Shown here: piece after piece, positions 1 through 64,000 of the stretch
Numbering within the stretch: position 1 is the stretch's first letter
How the letters are laid out: the number at the start of each line of letters is the position of its first letter
Virus record (IMG/VR): IMGVR_UViG_3300014826_000002
Location: 25,182 to 89,181 of that record
From: a virus
Taxonomy: Duplodnaviria > Caudoviricetes
Direction: 5' to 3' (one strand)
Length of the DNA: 64,000 nucleotides
Translations under genes and position numbers: made by a program
Notes under the pieces: generated by a model
What the model was told of the DNA's origin: nothing
The model's input: the letters and a program-made list of their open reading frames with translations, nothing else
The model's database searches: none

Positions 1-657
1 GAATAACACAAGGCGTAAGATGTCACCAGCAGTCCCTTGTATTATGTGGCTGGAAACGCGTCTTTCAACAGCTGCTCTGACTCTCTCGGAAGCTCTTATA
101 GCATTATCTCTCTCCAACCAATTATCGTAATTATTGCTATTCTTATCTATGACATCTATCCAACCTCTAAAATTACGAGGTCTTCCAAAGGCGTTGAAAA
201 CAACACCGTTGTTCTGGTACATTTTGTCGATTTCTTTTAATTTCCAATTATACATTTCATAAAAGGTCTCGTTATACTTTTGTATCATTTCTTCAGCTTC
301 AGCTAAAGGAATATCCAGTTGTTGAGATAAAGTATGGGCCCCTCCAGAGTAGTTATTAAGGAAGTTAAATATCTTAGCTTTCTTTCTTTTTTGCTTATTG
401 TAATTTTCTTCTCCCCATATAGCATAGGCTGAAGCTGTGTGTGGGTCTATGCCATTGTAGAAGTTTTGAAGCATTTGGTGGTCTCTTGACAAAATAGCCA
501 TAAGTTTATATTCTTGAGCGTCGTAATCCAATGATACCACGTATCTTGCCCCTATGGTTTTACCAGAATAAATAGGTATTCCATTGACCTGATGTACTCC
601 TTCTTTTAGTCTTTTTATTTTCTTTTTACCTATATACTTAATACTTTTAATTTTCAT
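1..657 (-). CDS. Family A DNA polymerase, C-terminal subunit (runs off the window edge), with an N-terminal split-intein-C-like leader
   Basis: Not in the ORF track. Manual translation from ATG at 657 is open to position 1: MKIKSIKYIGKKKIKRLKEGVHQVNGIPIYSGKTIGARYVVSLDYDAQEYKLM (motif A)...RKKAKIFNFLNNYSGG (motif B)...SHIIQGTAGDILR. The ATG overlaps the upstream TGA (ATGA). Confidence 0.93.
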   Translation of the reverse strand, partial: MKIKSIKYIGKKKIKRLKEGVHQVNGIPIYSGKTIGARYVVSLDYDAQEYKLMAILSRDHQMLQNFYNGIDPHTASAYAIWGEENYNKQKRKKAKIFNFLNNYSGGAHTLSQQLDIPLAEAEEMIQKYNETFYEMYNWKLKEIDKMYQNNGVVFNAFGRPRNFRGWIDVIDKNSNNYDNWLERDNAIRASERVRAAVERRVSSHIIQGTAGDILRLVLF

Positions 658-2417
658 ATTACCTCTCTTTCAAATCTCCAGTTCCCGCTATTGTACATCC
701 TTAGTATCCCTTTACTCTTTAAAAAAGAGTTTACGTCTTCACCATTGTACTCAGGAAATATTCTTTTTAATTTATGCTTTTGATATTTTTCACGACTTTC
801 AGTCTTACCTGTATTCTGATTATAGTATGACATGATAAGTCCTGTATCTTTGATAAATTTAAAACCATTTTTATAATAGACACTATCCTTATAGTTGGCA
901 GTCCAATCCCTGTTACAATAGGTTATTATTTTTTTAATTTCTGGATATTGGGATTTTATACAAGAAATTGCAAATTTTAGCAACTTTGAAAAGCCACCTA
1001 CAACTGAAATTCCCAATTCAGACGAGTATCTTGCTATCTCTATTCCGTCCTTATGCTTTCGAAAAGATAAACAGGATACTATTTTACCTTCGTAGAATAA
1101 CCCTACTGCAAACGAGCAATGGACATCACCGCTTATATGTGTCCTATTAAAAAATTCTTTTCGTTCTTTCAAGTTTACTAATTTTGTGGTCGTCTTGCGA
1201 GCGTATAGTCTCTCAGACTTTCCAAGGAGCTGATTCACCCTTGACTTTATAATATCTTGATTTTGACCTTCCCAAAAATGGTACAAGCGCACCCCTTTAG
1301 CTAAACACTTTTCAGTTTTCTCTTGATGATACTTTTTGGGTACAACTGTTTCGTTATGCCAATATCGTCCATTATATTCAATAGCTATTTTCTTTGAAGG
1401 TATGTAGAAGTCAAGTTCTTGGGGAGCTATCAGAGTTCTGTCCCCTTGTATAGCGTCTGTCTCACTGAGTAAAGTACTGATGAAATTTTCTGCTCTTGAT
1501 TTAGGATAACAATGGGTGCATCTTATATTTAAAGGATCATGTAAAGTCCTTTGGAAAGTTCGACCGCACTTCTTATGCTTAAACGTATACTTTAGGTATT
1601 TTCCATTTCTTGTATACCCTTTAAATTCGTCTACTACTAAGTATTCTTCTAAATTTGTTAATAGTTCTTTAAAAGAGGACTCACCATTTTTATTTTTAAT
1701 AAAATTCCTTTCCTCCTCAGGAGAGCGTCTACTATAATCAAGTCTCTTAAAAATTCCGTAAATTCTTTTTCTTCCTATTCCAAAAAAGTCTTCTACTTCT
1801 TTTATACTGTGTGTTTCATAATAAGAAAATAAGTCACTCCAATCACTGTTATATAAGTAGCGGATTCCAAAGTTAGTCTTATATTTTATGTTTGCTTCTA
1901 ACTTTGGAAGAGATAATCCTATCTTTTTAAAATTTCTAATAGCTGTCTCTGGGGTTGTCCCATGAGCACGACATGCCTTGTAAAGAGACCGTTCTTTTAA
2001 GTATGTGTCATAAACTTCTTTCCAGCCTTTAACGTCTTTTATAGGGCACTTCTTTTCTCTTTGCATTTCATTTATTTCTTCTTGACTTCTTAATTTGATA
2101 TTATTTTCAATAAAATATCGTTTAATAATTAACGGCGACGTGTGAAATTTTATTGCAAGGTCACTCAGAGTCATGCCATTCCCGTAAGAACTTATAATGT
2201 TACTTATTTGCTCTTTTGTAAATTTTTTTCTGGCAAAAGGTCGTGATACTTTTCTTTTTTCATTTTTTATAGCATAGTACCTTTCAGTTTCATGAGGAAA
2301 TGAAGCCACTAAAAGAGTAAATAACTTGGTACCTACGTGCTCTTTTTTCAAAGCGTCTTTTAAAGACATGCTTTTAAAATTTTCTATTATCTGTTGGTAA
2401 AGTTCCAATTTATCCAT
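654..2417 (-). mobile_element. Free-standing Hef-like (PD-(D/E)XK/Vsr-type) homing endonuclease with N-terminal HTH-like repeats
   Basis: ELDFYIPSKKIAIEYNGRYWH...KYHQEKTEKCLAKGVRLYHFWE, followed by the ARK...FFNRTHISG...VGGFSKL C-terminal region typical of Hef-like phage endonucleases. Sits between the two polymerase halves. Confidence 0.8.
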
Positions 2418-4381
2418 CAGTTCTCCAATATCTCTATATTGTTTAATTTAATAATCTGTTCTAACGTACAAAATGAAACAATACCTGTTTCCTCTTTAAC
2501 TTTAAACACAGTATTCTTAGTACATTGAAGTTTTCTATCATCTTCTAGTTCAAGCTCATAAATATCATGCTCAAAGTTGCCGTTCTCATTGGGAATACCT
2601 GCAAATTCTTTTTCACCTTCAGGAGCTTTCAAGCACCCTCTAATAGTAGGATTGGGGTCTTGTCCTTCTACAATATACTCATCCTCTAAATGACTCAAAG
2701 CATAGTCGTCACTTAATGGAGTAAACTTCCATCCTAAAATACCTTCAGGATCTTCAGACAGGCACTTCTCTGCTCTATAATACCCACTCTTAGGTTTTGT
2801 TAAATTTTGTGCATTTAAGTCAATATAATAGTGATTCTTACTTTTATTCGATTTTGACCCATTTCCAGACGATAATCGTCCCGATTTAGTACCTTTTAAC
2901 CTATAATGCATTATACACTCGTCAACTTGAGTCAACTTATCAATGTAAGAATTTAAAGCCTTATTCAAAGAATTATTCTTTTGGATAAGCTCAAGAATGT
3001 GTACTTTCTGCATTTCGTCCAAATAAACTTGTTTTACAGTTAGCCAGAAAAGCTTTTTATCCATAGGTTCGTTATTTTTACCTTTGAAAGTTACTGTGTT
3101 CTTAGTTACTTTCATATTAAAATGGTCCTTTCCATAAAGCTCTAGTAGTACTGCTAAACTGTAGCCGTCACCTGTCTTATAGAGTGTCTGGTTCTGAAAA
3201 TTTATGTTTTTATAATTTATAATGCACTCTTTTAATTTAGTTATATTGCGTTTCATATCTCCTAAAGCTTTCTTACTCCAAGAAGGTTCACCTTTACCAG
3301 TAGTGACACCTGTAAATACTTTTTTAGACGCCATTGCATCTGCAAATTCTTTAGATCTAGCTAGGTTAAATATACCTATCCCAAAGAAATCATATATTTC
3401 CGAAATTACTTTTCTTTGTTCTTCTTCTAAATTTTTCTTATATTGAATAGCTTTCTTTCTATCAATAAGAATTTTACAATGCCCGTAGTAATCCACGAAC
3501 ATCTTAACCATCTGGTTATCTTTAATAAGGACATTATATTCTTCGCCGTCAAACGAAAGAGGCTTCTTAAATTGTTTCAATAAATTCTGCACCATGGGGT
3601 ACATTTCTTCATAAACCCCTATCAACCCAGTTACGTCATAGCATGCATAAGCATAGCCTTTTTCTGGATTTACTTCTGCGAAGTTTTCACATTTCTTTCC
3701 TAAAACTTCTGAAAATTCTGGAACGGTTCGTCCAAGAACTCGTTGCTCCAGTGTTTTCAAACCGGCCATACCAGAAGCTTCTGGATCATAGAGGTAAGGT
3801 AATATTAAATTATCAAAAGCTTTAATTTTTCTAACATCATAGCCTTCAAATTTAAGCATGTTTAAGTCGAACTCTGAATTATGCATGAGAACTCTTTTAG
3901 CTCCTGTTAATATCTCATATAGAACGTCCAGAGCTTCTTTAGGGTCTAGATTATGCTCGTAGTCAGTATAACTAACTGTTACTTTTTTAGTACGAGAAAC
4001 TCTTCCAGCCTTAGTTAAAACTTGATTTCCATTTTCGTCTAATCTATCCACCATTTCCGAGACTTCATGTCTGACTTTATGCCTAATCGGAACGTAGAAA
4101 CCAAACCATCTATCTAAGGCTATGGAAAACCCTACTATCTTATCTTGTCCATAGGTTAAACCCGTGGTTTCGGTATCGAACGCAATTCTTTTATCTTTAC
4201 ACTTGTTAATATATGTCTTAAGCTCATCAATACTTGTTATCAATTTAGCATTATCTGAATGAATTTTTAGTACTTTTTCACCTTGCTCATTTTCTTCCCA
4301 ATAATGAAACTTCATATCTAACGGAGCTTGAGGAATTATTGACTCGTACTTAAAAAGTAAACCTTCACCTAATTTAGCCAT
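2417..4381 (-). CDS. Family A DNA polymerase, N-terminal subunit (3'-5' exonuclease plus start of palm), ending in a degenerate intein-N-like segment
   Basis: Exo I AFDTETTGL, Exo II HNSEFDL, Exo III YACYDV; TKSGRLSS and NAQNL; IRGCLKAPEG, then IYELELEDDRKLQCTKNTVF resembling intein block B. Confidence 0.92.
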   Translation of the reverse strand: MAKLGEGLLFKYESIIPQAPLDMKFHYWEENEQGEKVLKIHSDNAKLITSIDELKTYINKCKDKRIAFDTETTGLTYGQDKIVGFSIALDRWFGFYVPIRHKVRHEVSEMVDRLDENGNQVLTKAGRVSRTKKVTVSYTDYEHNLDPKEALDVLYEILTGAKRVLMHNSEFDLNMLKFEGYDVRKIKAFDNLILPYLYDPEASGMAGLKTLEQRVLGRTVPEFSEVLGKKCENFAEVNPEKGYAYACYDVTGLIGVYEEMYPMVQNLLKQFKKPLSFDGEEYNVLIKDNQMVKMFVDYYGHCKILIDRKKAIQYKKNLEEEQRKVISEIYDFFGIGIFNLARSKEFADAMASKKVFTGVTTGKGEPSWSKKALGDMKRNITKLKECIINYKNINFQNQTLYKTGDGYSLAVLLELYGKDHFNMKVTKNTVTFKGKNNEPMDKKLFWLTVKQVYLDEMQKVHILELIQKNNSLNKALNSYIDKLTQVDECIMHYRLKGTKSGRLSSGNGSKSNKSKNHYYIDLNAQNLTKPKSGYYRAEKCLSEDPEGILGWKFTPLSDDYALSHLEDEYIVEGQDPNPTIRGCLKAPEGEKEFAGIPNENGNFEHDIYELELEDDRKLQCTKNTVFKVKEETGIVSFCTLEQIIKLNNIEILEN

Positions 4382-4397
4382 TTCTCTCCCTTTCTTT

Positions 4398-4859
4398 TTA
4401 GGCTGTATACAATCTTTCTATAAATGTTACTAAGTCGCCCGATTCTATGTATAGGTTATCAATATAATTTTTTCTTTCTTCTAAAGCTGTGGTGGTGAAT
4501 TCATTTATACGCTTTTGAGAAAGCTCTAATTGCATCCCTAGTAAACTTTGAGGCATTCGCGCTTTTAGAAAATACAAGGGTGACACGTAGTTTCCGTATT
4601 TATTACAAAGTATTAAATCTACGTAATCATAAGCTGTAAAATTTCTGTGACACTCACCAAAGCAGTGAATTATCCATATGTTCCGTTCGTCATCCCAGTA
4701 CATCTTTGCTGCTGGAGTATCATGATTATCGTGAAAAGGACAATAGATATTTCCTGTGCTACTATCCACTCCTTCAAAGCGCTTTGATAAATCAGCGAAA
4801 GTAAAATTATTGTTAATTACTTCTCTAATTACTTCTCTACTATAACTCTCTTTTGCCAT
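4398..4859 (-). CDS. Stand-alone primase-type CHC2 zinc-finger protein
   Basis: CPFHDNHDTPA...IHCFGEC is a CHC2 zinc finger; 153 aa, no TOPRIM domain. Confidence 0.8.
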   Translation of the reverse strand: MAKESYSREVIREVINNNFTFADLSKRFEGVDSSTGNIYCPFHDNHDTPAAKMYWDDERNIWIIHCFGECHRNFTAYDYVDLILCNKYGNYVSPLYFLKARMPQSLLGMQLELSQKRINEFTTTALEERKNYIDNLYIESGDLVTFIERLYTA

Positions 4860-4880
4860 GATTAATCACTTTCTGCGAGA

Positions 4881-4910
4881 TGGTATACAGGGGAGCTCCC
4901 CTGTATACCA
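4881..4910. repeat. 30-bp perfect palindrome (no loop)
   Basis: tggtatacaggggag|ctcccctgtatacca is an exact inverted repeat in the groEL to zinc-finger intergenic gap. Confidence 0.95.
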
Positions 4911-4921
4911 AATGAACTTCT

Positions 4922-6535
<1,614 letters not shown>

Positions 6536-6733
6536 TTATTCGTCTCCTTCATGTTCTAATACTACGTCAAAATGTATAATAAATAATATTATGTAGCCGA
6601 CTATGTACATGCACACGTTCTCTTTCCAAGTGGGTAGAGTAGAATTGCATAAGTACATTGCTGCATTAAATAAGGTCAATAAAATTCCATGAATTATCCC
6701 TATTGCTAAAGCATAACAGTATAAAAAACGCAT
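6536..6733 (-). CDS. Small membrane protein between groES and groEL
   Basis: 65 aa with two hydrophobic stretches, tightly packed between its neighbours. Confidence 0.6.
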   Translation of the reverse strand: MRFLYCYALAIGIIHGILLTLFNAAMYLCNSTLPTWKENVCMYIVGYIILFIIHFDVVLEHEGDE

Positions 6734-6734
6734 A

Positions 6735-7004
6735 CTACTCCTTTACAATTTTGCATAATATATCTTTTGTTCCTATTATTCTATAGTCTTCATCACCGTC
6801 AGTATACGATACTCCCGCACCTTGATTAAATATTACAGTGTCACCAATTGTAAAGAAGTCATCAACAGAACTACCTAAAGCTTCTACTACGCCTTTGTTT
6901 GAGTTCACCTTAGTATCTGTAGTCATTATTAATCCACTCTTTGTAGTTTCTTCCTGTTGAATTAGACGTATTGCTACACGTTCTCCGAATGGTTCTATTT
7001 TCAT
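6735..7004 (-). CDS. groES: Co-chaperonin GroES
   Basis: MKIEPFGERV...TKSGLIM...GVVEALG...GDTVIF; 89 aa. Confidence 0.95.
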   Translation of the reverse strand: MKIEPFGERVAIRLIQQEETTKSGLIMTTDTKVNSNKGVVEALGSSVDDFFTIGDTVIFNQGAGVSYTDGDEDYRIIGTKDILCKIVKE

Positions 7005-7069
7005 GTTCTCTCTCCTTTATACATATATAATATCATCACTAATAATTTTTGTCAAATTAATCTTATTTT

Positions 7070-7639
7070 CTATTTTAAAAAATATTCTAAGTTAATTCTT
7101 GGAATCTCCAAAAAACTGTTAGCATTACATGTTACTATAGATGCTCTCTTAGAACATACATCTTCTATAAATCTTTTTGAAAATCTTTTGAGTTTTTCAG
7201 AGTACCTAAATTCTTCATTTGTTGCATAGTGTTTTCCGTTAATAAAGTCTGCCGCACCTACTAGGACAATTGTTTTATAACCTTTATTTATACAGTACGA
7301 GATAGCATAATCATGCGTAAATCCTGTCCATGCTAATTTTCCATCCTTTATAATATCAGTATCTTTATTCCAAAAAGAAAACGAATAAGAATCTATTAAT
7401 TCCTTATTTTCTTTTTGTATCATATCCCCGTAAGCTTTGAGTGATACTGTTTTCACTTCTGGATATCTATTGGTTAAATTTATAAATTTCATATCTTGAA
7501 ATATATGTATTCCAACTTTATATTTTAGAATAGCATTATTTATTCCAATAGACGGAAATCGTTCTACTATGTATTGAATTGTCCCTTCGAGACTCTCCAA
7601 AAAAGGAGAGTCTCCTATTATAAAAATCGTGTCCTTCAT
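7070..7639 (-). CDS. MptE/Maf (DUF115)-like or GT29-like Rossmann-fold protein
   Basis: IIGDSPFL...IGINNA...AISYCINKGYKTIVLVGAADF follows the IIGxGPSL / IGVN / GxKxIxLxGxD pattern. Confidence 0.55.
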   Translation of the reverse strand: MKDTIFIIGDSPFLESLEGTIQYIVERFPSIGINNAILKYKVGIHIFQDMKFINLTNRYPEVKTVSLKAYGDMIQKENKELIDSYSFSFWNKDTDIIKDGKLAWTGFTHDYAISYCINKGYKTIVLVGAADFINGKHYATNEEFRYSEKLKRFSKRFIEDVCSKRASIVTCNANSFLEIPRINLEYFLK

Positions 7640-7644
7640 ATAAA

Positions 7645-8256
7645 TTATATTAAAGCTCTCACATCTTCTTGTTCTATAAATTTTACATTTTTATTATTTT
7701 TTACAAAGTGCTCTTCAATGTACTTCCTAATTTCGTCGCGCCACTGAATGTTCCCATTATAAAAGGTAGTCCTAATCTCTAAGGGTAATTCCCTGCTTAT
7801 AATATCATTAATAGAATATTCAACATTTGGAATATATTCCTGAGCGCATACGCCAAACTCACTTTGTATATTATGCAATCCCTTGAAGTCTATACTCCAA
7901 GCATCGCATAATCCTTCATTATTTATCTCTTCAATAGTTTTACTGTCATATCCATTAGAAAATATTTTTGTTTTTAAGCCTAAAGAATGACAATATTTTA
8001 AAGCTTCTTTTAGTTCGGAACCCCATATTGTAGGCTCTCCTCCCAAGAATACTACACAATCATGTATAGGAGTTATATTTTCTTTGATAATTTCCATTGC
8101 TCCTCCTATAATATTGCTTGTGTCTGTTATTTTCTCATAGTTATAACCCTCGCACATTTTGCAATGAAGATTACAACCAAAAGAAAACAGAGTGAGCCCC
8201 CAATTAAAGGGGGAACACTCCGATGTACTGTCTTTTATATAATTAACAATTTGCAT
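7645..8256 (-). CDS. nrdG: Radical SAM activase for anaerobic ribonucleotide reductase
   Basis: GCNLHCKMC (CxxxCxxC), GGEPT; directly downstream of nrdD. Confidence 0.88.
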   Translation of the reverse strand: MQIVNYIKDSTSECSPFNWGLTLFSFGCNLHCKMCEGYNYEKITDTSNIIGGAMEIIKENITPIHDCVVFLGGEPTIWGSELKEALKYCHSLGLKTKIFSNGYDSKTIEEINNEGLCDAWSIDFKGLHNIQSEFGVCAQEYIPNVEYSINDIISRELPLEIRTTFYNGNIQWRDEIRKYIEEHFVKNNKNVKFIEQEDVRALI

Positions 8257-10249
8257 ATTCCTTTTCTCCGTTATTTACAGATGCCGCTTTTTCAACTTCA
8301 TCTGACTCATAGAACACACGTCTATCGAATTCATAATCTCTTCGGACTGGATTAAATGCCGACTTAGGAGTAATAAATCCTACAACGCGGCACCATGTTT
8401 CAACGATTGGTTCACCACATATAGGGCACTTACTATTCTTTCCTATCGTATAGTGTTTCTTTGCACATTCGCTGTAAGCATAGTTTATTCCAAAATACTT
8501 AACTTTGCAATCTTTAGCTAAGTCTATGATTTTTTCATACTGCTCAGGGGTCAATGGTTTCTCTCCATCAACATTACAGTGTAATATATTTCCACCTGAA
8601 GTTAATTGGTCAAGCTGCCCCTGAACTTTAAATCTTTCATAAACGGGGCATTCTTCCATAAGGTCAATGTACTGATTTGAATATATTTTATACTTGTTAT
8701 TATAGCCTAAAACACGATCTGATTGTGCCAAACGGACAGCTACTGACTCTGCTGGAATTGCTTCTAAGTTATAAATACAAGATTCGTCAGCTTCCGCCGC
8801 TTGCCATTCCTCTATTTTCGTTTCAATTGTTTTTAAAACTTGGTACAAGCAATCAATACCTTCTTGCGTTTTAATATCTAATCCTTTATTAGCTACGTAT
8901 TGATTACAAGCAGTAATACCAATTGTAGAATACTGTCTATTAATGGAAATCCATTCAGACGTGTAAAGGGGCATAACTCCCCTGGATATTTTCTCCTTAA
9001 GGAGTTTTCTATGTGCATACAAGATTTTATGAAGCATTTCTATATCTTCTTCAAGTAACGAGGGGTTATCTTTTTCCAATAAAGAAATTCTAGCTAAGTT
9101 TAAACCAGCAACACGGTGAGAGCCTAAACTTAAACCACCTACACCAAATGAATTTTGAAATCCGAGGCCACCTGCTTTCTTAATATTATTCGATAAGCGA
9201 CAGCAAGAACTATAAATGTCAGGTTCTCCGATAAATACATTAGAGAATGACTTTTGACAGTTATACTTACTTATCCATTTTTTAAAATCAGGGTCAATAT
9301 AATTTCCTTCAGGGTCTAAGGACAGTGAAAGCGTCATTACAGGGAATGTAAACATGCCTTCTTTACCATTAATTTCATTGAAGTACTCAAAGAACAACTT
9401 AGATAATTCTTGTGAAGAATCCAAGTCAGCTAAGGTACCATCAGGAAGCCAATAGTCTCCAAATAAAGATTTCATATATCCTTTATCCATGACTGACAAA
9501 TTAGTAAAAGCTGATTGACAACTTCTAAATGGGAAATTGAAAGAGTAAATGAGGTTTTGGAATTGGTCTAATATTTTCTTTTTAGCTACATCATCTTCGC
9601 CATTTCTTACTCTTTTCATATAGTCTTGACCATGCTCGTTTCGTAAAAACCAGTCCCAAGCAACAAAGCAGTCTGGGTATGAACAAGCTCCCATAATCTG
9701 ATTTGAAATAAAGGCTGTTGATTGAATTAACAACGCAACAAAGCTATCGCTTCTTTTAGGAGCATGTATTTTCATGCCGCCATTAAAGAAGCTCATCCCT
9801 TCCATTAACAACATTCTTAGGTCAAAAGCATAACAGTAAGAAGTGCTAAAGTTACTGAAATCGTTTATAAACAATTCACCATTCAAAACTTTCTCTACGG
9901 CTATCTTGGCATATTTAACTCCCCACACTTTCTTGACCCATTTGAATAATTGGTAGAAAGAATTTAACCTTTGCAAACCTTTTGGATATTCTTGTATATA
10001 TTGGGCTATAGACTTTTCTTTGACATTAGCATTAGCATCTACCGAAACAGACGCTACAGAGGCAGACTTTCTAAAAAAGTTTTTACTGAATTTACTAATA
10101 TCGAAATTGTCATTATGAACTCCCTGTATTTTAAATAATTCCTCAGGGTATTTTTCTTGTAATCCTTCCCAAAAATTAACAAATTCGTTAGTGTAATCTA
10201 GATGAACATTAAATCCTTTCCTTTTTTGTGTACTTTGTTCGTTTTCCAT
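8243..10249 (-). CDS. nrdD: Class III anaerobic ribonucleoside-triphosphate reductase
   Basis: YCYAFD, SCCRL, EAIPAE, TSGG, C-terminal CPICG and RVVGFI glycyl-radical loop. Confidence 0.95.
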   Translation of the reverse strand: MENEQSTQKRKGFNVHLDYTNEFVNFWEGLQEKYPEELFKIQGVHNDNFDISKFSKNFFRKSASVASVSVDANANVKEKSIAQYIQEYPKGLQRLNSFYQLFKWVKKVWGVKYAKIAVEKVLNGELFINDFSNFSTSYCYAFDLRMLLMEGMSFFNGGMKIHAPKRSDSFVALLIQSTAFISNQIMGACSYPDCFVAWDWFLRNEHGQDYMKRVRNGEDDVAKKKILDQFQNLIYSFNFPFRSCQSAFTNLSVMDKGYMKSLFGDYWLPDGTLADLDSSQELSKLFFEYFNEINGKEGMFTFPVMTLSLSLDPEGNYIDPDFKKWISKYNCQKSFSNVFIGEPDIYSSCCRLSNNIKKAGGLGFQNSFGVGGLSLGSHRVAGLNLARISLLEKDNPSLLEEDIEMLHKILYAHRKLLKEKISRGVMPLYTSEWISINRQYSTIGITACNQYVANKGLDIKTQEGIDCLYQVLKTIETKIEEWQAAEADESCIYNLEAIPAESVAVRLAQSDRVLGYNNKYKIYSNQYIDLMEECPVYERFKVQGQLDQLTSGGNILHCNVDGEKPLTPEQYEKIIDLAKDCKVKYFGINYAYSECAKKHYTIGKNSKCPICGEPIVETWCRVVGFITPKSAFNPVRRDYEFDRRVFYESDEVEKAASVNNGEKEYANC

Positions 10250-10426
10250 TGTCTTGTCTTCTTTCTTTTATTATACTGTATACTCATTTTTAGCGTAAAA
10301 TACTCTATAAAGGCTTTTTAGTAGCCTTTTTAAAAGGTTCTATAAAGTTCTTTATTCCTTATATAAAAACAATTATTTTTGCAATTTACAAATTATAATT
10401 TAAACATTTAATTCCTTAATATAGTG

Positions 10427-10684
10427 TTACATGATGTCATATTTCTTAAAAATCTTAATCAATGTGTCTTTTAACTTTGACGCTTCAGCACGATTTACTT
10501 CCTTCCTTATTTCTTCCATAGGGTACTCTGGTATAATGTCAAGGACTTGATATTCACCAGAGCAGTAAATATAACGCTTATCTCCTATGAGAATTATATC
10601 TCCTGTATTCCCGCTATCAGGAAGTTCCTCTGATTTACCTAAAAAATTATACGAAGGAAATATCATATTCGTAATATCAGTCAT
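10427..10684 (-). CDS. Hypothetical protein
   Basis: 85-aa ORF translationally coupled to the helicase gene. Confidence 0.6.
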   Translation of the reverse strand: MTDITNMIFPSYNFLGKSEELPDSGNTGDIILIGDKRYIYCSGEYQVLDIIPEYPMEEIRKEVNRAEASKLKDTLIKIFKKYDIM

Positions 10685-12165
10685 TACAAGTCATCCTCAA
10701 AATCTAGCAGTTCTTCTTCAAGTTCGGTATCAACTTCAGAGCCGTTTAGAGTCGGGTACAGTGAATCATCTATAGCCTCAGTAATAGCGTCTTGGGAATA
10801 AGGTTTATCGGGGAAATCTCCCAAAACTTTACTATACCTGAAGTTTACTTGAACTTCTACTGGCCTTGATGGAATCGGTCTATTTCTAAGCTTAACCGGA
10901 TATATTCTCATCATGTTTCTAGCTCTAGTTGCTGCATCTGAAAAGGCTACTAAAACACACGTTGCTTTTTCATACAGAGCATTATATTTCTGAACACAAG
11001 TAACGTCTATCTTAACAGAGCTTTCTTTTTGGTTTCCCTTATCGGGGGTCCCTAGCTTCTTCATAGCAGGTCTATTTACTTGAGATAATAGCAGCATTGA
11101 AGTACCTATGCCATTGCAGTATGTCTTAGAAAAGGCGTCTAACGATACAATGTAGTTGTTAATTCTGGTAGTTTCGTCACGTTCACTACTACGTAATGTT
11201 TGGAAGTTATCTATATTATCTACAACTATTAAATCAGCCGGTCTTCCTCTCTTTTCAGCAATACTTTCTAATGTATTGCATAAGGATTCAAAGGTATTAA
11301 TAGAAGCGGTTGTCTGGTCTATTATATTAAGATACCCTCCAGTAGCACTACACTTATCCATAAAATCGTTTATATACTTTTTATAGAGTTCTTTCCCTCT
11401 TTCATCAAGGGCTCTTTCTTTCATATCTGAAGCAGGAATTTCTTCTCCCTTATGACTTTCACTCTCAATAGAGGCTATATTAAAATACATGTGGTTCTTT
11501 GGTACCTCAAAGGATAAGTAATCAACTACTTTACCTTGAATAGCATTGTAGTAAGCTATTGACAGAGCACACGTAGACTTACCGTGACCTGATGGAGCCG
11601 CTAGGACTGAAAGTGACTGATAGCCCATAACCCCTATAGCCTCATCTAATGCTGGTATATATGTTTGAATACCTTGAAAGTTTTGTTCATATAAATCATA
11701 AGCTTCAGTTAGCGATTTTCTTGTTTCCTTGGGAACTTCCACATTACTATCCGAATACCTGAGCATTTCTTTAGCTAGGGCTCTGACGTCTATAATTGAT
11801 GGAATATCCCGTTTAACAATTAAATGGTTTAACTTTTCCTTTAATATCTCTTGATCCAAGTATTTGTCTAGAGTTTCATATATTAAAGGTGAGTACTCGT
11901 CATTTGTTATTTGGATAGGACGATTATCCTTAAACACTAGTTTCAACCAAGCGCTGTCAGGAAATTTTTGGTTTTCTCTATAAAAATTATCTACAGCATT
12001 AAACAAGTCTAAGTATGTAGACAAAGTATCATGGTCTTTGAGTTCCTTCCACTTTTCCACTAAGTTTAATACAAATTCTGGTTTTTCATCAAATTTTGGT
12101 AAATTATTTAAAACGCACCACATACAACGTGATGGGGTTAACTTCTCGTTAAAATTCTGTTCCAT
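10684..12165 (-). CDS. dnaB: DnaB-like replicative helicase
   Basis: Walker A APSGHGKST, YLSFE, IVVDNID, LSQVNR, KLRN. Confidence 0.9.
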   Translation of the reverse strand: MEQNFNEKLTPSRCMWCVLNNLPKFDEKPEFVLNLVEKWKELKDHDTLSTYLDLFNAVDNFYRENQKFPDSAWLKLVFKDNRPIQITNDEYSPLIYETLDKYLDQEILKEKLNHLIVKRDIPSIIDVRALAKEMLRYSDSNVEVPKETRKSLTEAYDLYEQNFQGIQTYIPALDEAIGVMGYQSLSVLAAPSGHGKSTCALSIAYYNAIQGKVVDYLSFEVPKNHMYFNIASIESESHKGEEIPASDMKERALDERGKELYKKYINDFMDKCSATGGYLNIIDQTTASINTFESLCNTLESIAEKRGRPADLIVVDNIDNFQTLRSSERDETTRINNYIVSLDAFSKTYCNGIGTSMLLLSQVNRPAMKKLGTPDKGNQKESSVKIDVTCVQKYNALYEKATCVLVAFSDAATRARNMMRIYPVKLRNRPIPSRPVEVQVNFRYSKVLGDFPDKPYSQDAITEAIDDSLYPTLNGSEVDTELEEELLDFEDDL

Positions 12166-12176
12166 TTATTTCTCTC

Positions 12177-12749
12177 TTAATCAAACACGTTAAAATCTTT
12201 ACTTATATTTCCTTGCCCGTTTACTATACCTTTACATATCTCTTCTTTTGTTTTGCTGTTTATTACCCCTGAAAGGTTTACAACTACAAGTTCCCCGGAA
12301 TTTTCTAACAATGGAGCTCTTGTTTCACTTAAGATAATCGTAGTTAATCCGTCTCTATTTCTGTCAGCTACTTTATTTAGAGTTGTTTCCATAAGCCAAG
12401 TTTCTGAATTTCCTAAACTCCACATGTGCTTATGGAGGTATAAGAACAGCAGGTCTTGGTCAACGTTTAAACCGTATTCATCTTTAACTCCCGAAGAAAG
12501 TTCACGAGCGTACTCATACATAGAGCAGGAAGTATAAAGAGGACGTTTCTTTAAGCATCGTGTTAAGTAAAAGGCTTTAAATTTACTGAGGATTTCTTGA
12601 TTACCTAACAAAAAATAAGACTTTGAAAGGTCAATGTCAACTTTTTGAAATAAGGCAAGTTCTGCTTTGGTTGTTTTCTTTACAAACTCCCAATTCTCTT
12701 TTCCTAAATATCTTCTTGTAAATTTAAAAAGTTCTAAGTCTTTACTCAT
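12177..12749 (-). CDS. Degenerate DnaC/IstB-like helicase-loader candidate
   Basis: DLLFLYL...TLNKVADRNRDGLTTIILSE resembles the DnaC C-terminal half; no GKT Walker A; directly upstream of dnaB. Confidence 0.45.
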   Translation of the reverse strand: MSKDLELFKFTRRYLGKENWEFVKKTTKAELALFQKVDIDLSKSYFLLGNQEILSKFKAFYLTRCLKKRPLYTSCSMYEYARELSSGVKDEYGLNVDQDLLFLYLHKHMWSLGNSETWLMETTLNKVADRNRDGLTTIILSETRAPLLENSGELVVVNLSGVINSKTKEEICKGIVNGQGNISKDFNVFD

Positions 12750-12797
12750 ATCTTGTTCTCTCTTCTTTATTAATTTTACATTAAAAAATTAATTCTG

Positions 12798-13199
12798 TCA
12801 AATAGACTTTTTCGACTTATATTGATTAACTAAAAATTCATAAAATTCTTCTAAAGAATCAACTGGGTAGACTTTGTTATTTATTGTGATAGTTTTAGGC
12901 TCATTATCCGACATGCTATTGTAAAACCATGCTTCTATATCGTTCTCAATTCTTTTATACTTGTTTCCATCCCACCAGTTAAAGTCTGCTTCTTCATCAA
13001 AAGAGTACCAGCACTCAAATTCATCAGCAAGCATGTTCATTAAAACTGTTTCTAAGTCAGAACCAACTGTAAACAAGCACCAAGAATCTTCCGTTAATTC
13101 TTTTTCAAAGAAATCTGAAATTCTATCTCTTTTAGCTTGGAATTCTATAAGAATTTTCATAATATAGCTAAACTTTTCAAAACTTATTAAATCTTTCAT
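12798..13199 (-). CDS. Hypothetical protein
   Basis: 133-aa ORF in operon context. Confidence 0.7.
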   Translation of the reverse strand: MKDLISFEKFSYIMKILIEFQAKRDRISDFFEKELTEDSWCLFTVGSDLETVLMNMLADEFECWYSFDEEADFNWWDGNKYKRIENDIEAWFYNSMSDNEPKTITINNKVYPVDSLEEFYEFLVNQYKSKKSI

Positions 13200-13790
13200 T
13201 TATCTCTCTTTCTTAGGTACTATAATTACTCCGTCGTCGATTAATTTCTCTGTTTCTTCTTTAATTAACTCGAAGGGTATTGGTCTATAGTCATTTACCT
13301 CTACACAACAGTTTTTATACCAAAGGTCTGGCTCTCTACTAAATCCTCCACGTATAAGAAATGTTTTCATAACTGTTTGAGCATGAATGTGCCCATGTAA
13401 ATTGCGCACGAACCTTCCTTTGCTATCGGGATGTATTGGAAAATGAGAAAGCAAATAGTTTCCGTCAATATGACAAGTACCTCTAATGTCTCTGAAATAC
13501 TTCATGTACCAACCTAGTTGATCTTTATCGTGATTACCTTTGATAAGTACCTTGTCTCCGTTTAATCTGGACATAACCTGGTCCCTATTTTTACAACGGT
13601 AAACTACATCACCTAAATGATATATTTTATCCGTAGGTTTTACCATCTCATTCCAATTCTGTATCATAAGTTCATCCAATTCTTCAATAGAATCGAATGG
13701 ACGCAAACGACTCCCGTCATAGTTAATGAACTTGAGCATATTAACATGTCCAAAATGTGTATCTGAAATAAAGAAAATATTTTTAGACAT
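13200..13790 (-). CDS. Calcineurin-like metallophosphoesterase
   Basis: SDTHFGH, HLGDV, GNHD, SHFP, HGHIH. Confidence 0.92.
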   Translation of the reverse strand: MSKNIFFISDTHFGHVNMLKFINYDGSRLRPFDSIEELDELMIQNWNEMVKPTDKIYHLGDVVYRCKNRDQVMSRLNGDKVLIKGNHDKDQLGWYMKYFRDIRGTCHIDGNYLLSHFPIHPDSKGRFVRNLHGHIHAQTVMKTFLIRGGFSREPDLWYKNCCVEVNDYRPIPFELIKEETEKLIDDGVIIVPKKER

Positions 13791-13805
13791 TTAATTTATT
13801 CCTTT

Positions 13806-14345
13806 CTACTTTAATAACTGCAAAATCTTTGAGGCAGGCTCAAGACTCAAACTCTTCTGAGAAACTTGCTGGGGCTCTCCTATGTGCCTTTCCATAACCA
13901 CAATATTGTTATTTTTTACTTCCCAGTAGTCATTTGTGTACTCTATAATTTTATTTGTATCAAAGGATTTACAGGAGTATAAACAGACGGACATAAATGG
14001 GTCGTTCTTTTCAGGGAAAGTATGTACTGCCGCGTGGCTCTCACAAAGTATCGCAAATCCAGTAACTCCCGAACCTTCTTTTTCATTATAGTCTAAAATG
14101 TCTAATCTTTCCCTAATTAACGGTGACATAGTTCCTTCTTCCCTTAGCTTTTCTAAAAACTTCTTATATTCATTATCATAAGGGAACTGGAAAGTCTGCG
14201 GACTAACTAGGCACGTCATATCAGCTAATTTAATTAAGTTAGTAATGTACTGACTTACTAATCCCTCACTTCTTAGAGCTTCTCTGTTATATGAGGTTAT
14301 ATCCATTACTAAATGCGTTCCTATATAATTACTGTTTTTATTCAT
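13806..14345 (-). CDS. speD: Pyruvoyl-dependent S-adenosylmethionine decarboxylase family protein
   Basis: GTHLVMD...GVTGFAILCESHAAVHTFPE...YSCKSFD with the E|SH self-cleavage site. Confidence 0.88.
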   Translation of the reverse strand: MNKNSNYIGTHLVMDITSYNREALRSEGLVSQYITNLIKLADMTCLVSPQTFQFPYDNEYKKFLEKLREEGTMSPLIRERLDILDYNEKEGSGVTGFAILCESHAAVHTFPEKNDPFMSVCLYSCKSFDTNKIIEYTNDYWEVKNNNIVVMERHIGEPQQVSQKSLSLEPASKILQLLK

Positions 14346-14525
14346 TATCTTTCCCTTCTTTATAAATTGAAAAATCTATCCCCACACAAATGAAGACAAG
14401 TCGAAGCCAAACTATCGGAGTACATCTCCCTTTAAAAACAAAGTTACTGTCGAATGCTATATTTATGTAATCTAGAGGATTCCATGCACTCAGGCTTAAT
14501 TCCATGTTTATATCTTTTAAAAGTC

Positions 14526-15116
14526 TTATGCTGCTTGTTCCTCCGTAGCTAAATAAAGTTCGTACTCTGCAATATCATAGTCGTCTACTATTTCTTGATC
14601 TTCGTACCCACGATTCTTTAAAAATTTAGCCAACTGAGCCGACTCGTGGGGATTGTCGTCTCTATAGTTCTCACTATGATAATCACAGAATATTAACTGA
14701 AAGTCTATGTTATTAGCTTTACAATAATTCTTAACAACTCTGTATTCGTTTGGATATCTCAAATCGTCTATACATACATTCTTTGAAGTACTCTGAATAA
14801 ATTTAAGTACACTACGAGCCCAAAAGTCCTCATCATACTTTCTAACGCCTTGTGTGCCTAAAAGTTCTAAGAAAGTCCTTAAAGTCATATGGTGTTCATG
14901 CTCTCCTACTTTCACAGTAAGAAAATTATCACACTTTTTAAGTTCCTCATAATGAGCTTTGCCAACTTCAGGATGTACTCCAAGGCTTGAAAAAGCTACA
15001 TCTCTTAGGGCATCTGCAAAGGAAGTTTTAATAAATCCCATGGTTTTCATAAGTCTTTGGCAGCTGTAGTTCTTACCGCTCTGCTCAAATCCACAAAAGG
15101 CTATTACTTTACGCAT
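14526..15116 (-). CDS. Deoxynucleoside monophosphate kinase
   Basis: GFEQSGKN, SFADALRD, LELLGTQGVR, DDLRYPNE. Confidence 0.88.
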   Translation of the reverse strand: MRKVIAFCGFEQSGKNYSCQRLMKTMGFIKTSFADALRDVAFSSLGVHPEVGKAHYEELKKCDNFLTVKVGEHEHHMTLRTFLELLGTQGVRKYDEDFWARSVLKFIQSTSKNVCIDDLRYPNEYRVVKNYCKANNIDFQLIFCDYHSENYRDDNPHESAQLAKFLKNRGYEDQEIVDDYDIAEYELYLATEEQAA

Positions 15117-15125
15117 CTCATCTCC

Positions 15126-15674
15126 TTATACTATTTCTAAATTTTTTGTAAATACCTTAATGCTTCCTATTTTTAAGACACATCCTTGCGGCGTGAACTC
15201 CAAAGAAGCTTTCGGAAATTTTTTCTCTAAAACATCAAGCAAGTCGTCTCTGTCTGTGTATAAATTATGCTGAACAAAATCTACGCATAATAATTCTTCT
15301 AGGCTGTAGTACACGGGAATACCTAAATTCTTAGCCATTTCTATTTCAGCCAATGTTCCTTTGGAATTCTTCCAATTAGGACAAACTAAAACACAGTCAC
15401 ACACTTTTAAAAATTCCATTGAATATTGATAATAATTATCTACAGGTACTTTTAAATCGGAGCCATTTTGAATTTTAAACATCACATCCAAATGCGGAAC
15501 AAATGGAGCAAACCCATTCTTTAAGAGTTCTGCACCTATCTTAATACCATCATGTATATTATTAAGTACCTCTAAAATATTGTCGGCCGACATAGCCCCT
15601 GCAACATAAACTTTCTTCATCTCTCTCCTTTTCCTTTCTTTATTTATAACAACACAAAGAATCAAAATTGTCAA
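15126..15674 (-). CDS. DUF4406/nucleoside deoxyribosyltransferase-like protein
   Basis: VYVAGAMS...PFVPH...CDCVLV..NWKNSKGTLAEIEMAKNLGIPV. The true start is probably the internal MKKVYVAG. Confidence 0.8.
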   Translation of the reverse strand: MTILILCVVINKERKRREMKKVYVAGAMSADNILEVLNNIHDGIKIGAELLKNGFAPFVPHLDVMFKIQNGSDLKVPVDNYYQYSMEFLKVCDCVLVCPNWKNSKGTLAEIEMAKNLGIPVYYSLEELLCVDFVQHNLYTDRDDLLDVLEKKFPKASLEFTPQGCVLKIGSIKVFTKNLEIV

Positions 15675-15924
15675 TTGTTAAGAATTGTAAAACAGCATCA
15701 ATAAAGCCTTTCCTACTTCCATCGTACTGTATTAATGCTGTTTTATGTTCTTCTAGTTTAGATATTTCAAAGTATCTAAATGAGGGTATATAAGGAATAA
15801 AATATATTTCAGTACCATAAAATATTATCGAACGTCCAATGTCCATGAACCTGTGCACCGACATTAAGGAACTGAAATTATTATTCATTGCTTGTTGACA
15901 TGATATTATCATTTACCGCCTTTC

Positions 15925-16320
15925 CTACATATAGAAACTTTTTTCATTTTTATCAAGTGCCATTCTTTTTAAAAAATTACAAACATAAGCAGAAGCGTGC
16001 TGTATATTGTCTAAAACAGGGAGCCCGTAATAAAAACTTGATAAATGATCTCCCCCTACTTCATCCACAAACATTAAATTGGGGCCACCGTCTTCTATAG
16101 GTGCCCCTACTCGTACTTCAAATACGTGTCCTTCGAATCCAACGAAGTTACTAGTAGCAGAGCATATTCTTCCATGTGCAGTTAAGAGGAGCTGTCCTAT
16201 AAGGAATTCTTCAATGGTTGACGATACTTGATATCCAACAAATCCAGTTGATTTTAAAGATTCATAATTTATCATAATATTTTTATTATACATTCTTATG
16301 AAGAGAATGTCAAATTTCAA
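15925..16320 (-). CDS. Hypothetical protein
   Basis: ORF divergent from the 16409 gene. Confidence 0.55.
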   Translation of the reverse strand: MKFDILFIRMYNKNIMINYESLKSTGFVGYQVSSTIEEFLIGQLLLTAHGRICSATSNFVGFEGHVFEVRVGAPIEDGGPNLMFVDEVGGDHLSSFYYGLPVLDNIQHASAYVCNFLKRMALDKNEKSFYM

Positions 16321-16408
16321 AGAAACCTTGACATTGCATAAGAAAGGTGATAATATTGAGCATGTAAAAGTTAGTGTAAAAACAGGTTAATGAAAGGAGC
16401 CGACAATT

Positions 16409-17563
16409 ATGAGAGAAAAACCAGCAGAATGCCCCATTTGCGGATCGAAAATATCCAGAGTACTTCATGGGGTCACTAAAAAATGGTATTATAAGTGTAG
16501 TAATTCCAAATGTCACTTTAATGTGAGCGAGGACTATAAAGATGAAGAAGTAGCATTACAAGGTGCCAAACTATCAGCCAAATGCATACAGTGTGGAGAA
16601 CACTTAGAAGTAGCCTGTGGTCCTCACGGTTTGTATCCACGCTGCTTCAAGTGTGACTGCGATTCTAAACCCACATTGGTAGGTAACGTTGTCGTATCAA
16701 GATGGGCTAACTCGCACTCATGGAATGCTAAAGAGGAAATTAAAAAGTTAAGAAAGACCTTTGAAGAAAATAATAGCCTTAATCATAGTTTTGATGATTA
16801 CATTGCAGAAATTTCTACAAAAGAAAAGCCAGCAACTCCAAGTGCTCATAAAAGAAAAAAAGAAAACATTAGTGAGAAAAAAGCTAGTAAAACTAAGGAT
16901 AATGACACAATTGTTAATATTATCTTAAATGGCTTGAGGAGTAACTTAAGTACACCGTTTGATACAGTAACTATCAGTAAAGCTTTTGGACTTAATGCAG
17001 CTTCCGTAAGAATCTACTTAAAATCACTAAGAGAATCTGGTTCTCTTAAAGTTGTAGACTGGAAGTTAGAAACTTTGGGAAATTCTACTATATATTACCA
17101 AGTACCTGAAAGTCCTTTAAAAGAACTTAAAACCTACGAATCTGGAACAAAAGGTGGAAAATACTTGAGTCTAAACGAATTTATAGAGAAGCATGAAGAC
17201 GTAATCAAACCTTCAAAGAGAGCTTCTTTTAAGCAGCTTGTTAAAAATTCTGAAATTTCATATGTTCCACTATTTATTCGCTCTGGGTTAACTAAAGGTT
17301 ATAGCACCTCTGACTTAGAAAAATCAGCAGGTATTAGGAAAGTATCCAAACCTACAAAAACTCAGAAAAGTAAGAAAGTAGGTACAATTAGAAAAGTTAC
17401 AAAAGTTAATATTTCAGAAAGAAAGGTTAAAAAGAGTACATCTGAAAAAGTTGTGACCTCTACTCCTGAAACTCTTAAAAAGACTAAACCCAATAAATCA
17501 ATATTAAGTTTTGTAACATCATTATTTTCAAGAAGAAACAAAAAAGAGTTGACTAAAGTCTAA
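16409..17563 (+). CDS. Zinc-ribbon (topoisomerase-C4-like) plus winged-HTH protein with Lys-rich tail
   Basis: CPICGS...YKCSNSKC; CIQCG...GPHGLYPRCFKC; HTH-like TISKAFGLNAASVRIYLKSL. Preceded by TTGACA-N17-TAATAT and an AAGGAG RBS. Confidence 0.7.
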   Translation: MREKPAECPICGSKISRVLHGVTKKWYYKCSNSKCHFNVSEDYKDEEVALQGAKLSAKCIQCGEHLEVACGPHGLYPRCFKCDCDSKPTLVGNVVVSRWANSHSWNAKEEIKKLRKTFEENNSLNHSFDDYIAEISTKEKPATPSAHKRKKENISEKKASKTKDNDTIVNIILNGLRSNLSTPFDTVTISKAFGLNAASVRIYLKSLRESGSLKVVDWKLETLGNSTIYYQVPESPLKELKTYESGTKGGKYLSLNEFIEKHEDVIKPSKRASFKQLVKNSEISYVPLFIRSGLTKGYSTSDLEKSAGIRKVSKPTKTQKSKKVGTIRKVTKVNISERKVKKSTSEKVVTSTPETLKKTKPNKSILSFVTSLFSRRNKKELTKV

Positions 17564-17601
17564 TTATTGTTGACTCCTTAGTAAATATTCAGCGCGCCTT
17601 A

Positions 17602-18060
17602 GTGTGCGCTGAATTCCTAGCACACGAAGTAATAAAGAAATGGAGAGAGTATATGTACAAAACAGCACCGTGGACAGTCACAGAAAATGTGATTCTTAAA
17701 AAAGCAAAGACAAGCTCAACAATATTAACTAATAATAAGGATAAAATAAACGAAACCCCTAGAAGGAAAGATAAAGAAATTCCGAGAAACTTTAAAATAG
17801 AATACGGACGATACTGTAACAAAGAGATGAGCCTGCAAGAATTGTGTAGGCTATTTAATGTATCCTTTTATAAAATAGGATGCTGGAGAGACGCTCTAGG
17901 GCTTCCTATGAAGAACTCATATAAACAGGCAGCCGTGAAAAAACAAAATATACTAAAAAGCAAGCGTAAAATTATTCGTTCTAGCAAAAAGAGAACTTTA
18001 TTGTTCAATATATTTGGCTATAAAATTACCATTAGTATAGTTAAAAATCATAAACAATAA
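17602..18060 (+). CDS. Putative HTH DNA-binding protein
   Basis: MSLQELCRLFNVSFYKIGCWRDALGL is HTH-like; basic protein. Confidence 0.55.
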   Translation: MCAEFLAHEVIKKWREYMYKTAPWTVTENVILKKAKTSSTILTNNKDKINETPRRKDKEIPRNFKIEYGRYCNKEMSLQELCRLFNVSFYKIGCWRDALGLPMKNSYKQAAVKKQNILKSKRKIIRSSKKRTLLFNIFGYKITISIVKNHKQ

Positions 18061-18067
18061 TTCCATT

Positions 18068-18111
18068 ACTCCTTAATAGAATGTGCTCTACGGCGTAAGG
18101 AGTGGAGCACA
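18068..18111 (-). promoter_or_regulatory. Candidate H-type RNA pseudoknot sequestering a Shine-Dalgarno sequence
   Basis: Minus strand: UGUGCUC-C-ACUCCUUA-N7-GAGCACA-N6-UAAGGAGU-A-AUG; interleaved perfect 7-bp and 8-bp stems. Confidence 0.45.
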
Positions 18112-18139
18112 GTACGATAGGAGAACAAAAATGAATTAA

Positions 18140-19822
18140 TTACCTTAAAGTGTAGTTGTATCCTCCTTTACCATCAGGCATAAAGTTTATAAGCTGCTTG
18201 GTTCCATTTTTATAGACTAGGCAACAAGTTCTTGTCCAGCTTGATAAGCCCTTATTATAGCCCTGATTCATTAACCCTACAGTACCTACACAAAAAGCAT
18301 TTCTAATAATGGCTGCTGAGTGCGTATGAGCGGTCACACAGTTACCCAACCCCTTCTCAAATACGCGCAAGCTTCCTTTAGACCCGTTAGATCCTCTATC
18401 TCCATGTAATCCCAGTTCAACTCCGTAAACTTGACAACTACTATCCTCCTCAAGCCAGTGAACCCTGTCGCTCTTATAGTCTAGCACGTTTTCGATAGCA
18501 TACTGGAGTGGGTCACGTCCGTCGATAGCAGCCCCTGCCAACTTTACCCCCATGCGGTAATTTACAGGGTCATCAATGTATCGCCCCTCCTCTAGGTAGC
18601 GCATTAAATGACAGTCATGATTAGACTTAACAATGTATACGTCCATATCATGAAGTTCAATATTATTAATATAATTACGAACAGCATAGCATTCCATTTC
18701 CAGTCCTAACCTATGTTCTTGAGCCTTGATTGCTCGCGTAATTCCTTTTCCAAGGTCATGGTGTGTTATTGATGTTCCATTGAATACATCGTGTAAAAAT
18801 ACCGTATCAACACCGGTACTCAAGGCGGCTCCCATAGTAGCCATATGGAGTTCTTTATCATGATACCCTGTATGTGAATCTCCCATAACCATAACAGTAT
18901 TGTTCATAGGACGAACAGACCCATCCGATAAATAATCAATTCCTAAGTCTGTTATTGAATTATCTTTAGAAGCTTGAACATGCCTAAAATGAAATATCTT
19001 ATCACTTTCCACCTCTACTATGATAGCTCCGTACGCATGGTCATTTTCAGCTAAAGTAGAAGTTCTCTTTGACATGTACTTATCTGTATCATAATTATTA
19101 ACTGTAACAGCTCCCGTAGTCATTAAAGCTGGAGGAATGTCATAATGCATGTTAGGTACATACCTTAAGAATACCTTAGGGGAAGCAACTATAATAGAAG
19201 ACTGCCTTTGGACAGTTAACCTGTCTAACCCTGTTAAAGGGTTTATTTGCTTAGCTGATACCTTTATTGCACATAGGCATAAATTCTTGTTAATGTATGT
19301 ATCTTTAAAAACTACACGAAAATCGGATAACTCAGGGCTTATGTCTATAGTCTTAGCTTTCTTACCTCTGCTCACAACGTCTTCACAAGGTAAAATTAAC
19401 AAGAGGGCGTTGTTCCTCTTAGCATAGTTTCTTAGAGCGTCTGCAAAAGGCTTGTTTACTTCTTTACCCATAACAGCCGTAGTTACTACAAATCTTTTAT
19501 ACTTTTTAATTTCATTTTCAAGAGCATCTCTGTACTCTTGTGTATATATTTCTTCATCCTCTTTAATATGTTCTAAAAACTTTTCAGCTTCTTTTAGGTT
19601 TAGCTTATACCTTTTAGACCTAAAAAACTTTTTAGATGGTTTCAATAAATTATTACTTGCTAGTTCCTCAAGGATAGGTTTAATAGTCTCAACAGCCTTG
19701 TGTCCCACAGCTTTTTTATGGCACAACAAACTAGCGTTAAAATAATCATTAAAGCCACAGTCATAATGACTACACATATACTGAAGCATCTTTATAGCTT
19801 CCGTAGATAATTCTTTCTTCAT
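18140..19822 (-). CDS. Large calcineurin-like phosphoesterase-domain protein
   Basis: GDSHTG, HDVFNG, SNHD, LHGD, AHTHS in the C-terminal half. Confidence 0.7.
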   Translation of the reverse strand: MKKELSTEAIKMLQYMCSHYDCGFNDYFNASLLCHKKAVGHKAVETIKPILEELASNNLLKPSKKFFRSKRYKLNLKEAEKFLEHIKEDEEIYTQEYRDALENEIKKYKRFVVTTAVMGKEVNKPFADALRNYAKRNNALLLILPCEDVVSRGKKAKTIDISPELSDFRVVFKDTYINKNLCLCAIKVSAKQINPLTGLDRLTVQRQSSIIVASPKVFLRYVPNMHYDIPPALMTTGAVTVNNYDTDKYMSKRTSTLAENDHAYGAIIVEVESDKIFHFRHVQASKDNSITDLGIDYLSDGSVRPMNNTVMVMGDSHTGYHDKELHMATMGAALSTGVDTVFLHDVFNGTSITHHDLGKGITRAIKAQEHRLGLEMECYAVRNYINNIELHDMDVYIVKSNHDCHLMRYLEEGRYIDDPVNYRMGVKLAGAAIDGRDPLQYAIENVLDYKSDRVHWLEEDSSCQVYGVELGLHGDRGSNGSKGSLRVFEKGLGNCVTAHTHSAAIIRNAFCVGTVGLMNQGYNKGLSSWTRTCCLVYKNGTKQLINFMPDGKGGYNYTLR

Positions 19823-19889
19823 TTAACTCTCTTTCTCTCTTCAACATTCTTCTTTTATTATATATTACTTTTTGTAAACTGTCAAATTT

Positions 19890-20255
19890 CTACTTTTCAA
19901 ATTTTGCTTTGAGCCTTAAGTATTCTTCGTATTCAGGGTCTTTTTCATCTTCTTTTCTTTTCTGACAGACAGGACAATATTCTTCCTTAAGAACTAAGCC
20001 GTAATCGTCATTTACTGAAAAGTACTTCCTAAAAAGTTTAGTATAATCTTCTTTACATTCCTTAGCCTTAACTATTTTATTGTTGACATCGGTGTTGATG
20101 AAATACCAAACATCCTCCCAGCAATTACAGAGTTCCCCTATCTCGTTAGGCATAGCGCAAGAACACATCTCTGATTCACACTTCTCACAATGAATCTCGT
20201 CATACTCCGAAGCGGCCTCACCGCAATTTTTACAACTAAAATAATCTACTCCCAT
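19890..20255 (-). CDS. Cys-rich hypothetical protein
   Basis: CKNC, CEKC..C.C, CPVC. Confidence 0.65.
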   Translation of the reverse strand: MGVDYFSCKNCGEAASEYDEIHCEKCESEMCSCAMPNEIGELCNCWEDVWYFINTDVNNKIVKAKECKEDYTKLFRKYFSVNDDYGLVLKEEYCPVCQKRKEDEKDPEYEEYLRLKAKFEK

Positions 20256-20269
20256 TATTTCTTCCTTCC

Positions 20270-21604
20270 TTATTTATAAATTGGATATCTTTTACATAGA
20301 TTTTGTAATATTATCTTTCTTCCATTACATGTATCTTCGTCATCCCTATGTAAAATAACGTCAGCGATACTATTACCTATTAATACCATATCTTCTTCTT
20401 TCATACCTCTTGTAGTTACAGCAGGAACACCTATTCTTAATCCTAATGTTACAAAAGGACTTTGTGGATCATTTGGTACTGTATTTTTATTTACTGTAAT
20501 ACCATATTTATCGAGTAGATTAGCAGCATCTTTTCCTGTAATACCTTTATCCCTTAAATCAACAGTCATTAAATGATTTTCTGTCATTCCACCTACAATT
20601 TTAAATCCTCTATCCATAAGTGTTTGACATAATGCTTTTGCATTTTTTACAATCTGTTTAGCATATTCTTTAAATTCAGGTTGCAGAGCTTCATAGAAAC
20701 ATACTGCTTTACCTGCTATAACGTGTTCTAACGGTCCACCTTGTATTCCTGGAAATACAGCCGAATCTATTTTCTTTGCTAATTCTTGACGACATGCTAT
20801 AACACCGCCACGAGGTCCTCTTAATGATTTATGTGTAGTTGTTGTAACAATATCAGCATATCCAAATGGTGATGGATGTACACCACCTGCTACAAGTCCT
20901 GCAATATGTGCTATATCTGCTAAAAGATAACATTCTTCACCTAATTCTATTAGTCTATCTCTTATTTCAGCAAATTTCTTAAAGTCAATTATTTTAGAAT
21001 AATTACTTGCACCACAAATAATAAGTTTCGGTCTGTGTTTTTGTGCTAAATCCCAAACTTCATTAAAATCTATCTCGCCATAATGTGGAAGTCTGCTATC
21101 TTCTCTCACACCATACTGAATGACATTAAAATGCTTACCTGAATAATTAACTGGAGAACCATGGGATAAATGTCCACCATTAGATAAGTCCATACTTAAA
21201 ACAGTATCTCCATGTTTAAGTAAGGCTTCAAATACAGCCATATTAGCTTGAGCTCCTGAATGAGGTTGTACATTTACATGGTAATCAGTATTGAATAGTT
21301 CTTGGAATCTACAACAAGCTAAAAATTCTATTTTGTCTATAACATGAGCGCCATTGTAATACCTTTTACCTAATGAACCTTCTGGCATTATATTGATAAG
21401 GTCTGATTTCTTATAATAGACTAAACCTTTCGGAATTTCGTCATCTCTTATTGGTCTACCTTCCATATATTTATTTGTGAGAACAGAACCTACTGCTTCC
21501 ATAACATCTGTACTTACAATATTCTCACTTGCTATAAGTTCTATTGTATTTTGTTGTCTTTCTAATTCTTGTTGTATTAATTCCTCTATTTGTTTATCTT
21601 TCAT
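20270..21604 (-). CDS. glyA: Serine hydroxymethyltransferase
   Basis: [39 protein letters not shown] (PLP lysine), FPGIQGGP; insertion between EG and GKRYY. Confidence 0.97.
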
Positions 21605-21747
21605 TTTCTGAGTCCTTCCTAATGTATTCTCCTATACACGCGTACTTTTGATAAAATTTAGCAAAGTTATTCCAAGAGAGTTTACCTAAAGGTGTGCGTA
21701 TAATTCTATCTTTCTCCAGTATCTGGGGAATGCCTGCGCGTCTGTAC

Positions 21748-22071
21748 TTATCGTTCATCCTTTTTCTCCTTGCTATTTGCAGCATCCCAAACACCCATCC
21801 GCTTCATTTGAGTTTCTGCATATTTATCAAACAAAGGAAATATTAAATTGATAAGTTCGGAATCTATAAAAGCTTCTTTACCAGTACCTAGGTCACGTAT
21901 AAAAGCTCTATCATAAAAAGCACATATACCATCATGTACTTGAAGTATATCCTGTTTAACAATTTGAAAATTCTTTAAATCTCTTAGATTTAATCTATCC
22001 ATTTTAATAATATCTCCTCTTCCCTTAGCTAACAGCCTCCGCAAAAGCAATAGCCATTCTTTTAGCTCCAT
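21748..22071 (-). CDS. Hypothetical protein
   Basis: ORF in a dense operon; the true start is likely internal. Confidence 0.55.
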   Translation of the reverse strand: MELKEWLLLLRRLLAKGRGDIIKMDRLNLRDLKNFQIVKQDILQVHDGICAFYDRAFIRDLGTGKEAFIDSELINLIFPLFDKYAETQMKRMGVWDAANSKEKKDER

Positions 22072-22627
22072 TTAAGTCTCTGGCTTCATAGCCAATAGGA
22101 AGTGAGTAGTCTTCTTCGGGATGCTGAATTCTGTATGATTCTATTAAACCAGACGTTGCTGTAATGTCTCCATCTGCTACTTTATCCCCGATAGTAAAAC
22201 CATGAATAGCTCTATGACTCCAACCATACCATTTATTCTCTTCAACAGAATAACCTATGGAACAAGTATCATTCATAGGAAGGGCTTTCTGAATTAAAAT
22301 TAGTTTCTTGGTATTAACTAGGAAATCGTAATCTTTGTCGTTACCTATGTAACCTCCGTCAACATTGGATATGTAATAAACGAATTCAATGCACTCTTTT
22401 TCCATTTCTTCTTGTGTCCAGTGTCTGTGTGCATAAGGACTTTTTGGCAACATTGATGTTATCTTAGTTATTAGTCCATTAGAAACAATATCTTCCCCGA
22501 TGACTAAGCATCCACCTTTGTCTACATAGAGTACTGAATCAGGTAACTTTTGTGCTTCAAAACTTTCGTGACCGTCGTCATCTTTTACTTCTACTAAACA
22601 AGTTCTTTCTTTTAATTCTTTATTCAT
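22025..22627 (-). CDS. Hypothetical phage protein
   Basis: 200-aa ORF with SIGYSVEENKWYGWSHRAIHGF. Confidence 0.7.
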   Translation of the reverse strand: MNKELKERTCLVEVKDDDGHESFEAQKLPDSVLYVDKGGCLVIGEDIVSNGLITKITSMLPKSPYAHRHWTQEEMEKECIEFVYYISNVDGGYIGNDKDYDFLVNTKKLILIQKALPMNDTCSIGYSVEENKWYGWSHRAIHGFTIGDKVADGDITATSGLIESYRIQHPEEDYSLPIGYEARDLNGAKRMAIAFAEAVS

Positions 22628-22630
22628 TGA

Positions 22631-23137
22631 TTATTCTCCTATAATTTCCAATATTCTACTTAAAGCTTCGTTAGCGGGAAGTATCGTAAAAGGAACATGC
22701 AACCTATCTAAAGTAACTAATATTAAATCCCCTACACGAGCAGCTTGCTCTTCTGTTTGGTGCCTTCCGCTAGCTTGATACTTGTGCGTTCTCTCTAAGA
22801 AAAAATTAAGGTTATCATACTGATTGAAGTAGTCTAGTGCCATCCTATCGAATATCCTAGGTTCTTTCTCGTTGTAAGCTACACATTGAACGGATGGGCT
22901 ATCCGTTACAATGTAATCAACCTTTCCATTTAATTGATTAAGCTTCTTATTCTGCTGAGCGTAAGTAAATAATTGGTCATGAAAAGGGTAAGGGCTACCT
23001 TCATACAATTTCTCTTTTATATATTCATGAGCCAGCTCGCACGTGCGTCCTTTCATCTTTAAATGATACATTAATCCAAAAGCTAGAGTACTCTTACCTG
23101 AACCCGGAGCTCCAAATAAATTAATAACTTTAGTCAA
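22631..23137 (-). CDS. NadR/AAA_28-like P-loop kinase
   Basis: GAPGSGKST, IVTDSP. Confidence 0.8.
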   Translation of the reverse strand: MTKVINLFGAPGSGKSTLAFGLMYHLKMKGRTCELAHEYIKEKLYEGSPYPFHDQLFTYAQQNKKLNQLNGKVDYIVTDSPSVQCVAYNEKEPRIFDRMALDYFNQYDNLNFFLERTHKYQASGRHQTEEQAARVGDLILVTLDRLHVPFTILPANEALSRILEIIGE

Positions 23138-23502
23138 CCTTTAAATCTCCTTATTTATTTTGCATAAGCCCTACATAGTAGACATATAAGTATTAATGGA
23201 CTTATTAAGAGTAAAAACCATATACCTACAAACCAAAAAGACATCCACGCTGTTGTTCTACAGAGGTCTCTTAAATCTTCTTCCACTTTCCATTTCCTTT
23301 CTTTCTCTGTATATTCTCCCCGAATTACTTTACCTATCCTAGGGTACCTCTCACTGATATTTTTCATGCTACCATTTACCACCAGAAAATAACATCCCTT
23401 CTAGTTTATTTATGTACTGATTCTTACTTATTATTTCGTTTAACAAATTATTTACTTTAGTTTTTAATAAAGAATTTTCCTTCCTTAATTTCTCTATCTC
23501 TT

Positions 23503-23766
23503 TCATTTAATTCTCCGAATATTTCTAACTTTATGATTACTTGGCCAATCATACTCATTACGTTCCCACAACTTTAATGTTTGTAAAAGGATAGGATTGT
23601 AGTATGTATCAGGGTATTTGCAAGAGAACCTCTTTCCACATTTACGACAAATGAATAAATGAACAGGAGTCTCATGTATTATCCCGTCCGCGTCTGTCCA
23701 TGTACACGGAAGTATTTTTACTTCCTCAAAATCGTGTTGACAGAAAAATCTCTTCCAATTAAACAC
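23503..23766 (-). CDS. Hypothetical protein
   Basis: FCQH...CRKCG zinc-like motif. Confidence 0.6.
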   Translation of the reverse strand: MFNWKRFFCQHDFEEVKILPCTWTDADGIIHETPVHLFICRKCGKRFSCKYPDTYYNPILLQTLKLWERNEYDWPSNHKVRNIRRIK

Positions 23767-24025
23767 TTTCTACCTCCCAGTACTCTGTAAATTCAAGCAT
23801 AGGAACTAAGCAAAGTCCTGTTGAGTTCTTAACAATCCAGTCACCTGCGAGCAATTCTCCATTATCTTCTATTTTAATATCTGAATATGAGCTTCCATTA
23901 AATTCTGTGCTACTTTTCAATTTTAAAAAATTCAATGTTGGAAACGCATTAATTAACTCATCTAGATTCTCTCCATTGTACTGTAATGCTTCTCCACAAA
24001 GACTCCTTGTTTTACACTTTATCAT
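23759..24025 (-). CDS. Hypothetical phage protein
   Basis: EALQYNGENLDE...GDWIVK pattern common in small phage proteins. Confidence 0.65.
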   Translation of the reverse strand: MIKCKTRSLCGEALQYNGENLDELINAFPTLNFLKLKSSTEFNGSSYSDIKIEDNGELLAGDWIVKNSTGLCLVPMLEFTEYWEVESV

Positions 24026-24046
24026 TGCTCTCTCCTTTTAAGTATT

Positions 24047-24106
24047 ATTATATAATAAATGTTACACATTGTCAAATTTGACAAAGTTTGAAGATAAGTG
24101 TAATAT
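24047..24106. promoter_or_regulatory. Back-to-back divergent sigma70-type promoters sharing a 16-bp palindrome
   Basis: ttgtcaaa|tttgacaa (24069-24084) gives TTGACA on both strands. Minus: TTGACA-N17-TATAAT. Plus: TTGACA-N17-TAATAT. Confidence 0.8.
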
Positions 24107-24130
24107 TATATATATTAAAGGAGAATTTAT

Positions 24131-24391
24131 ATGGAAAAAAGAGAAGACATTGAACCTTATGAAACAATTTGCAACAATCATAACGAGGTTATGCATTTGC
24201 TAAAAGAATTTAAAAGAACTGGAGACATGTGGAATATAGATCAAGCTTTGAAACTTGTAAGATATTGCAAGAAACAAGGTCAGTCCATGGAAAACCATAT
24301 GCGTAAAACACGCTCTACGATTGAATCTCTGGGCTATAAAAGAGTCTACAAACCTAAAAAAGGACATGAATTAAAATATTGGCAGAAATAG
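24131..24391 (+). CDS. Hypothetical protein
   Basis: Own promoter and AAGGAG RBS. Confidence 0.7.
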   Translation: MEKREDIEPYETICNNHNEVMHLLKEFKRTGDMWNIDQALKLVRYCKKQGQSMENHMRKTRSTIESLGYKRVYKPKKGHELKYWQK

Positions 24392-24394
24392 TTT

Positions 24395-25186
24395 TTAAAT
24401 ATTATTAATTCTTTCTTCTGCTATTTTAAACATTTCGGGGTCGAGCTCACACCCTACAAACTTACATCCCATTCTTTGAGCAACAATTCCCGTGGTACCA
24501 CTTCCCATAAATGGGTCCATAACTATCTTACCAGAACCTACAAAATCCTTTATTATTCTTTCTATGAGTTCTTCGGGGAACCCTGCTTTAATATATTTGT
24601 TTCTTTTTCTTTTAATATGCCATATGTTATCTTCTTTTCCTCTTTCAAAATAGTGCTGAGCAAAAGTTCTTTTTAGAGGTTCACTATTAGAAAGGATAAT
24701 CAGAAATTCCCATGTTGAATTTAAAACTCCTTCGTTCATAGCTGGTTGAGAAACCATCTTATCCCATATAATTATATCTTTTATTTTTTCTGCGAATTTA
24801 CCCATCATATGAAGCAACGGAATCTTATTTCCAGTCACCATTTGAATATTATAAAATACATAATCAGAGACTTGTAGGGACTTCTCTAAAAATTTTGTTT
24901 GAAATTCCTCATATTTATCTATAGGCATATCATCTTTGTAGTTTGAATATTTGTTTGTAATGTGCCCTTTATTAGTTTCTCCACTTCCCGCCCATCGAGA
25001 AACAAACTTACCATTTTGAATACGCATGCACATATTATAGGGTGGAGAGGTTATTATAGCTCCTACTTTTCTTCCTTTTTCTATAAATTTATCTAGAACA
25101 ACCAAGCAGTCTTGATTGTATAATTTTACATTTGAATTTTGTATCATGCTTTTCTGATAGCCTTTCTCTTCTCTTTTTCTTTCCAC
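24395..25186 (-). CDS. Orphan amino-DNA methyltransferase (beta class, N4-C or N6-A)
   Basis: TSPPY motif IV precedes DPFMGSGTTG motif I. Confidence 0.92.
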   Translation of the reverse strand: MERKREEKGYQKSMIQNSNVKLYNQDCLVVLDKFIEKGRKVGAIITSPPYNMCMRIQNGKFVSRWAGSGETNKGHITNKYSNYKDDMPIDKYEEFQTKFLEKSLQVSDYVFYNIQMVTGNKIPLLHMMGKFAEKIKDIIIWDKMVSQPAMNEGVLNSTWEFLIILSNSEPLKRTFAQHYFERGKEDNIWHIKRKRNKYIKAGFPEELIERIIKDFVGSGKIVMDPFMGSGTTGIVAQRMGCKFVGCELDPEMFKIAEERINNI

Positions 25187-25881
25187 AACATATCTTTTCT
25201 TATTTTCTTAAGAATTTCATTATCAAAACTTCCCGTACCTTTAAGATTTATAGTATCTGCATGGAGTATCTCTTCCTCAAGTTCTTTCTTCGAAGATAAT
25301 AGAATAGGTTTATAAACGTCTAATGTATCCTCTACTATTACATAATGAATGTAAAAACTTCTACCTTCATTTTCAAACTTACTAAAAGACCTCGCTATTC
25401 TGCCTATTGTCTGGTTAAATTTTCCAACTCCCGGTGGAATATCATAAAGAAAAATTTCATTCGTTGCTTGAAGGTTAAGGCTCTCTCCTGCGGCATTTGA
25501 TATAAGAACAACTTTACTCTTCGGGTCTCCACGAAACTCTTTTGCTATTTCACCACGTTTCTTGTCTCTAGTACTTCCTTGAATTACAAGAACTTCAATC
25601 CCTTTATCTTTAAAATCTTGCTCTACTTGAGCGATAACATCTAAAAACTGAATGTAAATGATTACACCTTTATCCAACAATGATTCATTGCTATCAGAAC
25701 TCTTACCATGAAGAACTAAATCCAGCAATAAATTTCTTTTCTCCCCAGACATGTCAACATATCTCTGCATTTCAGCTAATCTTGCAGAGTGTTGCTTTGT
25801 CTCTTGAGCCTTCTCTTCATATGTCTTCTTATTCTTATCTACAGCAGCACAGCCCCGTAAGAAAAATGACTTTGTTCCCAT
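25144..25881 (-). CDS. SNF2-type helicase C-terminal (RecA2) domain as a separate gene
   Basis: VIIYIQF, LISNAAGESLNLQ, NQTIGRIAR (motifs IV-VI); no Walker A or B. Confidence 0.88.
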   Translation of the reverse strand: MGTKSFFLRGCAAVDKNKKTYEEKAQETKQHSARLAEMQRYVDMSGEKRNLLLDLVLHGKSSDSNESLLDKGVIIYIQFLDVIAQVEQDFKDKGIEVLVIQGSTRDKKRGEIAKEFRGDPKSKVVLISNAAGESLNLQATNEIFLYDIPPGVGKFNQTIGRIARSFSKFENEGRSFYIHYVIVEDTLDVYKPILLSSKKELEEEILHADTINLKGTGSFDNEILKKIRKDMLWKEKEKRKAIRKA

Positions 25882-25902
25882 AGTTTCTCTCTTCTATATA
25901 AA

Positions 25903-25931
25903 ATTATACCATAAAGAAAAAGACATGTCAA
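25903..25931 (-). promoter_or_regulatory. Sigma70-type promoter for the helicase C-half
   Basis: TTGACA-N17-TATAAT upstream of ATG 25881. Confidence 0.8.
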
Positions 25932-25934
25932 AAG

Positions 25935-26276
25935 TTACTTATAGTACCACAACTCTCTTTCTTTAGCATTCAATGTTACAAATATTCGACGTGCGTCATC
26001 ATCTAGGTTATCTTTAAACCATTGAGGTGGTTCTGGGAGGTATTCAGTACAAAAGTGTCCGTCTTTATATGTGGGACGTGCAAAAGGATTCTTCATAGCT
26101 TTAAATATCTTTCTTATAGTAGGTATTGGATCCTTTGTATGGTACCAGCAATTCACGTTAGCACTACAACAAGTGTCAAAGCAATCTAAATCAGCGCCGA
26201 GATGACAAATGTCATAAAACTCCCATAAACCGTTAAAATCCGCACCACCGTGTTCTTCCCAGAAAGGACAAGTCAT
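25935..26276 (-). CDS. Cys-rich hypothetical protein
   Basis: 113-aa ORF coupled to the upstream gene. Confidence 0.6.
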   Translation of the reverse strand: MTCPFWEEHGGADFNGLWEFYDICHLGADLDCFDTCCSANVNCWYHTKDPIPTIRKIFKAMKNPFARPTYKDGHFCTEYLPEPPQWFKDNLDDDARRIFVTLNAKERELWYYK

Positions 26277-26644
26277 ACTTCATACTCCTTAACAGGAATT
26301 CCAAAGTTCTCTTCAATCCAATCAGCTAATACATGCCTATGACAAAAGTCACACGGCTTTTCATAGCATAATAACACACAGTCCTTTTCTGTTGACTTAT
26401 AAGCGTCAAAGTCTTTAGCTATCTCCTTCTTATCTAAAGTATTAAGATAAGCCTTATATTCTATCGTGTAACCTTCGTTCGTAATATCTTTATCTTTCCA
26501 CCTTTGATACGTCCAATAACGTGGAGCAAAATCGGAATAATATAAACCTTCATAAAAGTCAGGTCTTTTCCCAGAAATTGCTATAGGTTCTATTCCAAGC
26601 TCTTTATAAACTTTAAACTTTGCATAATAGCCAGTATAAATCAT
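26273..26644 (-). CDS. DUF488-family protein
   Basis: IYTGYY...AIS...LLCYEKPCDFCHRHVLADW. Confidence 0.8.
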   Translation of the reverse strand: MIYTGYYAKFKVYKELGIEPIAISGKRPDFYEGLYYSDFAPRYWTYQRWKDKDITNEGYTIEYKAYLNTLDKKEIAKDFDAYKSTEKDCVLLCYEKPCDFCHRHVLADWIEENFGIPVKEYEV

Positions 26645-26666
26645 CTTTCCCTTCCAATAATTCTTT

Positions 26667-27608
26667 CTACAATACTATCTCAGCAGATGCCAAGAGTTGT
26701 GGAAAATAACTATGATATCCGTAAATATATAATCCTCTAATTAAATTGGTATTATCATCTGATTGAGTTAATACCTCTAAGGTTGATAAGTCTCCTATAA
26801 AGCTCAAAGCTGGATTAATTCCAGCATAAACCTCGTGGCTTAACCCATGCGCTAATTCTTCAAGTTCCTTTATAACTATAACATCAAAAGAAGCAATTCT
26901 CCCAATGGCTCCTTTTCGAAAATAAATGTCTCTAATTATAGCTGCAGGTACAAATTCATTTAAGTCTTTTAATGCTTGAGCTACCCATTCATCTACCAGC
27001 AAAAAAGGTGCCTGTAGCTGCTCGTCTGGATTTAAACCTAAATTATCTATAGCATAAAATATGTCAGACCTTAATTCTCTTAACCTCCAGTATAAGTCCA
27101 AAGAACCTTGAGTGGCAGAGGTGTAAGAAACTTTAGTTTCACTATCCATTCTTAACTTTTTCAGATACTGGACTATCTTACTATTTATTTCACTCTCTAG
27201 ATTCTGTACTGAAGATTTAATTAATTCATTTTTATTATATCTTCCATTATCGGAAAATGCAAAAAATTTCTTACAATAGAATCCCATAAGGGGAGAATTT
27301 ACGGGAGATTCTTTTAGCGGTTGAGCAGGTGTAACCACGTCATCATAATAAAACTTATCTTTAGTCCTAGAAAATCCTTGAGTCATGCAATGCAAAATGG
27401 GAATTCTTTGAATTTCATTTAAAATTAAACTTTCGTAAAGGGCTTGATTATTTTCGTTCGTGTTAACATTCTTGCATGATTGGCTCTCTATTTTAGAGCT
27501 GGATATCAATGCTCTTAATTCTTGCATCAAGTTATCTGTTTCAACTTTACTACGTGTAATATTATCTAATATATCTACTATCTTTTCGTTAATTTCTTGC
27601 TGGCTCAT
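26667..27608 (-). CDS. P22-coat-like (HK97-fold) capsid protein homologue with N-terminal helical extension
   Basis: KKFFAFS, SVQNLESEINSKIV, FLLVD, KGAIGRIASFDV, AGINPALSF, IRGLYIYGY...LLASAEI parallel the P22 gp5-like capsid pattern. Confidence 0.6.
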   Translation of the reverse strand: MSQQEINEKIVDILDNITRSKVETDNLMQELRALISSSKIESQSCKNVNTNENNQALYESLILNEIQRIPILHCMTQGFSRTKDKFYYDDVVTPAQPLKESPVNSPLMGFYCKKFFAFSDNGRYNKNELIKSSVQNLESEINSKIVQYLKKLRMDSETKVSYTSATQGSLDLYWRLRELRSDIFYAIDNLGLNPDEQLQAPFLLVDEWVAQALKDLNEFVPAAIIRDIYFRKGAIGRIASFDVIVIKELEELAHGLSHEVYAGINPALSFIGDLSTLEVLTQSDDNTNLIRGLYIYGYHSYFPQLLASAEIVL

Positions 27609-27658
27609 GTGTCTCTCCTTTTCATAATATTATAACATACACGCTGCCTTAAGTCAAA

Positions 27659-28036
27659 CTAGCTAAAGTCATTCAGCGTAAACATGAACCCGTCGTTAGT
27701 CCACTCCATTATTCCGTGACATATAGGTTCTATCTTACATAATGGTTGCTGCCCGTTTTCTGGCTCCTTAGATTCCTTAACAATTCTTAAAAATTCTTCA
27801 TACGGAATATACTCACCATACTCATCATATATGTAACCTTCCTTAAGAAACTCGCGGTACTCACAATAAGTTCCTAGAGACATAAAATGAGCCGGGTCTC
27901 CCCATAATGAAACACTTTGGTAGGCTTGAAAGTTAAAAACCCATCCTGCAGAGTTCTTCCCTATATGTAAGCCTTCTTCTGGAAGTACGTCCCTTGTCTC
28001 TATTTTATCTCTAAACCAGTAATAATTAGTACCCAT
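27659..28036 (-). CDS. Hypothetical phage protein
   Basis: MGTNYY...LHIGKNSAGWVFNFQ...IYDEYG pattern. Confidence 0.75.
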   Translation of the reverse strand: MGTNYYWFRDKIETRDVLPEEGLHIGKNSAGWVFNFQAYQSVSLWGDPAHFMSLGTYCEYREFLKEGYIYDEYGEYIPYEEFLRIVKESKEPENGQQPLCKIEPICHGIMEWTNDGFMFTLNDFS

Positions 28037-28038
28037 GT

Positions 28039-28512
28039 TTAATCCTCCTTGAACTTCCCTTGTAAGTAATAAAGCGAATCTAGGTATTTCTTATCATAAG
28101 GAATATATGGACTTATATCTATATCTCTTTTATGAAGTTCATATATAAAAGAACTTGAAATATCTGTAGAAGCTCTAAAATAGACTACCTTAATATCGGG
28201 TTTCAGCATCCTGTACTGTTTAATCAACGCTTCTTCATACAGGTAATCCGTGGTATTTCTCAGACCTCTTATAAGGTAGTCGCATTTATAATAATTCATT
28301 ATATCTGTAGTTAACGAGCTTGAATAAACGATATGATGATTTGTAATAGTTTCTATAGCATTACTACAACAAAACATATCAAACCTTCTCTTCTTAGAAG
28401 GATTCTCCGCAATGACTATTACTATGTCGTCAAATAGCTCTTCCGCTTGCTTTAAAACATCGTAGTGCCCATTAGTAAACGGGTCAAATGACCCTATGTA
28501 AAGTGCCCTCAT
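28039..28512 (-). CDS. coaD: Phosphopantetheine adenylyltransferase
   Basis: GSFDPFTNGH, IRGLRNTTDYLYE, ISSS. Confidence 0.9.
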   Translation of the reverse strand: MRALYIGSFDPFTNGHYDVLKQAEELFDDIVIVIAENPSKKRRFDMFCCSNAIETITNHHIVYSSSLTTDIMNYYKCDYLIRGLRNTTDYLYEEALIKQYRMLKPDIKVVYFRASTDISSSFIYELHKRDIDISPYIPYDKKYLDSLYYLQGKFKED

Positions 28513-28513
28513 T

Positions 28514-28720
28514 CTAACCTCCTACCAGTATTCCGCCCAGTACTATCAGTAAAGGTAATATGAAGATACCTCCATAAAACCAATACCCTAGATTCTCCCA
28601 GAATGAAGCTTTCTTAGGATTATCCCAGAAATATCCAAGCTCCTTATCCTGACAGTATCGAAAACCTACTGAGCATAAAAGCATTACAACAACTATAGCT
28701 ACTAATATTAACTCTTCCAT
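28514..28720 (-). CDS. Small membrane protein
   Basis: Two hydrophobic segments in 68 aa. Confidence 0.6.
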   Translation of the reverse strand: MEELILVAIVVVMLLCSVGFRYCQDKELGYFWDNPKKASFWENLGYWFYGGIFILPLLIVLGGILVGG

Positions 28721-28730
28721 TAAATATCTC

Positions 28731-29765
28731 CTATGCTAAAAATCTATCAAGGTCATACCAGTCTCTTGCTTTCTCTTGTTTTGTTCTTACGTATTGGCTA
28801 CGCGCACTTATAGCATGACTACTTAATATTTCTTTACATTTATGGGCTGTGCATCCTACGTACGGATGAAGGTACTCTACAGGAACACCACATCCAACCC
28901 CATACTTGAGAATGTCACTAACTTGCTGTTCGGAAAGGACTTCTTTCTTATAATAATTAAATACTATGTTCCTAACAGTCCTTTCTGTTGTTCCTATATC
29001 ATTAGAAATATCTTTAATCTTATCACCTCTAATCAAAGAATGTATAATATGGTTCTTCTGGGCTGTCGTTAAATGTCTATAAATACCATCCTCTAAGTAC
29101 TTGTGACCACAATTTAAACATATATAGTATTGCTTCTTTCCGCTAGACATTCCAGCTTTCTTAGCACCTACGTGTTTACATACAGGGCACTCTTTCTCTT
29201 GTATTTTGAAAGCATGTTGCGACGGATTCTCAACAAATTTATAACCGCAAGAAGTGCACTTGTACCTTTGCTTACCTGATTTCGTATCATGTCCGCTAAG
29301 ATTAATATGATTTCTACCACACTTAGGACATTTTTCAGGTCTTCGGATATCTCTCACAACTGTACTCTGGCTAAAATTCTTGTGACAGTCATTACACAAA
29401 TACCTCTTAGCGCCTGACTTTAGCCTTCCGCCTTTCCTAACATTTTCAGAGCCGCAGTGAGGACACGGCATGTCAATAACTCTTACTTTAAGGTTAGATA
29501 AATCTCCTGAAAATGTCTTCTTACAATTAGCACATTTATATCTACGAGCGTGTCCATTATTAGACCAACCCTTATAACGGAGTTCACCTCCACAATAAGG
29601 GCACTTCTCCTTAATAGGAGGCTGTGGCATAGTGTTCTCATTAAATCTCTTATGACACTCGCGACAGATGTATATTTGAGCTCCTAATTTAGTCTTCCCA
29701 GACTTATTAGTTCGTCCTCCACAATGAATACATTTGACTTCATTCATTATAAGTACCTCAAGCAC
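28731..29765 (-). CDS. Protein with five tandem IS1-InsA-like zinc ribbons and a C-terminal HTH
   Basis: Five CxxC...K.G...G..rY.CxxC..F units; HTH IKDISNDIGTTERTVRNI; no DDE domain recognised. Confidence 0.8.
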   Translation of the reverse strand: MLEVLIMNEVKCIHCGGRTNKSGKTKLGAQIYICRECHKRFNENTMPQPPIKEKCPYCGGELRYKGWSNNGHARRYKCANCKKTFSGDLSNLKVRVIDMPCPHCGSENVRKGGRLKSGAKRYLCNDCHKNFSQSTVVRDIRRPEKCPKCGRNHINLSGHDTKSGKQRYKCTSCGYKFVENPSQHAFKIQEKECPVCKHVGAKKAGMSSGKKQYYICLNCGHKYLEDGIYRHLTTAQKNHIIHSLIRGDKIKDISNDIGTTERTVRNIVFNYYKKEVLSEQQVSDILKYGVGCGVPVEYLHPYVGCTAHKCKEILSSHAISARSQYVRTKQEKARDWYDLDRFLA

Positions 29766-30160
29766 AAGTAATTAATAATTAAATGCAAAATATTATCTTG
29801 AATAATTATTAACCATATTCTTATAAATAAGGGTCTACCGTTGTAACCATCGTTCAAAGTTATTGTTTCTATCTTTGGCAGATGTCCCCTATCTATCTCC
29901 ACTTCATAGCCAACGGTTTCAGACTTAAAACTCCAATTCTTTAATTGGTTTAATCTACCTACTATATTTGTATGATCAATTACAATGTGTGTTATTCCTA
30001 TAGTAAGCAATGCAATCAAAGAACGGGTCAAAAGTAAAAACGGCAAAGTATAGATTATACCATGTACAATAGCTGGAAACCATCTTTTCTTTTTATTTAA
30101 TGCCATCCAATCATTCTGAAGCCAGTAGTCAGCGAATAGGTGTATTAACAATTGTTCCAT
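29747..30160 (-). CDS. DUF3307-like membrane protein
   Basis: HLFADYWLQ, HGIIY, THIVID, IIQDNILHL. Confidence 0.8.
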   Translation of the reverse strand: MEQLLIHLFADYWLQNDWMALNKKKRWFPAIVHGIIYTLPFLLLTRSLIALLTIGITHIVIDHTNIVGRLNQLKNWSFKSETVGYEVEIDRGHLPKIETITLNDGYNGRPLFIRIWLIIIQDNILHLIINYLCLRYL

Positions 30161-30285
30161 TAATTACTTCCTTTCATACCGTGCACACTTTGATTAATTC
30201 TTTACAATTATATCATATCAAAAATTAAACTATAATGCAAGGTTTTCTTAGTGTCAATCTTTTCATAGTTTAGAATTCTGTACAC

Positions 30286-31074
30286 TTACTTGCTGAGATT
30301 CTTGTACCTCTCATAACCTTCAAGGACTTCTTCCAGTTTAGGTTTACGACCACAGCACTGGTGTTCAGTGCAAAAGCCGTGGACTTCGCAAGAAGGAACA
30401 AGCAATGATGCCAACCTTTCATCAAATGCTTTTACTTCTTTCTTTATCTCTTGGAATAGCTGCCTTATTTCAGTTTGAGCTCTTGAACAAAGACGAAGGT
30501 TGGATATGTGCATGAGCTCTCTCAAGTTTATTGACATTGTAATATTTGTTTTTGTTGCATTAGGAAGAATTGCTCTAGCATCTTCTGGTGCCGTACCTTC
30601 TTCTTCGATAAGTCTTCTATATTCTATAAGACAATCTAATTCTGCATATTTTAAACCAGACATTCCATCTTGATTCGGAACAAAATATTTCTCTACAATC
30701 CCAGCAGTTTTAGCTGCACCACCGTGTTCTCTTATATCTCTGAGCTCTTGTAATGACTCTTTTATTTCCACATATCTTTGAGATTGTTGAGAGAATACAA
30801 TACCTGCTCTATGTCTTACTAACTGATGTGAACATGCTCTACTTATTCCTTCAATTGCAAATGTGAAAGAGATATTTTCTGCAACTGATTGATGCCCGCT
30901 ATCTAATACTCTTTTAACAAGGTTCCAATGTTTTTCTTTTTGCTCTTGCTTATCTGTAATTAATTCAATATCATCCCACATTTCCACAGGAGACTTCGCA
31001 GAATAACATGTTCTTGCTGCTGTCCACATTACATCTATTAGATTTTGTGTTACTTGTATTAATTTAACCTTCAT
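30286..31074 (-). CDS. thyX: FAD-dependent thymidylate synthase
   Basis: GHQSVAE, ISRACSHQLVRHR, SQQSQRY, EDARAILP, LRLCSRAQTEIR. Confidence 0.97.
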   Translation of the reverse strand: MKVKLIQVTQNLIDVMWTAARTCYSAKSPVEMWDDIELITDKQEQKEKHWNLVKRVLDSGHQSVAENISFTFAIEGISRACSHQLVRHRAGIVFSQQSQRYVEIKESLQELRDIREHGGAAKTAGIVEKYFVPNQDGMSGLKYAELDCLIEYRRLIEEEGTAPEDARAILPNATKTNITMSINLRELMHISNLRLCSRAQTEIRQLFQEIKKEVKAFDERLASLLVPSCEVHGFCTEHQCCGRKPKLEEVLEGYERYKNLSK

Positions 31075-31502
31075 TATTTTACTTCCTCGTTATCGGGATA
31101 TGTGGAAATACCAATAATATTAGGTAATTGTTTATACTTAATGCCGCATTTAGTGCAAGTAACTTCATTTTCTCTATCTAGGTCAGCTACTAGTATTTCA
31201 GTTCTTTCCTTACACTTAGGACACTGAATAGCATAGCCTTTTAACAAACCTTTGAATAAGATAGCTTTTAAGATAGAGTAATTTTGGTCACTCGCTACTG
31301 ACTTCTTAAGGATATCACGTACTACTTTAACTGGGAAGTGCACTTTAGAGTCCATTTCAGCACATTTCGCGTCATCCCATGAAATAACATCACTTATTTG
31401 AAATTGTGCTTCCGCTAATTTTGTTTCTTCTACTTTAGCCTTTTTTGTAGTTCTTGGTTTTCTTGTGGCTTTCTTTTCTTCTTTAATTTTAGTATCTGCC
31501 AT
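31074..31502 (-). CDS. Hypothetical protein with Lys-rich N-terminus and zinc ribbon
   Basis: CPKC...CTKC. Confidence 0.65.
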   Translation of the reverse strand: MADTKIKEEKKATRKPRTTKKAKVEETKLAEAQFQISDVISWDDAKCAEMDSKVHFPVKVVRDILKKSVASDQNYSILKAILFKGLLKGYAIQCPKCKERTEILVADLDRENEVTCTKCGIKYKQLPNIIGISTYPDNEEVK

Positions 31503-31556
31503 ATTACTTTCTCCTTATATATTACAGTGTATCATAAATTCTTCATTTTGTAAAAT

Positions 31557-32228
31557 CTAGTTGAACCATTTGAGTTCTGTATGTCCCTTATACCCTTTCT
31601 GCCATACGAACCATGCATAGCAAACTGCTGATGACTCCTTTATCATAATGGGGCTCCCGTCATTATTGTAAACAATATTTCCAGCTTTATCCTTTTTAGG
31701 TTTATAGAATTTTCCATTCTTCGCACAAGGTATTCTGGATGAACTTACCCATACCCTGAGAGGAGGATATTCTTTGAAGAACTTTCTTCTTTCTTTACCT
31801 TCTAAAAAAGTTAACTTCATGAATAAGACAGAATATCTGCCTTCTTTTATTACGTCTAACTGGTGTTTAGCCCAAGAATACCCTGTTGCAAACGGTGGGT
31901 TAGTAACTATATCACCTTTCCATACTTTATTCATCTGTAAAAAGTCTTTCCCAAAAGATTGTGGGATACCATCAGGATGATAGCCTCTATCTATTAAGTC
32001 GCTAACAGCTCCAAGCTTCCCCGCTTCATTAAATACTTTAGCTAAATCACCTTCGCCAACAGCACACTCCCATATATTATCCAATTGTGGTTCTAGCTTG
32101 AGAAGCCACTCCGCAGCTATTGAATCAGTTGCATAAAAATCGTTCTCTTCTCTCTCTTCCTTAGCATGTCCTGTAGCTCCGTTACATACAAAAACTGCAG
32201 CCTTATTACCTATATAATCTTTCCTCAT
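31557..32228 (-). CDS. Orphan N6-adenine DNA methyltransferase (phage type)
   Basis: FYATD, WECAVGEG, TNPPF, FLEGKER. Confidence 0.88.
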   Translation of the reverse strand: MRKDYIGNKAAVFVCNGATGHAKEEREENDFYATDSIAAEWLLKLEPQLDNIWECAVGEGDLAKVFNEAGKLGAVSDLIDRGYHPDGIPQSFGKDFLQMNKVWKGDIVTNPPFATGYSWAKHQLDVIKEGRYSVLFMKLTFLEGKERRKFFKEYPPLRVWVSSSRIPCAKNGKFYKPKKDKAGNIVYNNDGSPIMIKESSAVCYAWFVWQKGYKGHTELKWFN

Positions 32229-32233
32229 ATAAA

Positions 32234-32461
32234 TTACCTATTATTCTTTGATTTCAACCAAGTTTCTTCATACTGTACATCTCTAGTAAGTTCTTGTTTC
32301 CCAGTTTCTTTCTTAACTTCTCGTTCATTATTTTTCATTGTATCATTAGAAGTATCCTTCTTAACTTCAGTACTCTTAGCTTCTTTCTTAAAGTCTAATT
32401 CTACTTTCTTTGGTAACTTTCCAACAAAAGATAACGAGTTACTTATTGGTAATATTCTCAT
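32234..32461 (-). CDS. Small charged hypothetical protein
   Basis: 75-aa ORF with RBS. Confidence 0.5.
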   Translation of the reverse strand: MRILPISNSLSFVGKLPKKVELDFKKEAKSTEVKKDTSNDTMKNNEREVKKETGKQELTRDVQYEETWLKSKNNR

Positions 32462-32624
32462 ATTCTCTCCTTCTAAAATAATCTTTAATCTTATTTAAAG
32501 TTTTATTACTTATATTCTTATAATCACTAACATAATTATATAATGAAGATTCTGAAATTCCTATATCTAAAGCAATTTCAAACAAACTCCTATCCTTCTT
32601 CATCTTAAGTATTCTTCTTTTCAT
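32439..32624 (-). CDS. Small XRE/Cro-like HTH protein
   Basis: SLFEIALDIGISESSLYNYV. Confidence 0.7.
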   Translation of the reverse strand: MKRRILKMKKDRSLFEIALDIGISESSLYNYVSDYKNISNKTLNKIKDYFRRREYENITNK

Positions 32625-32805
32625 CTAAGTCTCCGCCACATCTTTGGCACATATTTAATTTCTTACTGCATTCATGACAGAACCTAGGAGTATTTGTATT
32701 ACACCATACATCAATCTTACCACAGAGCTGGCACGTAAAATCTCTAAAGGCTTGCCCTGAAAACATTCCTTTTTCCTCATATTGACATTTCTTACATATA
32801 GCCAA
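32605..32805 (-). CDS. Cys-rich small protein
   Basis: Four CxxC pairs in 66 aa. Confidence 0.7.
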   Translation of the reverse strand: MAICKKCQYEEKGMFSGQAFRDFTCQLCGKIDVWCNTNTPRFCHECSKKLNMCQRCGGDLDEKKNT

Positions 32806-32806
32806 A

Positions 32807-33235
32807 TTACTTATTCTCCATAATTTCTTCTTCTAACTTCTGCTGAGTATATATCTGATATTGTTCTATAGCCACTTTTTGAGCATGCTCAGGGCTAGTT
32901 ACTGACTTAACTTCTATGCCGTCGTAATACTTTCTTATAATTACAGGTTCTGTAAATACTTCTTTTTCTTCATCTTCAAGATATATTTTACCTGCACATT
33001 GATTGAAAGTTGTTGATGTAGCTATGAAGCACGTATAATAAGTTACTACCTTTGTATCTTCAGACATTTCATGTTCGTCTAAGATATACTCGTTCATCCA
33101 GTAGTCGCCGTAAAAGCCATTGACTTCATTCTTAATATCACAGTACCTTTTAGCCTTTTCTTCTGTTGAAAATGCCCCAGCAATTCCTTGATCTGAATAG
33201 GCGCCATATCTTACTACATAAACTTTATTACTCAA
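32807..33235 (-). CDS. Hypothetical phage protein
   Basis: KVYVV.YG.YSD..IAGAFSTEEKA pattern. Confidence 0.7.
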   Translation of the reverse strand: MSNKVYVVRYGAYSDQGIAGAFSTEEKAKRYCDIKNEVNGFYGDYWMNEYILDEHEMSEDTKVVTYYTCFIATSTTFNQCAGKIYLEDEEKEVFTEPVIIRKYYDGIEVKSVTSPEHAQKVAIEQYQIYTQQKLEEEIMENK

Positions 33236-33449
33236 AATCGTACTCCTTTAATTCTTTAGGTTCATTGTACTTCAAATATACATAATAAAGACAATCATAA
33301 CTGGGAGAGCACTCCCAATCATCCGCATCTAATTCACAAAATCTATCTATAAGAATTTTAGAAACAGTCTTATAATCTTCGGGTCTTATGTAAGGTCGTA
33401 ACTGTTTCCACAATGTTTCTGCTAAATATGAACCGCTTGCCCAGCCCAT
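33228..33449 (-). CDS. Hypothetical protein
   Basis: MGWASGSYLAE; overlaps both neighbours. Confidence 0.65.
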   Translation of the reverse strand: MGWASGSYLAETLWKQLRPYIRPEDYKTVSKILIDRFCELDADDWECSPSYDCLYYVYLKYNEPKELKEYDFE

Positions 33450-34072
33450 TAGTTCTCTCCTTTCAATAGTTTTGCTCTTTGACTAAAGTCTTCATCTGTT
33501 ATTATACATTCACTCAAAGGTTTATAATTATCATAACATCCGTCTATAGAGCCGACGTAGAAGTAAATAACTTCATCTGAACGTAACCACGGTTTCATTT
33601 TATTTACTTTGTCACAGGTTATCTCAATAGCCGTCCCATTCTGCCACCCGTCTCTAACGGAGTAGATTACCCACTCTGTACCGTCCTTATCAACTATGAC
33701 TTTATTCTTTAACTCTTCGTTGAGAAAATCAATGTGTTTTTCCTTATCTTTAATACAAGAAAGGATTTGTTCTTGCTTTTCTATAAGAGTATTTAAGGTG
33801 AAGTCGTAGGCATGTGTTATATCTTTTCTTTCTTGCTTTATTCTTTTCTTTAAACAAGAAGTACAAGTATGAGATTCTTGTTCCCATTCTTGTTTTTCTT
33901 TCTTTAATTTTTCTATGTCAATCCAACAAGGTTCTGTGTCTTCCCTGTACTCAAAGGAAAAGGTTTTACTTATAGATTTTCCGCATTCAGAACATTTGCT
34001 CTTTGCTTGAATTCTATAAGTCCGAAAATCCCATGATTTTGAAACTACTGTTCTCATTCTATTTACTTTCAC
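33449..34072 (-). CDS. Hypothetical protein with zinc-binding motif
   Basis: CSECG...CTSC. Confidence 0.7.
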   Translation of the reverse strand: MKVNRMRTVVSKSWDFRTYRIQAKSKCSECGKSISKTFSFEYREDTEPCWIDIEKLKKEKQEWEQESHTCTSCLKKRIKQERKDITHAYDFTLNTLIEKQEQILSCIKDKEKHIDFLNEELKNKVIVDKDGTEWVIYSVRDGWQNGTAIEITCDKVNKMKPWLRSDEVIYFYVGSIDGCYDNYKPLSECIITDEDFSQRAKLLKGEN

Positions 34073-34220
34073 CTTTCACTTTATAAGCTATAGCATTAGC
34101 AATTCTTTGAGCTTCTTCTTTATCTCTAGGAGTATGATTTCCTATTTTACCGTTCTTCTCGTAAGCGTGCATTAATTCTTGCACTATTTCTTCATGTGAA
34201 GCTGATTTGTCTATTGGCAT
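34059..34220 (-). CDS. Small phage protein (53 aa, not in ORF track)
   Basis: MPIDKSASHEEIVQELMHAYEKNGKIGNHTPRDKEEAQRIANAIAYKVKGESK; AGGAG RBS; coupled to the upstream stop. Confidence 0.65.
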   Translation of the reverse strand: MPIDKSASHEEIVQELMHAYEKNGKIGNHTPRDKEEAQRIANAIAYKVKGESK

Positions 34221-34528
34221 TATTTCTCCTTTCGTTGTACTTCTACTTCTTCATTAAGCCATCTATCAATTTCTTGCTGTCTTTGCTCTACTATGTGTAA
34301 GTAAAGCTGCCGTCTATAGTGATCCTTTGTTTCTGAAGCATCTTGTAGAGCCTGTATGAGTCCTAATCGAGCTTCAATATATGTTAATATATCTTTATAA
34401 TATTCTGATTTTTTAACTTTATAAACAACCCCATGTTTTTTATTTCCTACCGAAGGTCTTTCGGGAACATTCGTAGGAGGTCTATTTGTATTGCATTTTT
34501 CTTGTATCCAGTATTTATCTTCTTCCAT
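34220..34528 (-). CDS. Hypothetical protein, probably leaderless
   Basis: TTGCAT-N17-TAGTAT lies 6 nt upstream of the ATG. Confidence 0.6.
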   Translation of the reverse strand: MEEDKYWIQEKCNTNRPPTNVPERPSVGNKKHGVVYKVKKSEYYKDILTYIEARLGLIQALQDASETKDHYRRQLYLHIVEQRQQEIDRWLNEEVEVQRKEK

Positions 34529-34565
34529 ATTTATATACTACCATATTTTTTAGATTTATGCAAGG

Positions 34566-34745
34566 TTATTCAATTCCAAAATTTGACATGAAATTATCTA
34601 TATCTTCTAAAGCCATCTTTTCAAAGTACATCCAATCTTCTTGCTCTTCCTCAGGTAAATCATGGTCATACACAAAGCCGCGACATCCTTGATCTGAAGC
34701 TTCCCTGAGCCAATATCTTAGTCTTTCTTCAAATTTTGAGTTCAT
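34566..34745 (-). CDS. Small acidic protein (59 aa, not in ORF track)
   Basis: MNSKFEERLRYWLREASDQGCRGFVYDHDLPEEEQEDW...; AAGGAG RBS. Confidence 0.55.
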   Translation of the reverse strand: MNSKFEERLRYWLREASDQGCRGFVYDHDLPEEEQEDWMYFEKMALEDIDNFMSNFGIE

Positions 34746-35136
34746 TTAAAGCTCCTTAATCTTTTAAAAGTACCTTTACTTGTTCTTGCTTTTCTATTAA
34801 ATCTTCAATTTTCACTAAATACCGAATTTCTACTCCTGCAGTCAGTTGTTTACAAAACTCTAAAAGCTCTTTATTTATTTCTATTTGCTTTTTAAGAATA
34901 GTAAATGCAGCCTCTATATTATTCTCGTGTAATTCCAGATTTGACATACTGTTTCTCCTTATGTTAATTCGTCTATTAGATCTTCTAATGGTCCGAATAA
35001 TTTTTGAATTGGTACAAGCCATATAAATGGAAGACAAATTATATAAAGCACCAAAGTTACGAGTAATACTAATATAAGTACAATCAAGTAGGAAAGGTTT
35101 GATGCAACATATTTATACACTTCAAAATCAATCATT

Positions 35137-35973
35137 TTATTTCTCCTTTAACTTATTTATCTTTTCCATATCTTCATCTCGCATGATTCCCCAACATTTC
35201 TCTAAGTACTCATTATAGTGTTCTTCACTTAATCTACACTTATGTTCCGTGTGCACCAAAGGAATTTCAGGATAATAGAAGTAGGTGAAAGGTTCAATCT
35301 TTTCTCTGAACTCTTTTAAATTCTTATACCTTACCTTCTCTTTCCTTACAATCCTGTGAGTTCTTGGGTCTTTTATAGCTATCTCGTCTATATAGTTATC
35401 AAAAAACTGCCGCTTTGATCTCCACAGCTTAGGATATATTAAATGAATTAAGCCATAAAACTGACTCAAACAAGAAGAATAAGGAGTTGCTGTCATAAGG
35501 ATTACTCTATCAAACATTTCCTCAATATGAAAATAGGCGTCATGCTGTACTCCTTCTGGGTTCTGCATTTTATGAGCTTCATCTATAACAAGAGCTACTT
35601 TACAGCCACTATCATAAATCTTCTCAAGCTTCTTTATTATTACAATATCATTTCCCGCTTTCTCAAACATAGAATGCTTGATTACGCATACTTTCTCTTT
35701 CCCTTTAAAAAACTTAACAAAATCTTCCGCGTCTTCAACTACTAATACGTTTAAACCTGCTTTATCCTTAAAGTCCTCTACAAATACAGGAACTGAAGAT
35801 TTCGTACAAGCTATAACTGCCTTATCTATGAGTTTGCGTTTAAAGAAGGCTCTTAATGCAAACATTGCACATATTGTCTTTCCACTTCCTACACGCATAC
35901 AAAAAAGGCACTTCTTAACTCTTAATGCAAATTTAACTGCTTCTTGTTGATAATCTCTAAGAGTTATCTTCAC
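35137..35973 (-). CDS. SNF2-type helicase N-terminal (RecA1, ATPase) domain as a separate gene
   Basis: LRDYQ, RVGSGKT, VIDEAH, LMTATP; ends after the inter-domain linker with no motifs IV-VI. Confidence 0.9.
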   Translation of the reverse strand: MKITLRDYQQEAVKFALRVKKCLFCMRVGSGKTICAMFALRAFFKRKLIDKAVIACTKSSVPVFVEDFKDKAGLNVLVVEDAEDFVKFFKGKEKVCVIKHSMFEKAGNDIVIIKKLEKIYDSGCKVALVIDEAHKMQNPEGVQHDAYFHIEEMFDRVILMTATPYSSCLSQFYGLIHLIYPKLWRSKRQFFDNYIDEIAIKDPRTHRIVRKEKVRYKNLKEFREKIEPFTYFYYPEIPLVHTEHKCRLSEEHYNEYLEKCWGIMRDEDMEKINKLKEK

Positions 35974-36170
35974 TTATCTTCCCTCTTTACTAATTCATAT
36001 CCAAGGTTAACAAGGTCACTTGCGATCTCCTTAATCTTTCTTCTAGTGAGTGCTTGTACATCAGCTGCAATACGGCTTAGGAGATTAAATATCACGGCTC
36101 CTACAATAGCTATATAAGCCAGCATAACTACTATTAAAAATAACAGAAATATTATTAAAAATTTTAGCAT
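35970..36170 (-). CDS. Small membrane protein
   Basis: N-terminal transmembrane-like helix. Confidence 0.55.
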   Translation of the reverse strand: MLKFLIIFLLFLIVVMLAYIAIVGAVIFNLLSRIAADVQALTRRKIKEIASDLVNLGYELVKREDK

Positions 36171-36190
36171 AATAATCTCTCTCCTCTCTC

Positions 36191-37048
36191 CTACAATTTC
36201 TTCATCTTAATATCTTCTACATGATATAAGTCCATTATCTTATAATTTCTTAACCATGTGTCCTTGTGAACTTCAAGCTTTTCTGCTAATGCAGCATTGT
36301 CTGCTCTTAAATCATCAAGGATGTCTTTTATGCGCTGCTCAGTGAGTTCTTCCTCGTCAATCCAGTAGTTCTTTATAATTTCTTGTATCTCTTTATCCTT
36401 AATTCTTGGAAATATAGGAGATAGATTATCTGAAGCATCCCCCTTAAGAACTCTATACTTTAAGATATCTTTCTTATCAGTACTTATTCGAGAAAAATCC
36501 TCTCCCTTGCTATTCTTAAACTTCTGAAATATCTCTTCATCAGTCTTAACAATAAAGTGTCCTTTCTCAAACTTATCTGAAATAAGAACATTTGGATAGG
36601 CCGTTAACTGCAACAAATCTTTATCGCCGCTGTAAATTATAATTTCATAATTATTACTATATCTTTTAACTATATATGCTAGTAACTGGTCAGCTTCATA
36701 GCGTCTCGCTTTTATAAAAGAGAATCTTCTCTTATCCAATTTCTTACTTAGCTTCTTAACGATGTCTGTTAAATAAGCATAAACTTCTTTCTTCTCTTCC
36801 TTATTCCTGTTCTGCTTATAACCTAAAAATAACTGGAAATTATAAAGAGTTGAGGTAGGAGAATCCATAGCCATGAATACGTGAGCTTCTTCATAGGAAT
36901 TACCTAAGATTGTTAAGAACTGTGAAAGCATCTTAAATAAGGTTGCTTCTATATTAAGCTTCTCTTTCTCTTGTGTCTTAGCATATGCAGCTACGTAATA
37001 GTATCTATTATAAAGCCATGAAAAATCTATTAAGATTAATTTCTTCAT
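36191..37048 (-). CDS. 5'-3' exonuclease / T4 RNase H-like flap nuclease
   Basis: LIDFS, YKQNR, YEADQ, SGDKDLLQL, GDASDN. Confidence 0.92.
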   Translation of the reverse strand: MKKLILIDFSWLYNRYYYVAAYAKTQEKEKLNIEATLFKMLSQFLTILGNSYEEAHVFMAMDSPTSTLYNFQLFLGYKQNRNKEEKKEVYAYLTDIVKKLSKKLDKRRFSFIKARRYEADQLLAYIVKRYSNNYEIIIYSGDKDLLQLTAYPNVLISDKFEKGHFIVKTDEEIFQKFKNSKGEDFSRISTDKKDILKYRVLKGDASDNLSPIFPRIKDKEIQEIIKNYWIDEEELTEQRIKDILDDLRADNAALAEKLEVHKDTWLRNYKIMDLYHVEDIKMKKL

Positions 37049-37063
37049 GCTTCAATTATACAT

Positions 37064-37762
37064 CTAAATTTCAAAATCGTCAAATTCTATAAAAGAAGAT
37101 TCTTCAATTAAAGATTTAAGAGATTTCTCATCATCTTCACTTAACTTATACTTAACTTGATTACTCTTCAATGTAGCAGAGCTTTCAAAGGCCTTATTAA
37201 ACGACACTTTTGAAAATGGGCGGTCAGGTTCGGGGAACATTACCTCAGGGGCAGGTAAATTCGATGGATCAGCCATAATAGTGTCCATGTTAATAGAACC
37301 CACTTTCAATCTAAACTTATCATAGTTTATTCTTGCGGATGGTGGTGCTGGGGGGAGTGCTGCTACCACCTTAGCTAGATTAGCGGCTAATCTAGGAAGT
37401 TCTACCATCAACATCTGTATCCATTCAAATACTACAGTTATTGGCTTAAACAATGAAGAAGCAAAAGAACCCAAAGCTCCCAAAGGATCCCTAACAAAGT
37501 CTTTAATAGCTGAAGCCACGCGCATTACTTGCCCAGCAGCTGTGGTCTTATACATTTCATGAAGAGACTTAATAATTCTTTGTCTCACTCTTTCTATAGC
37601 TATATTAGCTTTCCAAGAAAGCCATACACATATTACATCCACTTTCTCTTGTGCTATTCTCTCTCCGCTTCCCACAAAATTATTAAAAGCTGATATCATT
37701 CTTACTGGGAATTGTTCTAACCAATCATTCGCTGTCTTTAAAAATTCAAAAGCTGACGCCAT
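37064..37762 (-). CDS. Hypothetical virion-associated protein
   Basis: Directly downstream of the baseplate spike gene. Confidence 0.65.
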   Translation of the reverse strand: MASAFEFLKTANDWLEQFPVRMISAFNNFVGSGERIAQEKVDVICVWLSWKANIAIERVRQRIIKSLHEMYKTTAAGQVMRVASAIKDFVRDPLGALGSFASSLFKPITVVFEWIQMLMVELPRLAANLAKVVAALPPAPPSARINYDKFRLKVGSINMDTIMADPSNLPAPEVMFPEPDRPFSKVSFNKAFESSATLKSNQVKYKLSEDDEKSLKSLIEESSFIEFDDFEI

Positions 37763-37774
37763 ATTCTTTCTCCC

Positions 37775-38506
37775 TTACTGAATTGCCACTATTATCCCAT
37801 TCTTGACTGTTATAAAGTTACCCATAGCCATAAAGGTGCCACTTACGCCGTCCTTACAACTAAAGTCTCCGTTCACAGCTAAGTCTCCTTGCACATTGAC
37901 TTGTCCTGCTTTAACATTAACTTCGTTATTAGCTTCTACGTTAAGTGAACCATCGGCTGTACCATTTACGTCAAGTGTACCTATATTAAGCTCAAAGTTA
38001 TTACTATTATCTAATATAAAGAAGGCACCACCAGCCAAACCTACCTTTATAGACCCGTCGGGAGCCACCTGTACATTAGTAGATGAAGCATGTTGAAATT
38101 GGGCTGTACCCCTCTCCTTATTTATCTTCATAAAGTTACCTATAGAATCTTTATAACCGTAGGTATGCGGGTAATCGTCATCAAAGAAAGTCGTCCTATT
38201 AGTAGCATTAAGCTCTGCACCTGTATAATAAGGGGCTGTAAAATCCCTACTAGGAAACCTTACCCTAACCTGACTTCCTATTTCAGGGACATTTAAGCCT
38301 CCATAGTTAGCACTATTGCCATGAGAGCCCAACTCTGGATAAGCCCACGGAAGAGCTTCTGTTGAAAGTTCTGAGTAAGGAGCTACTCTAACTTTAACTC
38401 TTCCCAACTTCTCTGGGTCGTTGTTATCCTCCACACATCCTAAATAGGACATTGCTGTAGGATCAACTTGTTCCTTTAATAATATCGAAAAAGGTCTTAT
38501 TAACAT
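37775..38506 (-). CDS. Baseplate central spike, gp5/VgrG-like OB-fold protein
   Basis: GCVEDNNDPEKLGRVKVRV...LPWA...PEIGSQVRV.F, followed by beta-helix-like repeats. Confidence 0.88.
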   Translation of the reverse strand: MLIRPFSILLKEQVDPTAMSYLGCVEDNNDPEKLGRVKVRVAPYSELSTEALPWAYPELGSHGNSANYGGLNVPEIGSQVRVRFPSRDFTAPYYTGAELNATNRTTFFDDDYPHTYGYKDSIGNFMKINKERGTAQFQHASSTNVQVAPDGSIKVGLAGGAFFILDNSNNFELNIGTLDVNGTADGSLNVEANNEVNVKAGQVNVQGDLAVNGDFSCKDGVSGTFMAMGNFITVKNGIIVAIQ

Positions 38507-38514
38507 TTATATCT

Positions 38515-40989
38515 CTATCCTTGTCTCACTTCTAATAATGTACTATTGGAGTTATACCCCGTATTCGTAAAATACACATTATACAAAATCTTAGCTCCAT
38601 AGACATCCACATATCCCAAGTCTATAGGGAAACTCTCTAATTCTACTCTCTTAGAATTAATATAAAACTTCAAATTCTGCTCACTTTGAGGGCATGCAAA
38701 GTATAAGCGTGCATTCTTGGTAGCACTAATCAACTTAGTACATGGAATAGTTCTGTACCTATCCTTATACCCCTTAGCTATATAAAAGCTGGTTAATTGA
38801 GAAAGAGCATTGGAATTAATGTCTAACGATTCATCTCTTTCTGCTTTCACGGAACCCTCAGCTCCCTCATACATTATACAGTAAGAACCCGCGTCTTCTA
38901 CTACTCTAAACAATGTATCAGTATAAGGTGAGTAATCAGCATTATAAAGTCTTGTGTATTGCTTAATTTCATCTGACTTGGTATAAACTACGGAATCTCC
39001 ATATACCCAAGCAAACATAGCTTGATTCGAAGCCCCGAAAGTTCCCCAAAATCTATAATTAAATATATCTCCAGCATTAGAATTAATCTGATTAATTATA
39101 TTAAAATTAACAGGGGACTTGCCAAGAAGAATATCCTTGAACTCATCCTTATCAACCCCATCTAAATATCCTAAATCTGTTAAGTTATCTATAGTTTCAG
39201 AAGCTACCAGTTCCTTTAATTCCTCGTCAGGTAATAACTCTTGAGATTCAGTCAATTCTACTATAGGGAATGGAATGTCAAGTCCTGTAGTATTATTCTC
39301 AAAGCCTGTAAGAATATTAGCTATTCTGTTCTGAGGTGCATTAAATGATGAATTAACTCTAGCCACTGTGGGTATCTCCCTTGCTGTTATACCATTCGCT
39401 ACTGCTATAGAATTTAATGAGTCATGCACAGAGAATAAAGAATCAACTAGTGAAGAAACTATGCTTTGTACCTCAAAAGGTACATACTGGTCAATATATT
39501 TACCTACAAGTTCTCTATTAGACGGCTTATCAATCAAGAAGTCTCTTAATGTAATAGCTATGTAATTAGGAAATATCATACTTAATAAAGTATTCATGAT
39601 TGAGTTACCTGTACAAAGCATACTCTGTAGCATTCTAGCTTGCCCATTAAAATCTAGGATAGTTCCGCTTACCGAAAACATTCTTAATAAATTATTCTTA
39701 GTACCCATAAGGAATGACCTAACAGCACTTGTAAAAGTTCCATCCATAATCTGAGCACTTACTGCTAAAGCCACACGAGCATTTGATATAGCATTAATTA
39801 AATCTTGAATAAATTTCTTAGTAACATTTATCTTATTCTCAGGAGCCGTAATATAATTCTCTACATTATTCTTATTATCCCTAGTTACATATACATATGT
39901 AATTATAGTTCCATTTCTGAAGTTAGGTGTGGTAACTATGGTATCAATTAAGTATAAACCTTCTAAAGTGCTATCGGAACCTCCCGTCTTATCCGTTTCT
40001 ACATAGACTAAATCAGTCGGTTTCAACTTGGGGTAATAACCTATGAGCTGCAGACAACCTAACATAGAAGACAGGGACATTAACTTGTTCGTATTATGTG
40101 CATAAGCCTCAACATATGTCTTATGAACGTTCGCACTCTGTATCTTATTTAAAGTTACTCTATTACCAGAACCCGACGTTTCTGATTCCTCGGTAGAAGC
40201 TAGAACAGGAACATTATCATTAACTACATATTCAGGTATCCCCGATGTAGCATTATATATTTCTGTGACTTTATTATAACCAGAGTACAGATTATAAGAA
40301 GGCTTGAAACTCTCAACATTAAAGTTATTCAAATATTGAATTTCATTAGCTGCATTACCCGCAGTAGGCTTGAATCTCCAAACGGGCTCTCCTTCTATTA
40401 TACTGTTATAGCTTCTTACATGAAACTTACCGTACTTATCAAAAGCGAAAAGTGGGAAAGACGGTCTAATATCCATGTGTAATAAAGTATCCACCAAGAA
40501 AGAACTTGTGGTTTCATATGATTGTCTCCAAATAACTTGGTTCTCATTAGTTGAGGTTATATTAGTATCTATCTTATTATTAATATTCGTAAAGTTCTTA
40601 AGAACCTTCTTAGCCACCATTAATGAATTACCTACGTACGCCTTAGACACCTTATCCATCATATAAGTATTGTCCCCTATAAAGCCACCACATTCTATAG
40701 TCCACGTTTCCCCTGAAGGATCTGTATCTTTAGGTGCTCTTAATGGGGACATGACAAAAGTTTCAGCATCCTCTGCAGTCTGTCCTATAGATACTTCTAT
40801 CTGATTGTTCTGCATAAATAGGTCAGCCAAATTCTTATCTAATGTAAAGAAAGATAAGCAAATATAAGGTAATGATGTCCCGGCCGTCTCCACAAGTTGG
40901 AGTTCCTTCATATTATCAAAAGTTAGGATTCCTCTCTGGTCAGAACCCTTAACTCTTATATCTACATATACACTATTCCCTATCTGCAT
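38515..40989 (-). CDS. Baseplate hub (gp27/VgrG-like) protein with C-terminal extension
   Basis: Position upstream of the spike; LKPTDLVYVE...LEGLYLIDTIV resembles the hub C-terminal barrel. Confidence 0.6.
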   Translation of the reverse strand: MQIGNSVYVDIRVKGSDQRGILTFDNMKELQLVETAGTSLPYICLSFFTLDKNLADLFMQNNQIEVSIGQTAEDAETFVMSPLRAPKDTDPSGETWTIECGGFIGDNTYMMDKVSKAYVGNSLMVAKKVLKNFTNINNKIDTNITSTNENQVIWRQSYETTSSFLVDTLLHMDIRPSFPLFAFDKYGKFHVRSYNSIIEGEPVWRFKPTAGNAANEIQYLNNFNVESFKPSYNLYSGYNKVTEIYNATSGIPEYVVNDNVPVLASTEESETSGSGNRVTLNKIQSANVHKTYVEAYAHNTNKLMSLSSMLGCLQLIGYYPKLKPTDLVYVETDKTGGSDSTLEGLYLIDTIVTTPNFRNGTIITYVYVTRDNKNNVENYITAPENKINVTKKFIQDLINAISNARVALAVSAQIMDGTFTSAVRSFLMGTKNNLLRMFSVSGTILDFNGQARMLQSMLCTGNSIMNTLLSMIFPNYIAITLRDFLIDKPSNRELVGKYIDQYVPFEVQSIVSSLVDSLFSVHDSLNSIAVANGITAREIPTVARVNSSFNAPQNRIANILTGFENNTTGLDIPFPIVELTESQELLPDEELKELVASETIDNLTDLGYLDGVDKDEFKDILLGKSPVNFNIINQINSNAGDIFNYRFWGTFGASNQAMFAWVYGDSVVYTKSDEIKQYTRLYNADYSPYTDTLFRVVEDAGSYCIMYEGAEGSVKAERDESLDINSNALSQLTSFYIAKGYKDRYRTIPCTKLISATKNARLYFACPQSEQNLKFYINSKRVELESFPIDLGYVDVYGAKILYNVYFTNTGYNSNSTLLEVRQG

Positions 40990-41336
40990 TAATCTTCACT
41001 CTCTAATTTACTCTTCGTTGATAATGTGTAATAAATCTCGTTTAAGTCTTCTATTGAAAATAACTTAAGAACAGTTCCCTCAGGGAAGGTCTCTCTAAAG
41101 TCATTATTATAGAACTGTATTATATAAGCAAAAAATGGGTCCCCGTATACCTCGGTAGAAATAAGGTCTATTTCCCTAAATCCATCATCTACATGATAAT
41201 ATTGAACAGTAGGTAACTGCATTATCTGAGTTAAAAAGGGGGAGGCTATTACATCATATACATCATTCTCAAAGTTTAAAAACTTTGATATATCAAATCT
41301 CTCTTCACTTGTAAAATTACGCATATAAAAAGTCAT
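40989..41336 (-). CDS. Baseplate wedge gp53-like / LysM-like protein
   Basis: REIDLISTEVYGDP.FAYIIQFYN...GTVLK. Confidence 0.75.
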   Translation of the reverse strand: MTFYMRNFTSEERFDISKFLNFENDVYDVIASPFLTQIMQLPTVQYYHVDDGFREIDLISTEVYGDPFFAYIIQFYNNDFRETFPEGTVLKLFSIEDLNEIYYTLSTKSKLESED

Positions 41337-41355
41337 ACATTATTTCCTTAATTTA

Positions 41356-42330
41356 TTACCAGCTACCCGCAGTCCCTGAAGAACTCCTGCTACCTTCACT
41401 ATCAAAAGTTCCTCCTGAAAAGTTTCCACTGGTTCCCTTACCGCCACTAAATGACGAATTATCTGAAACAGCCCTTCGAGTAATGTTTGGAGGAGCTTCG
41501 GTAGTAGGAGCTGTGTAATTTCCGTAACCAGCTTCCCTACCTCCACTAACTATACTATACATATCATCAACATCTACAGTAAGTAGAGGACGAACCCCTG
41601 TAAATTGAGCACTAACCCTATAATACAAAGGTCTTCTATCGTTACCTCCTTGGTCTGCCACTTCCACAATACTCTCCGTAACACTTATCTTCGATAGGAG
41701 TAAATTCTTGATTATTGACTTTCTTCCAAATTGTAGCTTAATAGAACCTAAGGCATCTCCATTAGAATATAGTTCGTCATGAAGAGTATTAATAGCAGCA
41801 GCTCCTTTACTATTCTCATCAATAAATTTCTCTAAGTTATTCCCAGTGTCGAAATACCTTTTATTTCCCGTTAATATGTCAGCCGCGTACCCCCCATGTA
41901 CTTGTACTTTAAAGTTCTGTCCTACGGTAGCATTTGGGTCTTGGTCTAAGGAGCACATCTTAACTAAATTCTTTAATCCCTCCTCAATTCCAAGCCCTCT
42001 CTTATAATTAATTAAGTAAAATTCCACAGAAACAGTCAACGGACTTGTACCTTTCCAGCACATAGTAGAAGCATTAATCCATGAAAACATACTATTAGAA
42101 CCTATAAGAGAAGCCACATCTTGTAAGTTGGTGATATCGTTGATAACAGGACCCCACTTATTCTGAGCTGAAAAAGAAGGCTCGCTTATCAGTAATCCTC
42201 TTAAAATACTACCTCCTTCAGGATTTGACTTTAAAAAAGACGACTGTGGCATATTAGGCATAGAAATATAAATAGTACTTGGTGAATAACTACTATTTGA
42301 AAATATGCCATCTAAAAATAACTTAGCCAT
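41356..42330 (-). CDS. Tail-tube initiator / baseplate protein (gp48/gp54-like)
   Basis: Context between tape measure and gp53-like genes; WKGTSPL.VSVEFYL. Confidence 0.5.
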   Translation of the reverse strand: MAKLFLDGIFSNSSYSPSTIYISMPNMPQSSFLKSNPEGGSILRGLLISEPSFSAQNKWGPVINDITNLQDVASLIGSNSMFSWINASTMCWKGTSPLTVSVEFYLINYKRGLGIEEGLKNLVKMCSLDQDPNATVGQNFKVQVHGGYAADILTGNKRYFDTGNNLEKFIDENSKGAAAINTLHDELYSNGDALGSIKLQFGRKSIIKNLLLSKISVTESIVEVADQGGNDRRPLYYRVSAQFTGVRPLLTVDVDDMYSIVSGGREAGYGNYTAPTTEAPPNITRRAVSDNSSFSGGKGTSGNFSGGTFDSEGSRSSSGTAGSW

Positions 42331-42344
42331 CTTATATACCTTTC

Positions 42345-44630
42345 TTATGAACCAAAATTAACTACTTTACTTACTACGAACTGTGTCTTTTGATAATCAG
42401 TATTTCCTGTAGGATCAATACCACTTACGTCCACTTGATATCTAGTACCGTTCTTTTGTACCCAATCTCCTGTATTAGTATCTTGCTTATATCCGCGATT
42501 CTTGAGTTCTTGCTCGTACAACTTAAGTAGCTTCTCATTAGTTTCACCCTTATGCTCTTCATTTATCTTATCGTAAGCTTCTTTCTCTAGGTTAGATATA
42601 ACTCCTTGCACTTCTAGAGAGTGCCTTTGTGCTATAGCCTTCTGTTGTGTTGGCAAAATACCCAAAGGGATATGACCGTGCTCATTTGATCCTCCTCTGT
42701 CTTCTATAAGGGGAGTACCTCCGGGAGCAAAACCTGAATTAACAATACCTTGTTGAAACTCATTTAAACCTATCGTTTTACCCTTGTACTTAGGTAAACC
42801 TATGTCAATTACTGTTCCAGAAGATCCAAAATGGGAAGCCAGTCCAGAAGTATACGTATGGGGCGACATAGCCACACCTTGAGTTCCTAGTGTTCCTATA
42901 CCTCCTTGTAATAAAACATTAGACACGTCGTAACCCTTTGAAGACCAGTGGCGACGCATTTTCATGAGAGCGTCAACTGTTCCACGTGCTACTAAGGCTC
43001 CCCCTGTCTCTTTATCGAAGGCATCCGTCCTGAAGGCTCCTTGTCGAGTTAGACCAGCAGGTGCTATTTCATAATAACTATTACTTCCCTTTTGTTGTAT
43101 ATCCGCCTTAATAACTTCTGAAGCTCTCCTCTGGGTCATTCGTCCTAAGTTTAATATTTGACCCATAGGACCATACACGGGTTGTTCTTTATCCGCTCGT
43201 GCCCAATCTTCTGCAGTCATCTTTTTAGGATCTAAGTGCCTGTTAACTCCAGGAATCTTATGCTTTCCTTCGAGTAACTGTGATGATATATACCCCTTCT
43301 TATTGCTTCCATGCCAAAATTGAGCAGATACGTCTGCTCTATTTTGACGCTCCTCGTTTCCTCCGTGGCCCGGTAAACTGTCTATTATATTCCTAATCCA
43401 TCCAACAATAGGACTAAATAATGAAAAGAAATCTAACACCTTATCATAGAAAACTTGATTTTCTTTATAATGCCTTTCTATCTTATCCCAGTTTTTCCAA
43501 ATAGCCCCTACGGCTACGGCAATTCCCCCAACAGCTGCTGCTATAACGGCAACTGGTGCTAAAGGGCCTGCTATGAGAGCCGCTATAGCCGCCACTCCTA
43601 AACCACCAGCTCCTAGTCCAAAAACTCCTGCTTGGCCTTTATTTCCCTTTTTCCATGAGTCTGTTGCTTCTTTACCAGCCCAGATAGCTCCTGCTCCATA
43701 CAGGAGGGAAGGTGCCATCTTACCTGCGGCTACCGCCTTCTGAGTACCTGTACCTGCTGTAACAAATTCAGCTAATGGACCTCCCGCTTTCATTGAAGCA
43801 TTAAGGGCTGCCCCCCAGACACCTTTTCCTATTCCACCGAGCATATTGCCAAAGAATCGGAGAGAACCTGTAAAGATACTAGCCATGCCTTTAAGAAGTC
43901 CATTAATAAGTAATGGACCCGCTGTAGTCATTGCTACATAAAAGGCTCCACCTAATATTCTTCCGAATTGTCCAAACTGCGTAAGCCAGTTGGCTCCGAG
44001 AAGTCCTACCAGTGCAAAGGTATCTCTTAAAGCCCCACCTACGAACTTACTCTTTTCTAAGCCGTCTATTAAATCTCCTATTAATGACTTATTCTTCTTA
44101 TCTTTCTGCTTATTCTCATCTTTAAAAAAGCTCATCAGCTTGTCAGTGACACCTTCAAGCTTAACCCCCATTCGTTCGGCTAAATCCTTGAAAATACCAC
44201 TTAGCTTGTCGTTATCTAAGACTTTCTTGAAAATACCATTCTTATCTCCGCGCTGCTCAGCTTTCATAGATTGAAGTAAGGCGCTCGTAAACATGTTAGA
44301 TAAGCCTTTCAAAAGCTTCTCTGTTTCTAGGCTTTCCCCAGCACCTATTCTACCTTCTAAAGAACGTTGAAGCTGCATAATCTGCTTATTGAACTCAGTA
44401 GACTTCAATTCATAAGAAGCTACAAAAGTCTTAAAGTATCCAATAGTAGCTTTAAGTTCATCCTTAGTCATCCTACTCGTGTCACCTATCTTACCTACTT
44501 GGGCTGAGAAATTCTCTAAGAGCTTCGTGTAGGCACTAGTACTTACAGGGTCAATAGAAACCCCATTATCCATAATTCCTTCTAAAAGGCGAGTTATATA
44601 AACTAAGCTATCATTAAAATCGTCTGCCAT
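42345..44630 (-). CDS. Tape-measure-like protein with candidate C-terminal M15-like peptidase
   Basis: Helical N-terminus, Gly/Ala-rich hydrophobic middle, SHFGSSGTVID...EHGH near the C-terminus. Confidence 0.65.
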   Translation of the reverse strand: MADDFNDSLVYITRLLEGIMDNGVSIDPVSTSAYTKLLENFSAQVGKIGDTSRMTKDELKATIGYFKTFVASYELKSTEFNKQIMQLQRSLEGRIGAGESLETEKLLKGLSNMFTSALLQSMKAEQRGDKNGIFKKVLDNDKLSGIFKDLAERMGVKLEGVTDKLMSFFKDENKQKDKKNKSLIGDLIDGLEKSKFVGGALRDTFALVGLLGANWLTQFGQFGRILGGAFYVAMTTAGPLLINGLLKGMASIFTGSLRFFGNMLGGIGKGVWGAALNASMKAGGPLAEFVTAGTGTQKAVAAGKMAPSLLYGAGAIWAGKEATDSWKKGNKGQAGVFGLGAGGLGVAAIAALIAGPLAPVAVIAAAVGGIAVAVGAIWKNWDKIERHYKENQVFYDKVLDFFSLFSPIVGWIRNIIDSLPGHGGNEERQNRADVSAQFWHGSNKKGYISSQLLEGKHKIPGVNRHLDPKKMTAEDWARADKEQPVYGPMGQILNLGRMTQRRASEVIKADIQQKGSNSYYEIAPAGLTRQGAFRTDAFDKETGGALVARGTVDALMKMRRHWSSKGYDVSNVLLQGGIGTLGTQGVAMSPHTYTSGLASHFGSSGTVIDIGLPKYKGKTIGLNEFQQGIVNSGFAPGGTPLIEDRGGSNEHGHIPLGILPTQQKAIAQRHSLEVQGVISNLEKEAYDKINEEHKGETNEKLLKLYEQELKNRGYKQDTNTGDWVQKNGTRYQVDVSGIDPTGNTDYQKTQFVVSKVVNFGS

Positions 44631-44668
44631 GTTAACCTTTACTTACAGTATCTAATTATATAATTTAA

Positions 44669-44935
44669 TTAGATGGCTCCATTCCCCATACTTTTCTCAA
44701 GAGTTTCTTTCTGAGCCTTAGATTCAAGACCTATCTTAATTTCAATAAAGTCCTTCATACTTAATTCTATAAGTTCCGTATAAGAACCCCAGCCTTTCTC
44801 AACATAATAGCTAATATTCTCAAAGAAACTTAACCTATCAAAAGGTTCTCCATAAGTAATAAAATGGTAAACAGGGTAAAATCCTTCAGGTGAATAACCT
44901 CGACCATTACTGTTGAAAGTTGGATGTAGGGCTAA
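44669..44935 (-). CDS. gp51-like chaperone C-terminal frame lacking a canonical start (probable frameshift product)
   Basis: 88 open codons; no in-frame ATG/GTG/TTG until the last 29; FDRLSFFENISYYVEKGWGSYTELIELSMKDFIEIKIGL resembles T4-like gp51. Confidence 0.6.
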   Translation of the reverse strand, partial: LALHPTFNSNGRGYSPEGFYPVYHFITYGEPFDRLSFFENISYYVEKGWGSYTELIELSMKDFIEIKIGLESKAQKETLEKSMGNGAI

Positions 44936-45659
44936 CTACAACCTCCGTTTCTCTTCCGCAAGATTCACACATTAATGTAAAAGGTTCTACTTTAATAATG
45001 GTTTCATCTACAATCTGTTTCAGAAGCTTCTTATCCTTGGCCATACATAAGTTCTCTATATATCCTTTTAAGAAAGAATTCCTATCCTTATCATTCTTAA
45101 AAGTTCTACCTACTACTTCTCTTATACAACCACACATATAATCTGTATACATCGAAGATAAAGCACTCTTCTTATCTGAATGATTTCTAAATTCTCTGCT
45201 CATACTTATATATTCAGAAATTGTGATAGGAGATACAGCTACCTCTAATTCATCCTCTGTACCTTCGCCAAAAATAAAATGCTTTCCAAAAATATCCTTC
45301 TTAAATTCTGTGAAAGATATCTGGTCCATTGTAAATTCATATGAGAACTTATGGTTGCAATCAGGGTATATACATTTACAGTCGTCTATTCTAATTACAT
45401 CTTTAGTATCGAAAGAAAATAATCTCCTAACAATATCCATGAACTGTACATCTGAATGAAGTAGATTTCTCTTATTAAAATCACCATGAATTGTGATTCC
45501 ATTAAGAATCATATTGAAATATTCAGCATCAGATATGCCATACCTCTCCATATCTATCTGTTCCTTAATAGATAAAGGTTTAACGTAAATCTCTATATCT
45601 TGTGGGTAGCTGTATCCTTTAGAAGGAAGCTGCCATAAGTCTACTCTCTGTCCATCCAT
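44907..45659 (-). CDS. gp26-like baseplate hub / tail assembly chaperone
   Basis: LPSKG.SY...VKPLSIKEQ...C..PDC...CESCG; preceded by TTGACA-N17-TATAAT. Confidence 0.8.
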   Translation of the reverse strand: MDGQRVDLWQLPSKGYSYPQDIEIYVKPLSIKEQIDMERYGISDAEYFNMILNGITIHGDFNKRNLLHSDVQFMDIVRRLFSFDTKDVIRIDDCKCIYPDCNHKFSYEFTMDQISFTEFKKDIFGKHFIFGEGTEDELEVAVSPITISEYISMSREFRNHSDKKSALSSMYTDYMCGCIREVVGRTFKNDKDRNSFLKGYIENLCMAKDKKLLKQIVDETIIKVEPFTLMCESCGRETEVVVSPTSNFQQ

Positions 45660-45728
45660 AAAGTATTATTTCCTCTCTCTTATACTATTTATAAATTCAT
45701 TATACTATTACTATTGAAAATTGTCAAA

Positions 45729-46487
45729 TTAATATCTAGGAGTAACTCCTGTAGCATAAACTTCTGCAAAAGCTGTAGCTCCTGGCCCATTACCCCCGCC
45801 ACCATGGTCAACTATAGGAACCTCAAATCCCTTTCCATCGCCTGTAGCACATGTAGCTCCATCACCAACACATACTAAACTGAAATTAAGAAGCTTAGCA
45901 TCATTAGCACTGTAATCCCTAGAAACTGACACGGCTCCAGAAGGAATAACATACATGGTCTTAACCAGAGTTTCTTTCCCTTTAACATCATAACCCCTAT
46001 AAATAAGTTTCTTGACTATATCATCCATGTAAGCTACATATCTCCCTTTAGGAAAACATTGACTTTCCCAGACTCTTAATTGGTTCTCTAACCTATTACT
46101 GTCAATATCATAGCAAGCCAGTGATATAGTACTTACTCTCTTTCTATTCAATAAAGGAAAGTCTCCAAAGATAGCTAAAGGAATACTCATATTCTCATAA
46201 CTAGTGTAGTTTAAATTAATAGACTTAACAGGGAGAAACTTCGAAAAAGAACCATAAGGAGTTCTGTATCTCTCAAATTCTCCACTACCTAATTCTACTG
46301 TAAAATGATGGCTCTGGGCTATATCCTGTAAAAATATTCCATCATTAATAGGGGTACTTGGTACTGGGTTCTCAGTCTTCTCAATACCTCCTGTTAGTAC
46401 ATATTCCACTTCAGGATTTACGAAATTTACACCTGTACCACCAACATAATTATCAACAGCTCTTGAAATAGGGGAATTACTTGACAA
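45729..46487 (-). CDS. Tail-tube-like baseplate protein
   Basis: Context downstream of the tube gene; tube-like pattern SHHFTVE...W..Q.FP. Confidence 0.55.
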   Translation of the reverse strand: MSSNSPISRAVDNYVGGTGVNFVNPEVEYVLTGGIEKTENPVPSTPINDGIFLQDIAQSHHFTVELGSGEFERYRTPYGSFSKFLPVKSINLNYTSYENMSIPLAIFGDFPLLNRKRVSTISLACYDIDSNRLENQLRVWESQCFPKGRYVAYMDDIVKKLIYRGYDVKGKETLVKTMYVIPSGAVSVSRDYSANDAKLLNFSLVCVGDGATCATGDGKGFEVPIVDHGGGGNGPGATAFAEVYATGVTPRY

Positions 46488-46587
46488 TATTAAAAGTTCC
46501 TTTCAACATATAATTTAATAAAAAGGGAAGCTATTAAGCATAACTTCCCAAAGAACATATTGCATATACACCGAACATTAAAATATA

Positions 46588-47145
46588 TTAGCTTGCTGAT
46601 CTTAAAAGAACACCGTTACCATTCTTAACTTCATAATTGTCATAGTAGAATGTACAGTTAACTTTAATTAAGTCATTTGATTCAGAACTTAAAGTACCAT
46701 AGTTACAATCTGTAACTTGTGCTCTTAATAATCTAAAGATGTACTTAATAGAGTCATCTTCACCTTTAGCATAGATATAGATACCACTTGTACAGTAGTT
46801 TCTCTTACCCATGTTTGTACCTTTGTTCAAATCATATGTAGCAAGAGCCCATTTCTCTAATAGCTTGTAAATTGAACCGTTACCTGCAGTTGTTGGAACT
46901 ACGAAGGTCATAGAAATAGGTCTAGTTGTTCTCTTACCTGCTTGATAGTTCTTCATGCCGCCCGGTAGATGCCATGTAATAGGGTCGCCAGGAGCTGCTG
47001 GAAGGTCACAGTTCTGAATATAACCTGTAACATCTTCAGTAAGACCTAAAGCTGAGTTAGCCTCATCCGCTGCTATGTGGATTTGAAACCTAAATGTTGT
47101 TTGAATATCCGTTTTCGCCGTTTGGTCGAGGGAATACGCTACCAT
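46588..47145 (-). CDS. Tail tube protein (gp19-like)
   Basis: FRFQI...CDLP...ITW...AGKRT..PISMTF...W...G.RNY...TFYYD; follows the sheath gene. Confidence 0.88.
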   Translation of the reverse strand: MVAYSLDQTAKTDIQTTFRFQIHIAADEANSALGLTEDVTGYIQNCDLPAAPGDPITWHLPGGMKNYQAGKRTTRPISMTFVVPTTAGNGSIYKLLEKWALATYDLNKGTNMGKRNYCTSGIYIYAKGEDDSIKYIFRLLRAQVTDCNYGTLSSESNDLIKVNCTFYYDNYEVKNGNGVLLRSAS

Positions 47146-47239
47146 CTTATATCATTCCTCCTTATTATCTTGTTCTTGTTAATGTTTCATTATATAATTT
47201 AATATTCTCTTTATAATATTCGAAAGTAGCTCCATACTT

Positions 47240-47270
47240 AAAAGAAAAGGGAGATAATAACTTATCTCCC
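47240..47270 (-). terminator. Rho-independent terminator after the sheath gene
   Basis: gggagataa-N4-ttatctccc with a U-rich tract on the minus strand. Confidence 0.75.
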
Positions 47271-47293
47271 CATAACTATTTTAATTAAACAGA

Positions 47294-49387
47294 TTACATA
47301 GACTGTAATATACTAAAATCAAATGACGCATTTACAATGTTCATCACTAGGTAGATACGGTTACTATAAACTGTAGGAGCTATAGTTAACAAGTATCTTA
47401 AAGTTTCATTAGCAATGTCTGCATCAGAACTTACGTCTTTGAATGTGTAATTATAGAAACGATTACCTACCATCGGACTCAAGTAGTCATTTACATTATC
47501 TAAAATGTCTCTTCTTAAGTCATTAGTAATAGGTAAATTCAAGTACTCTTTCAAATTAGTAGCAAGAGTTTCCTTGATGTTCAAAACGTTCATTACAGCA
47601 CCTATATTTCTCATTACAGAATTAGCTACTTGTAATGTGTTCTGAGTCTGCATGTAATATCTTCCAACTTTACCATCATAGGCTATGTAATTAACTGAAG
47701 CATCATTTAACAGCTGAGCCTCACCACTCATGTCACCTATCTTCCAATCGCAAGTTACATCAGAAACTAAGCCATTTCTAGGACCTGCATAAGCATACGG
47801 ATAATTCAAGTTGTTAATAACATTCAACCATCCAGCTATAGCTACTGAGTCAGCTCCTATTTCAATAGTTCTATTATTAAAGATATCCGCTGTCTTAACA
47901 TGAGGAGCATACATACATCCATAGAAAGAAGTATTAGCTAGAGTATTCTTCTTATAATCTACAATGTTCTGAGCTCTTGTAGAAGGAAGAGTTGCTTTCT
48001 CATCAGCTTTACGAGAGTTCAAGAATACCATCATATCTTTTCTTTCTACAGCTAACTGGATAGCTGCTTGTTGGAATAAAGCTGTTTCTGCTTCTGTAGA
48101 ACAACCATTACCTAATAATGAAATAGGAATAGTCTTATCTGCAAAAACATTTAAAGCTGCTGTCATTGTAGCTGAATTAATTTCGCCACCGTTAGAACCA
48201 CCACTAGCTTGGATAGGAGCTCCTGCCAAAGTTGAATTAGGAACTTCTGTATTAGCTGGGTTATTAATAACTTTAATATAAGCTGAACCAGCAACTACGT
48301 CATCTACGAAAAGAAGTGATCCGTCAATAGCTTTAGCTTCTGGGTCTCTACTAAATAAGAAAGATTCTAATACTTCGTTAGTTTCAGTATTAATAACTCC
48401 AAATTCCATTGTATCGAATGTACATGGTTTATCAAATATACCTGTAGCACCCTTATAATAAACTAAGCTATCTTTATTATCCAACGCAGAAAGGATAGTG
48501 AATGCTTCTTTACCATTATAAGCACCTGGGTTAATTCCTGTTACAAGCATTAAATCTTCATCTGTAAAGAAATTAGCAAAGGCTTCAGGATTAACCAAGC
48601 TATTAAAGTAAATAGCACCATCAGCACCGTCAATTACAGCTTCTTTAACAACTACTTTAGTCTTATTAGCTTCAAGGTCAAATTCAGCAGAAACAACTGT
48701 GAAATCTCCGTTATTAGAAGCATATGCAGCTTCCGTAGAACCTTTAACTGTTACTACGTCATTAGCCGTAAACTTAGCTGCTACATTACCGCTTAAATAA
48801 AAAGCATTTTCTGCAGCTACAGCAGAGGATATGTCAGCTATCTTTATGTTATTCAAAGGAGCTATAGGAGCCCTGAATAACTTAGCTTCTTCTGAAGTAC
48901 CTGCATAGTCTTCAGTAATGTCTCCTGTAACTGTTACTACATTACCTTCTACGGCTTTAACTACATAATAACCATCTGCTACGTTAGTACCGTTAACTAC
49001 TACAATTTCACCAACTTCTGGAACTTCTCCATCAATAGTAATAGTTTCATCTGCCTTAGATACAGCTGTAACTTTACCAAATTCCTTAGCTTTCTTAATT
49101 ACGGCTCCACCGTACAAAGGGTTATTGGCTGCTCTTACTATATACATTGAATTAGTCTGAGCTAATACTTTCAAGATTGAATGAAAAGTAGGATCATCTG
49201 ACTGTTTAGGAGCTCCTGAGAAAGTATACTTAGTTAAAAAATCTGTAGGATTAGTAACTAAATTAAATTCATTAACGGGACCTCTTTCAGCTTTCAAGAC
49301 ATAACCTACGTTTAAGGATTGTGCTCCTTCTGGGAGCTGTGACATGTCATTCAGAGAAACATATACACCTGGTAATACTCTTGTCAT
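47294..49387 (-). CDS. Tail sheath protein (gp18-like)
   Basis: PGVYVSLND...GPVN...F...Y...AGPRNG...VMRNIG. Confidence 0.95.
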   Translation of the reverse strand: MTRVLPGVYVSLNDMSQLPEGAQSLNVGYVLKAERGPVNEFNLVTNPTDFLTKYTFSGAPKQSDDPTFHSILKVLAQTNSMYIVRAANNPLYGGAVIKKAKEFGKVTAVSKADETITIDGEVPEVGEIVVVNGTNVADGYYVVKAVEGNVVTVTGDITEDYAGTSEEAKLFRAPIAPLNNIKIADISSAVAAENAFYLSGNVAAKFTANDVVTVKGSTEAAYASNNGDFTVVSAEFDLEANKTKVVVKEAVIDGADGAIYFNSLVNPEAFANFFTDEDLMLVTGINPGAYNGKEAFTILSALDNKDSLVYYKGATGIFDKPCTFDTMEFGVINTETNEVLESFLFSRDPEAKAIDGSLLFVDDVVAGSAYIKVINNPANTEVPNSTLAGAPIQASGGSNGGEINSATMTAALNVFADKTIPISLLGNGCSTEAETALFQQAAIQLAVERKDMMVFLNSRKADEKATLPSTRAQNIVDYKKNTLANTSFYGCMYAPHVKTADIFNNRTIEIGADSVAIAGWLNVINNLNYPYAYAGPRNGLVSDVTCDWKIGDMSGEAQLLNDASVNYIAYDGKVGRYYMQTQNTLQVANSVMRNIGAVMNVLNIKETLATNLKEYLNLPITNDLRRDILDNVNDYLSPMVGNRFYNYTFKDVSSDADIANETLRYLLTIAPTVYSNRIYLVMNIVNASFDFSILQSM

Positions 49388-49549
49388 ATTTTAAGTCTCC
49401 ATTTCATAATACTTATGCTTAACTAAGATATAATTTAATTAAGGTACTGAAAATGGCTGAAAAAGTTAAATAAAGAGGGCTTTCCACCCTCTTTAAAGCC
49501 ATTTCATGTAAACTTTCATACTTATAATCTTATAATTTAATAATTAGAA

Positions 49550-50326
49550 CTAGCTTATACCGTCTTCAGTTATAGTTAATACTTGATTTGGCTTCTGCCC
49601 TACATCTATTTCTAAAATAATCTTCTTTAAAAGCTTTAAAGACGCAGCAGGAGTCTGGACTACCCAATAAATAAGGTCAAACTGATAGGCTTGAGAACAT
49701 AATGAACCTTTATGCTCTGTATCAAGCTTGTCTAAATCTATTTCTCTTATATTAGCGGCTCTACCCGCCACACTTTCGTAGAATTCATAGCCCCCGTTCT
49801 TAACATCTCCAAAAGTTATTACATGGTCATAATGAAAATTAATAAACCTGTCAAAATACATAGCTACTTTCTCAGTAGTATTATAAAGCTTATCCATATC
49901 ATTAGAAATAATTACCATATTAACAGGTACTGATACCATTCTAGTCTTAAACTGCGTTGGAGTACCATTTATATATTCAGTTCTGGTATATATGTGAGAC
50001 AATACGTTGGTTAATGTTCTTACTTGCTTTGTATTAAACATTATAGTAGCCCAAGGTTTACTCGTCTTCTCAAAAGGAGCTGCCGCTAACCTCTGGTGAA
50101 ATCTGAAATCAAATGAAAGGTTGGGATCATATAAGTACTTATAAATCCCATTACTCTTATTATTAGGTTTATTATCCATAAACTGTCTGGTGCCCGCAGC
50201 TATTTCTTTCTGCCCCTGAGAATCAGAAGCCGTAAAAGTAGCAAACTTCACATGACATTTATCCTCAATTTCATCGAATAACTGAGCTATAGCATTCTTA
50301 ATATAGGCATTTAAAGGTTTAGCCAT
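49550..50326 (-). CDS. Tail completion / sheath terminator (gp15-like)
   Basis: VPVNMVIIS...LYNTTEKVAMYF; upstream of the sheath gene. Confidence 0.6.
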   Translation of the reverse strand: MAKPLNAYIKNAIAQLFDEIEDKCHVKFATFTASDSQGQKEIAAGTRQFMDNKPNNKSNGIYKYLYDPNLSFDFRFHQRLAAAPFEKTSKPWATIMFNTKQVRTLTNVLSHIYTRTEYINGTPTQFKTRMVSVPVNMVIISNDMDKLYNTTEKVAMYFDRFINFHYDHVITFGDVKNGGYEFYESVAGRAANIREIDLDKLDTEHKGSLCSQAYQFDLIYWVVQTPAASLKLLKKIILEIDVGQKPNQVLTITEDGIS

Positions 50327-50958
50327 TATGCTTCCTTCCTAGCTGCTTTTCTAACTTCATCATTCTCTTTCTGAATATCTTTAACCATCTTGATAGCTAC
50401 GGGGTCTCCCATGAGTTCATTATTAGGGAGAACTCTCACGGCATTTAAAGAACCATCTTTCATCATACGAGCCATCTTCTTAGCATTTCTATCTAAGACC
50501 TTCTCTTTCCTCTTAGCTTGGAAATCTATAATATCTCCCTCTATAATAGTTAATATATCATTTAAGCAAGCTTCTGATACAGCTAATGATTTCTCTAGCT
50601 TATTTCTAAGGTACTGATTTATTTGAGCATTATCGTGGTCTGAGCCCGCCTTTAGTGTTTCTCTAGCTGTCTGAGGTTTCTTATTTATGAGCTTATCTTT
50701 AAAAGCTGCTACCTTCTTAGCAACCCTCTTCTTCATTAGCTCTGTGTTCTTATAAAGCTTATTCCTAGCCTTTAAACTCTTTAAATTCTCTTCTTCCTGC
50801 TTCTTATTATCCCCCTCTTTAGAAGCTTTCAAATAATCGTCCAAAGAGTTCTTCCAGTTCTCTTCCCTCTGACTATTTGAAGATTGCATTGTATCTAAAT
50901 TTAATTCATTAATGTATTCTTCTACTAAACTTAATATTTCTTCATAAATTTCTATCAT
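50326..50958 (-). CDS. Helical virion (possibly internal head) protein
   Basis: Repeated YEEILSLVEE / LNDILTIIEG motif; late operon. Confidence 0.55.
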   Translation of the reverse strand: MIEIYEEILSLVEEYINELNLDTMQSSNSQREENWKNSLDDYLKASKEGDNKKQEEENLKSLKARNKLYKNTELMKKRVAKKVAAFKDKLINKKPQTARETLKAGSDHDNAQINQYLRNKLEKSLAVSEACLNDILTIIEGDIIDFQAKRKEKVLDRNAKKMARMMKDGSLNAVRVLPNNELMGDPVAIKMVKDIQKENDEVRKAARKEA

Positions 50959-50963
50959 GTCTC

Positions 50964-51704
50964 TTAATCCTCATCTGGTATGTTCATCTTTATGGAAGTT
51001 CCTGAAGGTGAATTATCTGCTGGAGCTTCTATATTCTCTCCTGTAGTAACCTTCTTTGTGGTTGATTTCTTCTTGGTTGATGCAGCTTTCTTCTTGGTTG
51101 ACGGAGCTTTCTTCTTCGTCGTAGATTCTGTAGAACCTAAGGTAGCACCAAGCCCTCCGTCACCTTCTTCATTCTTCGGGCTATAATCTTCTGCCTCTAC
51201 TGTAGTCTCTTCTTGAAATTCTTCTTCCTCATCATTATCTTTAGCCAAAGGAGACAGATACATACGGAGCAACATCATACCATCAGCACCTGTTACTACA
51301 AGTTTCTTATCTACAAAGAACTTACTTATTGATTGACCCTGATGTACTACTACTTTAGTTGATATAGGAAGCTCTCTCTTCTTAGTAGTTTCTATGAAAG
51401 GTCTATCTATCTCATCTTCAGTATAGAAAGCGTCAAATTCAGCCTCCGAAGAATTCATGGCATCTTTCTTAACTAAGAATGGTATATAAAAGTAGGTTGA
51501 AACGTCTGGGTTATCGGAGTAGGATGGAGATTGATGAGGAGCAAATATCTTCATATCTCTATATTTAGTTAAATCTGTATGTGGTGGATATACAGGGAAA
51601 TATACATCACATGGAAGCCCAAATGTCCTTTCATACTGTGGAGTAAGCCTGTTACTTATGTAAACATACTTCCTATTAACTGTATTAACTACATCTTTAA
51701 CCAT
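50964..51704 (-). CDS. Head completion / neck (gp14-like) protein with acidic then Lys-rich tail
   Basis: RTFGLPCDVYFP; structural cluster; TKKK repeats at the C-terminus. Confidence 0.5.
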   Translation of the reverse strand: MVKDVVNTVNRKYVYISNRLTPQYERTFGLPCDVYFPVYPPHTDLTKYRDMKIFAPHQSPSYSDNPDVSTYFYIPFLVKKDAMNSSEAEFDAFYTEDEIDRPFIETTKKRELPISTKVVVHQGQSISKFFVDKKLVVTGADGMMLLRMYLSPLAKDNDEEEEFQEETTVEAEDYSPKNEEGDGGLGATLGSTESTTKKKAPSTKKKAASTKKKSTTKKVTTGENIEAPADNSPSGTSIKMNIPDED

Positions 51705-51846
51705 ACTTTAGAATTTAATGCGAAGTTATGCTATATCAGAAATGTTAAGAAATGTAAAAACCGTTTTTTTTTTCATCATTAAATTCTGAAATTAGAATAC
51801 GTAAATTACTAAAAATTATGACGTAAATACAGTTAGCGGGGTAGAA

Positions 51847-52503
51847 ATGAGCGAGGATATAAACGTAGGGGCTATAACAGAAGCATTGAATAATAAAGCT
51901 GACAGAGATTTGGTGAACATTACTACAAATTCAAGTAATAAGCTTGAAAATATTTATAAGAATGCAGATATTACTGTTGGAACTCTCCCTTCATCTAATA
52001 CATTTAATTCTGTAAAATTTATAGATTCACAGAATAATACTATTGCACGTTTACAATTAGAATATATAGAACTCGATGATGTTTCTCGCTCAGGTGCAGT
52101 CCTGATTGCTAATAACAATTTAAGTTCAGATACACAGGCTTACTTTGGCGTTTATGCTCGTAATAATGGCAATAATGAAGTTATAGCGGATGCACAGACA
52201 AAAGCAACATTAACATCATATGCTTTTCCTTCTTTAACAAAAAGAACAGCAATAACTGTTGGGGCAAGTGGGACTCGATATAATGCCCCAGCAGATGGCT
52301 TTATCTGGCTAGTTGCTGATTGTGGCACAAATACAAGCTATATGAATATAAGGCAAGCAATGTGGATAGACCAAAGAGTATATCAATTAAGCTACAAGTC
52401 AGTTTATATAATGGCTCCTGTAACTAAAGGAACTTATTGTATAGATTATGGAAATATAACTTTTACTCAAGCGTACTTTATTTACGCACAAGGAGAGGCA
52501 TAG
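51847..52503 (+). CDS. Short tail-fibre / receptor-binding tip-like protein
   Basis: DINVGAITEALNNKAD N-terminus; YAFPS...GASGTRYNAPADG C-terminal fibre-tip pattern; late motif ATTAAATT at 51778 on the same strand. Confidence 0.65.
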   Translation: MSEDINVGAITEALNNKADRDLVNITTNSSNKLENIYKNADITVGTLPSSNTFNSVKFIDSQNNTIARLQLEYIELDDVSRSGAVLIANNNLSSDTQAYFGVYARNNGNNEVIADAQTKATLTSYAFPSLTKRTAITVGASGTRYNAPADGFIWLVADCGTNTSYMNIRQAMWIDQRVYQLSYKSVYIMAPVTKGTYCIDYGNITFTQAYFIYAQGEA

Positions 52504-52513
52504 GAGAAAAATA

Positions 52514-52822
52514 ATGTTTGTAGGCTATCAAAATAACAAAATAAAATTTTATACAGAAGAACCTCTTAACAAAGATTTCTACCCTGTAGATAAATGGGAA
52601 GAAACAGAAGATGTTTATATACTTTGTGGAGATGAGTACGTATTAGAAACATCTGAAAAGTATACTGAGTATAAAAAAGAACAACGTAAAAAAGAAATAC
52701 TTACCCTTTTAGATGAACTTGACCTTAAATCTATTAGAGCAATAAGGGCTAATGATATAGAATATATTGAAAAGTACGAACAACAAGCAAAAGAATTAAG
52801 AGAAGAATTAAAAACACTGTAA
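52514..52822 (+). CDS. Tail-fibre assembly chaperone-like protein
   Basis: Follows the fibre gene; C-terminal LDELDLKSIRAIR...LREEL. Confidence 0.6.
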   Translation: MFVGYQNNKIKFYTEEPLNKDFYPVDKWEETEDVYILCGDEYVLETSEKYTEYKKEQRKKEILTLLDELDLKSIRAIRANDIEYIEKYEQQAKELREELKTL

Positions 52823-52824
52823 CT

Positions 52825-53067
52825 CTACTTATACAAAGACGTAAATTCCTCATCTTGTATAATAGCCATGTCTCCCACTATTTGAAAGAATAATATCTTA
52901 GATAAAGAGTAGTGGATACCATCTGTCGTCTTAATAAAAATTATATTTCCATACCTATTGTCTGGGTCAAAGTTGATTCCAGCACAATCTTTCCTTGGAG
53001 TATATTTGGTAAATAGTTCACGCACGTCTATTATATCGAACATGCTTAAATAATAGCACACTTCCAT
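52825..53067 (-). CDS. Hypothetical protein
   Basis: Short ORF; the true start may be the internal Met. Confidence 0.45.
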   Translation of the reverse strand: MEVCYYLSMFDIIDVRELFTKYTPRKDCAGINFDPDNRYGNIIFIKTTDGIHYSLSKILFFQIVGDMAIIQDEEFTSLYK

Positions 53068-53123
53068 AAACTTGACAAGGTTAATAAAAAGTTATATTAT
53101 ATACATGTAGAATTTCCTATAGC

Positions 53124-53741
53124 ATGTACTATAGGCGAAAGCGGAAAAAGAAAGAAGGTTTAAAAATGTTAATTGAACAAACTGTGTTCAACTTCCATGA
53201 AGTTGGCGAAAAGTCATTTGAAGAAATCAAAGATGAATGTCTTGTAAGTTTTGCTGTAAACCTTAAGATAGCTCTTACAAGTAGTGACGAGCACATTAGA
53301 AACTTTTGGGCTGACAGTCATGTCTGTAACGATGGGCAAACTAGAGAAGGTTCCATTGCTAACTATAAAGTCTTTCAAGACAACTTTGGTTCTAAAATCA
53401 AGTATAACTCAAAAAGTATAGTCTTTGAAGAAACTTTATACAACTACCCAGACGGACCTTGGAGCCCTAAAAGAACTTGTATGGAAGTCTATGGTCTTGA
53501 ATATATAGAACCTACAAATGAAACAAGCGGCTATTACAGATACAGAAAAGATGGGCTTAAAAGAACTTGTGATACTTGTTGCACAGAATATGCAGGTGAA
53601 CTTGAAGACGTTACAAGAGAAAGTGAAGAAAGGTTACGACACTTTGACGTTGCCTTTAGCATGGGAGAGTTCCCATTTATCACAATAACAATTATAAGAT
53701 TAGGAAATAAAGACCACTACTTCTATACAATTCATAGATAA
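53124..53741 (+). CDS. Hypothetical protein
   Basis: TTGACA-N17-TATTAT upstream; likely start MLIEQ after AGAAGG. Confidence 0.7.
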   Translation: MYYRRKRKKKEGLKMLIEQTVFNFHEVGEKSFEEIKDECLVSFAVNLKIALTSSDEHIRNFWADSHVCNDGQTREGSIANYKVFQDNFGSKIKYNSKSIVFEETLYNYPDGPWSPKRTCMEVYGLEYIEPTNETSGYYRYRKDGLKRTCDTCCTEYAGELEDVTRESEERLRHFDVAFSMGEFPFITITIIRLGNKDHYFYTIHR

Positions 53742-53764
53742 ATATATATATGCCGATAATCCTC

Positions 53765-53803
53765 AAAAAATGCCCTTACAATATAAGTAAGGGCTTCTTC
53801 TTT
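53765..53803. terminator. Bidirectional terminator between convergent genes
   Basis: gcccttac-N7-gtaagggc flanked by A and T tracts. Confidence 0.75.
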
Positions 53804-53820
53804 ACTACCACTATTCTTCT

Positions 53821-54159
53821 TTAATTCTTTAGTATAGCATTACAAAGAGCAGCTATGTTTATCATGGTTTCTTCAATATTAGTAAAATTATTACTTCTTA
53901 ATTTCTTGTATTTATACTTCATCATGGCATTGCTCTGCTTACCCATGCTCTCTTTCTTATACTCTTCAGTTATCTTGACTTCTGTATGAGGAGCCCTTTT
54001 CTCACCTCTACCATTGCCTCTAGCCTTAGTTCTCTTGGTGAAAGGAGTAACTCTACCTACCACATCTATTGGATATGGAGCCATGACTGAAGTAGTCGTA
54101 TTTAACATTTCTTCTATACCAGCTATTAAAGCTTCATACAATCTTTCTAAATTATCCAT
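53821..54159 (-). CDS. Small basic late protein
   Basis: Late motif directly upstream; LYEALIAGIEE N-terminus. Confidence 0.65.
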   Translation of the reverse strand: MDNLERLYEALIAGIEEMLNTTTSVMAPYPIDVVGRVTPFTKRTKARGNGRGEKRAPHTEVKITEEYKKESMGKQSNAMMKYKYKKLRSNNFTNIEETMINIAALCNAILKN

Positions 54160-54187
54160 ACTTTATAATTTAATTAAAACAAGAATA

Positions 54188-54397
54188 TTAATAGCCACAT
54201 TCCCTGTCAGCCCTATTCTTCGTAGGGCAAGTCTGATACGTTCCCCTAAAATTACATAATTCTCCAACTAAATTGCACACAGCACCCCTTAAGTTAGGGC
54301 ACTTTCTCATAAACTCAGTATCTGGCATATACCCACATTTACTGCATTTCAACGAGTTTATAGGTAGCTGCGCGCCACAATTAAAACAAGTTCTCAT
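54188..54397 (-). CDS. Double zinc-ribbon small protein
   Basis: CFNCG, CSKCG and additional Cys residues. Confidence 0.7.
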   Translation of the reverse strand: MRTCFNCGAQLPINSLKCSKCGYMPDTEFMRKCPNLRGAVCNLVGELCNFRGTYQTCPTKNRADRECGY

Positions 54398-55336
54398 TTA
54401 CTTCGGTCTCCTTTGAACCCACTTACCAGCTTTCCATTCATGTGTCTTCGAATCCCATCCGCCTTTCTTAAATCCGGCCAAAGTTCCGTAGCCTATACTT
54501 CCTCTGTTCATTGATCTCTGCATATTTTTAGCATTATGATCTGTCTGGTACTTCTTGAGTAGTCTGTTATACTCATCTTGAGATAACCTATCTTTCTTCT
54601 TAAATCTGCTAAAGTCAGCCTTGAAATAAGATTTCAAAACCCCGTTAGAATCTTGTACTACTCCTCTGTCCATGAGCATGGATAGTAAAAGCATTAAATG
54701 CTTGCACATTCCCGGATTTCTACCGGGATTCCTTAAAGGTTGATTCTTTCTAAAGGCCTCAAATCCCTTCTTTGTCTTAGGAACGTATCGGTCTGGATAC
54801 TTACCCCATATATCTACGCCATTCTCTACATTATAAAATTGAAATGTCCAATAATAATCTGAACAGCTGCACCACACTCGTATATCACTATCTTCAGGTA
54901 TATTATCTTCTATTACATTATATCCTTCCCCGTCAGATGTAGCAAATATTGTGCTATTCTCAAAAAACCTAATTTGGTTCTCTACAGCCATCTTTAAAAT
55001 ATCAGAAGCTGGAAATTCTTCTGCATCAGAGTACTCCTTAAACCTAAACCTAATAATTGAAACTAATTGGTCTGCCGTATAAAAAGTATGCTTAACTCCT
55101 CTTATAGATATCATAACCTTATGAGCAGCTACAGGACGAGACCCTACCCTAGAAGTTCTTATCATGTCAGACAAAGCTCCTATCATCATAGTAACTTCTA
55201 CAATGGAACTTCCTTTCCTAGTCTTAACCGTTTGGTTGTATGCATAGATAGTCCCGAACTTCTTACTTGTAAATACTGTTCCTTGGTCCCTGTTCTTAAC
55301 ACTATTCGTACTTTGAATTAACTGAGATATATTCAT
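54398..55336 (-). CDS. SWIM zinc-finger protein
   Basis: WCSCSDY...MCKHL (CxC...CxH). Confidence 0.75.
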   Translation of the reverse strand: MNISQLIQSTNSVKNRDQGTVFTSKKFGTIYAYNQTVKTRKGSSIVEVTMMIGALSDMIRTSRVGSRPVAAHKVMISIRGVKHTFYTADQLVSIIRFRFKEYSDAEEFPASDILKMAVENQIRFFENSTIFATSDGEGYNVIEDNIPEDSDIRVWCSCSDYYWTFQFYNVENGVDIWGKYPDRYVPKTKKGFEAFRKNQPLRNPGRNPGMCKHLMLLLSMLMDRGVVQDSNGVLKSYFKADFSRFKKKDRLSQDEYNRLLKKYQTDHNAKNMQRSMNRGSIGYGTLAGFKKGGWDSKTHEWKAGKWVQRRPK

Positions 55337-55397
55337 ACTTTAAAATTTAATCCCAATATAATTATAAGGTATATCCATAAATGTGTCAAATACAAAA

Positions 55398-56366
55398 CTA
55401 CATTGGAGCCATATCAGCAAAGCTTATTGAAGCTCTGAGAATTTCTCTAATTTCCTTCTTCAAATCAGCAACACGAGTTCTTAAATCGTCAGTTGTTAAA
55501 TCAACGTTATGTAATTTCTCTTGTGTAGCTTGAGCACGTAAGCTTGCCAATGCTTCCAAAATCTTACTTGCAAATATCTTCGTAAACAAATAATTACCTA
55601 AATCTAATTCCTTAACTACAGAATACTTAGGATAATAATTCAATACTATAGGGGAAATAGAAGTATCAGCTAAGTCTAAATGTACCTCTCTGGTCTTAAG
55701 GTTAACTGTGCCACTTCCTAAAGAACCTTTCAATATAGCTTCTGAAACAACTTCCCCATCTATATTCTTCTCATTAACGTAACCTGTAGGTTTCATGGAT
55801 AATATCTGAGGAACCATCTCGCCTGTGTCTGGATCTTCTGCAACTACATTCTTTTGAAAAGTTAAAGTCTTACTTGCAAAATACGTAGGCAACGTCATAT
55901 CATACTCATCTGTTTCATAAGGAATGTCTATAACTTTCTCTATCAGCACGTTAGTGGTAGGAGAAAACCTTTGAGTATATGTAAGTCTTAAAGGCGTTAC
56001 AGGAGGCCATACACGACACGTTAAAGTAGTAATATCAAATTCTACCATTTGCTCGCCAAACTTAGGCATGTAATATCTAGGCATTTGGTTGGGAAGAACA
56101 CCGTATCGAGCTATCCTGCAAGAAGTAGTACCTTCAGGCATTCTAATGAAACCACTGTTACCTTCTGTATCTGTGTAATCAAAATTATTAATTACAGTAG
56201 TCTTCTTCATGGGTCTTCTTTCACTGTATTCAGCTAATGACTTCTTAAATAGTAAATCTATCTTCTTCATGGGTAAGTCTAGAGTCTCTATCAAAAAGTC
56301 TAATCCCATAAGGGTCTGACCTTCTTCAGCTATTACTGCATCTAATAATTCTTCTAAATATATCAC
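55398..56366 (-). CDS. Neck/adaptor (gp13-like) structural protein candidate
   Basis: Structural cluster; C-terminal helical YLFTKIFASKILEAL...DLRTRV. Confidence 0.5.
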   Translation of the reverse strand: MIYLEELLDAVIAEEGQTLMGLDFLIETLDLPMKKIDLLFKKSLAEYSERRPMKKTTVINNFDYTDTEGNSGFIRMPEGTTSCRIARYGVLPNQMPRYYMPKFGEQMVEFDITTLTCRVWPPVTPLRLTYTQRFSPTTNVLIEKVIDIPYETDEYDMTLPTYFASKTLTFQKNVVAEDPDTGEMVPQILSMKPTGYVNEKNIDGEVVSEAILKGSLGSGTVNLKTREVHLDLADTSISPIVLNYYPKYSVVKELDLGNYLFTKIFASKILEALASLRAQATQEKLHNVDLTTDDLRTRVADLKKEIREILRASISFADMAPM

Positions 56367-56452
56367 TTTATATTCCTACTTTATTATATAACTTCATAAT
56401 AAAATTTAATTAAATAAGGGAGGCTTGTATGTTTAACCTCCCTCTTGTTATA

Positions 56453-57019
56453 TTACGCTTTCTTTGTTGATTTCTTTACTGACTTCTTAGCCGTTGATTT
56501 CTTAGTTGCTTTCTTAGCTGTTGACTTCTTAGCCGTTGATTTCTTAGCTACAGGTTTCTTAGGTTCTGTATCTGTGTCGGTATCAGTGTCTGCGTCTGTA
56601 TCTGTGTCTGTGTCGGTATCTGTATCAGTATCTGTGTCTGTATCAGTATCTGTGTCTGTGTCGGTATCAGTGTCTGCGTCAGCATTCTTAGTACCTATTT
56701 CATCTTCGATTTGAGCTAACATGTCATCAATAAAGTTCTCATTATCTAATTCAACTTTATTTACTTCTTCTACAGGAGCTGCTTCCTCAAAAGCTTTCTT
56801 TGTAACTTCGATATTCTTCTTAATGCTTGGTTTAGTCTTAGCTATTTCTTCAACTAATTCTTGAGAAATAATGTCAATTCTTTGACCATAGCAATCCCTA
56901 AGTTCTTTCGCAGATACCTTGGTCTCATCTACGTAAGACACTGTTTCAGCTTTAAGAACAACCAGCGTAGCTCCCTTTCTATACTTAAAATCTACTTTTT
57001 CCTTGTTTCTTACAAACAT
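56453..57019 (-). CDS. Protein with (Asp-Thr)n repeat and histone-like AKKST tail
   Basis: 19 D-[T/A] dipeptides followed by KKPVAKKSTAKKSTAKKATKKSTAKK. Confidence 0.8.
   Translation of the reverse strand: MFVRNKEKVDFKYRKGATLVVLKAETVSYVDETKVSAKELRDCYGQRIDIISQELVEEIAKTKPSIKKNIEVTKKAFEEAAPVEEVNKVELDNENFIDDMLAQIEDEIGTKNADADTDTDTDTDTDTDTDTDTDTDTDTDTDADTDTDTDTEPKKPVAKKSTAKKSTAKKATKKSTAKKSVKKSTKKA
56567..56680. repeat. Coding hexamer tandem repeat (19 units)
   Basis: Units tgtatc/tgtgtc/ggtatc/agtatc/agtgtc/tgcgtc; variation is mostly synonymous. Confidence 0.95.
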
Positions 57020-57038
57020 CTTAAAAATTCCTTTCTTC

Positions 57039-57320
57039 TTAGTTATTAATATATTCTTCTAAAGCTTTACTTAATTGAGCGGGACAACTAGTAGGCTTAG
57101 CTCCACACTTAACATCCTGAAGCATATTCTTAACACTTTCTACGCTTCTTCCCTCAATAGCTAAAGATAAACCTACAGCATTTCCCGGACAGCCTCCCAT
57201 AAATATAACTTTCTTAATTAAGTTATCTTTCTTATCAGATCCATCTTCTTCTGAAATAATAACCTTAATATACTTACTACATACGCCTTCTGGCTTATAC
57301 ATAATCTCTTTCTCTTGCAT
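57039..57320 (-). CDS. TIGR03905-like TSCPD domain protein
   Basis: P.GVCS...F.GGCPGN...L...EG...V.CG.KPTSCPAQLSKAL. Confidence 0.88.
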   Translation of the reverse strand: MQEKEIMYKPEGVCSKYIKVIISEEDGSDKKDNLIKKVIFMGGCPGNAVGLSLAIEGRSVESVKNMLQDVKCGAKPTSCPAQLSKALEEYINN

Positions 57321-57347
57321 ATTTAATTCTCCATTCTAATTTAAAAT

Positions 57348-58511
57348 CTAATTCTTACTATTCTTTAAAAGTCTCTTCATATTATCAAGATATATAGCTT
57401 TCTCGTTTCCTATATTTCCTAATCTAAACTTATAATAATCAGCATTAAATAACAAATCTCTATGTATTAAATAACCAAATACTACAAAGTTCAAAGCCTT
57501 TAACTTCATGTCTTCATTCATCTGACATGTATCCCTAAAAGGACTATCTCCGAATATCTTAGCTTCTCTTCCAAGTAATATGGCTTCTAATCCTACAGAT
57601 GAGTTCAAACAATATATCTTATTACACTTATTAATAAAATCCTGAGCGTTCCCTTTAGTTATATCATCTATAACTAATCTGCTATCTATAGGTTTCATTA
57701 TATATCCAGCTGCTGGATGAGGTCTAACAAGCACCTTACCTGTAGAATCTGCTTCAGCTCCTAATATAGGGTCTACCCAATGCCTACCCTCATTAAATAG
57801 TAACAGGTTGGTATCTACTTCTACTTGTAGCCCTACTCCTATCTCGTATTCCCTATTCTTATTATCCAGAATCTTATATAATTTCTGCCAATAATTAGGG
57901 GATAGGACTCTTATAAGCTCCTTACGAGTTAAAATAGGAACTTCATCTGCTATGTTTAAAAATCTCTCAAACCTTCGGTTAAACTCAGTATTGCCATTAA
58001 CACCTTGAAAATCCAAGTATATTGTAGGTATATAAACAGTAGGTCTAAAAGGTCCCATCTCATGGTGGAAAGTCTTCAATCCGAATTCAGCAAGTGTATC
58101 TCTAAAGCACTCATTATTAACCCAAGTAACACCAGCTTCTATCTTTCTACTCTTTATAACTTCCTCTATAGTGGATTTCAGTTCAGGTATATGTCGTTCT
58201 ACAGTTTCCCTAAGCAGCTCTGAAGGTACTAAGTCGTGACCATCATATGCTTCCTTTAAGTATACTTCAGGTTTCTCTACCAAGGTGTAATTATCAGGTT
58301 TCAGCCTGCTTATTACATCTGTATATTTACCCCAATGGTTCTCTACCCACTTAACTTCCCATCTTTCTCCGATATTATACTTCTGTAAGTAATCCTTATT
58401 CAGAATAAAATGAGCATCTAAGTTCTTACCTAATACTTCATACATAACGCTTAAGTACTGAGCTTTACATTGCCTTATATTATAATGATTCAAATAAACT
58501 AAAAAAGTCAT
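57348..58511 (-). CDS. KpsS/KpsC/WbbB-like (GT107/GT99) beta-Kdo-transferase family glycosyltransferase
   Basis: LQVEVDTN (QxxxD), VRPHP (HP), NSSVGLEAILLG. Confidence 0.78.
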   Translation of the reverse strand: MTFLVYLNHYNIRQCKAQYLSVMYEVLGKNLDAHFILNKDYLQKYNIGERWEVKWVENHWGKYTDVISRLKPDNYTLVEKPEVYLKEAYDGHDLVPSELLRETVERHIPELKSTIEEVIKSRKIEAGVTWVNNECFRDTLAEFGLKTFHHEMGPFRPTVYIPTIYLDFQGVNGNTEFNRRFERFLNIADEVPILTRKELIRVLSPNYWQKLYKILDNKNREYEIGVGLQVEVDTNLLLFNEGRHWVDPILGAEADSTGKVLVRPHPAAGYIMKPIDSRLVIDDITKGNAQDFINKCNKIYCLNSSVGLEAILLGREAKIFGDSPFRDTCQMNEDMKLKALNFVVFGYLIHRDLLFNADYYKFRLGNIGNEKAIYLDNMKRLLKNSKN

Positions 58512-60238
58512 TTCAATATATCCTCTCCCAAGGACTTCATCTTAGGGTCATTATTCATGAGCACTTTAAAAGCTGTCTTCCAGTAGCTTCTAAAATAACA
58601 TTCCCTTATCTTCCCTTGTCTTATATAATCCTTATTATACCAAACTACACTTTCATTATTCTCATAAGAACCATTCTCAAAAAGTTCTGAATTACCAAAT
58701 TCAGCTTCTTCCAGTGTAGGTGTATCTAAGAATCTATTAAGCACTTCTATACAATCATTATAAGGTATCTCTATACCTTCGTTTAGAATATCTCGTGCTC
58801 CTTTAAGAACTCCCCTAATTAATTCTTTGGTTATGTCTTTACGATACTTGGTATCTCTATTCAGAATAGGTTTTCCTTCTTCATTGTAAGTAACTACAGT
58901 TCCATTAGGTTCTGAGAATATAACTTCTACAATCCCTGTGTATGCTCTTAATGAACCTTTAGGTAAATAAGACGTTTTCTCTTCTTGTACTCCTTGAAAG
59001 TAATTTCTAGAATCAAAGGTATGTATATACCTTCCCTTAAGCTTAATTCCTGTAATATTTCTGATTATACTCTGCATTGAACCAAAATGACCTAAGTCCA
59101 CAAATATATCCCCATCTTTCATTCCTAAAGATGTGATATATTTCTTAAAGTTCTTTCTGGCAGCTCTCGCCTTCTCATATAAGTCACTCTGTATTAAAGT
59201 AACAAATTGCTGAACAATACTATTCTTATTTGACTTAAAATTCAGGGGAGAATCTATTCTAATTCCAATCTTCTGCAGCTCATTAGAATAGTCTCCTTTC
59301 AAATCAAACATATCTATAAAATCCTTTATAGTCTCTAATCTCAATGTCTTAAAGAAATTCATAGCTTTAATATTATAAGAGCTATCTATCTTCTGATTTA
59401 CATTAATATTAGGGAAGTGACATGACTTACGGCTAAACCTACAGTACTTAATTCTCTTATTGAACTTAATAAGCCACCTAGCTATCAAGTACATAGGAAA
59501 ACAATCACGTGCATTAAAAAATATGATTTGATTATCCGCAGCCTCGTCGAGAAGTTTCTTAGTAAAGGCTAATATTAAAGGAGAAAATATATACCCTATC
59601 TTCTTCTCTATAGAATCAGAACTCAACTCCTCATCAATAAGAAGCTTACGTAACTTAACATTCTGTAATAAAGGAGTTCTAACTTCTCTTTTATAAATAG
59701 GAGGTCCTATAAAGCTCGTAGTTTCTATACCAGCTCTAGAAGCTCCTAGAATATCTGCGTGGTAGTTATCCCCTATGTGAGTGTCTATCTTCCTTTGTAA
59801 GATATCTTCTACCTTTTGAAATAACTTTCCGCTTCCCTTAAGCGCTCCTAACTCACAAGATACAAAAACTTGAGGATTCTTATAACCGCAACGTTCAAGC
59901 ATGCTTCTAATTACAGAACTAGGTAAGTACATATCTGATATAAATATAAAGTCACTTTCACCTTTATTATATAAATCTAAGATGTATGGATTGGGTTTAC
60001 AGTTAAGTAGTTCTGCCTTAATTTCTTCTTTAGGATTAAAAGATGGCTTAATTTCCTTATAAATATCTACTAGGTTATAAAATATACTCTTCTTCCTAGC
60101 AGCATCTTGGGCTTGTATTCGACGCGCTTTAAAGTTATTTCCTACTACATCTTCTACTAAATTAAATATATCTGTAGGATTAAAAACTTTCCTAAATATG
60201 GCTGTGTCAAATACATCCAAACTAACTAAGGACTTCAC
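58508..60238 (-). CDS. Bifunctional HAD phosphatase plus phosphoribosyltransferase-like protein (candidate ribofuranosyltransferase)
   Basis: HAD motifs DVFDT, SDMY, K.SG.LF, HIGDN..AD; C-terminal ARDC, SR and a PRPP-loop-like FVDLGHFGSMQ. Confidence 0.72.
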   Translation of the reverse strand: MKSLVSLDVFDTAIFRKVFNPTDIFNLVEDVVGNNFKARRIQAQDAARKKSIFYNLVDIYKEIKPSFNPKEEIKAELLNCKPNPYILDLYNKGESDFIFISDMYLPSSVIRSMLERCGYKNPQVFVSCELGALKGSGKLFQKVEDILQRKIDTHIGDNYHADILGASRAGIETTSFIGPPIYKREVRTPLLQNVKLRKLLIDEELSSDSIEKKIGYIFSPLILAFTKKLLDEAADNQIIFFNARDCFPMYLIARWLIKFNKRIKYCRFSRKSCHFPNINVNQKIDSSYNIKAMNFFKTLRLETIKDFIDMFDLKGDYSNELQKIGIRIDSPLNFKSNKNSIVQQFVTLIQSDLYEKARAARKNFKKYITSLGMKDGDIFVDLGHFGSMQSIIRNITGIKLKGRYIHTFDSRNYFQGVQEEKTSYLPKGSLRAYTGIVEVIFSEPNGTVVTYNEEGKPILNRDTKYRKDITKELIRGVLKGARDILNEGIEIPYNDCIEVLNRFLDTPTLEEAEFGNSELFENGSYENNESVVWYNKDYIRQGKIRECYFRSYWKTAFKVLMNNDPKMKSLGEDILK

Positions 60239-60331
60239 TACTCTCTCCCTAAATTCTATTACTATTACAGAATTTAATAAAACTTATAATATTATTCTAT
60301 CATATATTCTGGAAGTTGTCAAAAATTAAGA

Positions 60332-60526
60332 TTAATCAAAATAATTATATGTAAGACCGTTCTTACTAGCATATCTACTACGTCTTCTAAAATAATCATA
60401 GTTATATATACGACCATTCCAACTAGGTCTGCTAAAATTTGCGTCTCTGTTAGAATCCCTATTCTTAAAAGGAGCTAGAAATACACCTACTACCTTATCT
60501 ACTATTGCTTTTAATAATACTTTCAT
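60332..60526 (-). CDS. Small peptide, copy 2 (64 aa)
   Basis: AAGGAG RBS; TTGACA-N17-TAGAAT at 60573-60601. Confidence 0.75.
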   Translation of the reverse strand: MKVLLKAIVDKVVGVFLAPFKNRDSNRDANFSRPSWNGRIYNYDYFRRRSRYASKNGLTYNYFD

Positions 60527-60610
60527 ATAATAATCTCCTTTATATAAAAATTATACCTTCATTTATAATATTATTCTATCATATATTCTGGAAGTTGTCA
60601 AAAATTAAGA

Positions 60611-60790
60611 TTAATCAAAATAATGATAATGATATGTACGACCATTCTTACCACGAACTGTAACATTACGTCCACTAAAAGTTGTGCCCCTACTAGAATC
60701 CCTATTCTTAAAAGGAGCTAGAAATACACCTACTACCTTATCGGCTATTAACAATCCTAATAAAAGTAATGCTGTTAATAATACTTCCAT
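60611..60790 (-). CDS. Small membrane peptide, copy 1 (59 aa, not in ORF track)
   Basis: MEVLLTALLLLGLLIADKVVGVFLAPFKNRDSSRGTTFSGRNVTVRGKNGRTYHYHYFD; AAGGAG RBS; TTGACA-N18-TATAAT. Confidence 0.8.
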   Translation of the reverse strand: MEVLLTALLLLGLLIADKVVGVFLAPFKNRDSSRGTTFSGRNVTVRGKNGRTYHYHYFD

Positions 60791-60851
60791 ATAATAATCT
60801 CCTTTATATAAAGATTATACCTTATCTAGATATCTAATGTCAAGGTTAAAT

Positions 60852-60884
60852 AAAAAAATAAATCCCTCGAAATGAGGGATTTAT
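60852..60884 (-). terminator. Rho-independent terminator after the major capsid gene
   Basis: ataaatccctc-N5-gagggatttat followed by a U-tract on the minus strand. Confidence 0.85.
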
Positions 60885-60910
60885 TCTTATATGAAAATGG
60901 CTTCCACCTA

Positions 60911-62530
60911 TTATTCACCAAGTACAGCATCGATGTCTGTAATAGTGTATTTAGCAGCCAATCTTTCAGCAACAACTGTACCTGCAGCAGAAGCAATCAA
61001 TTGTTTTCTGTTAACAGCCAAGTTGTCTTGATCGAAGATGTCTCTGATGATAGGAAGAATGAAAGTACCCCAACAATAAGGAGTTAAGAAGTCTTTATTC
61101 TTAGATTTGTAGATACCTATAACTTCACCAGATGTCAAGATTGGGTCATAACCAACGATAACAGGCATTCCGTCATACAAACCAGCTAGGTACATACCAC
61201 CCATAACTTCTTCAAAGTCAGCATTAGAAGCTGTAAATTTCGGAAGAGCTCTGATGATAGGTAATACGTCAATATTGATAACCAATGCTGACAATCTGTT
61301 ATTACCGATACCTGAAGCTGCTGTGATTAATTTACCTAAGTTACCCATTACAACAGAGATGAACTGAACGTTGAACAAGTCATTGTTTCCACCAGTAACT
61401 TTATCCAATGAATGAGATTTAACTGATTCAGCAGGAATTTTAGCTTTGATTTCAGCAACGATTTTGTTACCAACTTCTTTGTTGTATAATGCAGCCAAAG
61501 CTTCATCTACTTGAGAGTTCCAATCTAAACCAAAGATTGCTTTAGAAAGTGCTTCTTGGTAGATAGAAGTTTCAGTGAATACTGAGAAATCTTCTGCTTC
61601 AAGTTGTTTAGATTCCAAAGAAACTTGAGCACGAGCCATGTTAGCTTTTCCGCCTTCGATAGTTTCAATGTCTCTAGCATATGTAGCATAGATTTTATTA
61701 CCTGATTGAGCTGAAGCTTCAGCCAATTCAATTGTGATTTCACCAGTTTTAAGGTTAGCTGTAGCTTTACCCAAATCTCCACCGATAGAGTAAAGAGCAA
61801 CTACTTCAGGATTACCTTCTTGAGCGAAATCTTTGAAGTATCCTTCCATACCTTCAACATTGATAACCAAAGAACCAGCTTGGATTGGGTGATATTGTAA
61901 TGTGTAAGTGAATGATGTTTCACCAGAACCCATTGTAGCTACTTCTTCTTTTTCAATATTTTTAGTACCAACGAAATCAAGAGGTTGTTTACTCATTTCT
62001 TTCGGAGAACCTAACAAGTCGCCAGCTTCAATATTACCTTTTGCATTTTCAGCATTGATTTTTTGGTAATAAACTAAACCACGGTTTCCTTTAAGGTCGA
62101 ATTGGTGACACAAATAAGGAAGAACTGCTTTTTCGTATTGATAAGTTGTCAAAGCAATTGATGGAACTGGGTAAGGAGCTTGAGCTGTTGTAGCTGGGTT
62201 AAGAGCTTCTGAAATAGCCCAGAAGTTATTTTCACCAGAAATTTCTCTACCAATTGATTCGTCCAATTTAACAGCTTTAGCGTCTCTTCTGATTGCATTC
62301 GCGTAATCAGCTGAGTTGTAGTTTTCAGAAACCAATGAAACTGCTTCCATTAATTCTGAGAATGAGAAACCAGATACTTTGTTATAGTCAGTATCTAAAA
62401 GTCTTTCAACGATAGGAGCAAATTTGTCCAAGTCGCTGAAGCGAGCGTTATGATAGTGTAATCTATCTCCGCCGTTTGATCTAAGTAAAAATTCTTTTTT
62501 TACTTGTTCTAAGTTGTTGAATTTTGCCAT
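60911..62530 (-). CDS. Major capsid protein (T4 gp23-like)
   Basis: 539 aa between scaffold and terminator; distinct highly-expressed codon usage; long N-terminal propeptide-like region; gp23-like YAGLYDG/IVGY/PY region. Confidence 0.85.
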   Translation of the reverse strand: MAKFNNLEQVKKEFLLRSNGGDRLHYHNARFSDLDKFAPIVERLLDTDYNKVSGFSFSELMEAVSLVSENYNSADYANAIRRDAKAVKLDESIGREISGENNFWAISEALNPATTAQAPYPVPSIALTTYQYEKAVLPYLCHQFDLKGNRGLVYYQKINAENAKGNIEAGDLLGSPKEMSKQPLDFVGTKNIEKEEVATMGSGETSFTYTLQYHPIQAGSLVINVEGMEGYFKDFAQEGNPEVVALYSIGGDLGKATANLKTGEITIELAEASAQSGNKIYATYARDIETIEGGKANMARAQVSLESKQLEAEDFSVFTETSIYQEALSKAIFGLDWNSQVDEALAALYNKEVGNKIVAEIKAKIPAESVKSHSLDKVTGGNNDLFNVQFISVVMGNLGKLITAASGIGNNRLSALVINIDVLPIIRALPKFTASNADFEEVMGGMYLAGLYDGMPVIVGYDPILTSGEVIGIYKSKNKDFLTPYCWGTFILPIIRDIFDQDNLAVNRKQLIASAAGTVVAERLAAKYTITDIDAVLGE

Positions 62531-62584
62531 TTGTTTTCACTCCATTTTAATATTATCTTGTGTTTACTTTTCTTAACTAATTCA

Positions 62585-62594
62585 ATAATTTAAT
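62585..62594 (-). promoter_or_regulatory. Late promoter motif ATTAAATTAT upstream of the capsid gene
   Basis: The same motif recurs upstream of most structural genes (see findings). Confidence 0.7.
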
Positions 62595-62656
62595 ATTATT
62601 TATTAAATTAATCGAAATTGAAGACAGGGAGAGGGTTTTAACCTCCCCGCCTAAAA

Positions 62657-63625
62657 TTATAAGTTAGGGAATAATGTGAAAGCTCTATTTGCTTTCTTCT
62701 CTTCCTTAGCTTCTTCTACTGATTCAGAAACAGAAGCAAATGCTGAATAAGCTTTAGCTATCTTTGTTCTTTTAACAGGAGCTTCCTCAACAGCTTCTTC
62801 AGTAATTTCAGATACTCCTTCAGCAATCTGGTCAGCTGTTTCTTCTAAAGATTCATGAGCTTCTTCATAATCTTTATCTTCGTCTTTTTCTTCTTCTTTT
62901 TCTTCAGCTTTATGCTTTTTAGCTTTTTCTTCTTCTTTTTCAGCTTTTTCTTCTTTGCCTTCGGCTTTGTCTTCGTCAGCTTTTTCTTCGTCTTCTTGTG
63001 CTTCTACTTCTTTTACTTTCTTTTCTTCTTTAGCACGTTCAGCTTTGTCTTCTTCATCGCCTTTGGCTTCCATTTCGATTTCGTCATCGCAGCCTTCTTC
63101 TACTGTTTCTTCAGCGGCTTCTTCGATGATTTTTTCAGCAACTAATTTTGCGTATTCTTCTTTCAAAGCATCAAAATCAGATTTCATAGCTGAGGTTTGT
63201 TCATAAGCTTCTTTGACCAAAGAAAGTAAAGTAACAAGAGCTTCTTGAACATCGAGTTCTTCAGCTTCTTCAGAAGATTCTTCAGCTTCATTAGCTTTTT
63301 CCACTTCTACTTCATCTTCGGCTTTGTCTTTACAAGTGCATTTGCCTTCTTCACAAGAGCAACCTTCAGCAACTGCGTTGTAACCACCTTCGTTAGCTTT
63401 AGGATCAGTAGGAGCTTTCTTTTCGTCTTCAGCTTCAGCTTCTGGCTCTTCATGTTTGATAGGGCAAGCTGCTTCTTCGACTCTTTCTTCTTCTTGCATT
63501 TCTTCTTCTCCTTCTAGTACTACATCTTCGTCAGCTAACTTTTCTGTAACTGATTTAACAACCTCTTGGTCTACACCAGCTAAGTCAAGTAGTTCGCCAA
63601 CTTTTTTCATTAAATCGTTTTTCAT
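62657..63625 (-). CDS. Acidic prohead scaffold/core protein
   Basis: Very Glu/Asp-rich coiled-coil protein immediately upstream of the capsid gene. Confidence 0.75.
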   Translation of the reverse strand: MKNDLMKKVGELLDLAGVDQEVVKSVTEKLADEDVVLEGEEEMQEEERVEEAACPIKHEEPEAEAEDEKKAPTDPKANEGGYNAVAEGCSCEEGKCTCKDKAEDEVEVEKANEAEESSEEAEELDVQEALVTLLSLVKEAYEQTSAMKSDFDALKEEYAKLVAEKIIEEAAEETVEEGCDDEIEMEAKGDEEDKAERAKEEKKVKEVEAQEDEEKADEDKAEGKEEKAEKEEEKAKKHKAEEKEEEKDEDKDYEEAHESLEETADQIAEGVSEITEEAVEEAPVKRTKIAKAYSAFASVSESVEEAKEEKKANRAFTLFPNL

Positions 63626-63631
63626 GAATTT

Positions 63632-64000
63632 CTATCCTCTTCTATTTACTTTATTTATTAGATTTTTTGAGACATAAATTAATTTTTCTCCAATTTCTTT
63701 TTCATCCCAATCTAAAACATCAAAAAATCCATCATTTTCATGTAATTTTAATTTTTTTTTATTAATATTTCCTAAAGTTATACTTTTTATCATAGCATGT
63801 TTGGTTTTCATATCAGGCATAGGTTTACCTATTGCATCAGCCATTTTTTTATATATTTCTTTATAAAAATCAACATTACTTTTTGCATTCTTCAAATCTT
63901 TTTTACCTGGCTGTTCTAGAGAAAATAAAATAATTATATTTTGTAGAGAATTAATTATTTCTTCTTCTGGAGTTGATGCACTTTTTTTTTTTGATTGTAT
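63632..64000 (-). CDS. Hypothetical protein, partial (5' end outside the window)
   Basis: The frame of ORF 63632..63895 stays open to 64000 (IQSKKKSASTPEEEIINSLQNII...). Confidence 0.65.
   Translation of the reverse strand: MQSKKKSASTPEEEIINSLQNIIILFSLEQPGKKDLKNAKSNVDFYKEIYKKMADAIGKPMPDMKTKHAMIKSITLGNINKKKLKLHENDGFFDVLDWDEKEIGEKLIYVSKNLINKVNRRG

Follow-up and report, generated by a model that had tools for sequence, protein, structure and literature searches.

A phage family A DNA polymerase broken around a Hef-like endonuclease gene, with predicted remnants of a splicing-dead split intein at the break

Organisation of the polymerase locus

The window (the whole 64,000-nucleotide stretch of viral DNA that was analysed) begins with a DNA polymerase gene that is broken into two halves flanking an endonuclease gene (Table 1). 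In Pfam, the N-half matches PF01612 (1.7e-12) and positions 4-91 of PF00476, and the C-half matches positions 153-312 of PF00476 (3.9e-28), which identifies a family A polymerase with a 3'-5' exonuclease, its polymerase domain being distributed over the two halves. The PHROG profile phrog_17 is left at position 1007 by the end of the N-half and resumed at position 1008 by the C-half. Together with the open reading frames, this agrees with the original prediction, made from the letters alone, of a polymerase fractured in the palm whose halves flank a Hef-like endonuclease and are coupled to it by TGATG and ATGA overlaps. The polymerase body of the N-half stops at ...IRGCLKAPEG (residue 589), and the full C-half ORF comprises 308 aa (L001:1234-2157, minus strand). 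The N-half is 64-83% identical to 120 relatives, models of which match the Klenow fragment with Z-scores of 24.7-27.0. No second PolA was found in the 89-kb record, and the C-half gene belongs to the sole PolA there.

Table 1. Features of the broken polymerase gene (positions in the window)
Feature	Position	Strand	Description
Family A DNA polymerase N-half	2417..4381	(-)	654 aa; 3'-5' exonuclease, thumb, first part of palm
Hef-like homing endonuclease gene (predicted), free-standing	654..2417	(-)	587 aa; between polymerase halves
Family A DNA polymerase C-half	1..657	(-)	motifs A, B and C; ORF cut by window edge
N tail	2420..2614	(-)	N-half residues 590-654, 65 aa, net charge -8
C leader	547..657	(-)	C-half residues 1-37 (MKIKSIKYIGKKKIKRLKEGVHQVNGIPIYSGKTIGA), net charge +9
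Polymerase motif A (SLDYDAQE)	511..534	(-)	directly downstream of the break; from alignment to insert-free relatives and PF00476
TGATG overlap	2415..2419	(-)	N-half stop codon / endonuclease start codon
ATGA overlap	654..657	(-)	endonuclease stop codon / C-half start codon

Within the two overlaps, the N-half stop codon TGA (2419-2417) shares a base with the endonuclease ATG (2417-2415), and the endonuclease TGA (656-654) is overlapped by the C-half ATG (657-655). The sequences GGAG and GAGAGG lie 5-7 nt upstream of these two internal starts. The three ORFs are probably carried on a common transcript and translated by way of these codon overlaps; the frequency of promoter-like and terminator-like sites does not exceed that in shuffled sequence. 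Removal of the region at the RNA level had been named as a finding that would speak against the original prediction, and a search of positions 1-4500 yielded neither an intron nor any other RNA family of Rfam.

Insert-free, one-piece and split alleles

Among the 120 relatives compared, 87 have an unsplit polymerase of about 860 aa that reads ...APEG/RYVVSLDYDAQE with nothing between, which defines N-half residues 590-654 (the tail) and C-half residues 1-37 (the leader) as the extra segments. In these 87 alleles, which lack the tail, the junction is APEG/RYVV and lies directly before motif A; joining ...IRGCLKAPEG to the C-half past its leader does restore the usual spacing, as had been proposed. 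Like an intein, the extra sequence thus interrupts a conserved site in frame, and homologous alleles lack precisely this sequence.

Eight further unsplit relatives carry a contiguous in-frame insert of 104-115 aa at APEG/RYVV. The 65-aa tail tiles onto the N part of this insert and the 37-aa leader onto its C part, a correspondence that extends over 17 N-halves and 18 C-halves, the leader being kept in all 18 of the latter. The break falls in the linker between the N and C parts, before a long strand, where natural split inteins are also broken. Tail and leader show about 37% identity, compared with about 65% for the polymerase body, and this faster evolution fits a weaker constraint.

Intein ancestry of the tail and leader

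The fold of the insert was examined on an AlphaFold2 model of one contiguous relative, P0083, which has an all-beta region over residues 591-700 (pLDDT 77-93). In VIA-align this one model, whose insert is roughly 40% identical to that of the window, matches the VidaL intein (6vgw; Z 12.0, rmsd 2.6, 93 aligned, residues 596-694) and the NpuDnaB intein (4o1r; Z 11.3, rmsd 2.0, 90 aligned, residues 596-691). The intein matches are confined to the insert, and the HINT fold so recognised is carried over to the window by the tiling alignment. The match list of the model of a second relative, P0079, is filled by polymerases and exonucleases down to Z 11.5, and so neither confirms nor contradicts the intein match.

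Among 20 insert-bearing members, none of which has an intein in the exonuclease domain, PF14890 (Intein_splicing) matched four (best E 0.0031, at 17.8 bits where the cut-off is 35.8) and TIGR01445 (intein_Nterm) matched three (best E 0.11). Such sub-threshold matches recur in two libraries. The search against intein profiles that the original prediction called for was therefore positive in relatives, but every match lay below cut-off, and the window's own tail and leader drew nothing from the curated intein sequence models. Pairwise and profile comparisons with individual inteins gave nothing significant, and the alignments to Npu DnaE made by eye found no counterpart in a significant pairwise similarity to any one intein. 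A phmmer search with the tail against 1.84 billion representatives found a single family member. A protein atlas points to intein clusters at 0.76, which serves as a lead only.

The intein origin put forward for the two segments rests on the fold match and is backed by the repeated sub-threshold HMM matches. Together, these support the modelled assignment of the tail as the N-terminal part, and of the leader as the C-terminal part plus a 6-residue linker, of a splicing-dead HINT domain. The predicted domain comprises about 95 residues, to our knowledge fewer than in any active intein. Compared with solved mini-inteins, about 40-50 residues are missing after the N-terminal strand; the strand itself is present, which corrects the earlier view that block A is largely deleted.

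Loss of the splicing residues

The splicing residues were surveyed in about 45 family sequences, with smaller denominators at individual positions. Insert residue 1 is Glu in the window, and in 25 sequences it is Glu (10), Lys (7), Gln (2), Thr (2), Val, His, Asp or Asn (one each), never Cys or Ser. Block B reads C-(T/S/C)-x-x-(T/S), with Thr or Ser at the His position in 24 of 24 sequences; in the window it is CTKNT (within ...LQCTKNTVFKV), Thr replacing the His of TxxH. The domain ends in (Y/F)-S in 26 of 26 sequences, followed by Gly (15), Asn (10) or His (1) and a 5-residue linker, after which the true extein +1 residue is Arg. A terminal Asn (or Gln or Asp) followed by Cys, Ser or Thr at +1 is therefore not found. 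The window's leader has YS in place of the intein HN and Gly at the +1-equivalent position, the equivalence of YS and HN being derived from an NG anchor and from the point, residue 691, where the structural match stops, not from residue-level superposition. Altogether, none of the roughly 45 sequences has Cys or Ser at residue 1, a His in block B, an Asn at the end of the domain or a nucleophile at +1, in agreement with the loss described in the original prediction for the junction Cys/Ser, TxxH and terminal HN. The Ser of Y-S never varies, nor does a Cys in the region of block B.

Canonical inteins occur close by. Tail-bearing relatives have real inteins with Cys1 and ...GN/C or ...HN/S in the exonuclease domain, the same holds for the adjoining ligase gene, and, about 9 residues downstream of the break site, canonical C-intein halves are present in distant PolA C-halves. 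The comparison with relatives suggested at the outset has thus yielded insert-free alleles, one-piece inserts and canonical inteins elsewhere in the gene family. As the splicing residues are all lacking at the break itself, splicing is presumably absent, and the two-piece enzyme is most likely joined non-covalently. Judged by these same residues, the eight unsplit relatives hold the same dead domain in one piece, which had not been anticipated.

Charge pattern and co-folding of the two segments

The tails of split forms have a mean net charge of -7.5 and the leaders one of +7.8, as against about -2.8 for the N part and about +4 for the C part of contiguous inserts. Being much more pronounced when the domain is split than when it is contiguous, this separation of charge is indicative of selection acting on the split state. 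The same pattern, negative in the N part and positive in the C part, is described for natural split inteins in the fractured-gene report (PMC2677866).

Co-folding of the tail (residues 583-654) with the leader (residues 1-44) gave a score of 0.49, against 0.01 for the best of three controls, with at least 93% contact agreement between runs and a partner pLDDT of at least 69. Of 80 solved complexes, 58 reached the mark used, as did 2 of 110 mismatched pairs; scores of 0.60 or below comprised just 7 of the 80 solved complexes, but both of the mismatches that passed. The verdict is weak support, and the model may remember solved split-intein complexes. The co-folding proposed earlier has accordingly separated the pair from its controls, in a way that could also reflect such memory. 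The tail and leader may thus bind each other as a clasp.

The endonuclease and mobility of the cassette

The middle ORF is a predicted Hef-like homing endonuclease. It matches phrog_3339 (5e-69) and phrog_559 (1e-63) and is about 30% identical to annotated Hef-like homing endonucleases of Campylobacter phages (tblastn, E about 1e-31). Its architecture combines helix-turn-helix-like N-terminal modules with a putative central Vsr-like nuclease core (...ELDFYIPSKKIAIEYNGRYWHNE...), for which the matches are weak only: I-Bth0305I (3r3p, E 0.014) and Vsr TIGR00632 (E 0.04).

On the tree of the N-half body, the split state needs at least 10 changes, and split forms stand beside insert-free forms at branch lengths of about 0.04. 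Tail and body similarity disagree among relatives: P0072 and P0005 are 78% identical in the body and just 44% in the tail, and P0072 shares 54-58% of the tail and 64% of the body with the P0087 group. The cassette, so scattered over the polymerase tree, behaves as a mobile unit. Its patchy distribution, like that of a mobile element, goes beyond the original prediction, and the cassette appears to spread by homing.

Relation to known systems

The closest arrangement is that of the fractured genes of Dassa et al. 2009 (PMC2677866), where split inteins are described with a free-standing homing endonuclease gene between the gene halves. Both there and here, a phage replication enzyme shows the order N-extein with N-intein part, endonuclease gene, and C-intein part with C-extein. 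The endonuclease there has a Vsr-like core, to which the window's gene gives weak matches. The window follows this layout, with the break in the linker of the insert and the Hef-like ORF at 654-2417. The fractured-gene inteins keep Cys/Ser1, TxxH, HN and the +1 nucleophile, and several trans-splice, whereas all these residues are missing here; their domains have about 125 residues or more, compared with about 95, and are not flanked by short linkers as here. Text matches within PMC2677866 concern DnaE and B-type polymerases only, with no family A polymerase among them. The same paper cites Petrov and Karam for the split gp43 family B polymerases of T4-like phages, which, as cited, are also phage replicative polymerases encoded by two genes, which a homing endonuclease gene separates in one case, but differ in polymerase family and break point and come without reported intein-fold tails.

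In Aeromonas phage Aeh1, the essential enzyme NrdA is split by mobE into NrdA-a and NrdA-b without splicing, and its function depends on oppositely charged tails derived from the element (Crona et al. 2011, PMC3045599). Both systems have in common a free-standing endonuclease, tails of opposite charge and the absence of splicing (here predicted). The Aeh1 tails are short, have no detected fold or intein ancestry and act in the dimerisation of heterodimers (PMC3045599), whereas the present segments have a recognisable predicted HINT fold, a one-piece version in unsplit relatives and a cassette found in many alleles. Crona et al. speculated that such tails might be degenerate intein remnants (PMC3045599).

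Natural split inteins (cyanobacterial DnaE, e.g., Npu DnaE; gp41-1) resemble the window's pair: their HINT domain, too, comes in two pieces, of which the N part is acidic and the C part, about 36 residues starting with M-(K/I)-I-K, is basic. These inteins have catalytic activity and vanish without trace from the mature protein; the window's domain would stay as a permanent non-covalent joint. ShiLan-type homing insertions in a phage methylase (PMC11855218) are likewise mobile, in frame, spliced neither as RNA nor as protein (here predicted) and retained in the host protein, but they hide an out-of-frame HNH gene, lack a HINT fold and leave the host gene unsplit.

Proposed assembly and alternatives

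The original prediction is largely supported, and the following scheme is proposed. A mobile cassette, in which a free-standing Hef-like endonuclease gene stands between the N and C parts of a degenerate mini-intein, would sit at a polymerase hairpin just before motif A. The acidic tail and basic leader would meet through their charge and fold into a single small HINT-like beta domain. As the two ends of such a domain lie side by side, APEG would meet RYVV and the palm would be restored with no peptide bond between them; splicing would not follow, since the residue-1 nucleophile, block B His, terminal Asn and +1 nucleophile are all missing. The endonuclease would spread the whole cassette at the DNA level into insert-free alleles of related phages. 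This whole reading, from mobile cassette and dead split HINT domain to a non-covalent two-subunit polymerase and endonuclease-driven spread, is considered reasonably probable, and the two-piece enzyme is expected to be active.

The halves might also associate through the polymerase itself, as comparable tails of Aeh1 NrdA are dispensable for heterodimer formation (PMC3045599). The tail and leader would then be tolerated intein leftovers without a role in assembly, the polymerase halves being held together by the enzyme's own palm, thumb and fingers interface, and the faster divergence of these segments and the weak co-folding support would suit this. Such leftovers are nevertheless rather unlikely: the segments retain their length, their strand pattern and their key positions (Cys, Y-S, Gly) in every one of about 45 sequences, truncated versions do not occur, and the charges are segregated much more strongly in the split forms. 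An ordinary accessory domain of a polymerase subclade, invaded by a homing endonuclease and without kinship to inteins, would explain why no intein HMM exceeds its cut-off, why the phmmer search returned one family member only and why unsplit forms keep the insert permanently. It is made improbable by the Z 11-12 matches to two solved inteins restricted to the insert, the recurrence of intein families among weak matches in two libraries, the break at a typical split-intein site, and an insert that close relatives lack exactly and that occurs in scattered places on the tree, unlike vertical inheritance.

Non-canonical inteins exist (class 2 and 3, terminal Gln or Asp), and the invariant block B Cys and Y-S Ser could hint at persisting trans-splicing by such chemistry, giving a covalently joined polymerase. 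This is very unlikely given a residue 1 that is no nucleophile, a domain end without Asn, Gln or Asp, a +1-equivalent residue that is Gly, Asn or His, an Arg at the true extein junction, and the loss of about 40-50 residues of the usual HINT core; moreover, canonical inteins of the same lineage retain all catalytic residues. That the polymerase is a pseudogene wrecked by the endonuclease insertion is scarcely credible. In its favour are the interruption of the gene and the incompleteness of the record, which at only about 46% leaves room for a further polymerase; yet the ORF of each half is intact, no exonuclease or polymerase motif is missing, the same starts and stops recur at 62-99% identity in at least 17 N-halves and at least 18 C-halves, and the record itself offers no other PolA.

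Inteins are thought to persist only while able to splice, since losing this ability inside an essential enzyme ought to be lethal. Under the favoured reading of a dead split HINT domain, this family suggests another way out, in which the fold and the mutual affinity of the halves are kept and the splicing chemistry is lost, the host enzyme then functioning either in two subunits or as a single chain that permanently contains an additional domain. Evenly balanced is the claim that this constitutes a homing element living without splicing, made of a dead split HINT domain of about 95 residues and a Hef-like gene, with its damage neutralised by a non-covalent palm joint and a one-piece form persisting alongside. 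If true, split-intein fractured genes would be linked to the charged assembly tails of endonuclease-split genes, selfish elements would be able to create new subunit boundaries in replication enzymes, and there would be a worked example of the "degenerate intein tails" merely speculated on by Crona et al. (PMC3045599). As insert-free, one-piece and split states all occur at about 60-80% identity, their evolutionary order and biochemical consequences are directly testable. A natural, very small and splicing-free split-HINT pair could also serve as a protein-association tag.

Organisation of the split polymerase locus

Three ORFs on the minus strand lie within the first 4.4 kb of the window. The claim that they represent a DNA polymerase (PolA) split around an endonuclease gene, with overlapping stop and start codons, proved correct on inspection of the ORFs and on searches against Pfam and PHROGs. 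The stop of the N-half overlaps the endonuclease start in TGATG (2415-2419), the endonuclease stop overlaps the C-half start in ATGA (654-657), and a GGAG-type motif is located 5-7 nt upstream of both internal starts. On the phrog_17 profile, the N-half stops at position 1007 and the C-half picks up at 1008. No second PolA was found in the 89-kb phage record (G000), which is about 46% complete. The ORFs, their overlaps, the domain and profile matches and the lack of another PolA in the record thus establish the split as real and correctly placed. A search of the phage GenBank collection returned no close relative of the polymerase. Promoter-like and terminator-like sites between the ORFs were not in excess over shuffled sequence.

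Read-through of the N-half TGA, which might give a fused product, was rejected; the sequence adds only nine codons before a TAA. Upstream of the polymerase are a short ORF, whose zinc-finger-like motif CPFH...HCFGECH looks by eye to be of the primase type, and a GroEL-like chaperonin gene of full length.

Features of the split polymerase locus and its surroundings (window positions unless a record is named)
Feature	Position	Strand	Remarks
PolA N-half	2417-4381	-	654 aa; 3'-5' exonuclease and start of DNA_pol_A (Pfam, PHROGs)
Middle ORF, predicted homing endonuclease	654-2417	-	587 aa
PolA C-half	start at 657, runs off window	-	308 aa in G000; DNA_pol_A positions 153-312
Zinc-finger-like ORF	4398-4859	-	153 aa
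GroEL-like chaperonin gene	4922-6535	-	537 aa
ATP-dependent DNA ligase-like gene with intein (L061/L062)	G000:C1 about 22554-23600	-	outside the window, roughly 1.6-2.6 kb ahead of its base 1

Allelic states of the polymerase family

The polymerase family was collected from 5.8 billion proteins, and its best 120 members were sorted by alignment and a script. Among these, 87 polymerases of about 860 aa are insert-free and read ...APEG|RYVVSLDYDAQE, while eight unsplit polymerases of 968-981 aa carry an in-frame, one-piece insert of 104-115 aa exactly at the APEG junction. The split state is represented by 17 usable N-halves with a terminal tail of 62-76 aa, and a second search yielded 18 C-halves with a leader of 36-37 aa. 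The comparison with unsplit relatives suggested in the original prediction was thereby carried out, and both insert-free and insert-bearing genes were found. The tails match the N part and the leaders the C part of the one-piece insert, the break falling in its central linker. Tail and leader are therefore two pieces of one domain and not junk made by an insertion. They diverge faster than the polymerase body (about 37% versus 65% identity), but every member preserves the length and strand pattern of both pieces as well as the key residues.

Further searches added little to this family. IMG/VR and JGI contigs contained insert-free relatives or chance matches only, phmmer with the 65-aa tail against 1.84 billion representatives returned family member P0072 alone, and a region-restricted word search gave only four close relatives beyond the window's own protein.

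Relationship of the insert to inteins

The strongest evidence that the insert is intein-derived is a predicted structure. P0083, an unsplit relative with a one-piece insert, was modelled with AlphaFold2 from 44 family sequences without templates, and its insert is all-beta with a pLDDT of 77-93. When this model was compared with 48,161 chains by VIA-align, residues 596-694 alone resembled the VidaL intein over 93 aligned residues (Z 12.0, rmsd 2.6 A) and residues 596-691 alone the NpuDnaB intein over 90 (Z 11.3, rmsd 2.0 A); the remainder matched polymerases and exonucleases. Because the matching solved inteins comprise 142-145 residues, of which 90-93 are aligned, the insert lacks about 40-50 residues that normally belong to the core. 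In the model of P0079, a second one-piece relative, the insert has a pLDDT of 87-96; the 50 matches listed were all polymerases or exonucleases, down to Z 11.5, and did not reach small domains, so that any intein match would have fallen below the end of the list. The modelled HINT (intein) fold is thus well supported in one-piece relatives, and we infer by homology that it extends to the split version in the window. The proposed intein origin of the remnants is supported on this structural ground.

Sequence comparison gives a more divided picture. The profile search envisaged for the extra segments found no meaningful match for the window's own tail and leader in Pfam or among PDB sequences, and its positive part lies in the relatives: of 20 insert-bearing members, four weakly matched PF14890 (best E 0.0031) and three TIGR01445 (best E 0.11), none of these members having another intein. 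The nearest neighbours in a protein atlas include intein clusters (0.76), a result that serves only as a lead. The insert profile did not significantly match the mini-inteins in the exonuclease domain of the same family (hhalign, probability 0.1-0.5%). Smith-Waterman comparison with the ligase intein of the same genome, controlled by shuffling, gave p 0.22 for the tail and p 0.02 for the leader, the latter alignment being out of register, so that the CTKN string common to tail and ligase intein is anecdotal.

Loss of the splicing residues

The domain was also said to have lost its splicing residues, and a tally over 25 N parts and 26 C parts confirms this. Position 1 is E, K, Q, T, V, H, D or N (Glu in the window). 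The block B-like motif C-(T/S/C)-x-x-(T/S)-V-F-K-V has T or S in place of the expected His (CTKNT in the window), and the domain ends in (Y/F)-S; the next residue is G, N or H (YS-G in the window), and a short linker comes after it. The actual extein junction residue is Arg.

Relatives and neighbours with intact inteins, another comparison that had been proposed, do exist. Five tail-bearing N-halves (P0007, P0029, P0072, P0114 and P0115) harbour, at YA|CCDTSG within the exonuclease domain, a second, canonical intein with Cys1 and CYDKETEVLT...AGN|C, either as a mini-intein of 146-155 aa or as a 339-aa form with LAGLIDADG. The ligase gene, which adjoins the C-half downstream in the same genome, contains a canonical intein of full size (348 aa) with Cys1, TKNH in block B, two LAGLIDADG motifs and the end ...VLVHN|S. 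Among distant split PolA C-halves, two begin with a canonical C-intein half, P0154 with …YYANGILTHN|C and P0155 with …YYANGIETHN|S, located inside motif A about nine residues downstream of the window's insertion site. Of two others, P0153 has a leader at the window's insertion site that has SNIESI in common with P0154 and lacks HN, and P0149 has a leader resembling that of the window without YS; intein degeneration may have occurred more than once. Since canonical, working-looking inteins persist in the same lineage, loss of splicing is the simplest reading of the dead domain.

Two other readings were considered. One is that the cassette, i.e. the tail part, the endonuclease gene and the leader part, is removed at the RNA level, a possibility already named in the original prediction. 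It receives no support: an Rfam search of window 1-4500 detected neither a group I intron nor any other family, and conservation of the extra segments is at the protein level. The other, that the polymerase is a pseudogene, is unlikely given that its motifs are intact and that starts and stops are identical in dozens of relatives.

A possible clasp between the polymerase halves

Instead of splicing, tail and leader may act as a clasp between the two halves. The split tails have a mean net charge of -7.5 (-8 in the window) and the split leaders of +7.8 (+9 in the window), compared with about -2.8 and +4 for the N and C parts of one-piece inserts. Natural split inteins likewise have a negative N and a positive C part (PMC2677866), and opposite charges have been noted for the Aeh1 NrdA tails (PMC3045599). 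Co-folding of the tail (residues 583-654) with the leader (residues 1-44) scored 0.49, the best of three controls reaching 0.01. Of 80 solved complexes 58 attained the mark, as did 2 of 110 mismatched pairs; passes at 0.60 or below comprised only seven of those 80 complexes and both passing mismatches. Contact agreement between runs was at least 93%, with a partner pLDDT of at least 69. The predicted pairing thus stands out from its controls and weakly supports the clasp, although the model may be remembering solved split-intein complexes.

The locus is arranged like the fractured genes described by Dassa et al. 2009 (PMC2677866), without their chemistry, and its tail and leader would follow the same functional logic as the Aeh1 NrdA tails (Crona et al. 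2011, PMC3045599). Crona et al. explicitly speculated, without evidence, that such tails might be remnants of a degenerate intein. In open-access full texts, neither the window's polymerase family nor a natural split intein that is splicing-dead and works as an assembly domain was found described.

Probable mobility of the cassette

An unrooted tree of the common N-body (FastTree, a fast method; 113 sequences including near-copies, insert columns left out) requires 11 changes of the split state, of which well-supported branches force at least 10, and 12 of the insert-bearing state as a whole; these counts are a rough lower bound and not a history. The nearest neighbours of several split forms are insert-free, with branch lengths of about 0.04. 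In places, tail and body disagree. The body of P0072 groups with P0005 and P0007 and its tail with the P0087 set, and P0073 has its body in the other major clade and a tail 55-61% identical to the window's group. If the whole cassette homed into insert-free alleles, a pattern of this kind would be expected.

The endonuclease

The middle ORF matches phrog_3339 (5e-69), shares about 30% identity (E about 1e-31) with Hef-like endonucleases that occur in multiple copies in Campylobacter phages, and has weak matches to the I-Bth0305I catalytic domain and Vsr. Judged by these similarities, it is a homing endonuclease. One stretch at residues about 126-167 (window 1900-2050, minus strand; …ERSLYKACRAHGTTPETAIRNFKKIG…) gives repeated alignments with TALE repeat units (PDB 9jo8 and 2ypf), with a whole-sequence E of 1.6e-06 and each single repeat insignificant; this stretch probably forms a single DNA-binding module of helix-turn-helix-like type. 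The C-terminal third (window 654-1250, minus strand; roughly 190 residues), a putative extra domain on the homing endonuclease, matches phrog_29804, annotated as unknown function, and the matching region of one Campylobacter phage record falls under a "putative acyl-CoA N-acyltransferase" feature.

Follow-up and report, generated by a model that had tools for sequence, protein, structure and literature searches.

The window, as we call the whole 64,000-nucleotide stretch of DNA that we analysed from a large, uncultured phage of gut or rumen origin, carries two overlapping genes of predicted glycan-assembly function on its minus strand. The product predicted for gene A (58508-60238, minus strand; 576 aa, GTG start) joins an HAD phosphatase to a glycan ribofuranosyltransferase of the PRPP type; that predicted for gene B (57348-58511, minus strand; 387 aa) is a GT99-family retaining beta-Kdo-type glycosyltransferase. 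The two genes meet at AAA TGA / ATG ACT, where the shared ATGA gives the 4-nt overlap that a preliminary description of this DNA had reported, an arrangement of translational coupling. The database gene call for gene B begins at an internal Met and yields 365 aa. Because the alignment of gene B with WbbB starts at its residue 3, we take the 387-aa frame that starts within the overlap to be the right one.

Genes and expression signals around the cassette

The upstream neighbour, which serves here as context only, is the major capsid protein gene (60911..62530, minus strand). By tblastn its ORF weakly matches sequences annotated as major capsid proteins (that of E. coli phage IME392 at 4e-14, among others), and it is 74-86% identical across syntenic relatives. 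Downstream of gene B lies a gene for a 93-aa TSCPD-domain protein with four Cys (57039..57320, minus strand; PF12637 3.4e-19, TIGR03905 1.5e-20). This gene follows GT99 in the relatives L005, L109, L110 and L111 and is absent where GT99 is absent (for example, in L002). The last gene of the apparent operon (56453..57019, minus strand) encodes a protein of 188 aa whose N-terminal domain ('MFV..') is conserved; a low-complexity (Asp-Thr)n stretch forms its centre, and its tail is rich in Lys. The centre is hypervariable: DT repeats here, TE-rich in L005 and L109, PT-rich in L110 and not Thr-rich in L002 and L111.

Directly 3' of the capsid gene is a terminator-like hairpin (60854..60888, minus strand) with a 15-pair stem and then a T run. 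Beyond it, an accessory leader region (60294..60843, minus strand) contains two small ORFs, paralogous to each other, along with three promoters of consensus sigma70 type. The promoter-like sites, all positioned after the hairpin and all on the minus strand, lie at 60843-60814 (12/12 positions), at 60601-60573 (the third of the cluster between the capsid gene and gene A) and at 60322-60294 (TTGACA-17-TAGAAT, 11/12 positions, with a TG extension). These sites suggest that the cassette is expressed independently of the late operon. The small ORFs, of 59 aa (60611-60790, minus strand) and 64 aa (60332-60526, minus strand), are the two halves of a tandem duplication with 70% mutual identity, and no homologue was found in the relatives examined. 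A putative late promoter element, an exact ATTAAATTCT motif (60269..60278, minus strand), lies 31 nt upstream of the gene A start. Both it and the sigma70 site nearest to gene A were found where the preliminary description had placed them. With one mismatch allowed, ATTAAATTCT occurs 40 times against 25.8 expected, a count reached by 1 of 100 shuffles, and many minus-strand copies stand immediately upstream of structural genes. The enrichment is modest but positional.

Predicted enzymes of the cassette

The N-terminal domain of gene A (about aa 1-190; 59669..60238, minus strand) is of the CrpP/PRP type of HAD phosphatase. It has weak NCBIfam and Pfam HAD matches, and the HAD fold is matched by Foldseek. 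The C-terminal domain (about aa 191-576; 58508..59668, minus strand) is predicted to be a PRPP-dependent glycan phosphoribosyltransferase of the CriT/gPRT type. All of the motifs quoted in the preliminary description are present in the translations, both those of gene A (DVFDT, SDMY, GDNYHAD, ARDC, SR and VDLGHFGSMQ) and those of gene B (QVEVD, HP and NSSVGLEA).

Searched against the PDB, the gene A family profile matches residues 381-889 of Bcs3 (E 5.7e-22), and the N-terminal part aligns with residues 381-591, which correspond to CrpP. The predicted catalytic residues of the HAD domain, Asp8 (nucleophile), Ser101, Lys134 and Asp157/Asp162, are invariant in 26 homologues, and Asp8 and Lys134 align with Bcs3 D386 and K548. 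Asp245 aligns with Bcs3 D680 and Asp381 with Glu818, and both are likewise invariant in the 26 homologues. The top Foldseek matches to an AlphaFold (AF2) model of gene A (pLDDT 92.6) are 8a0m and 8a0c (8a0m TM 0.73, E 7.4e-20), with 7shg at E 1.7e-18, which agrees with the PRT fold that had been proposed for the C-terminal domain. Taken together, profile, modelled fold and catalytic residues make it very probable that gene A encodes a CrpP-CriT (PRP-gPRT) ribofuranosyltransferase, as the preliminary description had suggested.

Gene A has the same HAD-then-PRT-like domain order and fold as Bcs3 CrpP-CriT of H. influenzae type b (8a0c/8a0m), and this two-domain order and fold are common also to the Thermobacillus composti polysaccharide ribofuranosyltransferase (7shg). 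An unusual motif I, in which only the first Asp is retained, reads FDIFDT in Bcs3 and LDVFDT in gene A. Unlike Bcs3, gene A is a stand-alone protein of 576 aa, without the CroT ribitol-phosphate transferase, the SH3b domain and the C-terminal amphipathic helices; it is also phage-encoded, and its structural identity with Bcs3 and 7shg is only about 18%.

Gene B matches PF21912 at 66.1 bits (cut-off 27) as well as PF05159. It aligns with WbbB (5fa0) over residues 3-367 at E 7.5e-34, a full-length homology. Its key residues, Arg13, Glu151, Arg156, Asn172, Gln229, Val230, Asp233 (nucleophile), Thr234, His265-Pro266 and Asn303-Ser304-Ser305, are invariant in 26 homologues. In WbbB, Asp232 in the QxxxD motif is the nucleophile, Glu158 is the general base and His265 belongs to the HP motif (PMC9587256); Q229..D233, E151 and H265-P266 of gene B align with these elements. 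WbbB contacts Kdo through Arg12, Arg163, Asn179, Val229 and Ser233, and its Glu158/Asn179 pair binds O8/O4 (PMC9587256). The corresponding contact positions in gene B are R13, R156, N172, V230 and T234, the last a change from Ser to Thr. Based on the Pfam match, the full-length alignment and these donor-contact residues, there is little doubt about the predicted identity of gene B as a GT99 beta-Kdo-type transferase, in line with the earlier assignment.

The features common to gene B and the GT99 module of WbbB (Raoultella terrigena / Klebsiella O12; 5fa0, 8csb-f) are thus QxxxD, HP, the nucleophilic Asp and the general-base Glu. The phage protein differs in being a single module of 387 aa that lacks the coiled coil and the polymerising GT modules of WbbB, with no wzm/wzt nearby. 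The closest named cellular GT99 relatives of gene B do lie in wzm/wzt O-antigen loci. On the acceptor side, Trp20 of WbbB is replaced by Ser, which points to an acceptor different from that of WbbB, that is, other than Rha-GlcNAc.

Distribution in phages and bacteria

The cassette of gene A, gene B and the TSCPD gene is kept behind the capsid gene in relatives of ~190 kb, and in every member of this lineage examined it has the capsid gene on one side and further conserved genes of the head region on the other. The interval between the capsid gene and gene A is variable, with a GT2 and an epimerase in L005-7, an HAD phosphatase in L111 and an inserted resolvase in L110. Identity is only 54-63% for genes A and B in comparisons that give 82-86% for the capsid. 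More widely, there are about 100 clusters of phage-type orthologues for gene A, and likewise for gene B, and the two are adjacent or at most 2 kb apart in three phage lineages. PRPP-dependent ribofuranosyltransferases and retaining Kdo transferases were defined recently, solely in bacterial capsule and O-antigen synthesis. Here both occur in phage as a coupled, fast-evolving module, spread over roughly a hundred sequence clusters of uncultured large phages.

Both enzyme families are typical of bacterial envelope-glycan loci, and an assembly that wrongly linked a bacterial capsule locus with a phage contig could look the same. The preliminary description had named such a host-contaminant chimera as a concern. 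GC content is uniform across the window (0.33-0.36), phage head genes flank the cassette, and the gene order recurs in independently assembled contigs, one of them a complete genome of 195 kb with terminal repeats. This shared synteny, together with the many phage-type orthologue clusters of each gene, effectively refutes an assembly artefact.

The association with the capsid gene, to which the preliminary description had given prominence, is conserved among the ~190-kb relatives but does not extend to all phages with the pair. Elsewhere A and B occur together in replication or nucleotide-metabolism modules far from structural genes, in one instance near thymidine kinase and SHMT genes. In another phage a GT99 gene sits between split SNF2 halves, beside an NPPY methyltransferase-like ORF and DnaB; on a further contig GT99 adjoins PolA, and a gene A homologue occurs alone near MazG, DnaB and PolA. 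In the window itself, the pair has its own promoters after a terminator. The settings in those other phages are what might be expected if A and B glycosylated phage DNA, for example at a hydroxylated or hydroxymethylated base, and so evaded restriction. Yet neither this record nor the complete 195-kb relative has a ThyA-family hydroxymethylase, pentosylation of phage DNA, where known, relies on NDP-arabinose with GT-B enzymes and not on PRPP transferases, and the acceptors in all characterised cases of both enzyme families are glycans alone. We consider nucleic-acid hypermodification very improbable.

In some relatives GT99 is replaced by a 241-aa protein of the Maf/Cst-II fold (PF01973), and the gene A tree shows at least four occasions on which this unrelated, sialyltransferase-fold enzyme has refilled the Kdo-transferase slot. 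PF01973 is matched by 16 of the 26 members of the alternative-partner family, and the fold matches 5mu5 (Z 13.3) and Cst-II (Z 11.6). The fold is thereby shared with the Maf flagellin glycosyltransferases and the Cst-I/II sialyltransferases (Maf_flag10/PF01973/GT42), and the phage protein consists of the minimal domain only, without the N- and C-terminal domains of Maf. Since the same fold also covers pyrophosphokinases (MptE, TPK), a transferase activity for the alternative partner is suggested by its genomic context.

The pairings seen in the phage cassettes recur in bacterial loci for capsule and O-antigen. RibfT-like genes adjoin the alternative partner in two such loci, one of kps type and one for a rhamnan, and for gene B as well as for that partner the nearest cellular relatives all come from envelope-glycan loci of Proteobacteria. 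By analogy, the best functional counterpart of the pair is KrkA, the E. coli K13/K20/K23 capsule polymerase (GT140 + gPRT-PRP), in which both chemistries come together, with CMP-Kdo as the source of Kdo and PRPP as that of Ribf. In KrkA a Kdo transferase is fused with a ribosyltransferase module, and the enzyme makes the K13 Ribf-Kdo polymer (PMC12887879, PMC13171606); the bacterial precedent invoked in the preliminary description, Ribf-Kdo polymers made by such modules, is therefore well founded. KrkA is one product and forms an alternating Ribf-Kdo polymer, whereas the phage has two genes, GT99 in place of GT140 and no kps export or primer genes. A second parallel is found in Klebsiella pneumoniae O4/O7, where RibfT is an independent polypeptide working with separate GTs, as gene A would be, and in O4 Kdo caps the terminal Ribf. 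The O4 Kdo transferase is, however, an inverting GT137 that forms an alpha linkage, unlike the retaining GT99 of gene B, and O4/O7 have a dedicated ABC transporter.

Predicted product, donor and acceptor

We propose that the translationally coupled A and B are a mobile module of two enzymes for glycan extension, which would derive from bacterial ABC-transporter-type capsule or O-antigen assembly lines. The C-terminal PRT-like domain of gene A would first move ribofuranose-5-phosphate from PRPP to a sugar hydroxyl (Asp245, Asp381), and the N-terminal HAD domain, with Asp8 as nucleophile, would then take off the 5-phosphate to give beta-Ribf. Gene B would transfer Kdo from host-made CMP-beta-Kdo to form a covalent intermediate on Asp233 and, with Glu151 as general base, pass it to the acceptor with configuration retained. 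The result could be the addition of a disaccharide of Ribf and Kdo, of a cap, or of a chain in which the two sugars alternate. For each enzyme, homology makes this chemistry very probable. Asp381 in place of Bcs3 Glu818 counts against the mechanism proposed for gene A; the change, Asp for Glu, is a conservative one.

The cassette would be an accessory, 'moron'-like element transcribed from its own host-type promoters. It would most probably act in the cytoplasm during infection of a diderm host, its substrate being a lipid-linked glycan of the envelope, for example an intermediate of capsule, O-antigen or core synthesis, and host transporters would export the product. The outcome would be an altered cell surface, for example through receptor masking or premature chain capping. 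We give this full explanation, acceptor included, a probability of roughly 0.4. For the acceptor, a host envelope glycan is our first choice and a virion protein our second.

Such a scheme would depend on the host. Neither a CMP-sugar synthetase (PF02348) nor a GT1/4 family enzyme is present in the complete relative G001, and no ABC transporter (ABC_tran) scores above the cut-off either there or in this record. A co-located KpsMT-type exporter with KpsC/KpsS primer enzymes was not found either, gene B being the sole Capsule_synth match in the scanned region of the window. Given the lack of a CMP-Kdo synthetase in the complete relative, the donor would have to be supplied by the host, whose CMP-Kdo we deduce from the conserved donor contacts only. 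The conserved Kdo contacts and the missing synthetase together predict a diderm host for this phage group.

A different donor is conceivable. Gene B and the PF01973 partner might transfer Pse, Leg, Neu5Ac or Kdn, perhaps in a monoderm host, to give a Ribf-nonulosonate glycan, for example on teichoic-acid-like polymers. The Pse transferase KpsS1 is among the relatives of retaining Kdo transferases (PMC12887879), and the Maf-fold family usually handles nonulosonic acids. PRP-gPRT enzymes occur in Gram-positives (T. composti 7shg and Bcs3 homologues), and the strong Shine-Dalgarno sites and canonical -35/-10 promoters are as in Firmicutes phages. Counter to this, the positions that contact Kdo in WbbB, including the Glu158/Asn179 pair, are invariant in the phage family, the cellular relatives named above all belong to Proteobacteria, and a PF02348 search, the only one made for nonulosonate synthesis, showed no such genes in the complete relative. 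We regard another donor as improbable.

Several observations count against the choice of a host glycan as acceptor. The position of the cassette in a block of head genes, the late-type motif and the hypervariable Thr-rich neighbour would fit glycosylation of the virion equally well, and the alternative partner has the fold of the protein O-glycosylating Maf enzymes. The benefit of surface remodelling to a probably lytic phage is moreover an assumption.

Alternatively, A and B could decorate a phage structural protein with a Ribf/Kdo glycan while it is still unassembled in the cytoplasm, to give a shield or an adhesion layer. Candidate acceptors would be the capsid itself or the downstream protein, with its acidic Thr-rich repeat; for the latter, the 188-aa product, the proposal is speculative. 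Consistent with this are the location between capsid and head-region genes in all lineage members examined, the late-type motif upstream of gene A, the (DT)n centre of the operon's last protein here with TE-rich repeats in L005 and L109, and the Maf_flag10/Cst-II-fold partner of some relatives. Maf enzymes O-glycosylate Ser/Thr with ulosonic acids, Kdo included (PMC11339370), and the literature cites mycobacteriophage virions glycosylated by phage glycosyltransferases. Against it, none of the GT99 and gPRT enzymes characterised so far acts on a protein, and a protein-priming glycosyltransferase is absent from the cassette and from the rest of the 89-kb record. The Thr-richness of the downstream protein does not go hand in hand with GT99, as L110 and L111 have GT99 and little Thr repeat. 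The pair also lies remote from structural genes in other phages, and its own sigma70 promoters suggest expression apart from the late operon. We hold virion glycosylation to be rather unlikely. Its more specific form, in which a clade of ~190-kb phages from ruminant or gut samples uses a swappable cassette of RibfT and GT99 or Maf-fold protein to O-glycosylate the hypervariable Thr-rich head-associated protein or the capsid, is similarly doubtful. If true, it would give the first virion glycan with PRPP and CMP-Kdo as donors, and GT99 or gPRT enzymes would for the first time be acting on a protein.

Returning to modification of the host envelope glycan, our preferred reading, phage glycosyltransferases are familiar agents both on virions (mycobacteriophages) and on host surfaces (the O-antigen and teichoic-acid modifiers of temperate phages), and like A and B they are cytoplasmic and draw on host donors. 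The enzymes of those systems are of the GT-A or GT-B type, and their donors are either NDP-sugars or lipid-linked. To our knowledge, no phage glycosyltransferase that modifies virion or surface uses PRPP or CMP-Kdo. The cassette is thus a concrete, testable case of phage-borne envelope-glycan chemistry that could rewrite the surface of the infected cell or coat the phage's own particle. For glycoengineering, the module is also a natural source of RibfT and GT99 variants that are compact, soluble and single-module and that differ in acceptor specificity.

The preliminary description was not aware of any account of this pair in phages, and our literature search likewise found no paper on it. A GT99-like gene, itself unstudied, is carried by the cultured Agrobacterium phage Rivra.

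Predicted activities of the two overlapping genes

The window is the final 64 kb of an 89,181-bp IMG/VR virus record with an estimated completeness of 46% (CheckV), and its GC content is uniform throughout. ORF calling places gene A at 58508-60238 on the minus strand (576 aa, GTG start) and gene B at 57348-58511 on the same strand (387 aa), the stop of the former and the start of the latter overlapping in ATGA. All of the motifs quoted for the two genes in the preliminary description are present in the ORF translations.

Gene A had been proposed as a candidate ribofuranosyltransferase (RibfT). Single-sequence searches return only a weak HAD signal; a profile of 26 homologues matches residues 381-889 of Bcs3 of H. 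influenzae (E 5.7e-22). Bcs3 residues 374-591 form the CrpP phosphatase and residues 592-1036 the CriT ribose-5-phosphate transferase (PMC10299916), so the matched span runs from CrpP into CriT and the domain order of gene A is that of Bcs3. Counted along the printed profile alignment, Asp8 of gene A is equivalent to the CrpP nucleophile Asp386, Lys134 to Lys548 of HAD motif III, and Asp245 and Asp381 to the CriT catalytic acids Asp680 and Glu818. All four gene A residues are invariant in 26 of 26 homologues, and gene A and CrpP have in common an odd HAD motif I in which only the first Asp is conserved (PMC10299916). The structural resemblance to gPRT-PRP enzymes anticipated earlier was recovered: the best PDB matches of an AlphaFold2 model (mean pLDDT 92.6, pTM 0.90) are Bcs3 (8a0m; TM 0.73, E 7e-20) and a polysaccharide ribofuranosyltransferase of T. 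composti (7shg; E 2e-18), below which lie just generic HAD enzymes. At E<=1e-3, an exhaustive HMMER search recovered 6,337 representative clusters, mostly of proteins of about 600-650 aa that align over their whole length, which places gene A in a large PRP-gPRT family. The profile, the invariant catalytic positions and the predicted fold bear out the ribofuranosyltransferase assignment, and gene A is shown by homology to be a predicted two-step enzyme installing Ribf from PRPP.

The proposal that gene B encodes a beta-Kdo transferase also held, on the basis of its Pfam assignment, its alignment to WbbB and its retained residues. Pfam recognizes a GT99 N-terminal domain (66 bits against a cut-off of 27) and Capsule_synth, and residues 3-367 align to the GT99 of WbbB (E 7.5e-34; phmmer, PDB sequences). 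Residues were mapped using the WbbB mechanism paper (PMC9587256), the phmmer alignment and the columns that are invariant across 26 homologues, with the register fixed by the D232N crystal variant of WbbB. The nucleophile Asp232 of WbbB corresponds to D233, the general base Glu158 to E151 and the HP motif His265-Pro to H265-P266, and the Kdo contacts Gln228, Val229, Arg163, Asn179, Arg12 and Ser233 correspond to Q229, V230, R156, N172, R13 and T234; all of these catalytic and Kdo-contact positions are thus kept. The WbbB acceptor residue Trp20, in contrast, is Ser in gene B. Taken together, these features argue for a CMP-Kdo donor and an acceptor unlike that of WbbB. By homology, gene B is shown as a putative transferase that would install Kdo via a covalent Asp233 intermediate. 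Use of another ulosonate as donor is improbable, given the conserved Kdo contacts.

Distribution of the gene pair and exchange of its transferase

Neither gene has a family in PHROGs or belongs to a system in PADLOC, and none of 50,697 phage records was matched by the 10-kb region in megablast. The only tblastn hits among phage records were a HAD-only fragment of a human faecal phage and one GT99-like gene of Agrobacterium phage Rivra, and we found nothing in the literature describing these enzymes, or their pair, in phages. In metagenomes, orthologues of gene A (at least 48% identity) form about 105 clusters at 90% identity and those of gene B about 90, many of them on contigs of 100-200 kb. 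Each of the two genes is an ordinary member of a known family; what appears to be new is a widespread, swappable phage module of Ribf and ulosonic acid chemistry.

Among the contigs fetched, the order capsid, variable genes, gene A, gene B, TSCPD protein, low-complexity 'MFV' protein and conserved 320-aa protein recurs in the relatives L005-7, L109, L110 and L111. In the window, the genes 3' of gene B encode the 93-aa TSCPD protein (57039-57320, minus strand) and the 188-aa 'MFV' protein (56453-57019, minus strand), the latter with an (Asp-Thr)n centre and a Lys-rich tail; the spacers are short and no terminator lies between. The four-Cys, TIGR03905-type TSCPD protein occurs in 4 of 4 GT99-bearing relatives of this lineage and is absent from the PF01973-bearing one. 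The variable slot holds two small ORFs in the window, a GT2 and an NAD-dependent sugar epimerase/dehydratase in L005-7, and a small HAD phosphatase in L111. Identity to the window across the syntenic relatives is 82-86% for capsids, 54-60% for gene A and 54-63% for gene B. Homology shows the two genes as probably co-translated and co-inherited. In L110, a serine recombinase (8791-9393; Resolvase plus MerR-type HTH, 200 aa) lies exactly between the homologues of genes A and B, breaking their translational coupling.

The neighbourhood of the capsid gene, noted in the preliminary description, is conserved in L005-7, L109, L110 and L111, but the pair also occurs far from any capsid gene. In L112, genes A and B are adjacent amid helicase, thymidine kinase, thioredoxin and SHMT genes. 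In L014 (7020-10618), the N- and C-lobes of an SNF2 helicase are split apart by a GT99 homologue and an NPPY-motif methyltransferase-like ORF (225 aa); a gene A homologue lies 2 kb from the GT99 gene. The enzymes are found singly as well: L004 (1296-3023 and 8262-13621) carries a gene A homologue (37% identity) that has no partner transferase nearby and stands in a phage replication module comprising ERF, MazG, a dGTP_diPhyd_N protein, DnaB, MT-A70 and PolA, and one further contig has GT99 alone, adjoining PolA.

In L002, whose capsid is 74% identical to that of the window, gene B and the TSCPD gene are both missing and the next gene after gene A encodes an unrelated 241-aa protein. Sixteen of the 26 members of this alternative partner family match PF01973 (MptE-like, formerly Maf_flag10; best E 9.5e-9), and one cluster among its language-model neighbours contains WaaZ_KDO_III members. 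Its profile has no significant match among PDB sequences, and only the fold search gave matches: the AF2 model (pLDDT 89.9) resembles the central domain of Maf glycosyltransferase 5mu5 (Z 13.3) and the Cst-I/II sialyltransferases (Z 11-11.6), with MptE and thiamin pyrophosphokinases matched too and scores dropping sharply below Z 7. Maf enzymes move CMP-activated ulosonic acids, Kdo included, onto Ser/Thr (PMC11339370). On a tree of the 49 gene A proteins with an assignable partner (rows without one were excluded), partner type switches at least four times on well-supported branches; nine contigs were inspected directly and the remaining partner calls rest on heuristic matching of contigs of identical length between homologue lists. 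This repeated swap of one CMP-ulosonate-type transferase for a non-homologous one, beside a vertically inherited RibfT, suggests that the two partners are functionally interchangeable. If so, the constant chemistry of the module would be Ribf plus ulosonic acid. A PF01973-like identity was considered for the ORFs preceding gene A in L112 (197 aa) and L014 (154 aa) and was rejected (hhalign probability <1%). L002 has two copies of the 'MFV.N..' domain that is conserved at the N terminus of the Asp-Thr repeat protein, and these copies flank the glycan genes: one is in a 71-aa ORF upstream of gene A (9765-9980) and the other in a 184-aa protein downstream (12575-13129).

Bacterial counterparts, transcription signals and the acceptor

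In KrkA of E. coli K13, which makes a Ribf-Kdo capsule, the same ribosyltransferase module is joined to a Kdo transferase (PMC12887879); a capsule survey describes the KrkA-type three-domain ORF over the K13-K19 set (PMC13171606). The phage differs in dividing these activities, joined in one KrkA polypeptide, between two genes. In Klebsiella O4 the RibfT stands alone, and terminal Ribf is capped by Kdo. Among named cellular relatives, those closest to gene B (32-36% identity) adjoin wzm/wzt (with Wzt_C) and mannan GT4 genes, a position that is that of a putative O-antigen chain terminator. In two bacterial envelope-glycan loci (L117:3393-6954 and L118:1502-8832), a PF01973-type gene with 58-62% identity to the phage partner occurs together with a RibfT-like gene. 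One of the two is a kps-type locus of a Succinivibrio MAG, where the RibfT-like gene (694 aa) is accompanied by two Capsule_synth genes and a GT29 fusion; the other is an RmlA/RmlC/RgpF locus of an Alphaproteobacteria MAG (34.6% GC), where the PF01973-type gene stands beside a 588-aa RibfT-like gene. Bacterial systems with the same enzymes thus point to a module native to envelope-glycan assembly of the ABC-transporter type.

Upstream of gene A, the major capsid gene (60911-62530, minus strand) ends at a terminator-like hairpin (60888-60854). Three predicted near-consensus sigma70-type promoters, interleaved with two paralogous small ORFs, lie between this hairpin and gene A. The sigma70 promoter reported earlier is the third of them (60322-60294, TTGACA-17-TGaTAGAAT), directly 5' of gene A. 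The late motif reported with it, ATTAAATTCT, is exact at 60269-60278 and modestly enriched within the window. The interval 60294-60843 (minus strand) is a tandem duplication of a unit comprising a consensus sigma70 promoter and a small ORF. The two ORFs (59 and 64 aa, 70% identical) have the common stretch DKVVGVFLAPFKNRDS and Tyr/basic-rich tails at their ends, and have no homologues among the relatives examined.

We infer that the enzymes of genes A and B either use one another's products or share an acceptor. We tentatively take the acceptor to be a lipid-linked envelope glycan of the host, with a probability of roughly 40%. All characterized relatives use such acceptors, and with its terminator and its own predicted host-type promoters the cassette looks autonomous and accessory. 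Its presence in the replication modules of other phages, its fast evolution and the lack of an exporter or a protein-priming glycosyltransferase favour the same reading. Glycosylation of the virion itself, which we consider somewhat less likely, would fit three features: the cassette keeps a fixed place amid the head genes of this lineage, the late motif precedes gene A, and a Thr-rich neighbour protein is combined with a Maf-fold alternative partner.

Donor supply and host

The 89-kb record lacks a KdsB-type cytidylyltransferase (PF02348), KdsA (PF00793) and PRPP synthetase (PF13793). A relative with a complete 195-kb genome and terminal repeats (G001) has no PF02348 cytidylyltransferase, no GT1/4 enzyme and no ABC transporter above cut-off, and its sole GT2 is the cassette's own. 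It does encode a full PRPP synthetase (L013, C1:22262-25606; 325 aa, three Pfam domains) between an SPFH/Band 7 protein and a Tad3-like Thoeris inhibitor. This enzyme may feed the RibfT, or may serve NAD metabolism or counter-defence, as its anti-Thoeris neighbour makes possible. Given these absences and the location of the synthetase, CMP-Kdo, PRPP and any export would have to come largely from the host. Modification of DNA as the role of the glycosyltransferases is a long shot: no ThyA-family enzyme was found, the complete relative included.

The host should be diderm. Across the whole window, TTGACA-N17/18-TATAAT is matched at 11-12 of 12 positions by 15 sites on the coding (minus) strand vs 4 on the plus strand, minus-strand examples being 55389-55361, 45727-45699, 25931-25903, 24075-24047, 19885-19857 and 16313-16285. 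These sites make it evident that the phage depends on a host polymerase of the canonical sigma70 type, which speaks against Bacteroidota as the host. When 185,579 species genomes were scanned for GroEL, identities of 49-54% were obtained in many phyla alike. The Alphaproteobacteria MAG has the GC content of the phage (34.6%), which provides a weak lead to the host. Upstream of the window, positions 7004-11073 of the record hold a tRNA cluster (Asn, Asp, Ala, Thr, Glu, Met and one odd tRNA) and a one-piece tmRNA with the tag ANNVIKADFGYRTALAA; the same tRNA/tmRNA set occurs at 67-71 kb in the complete relative.
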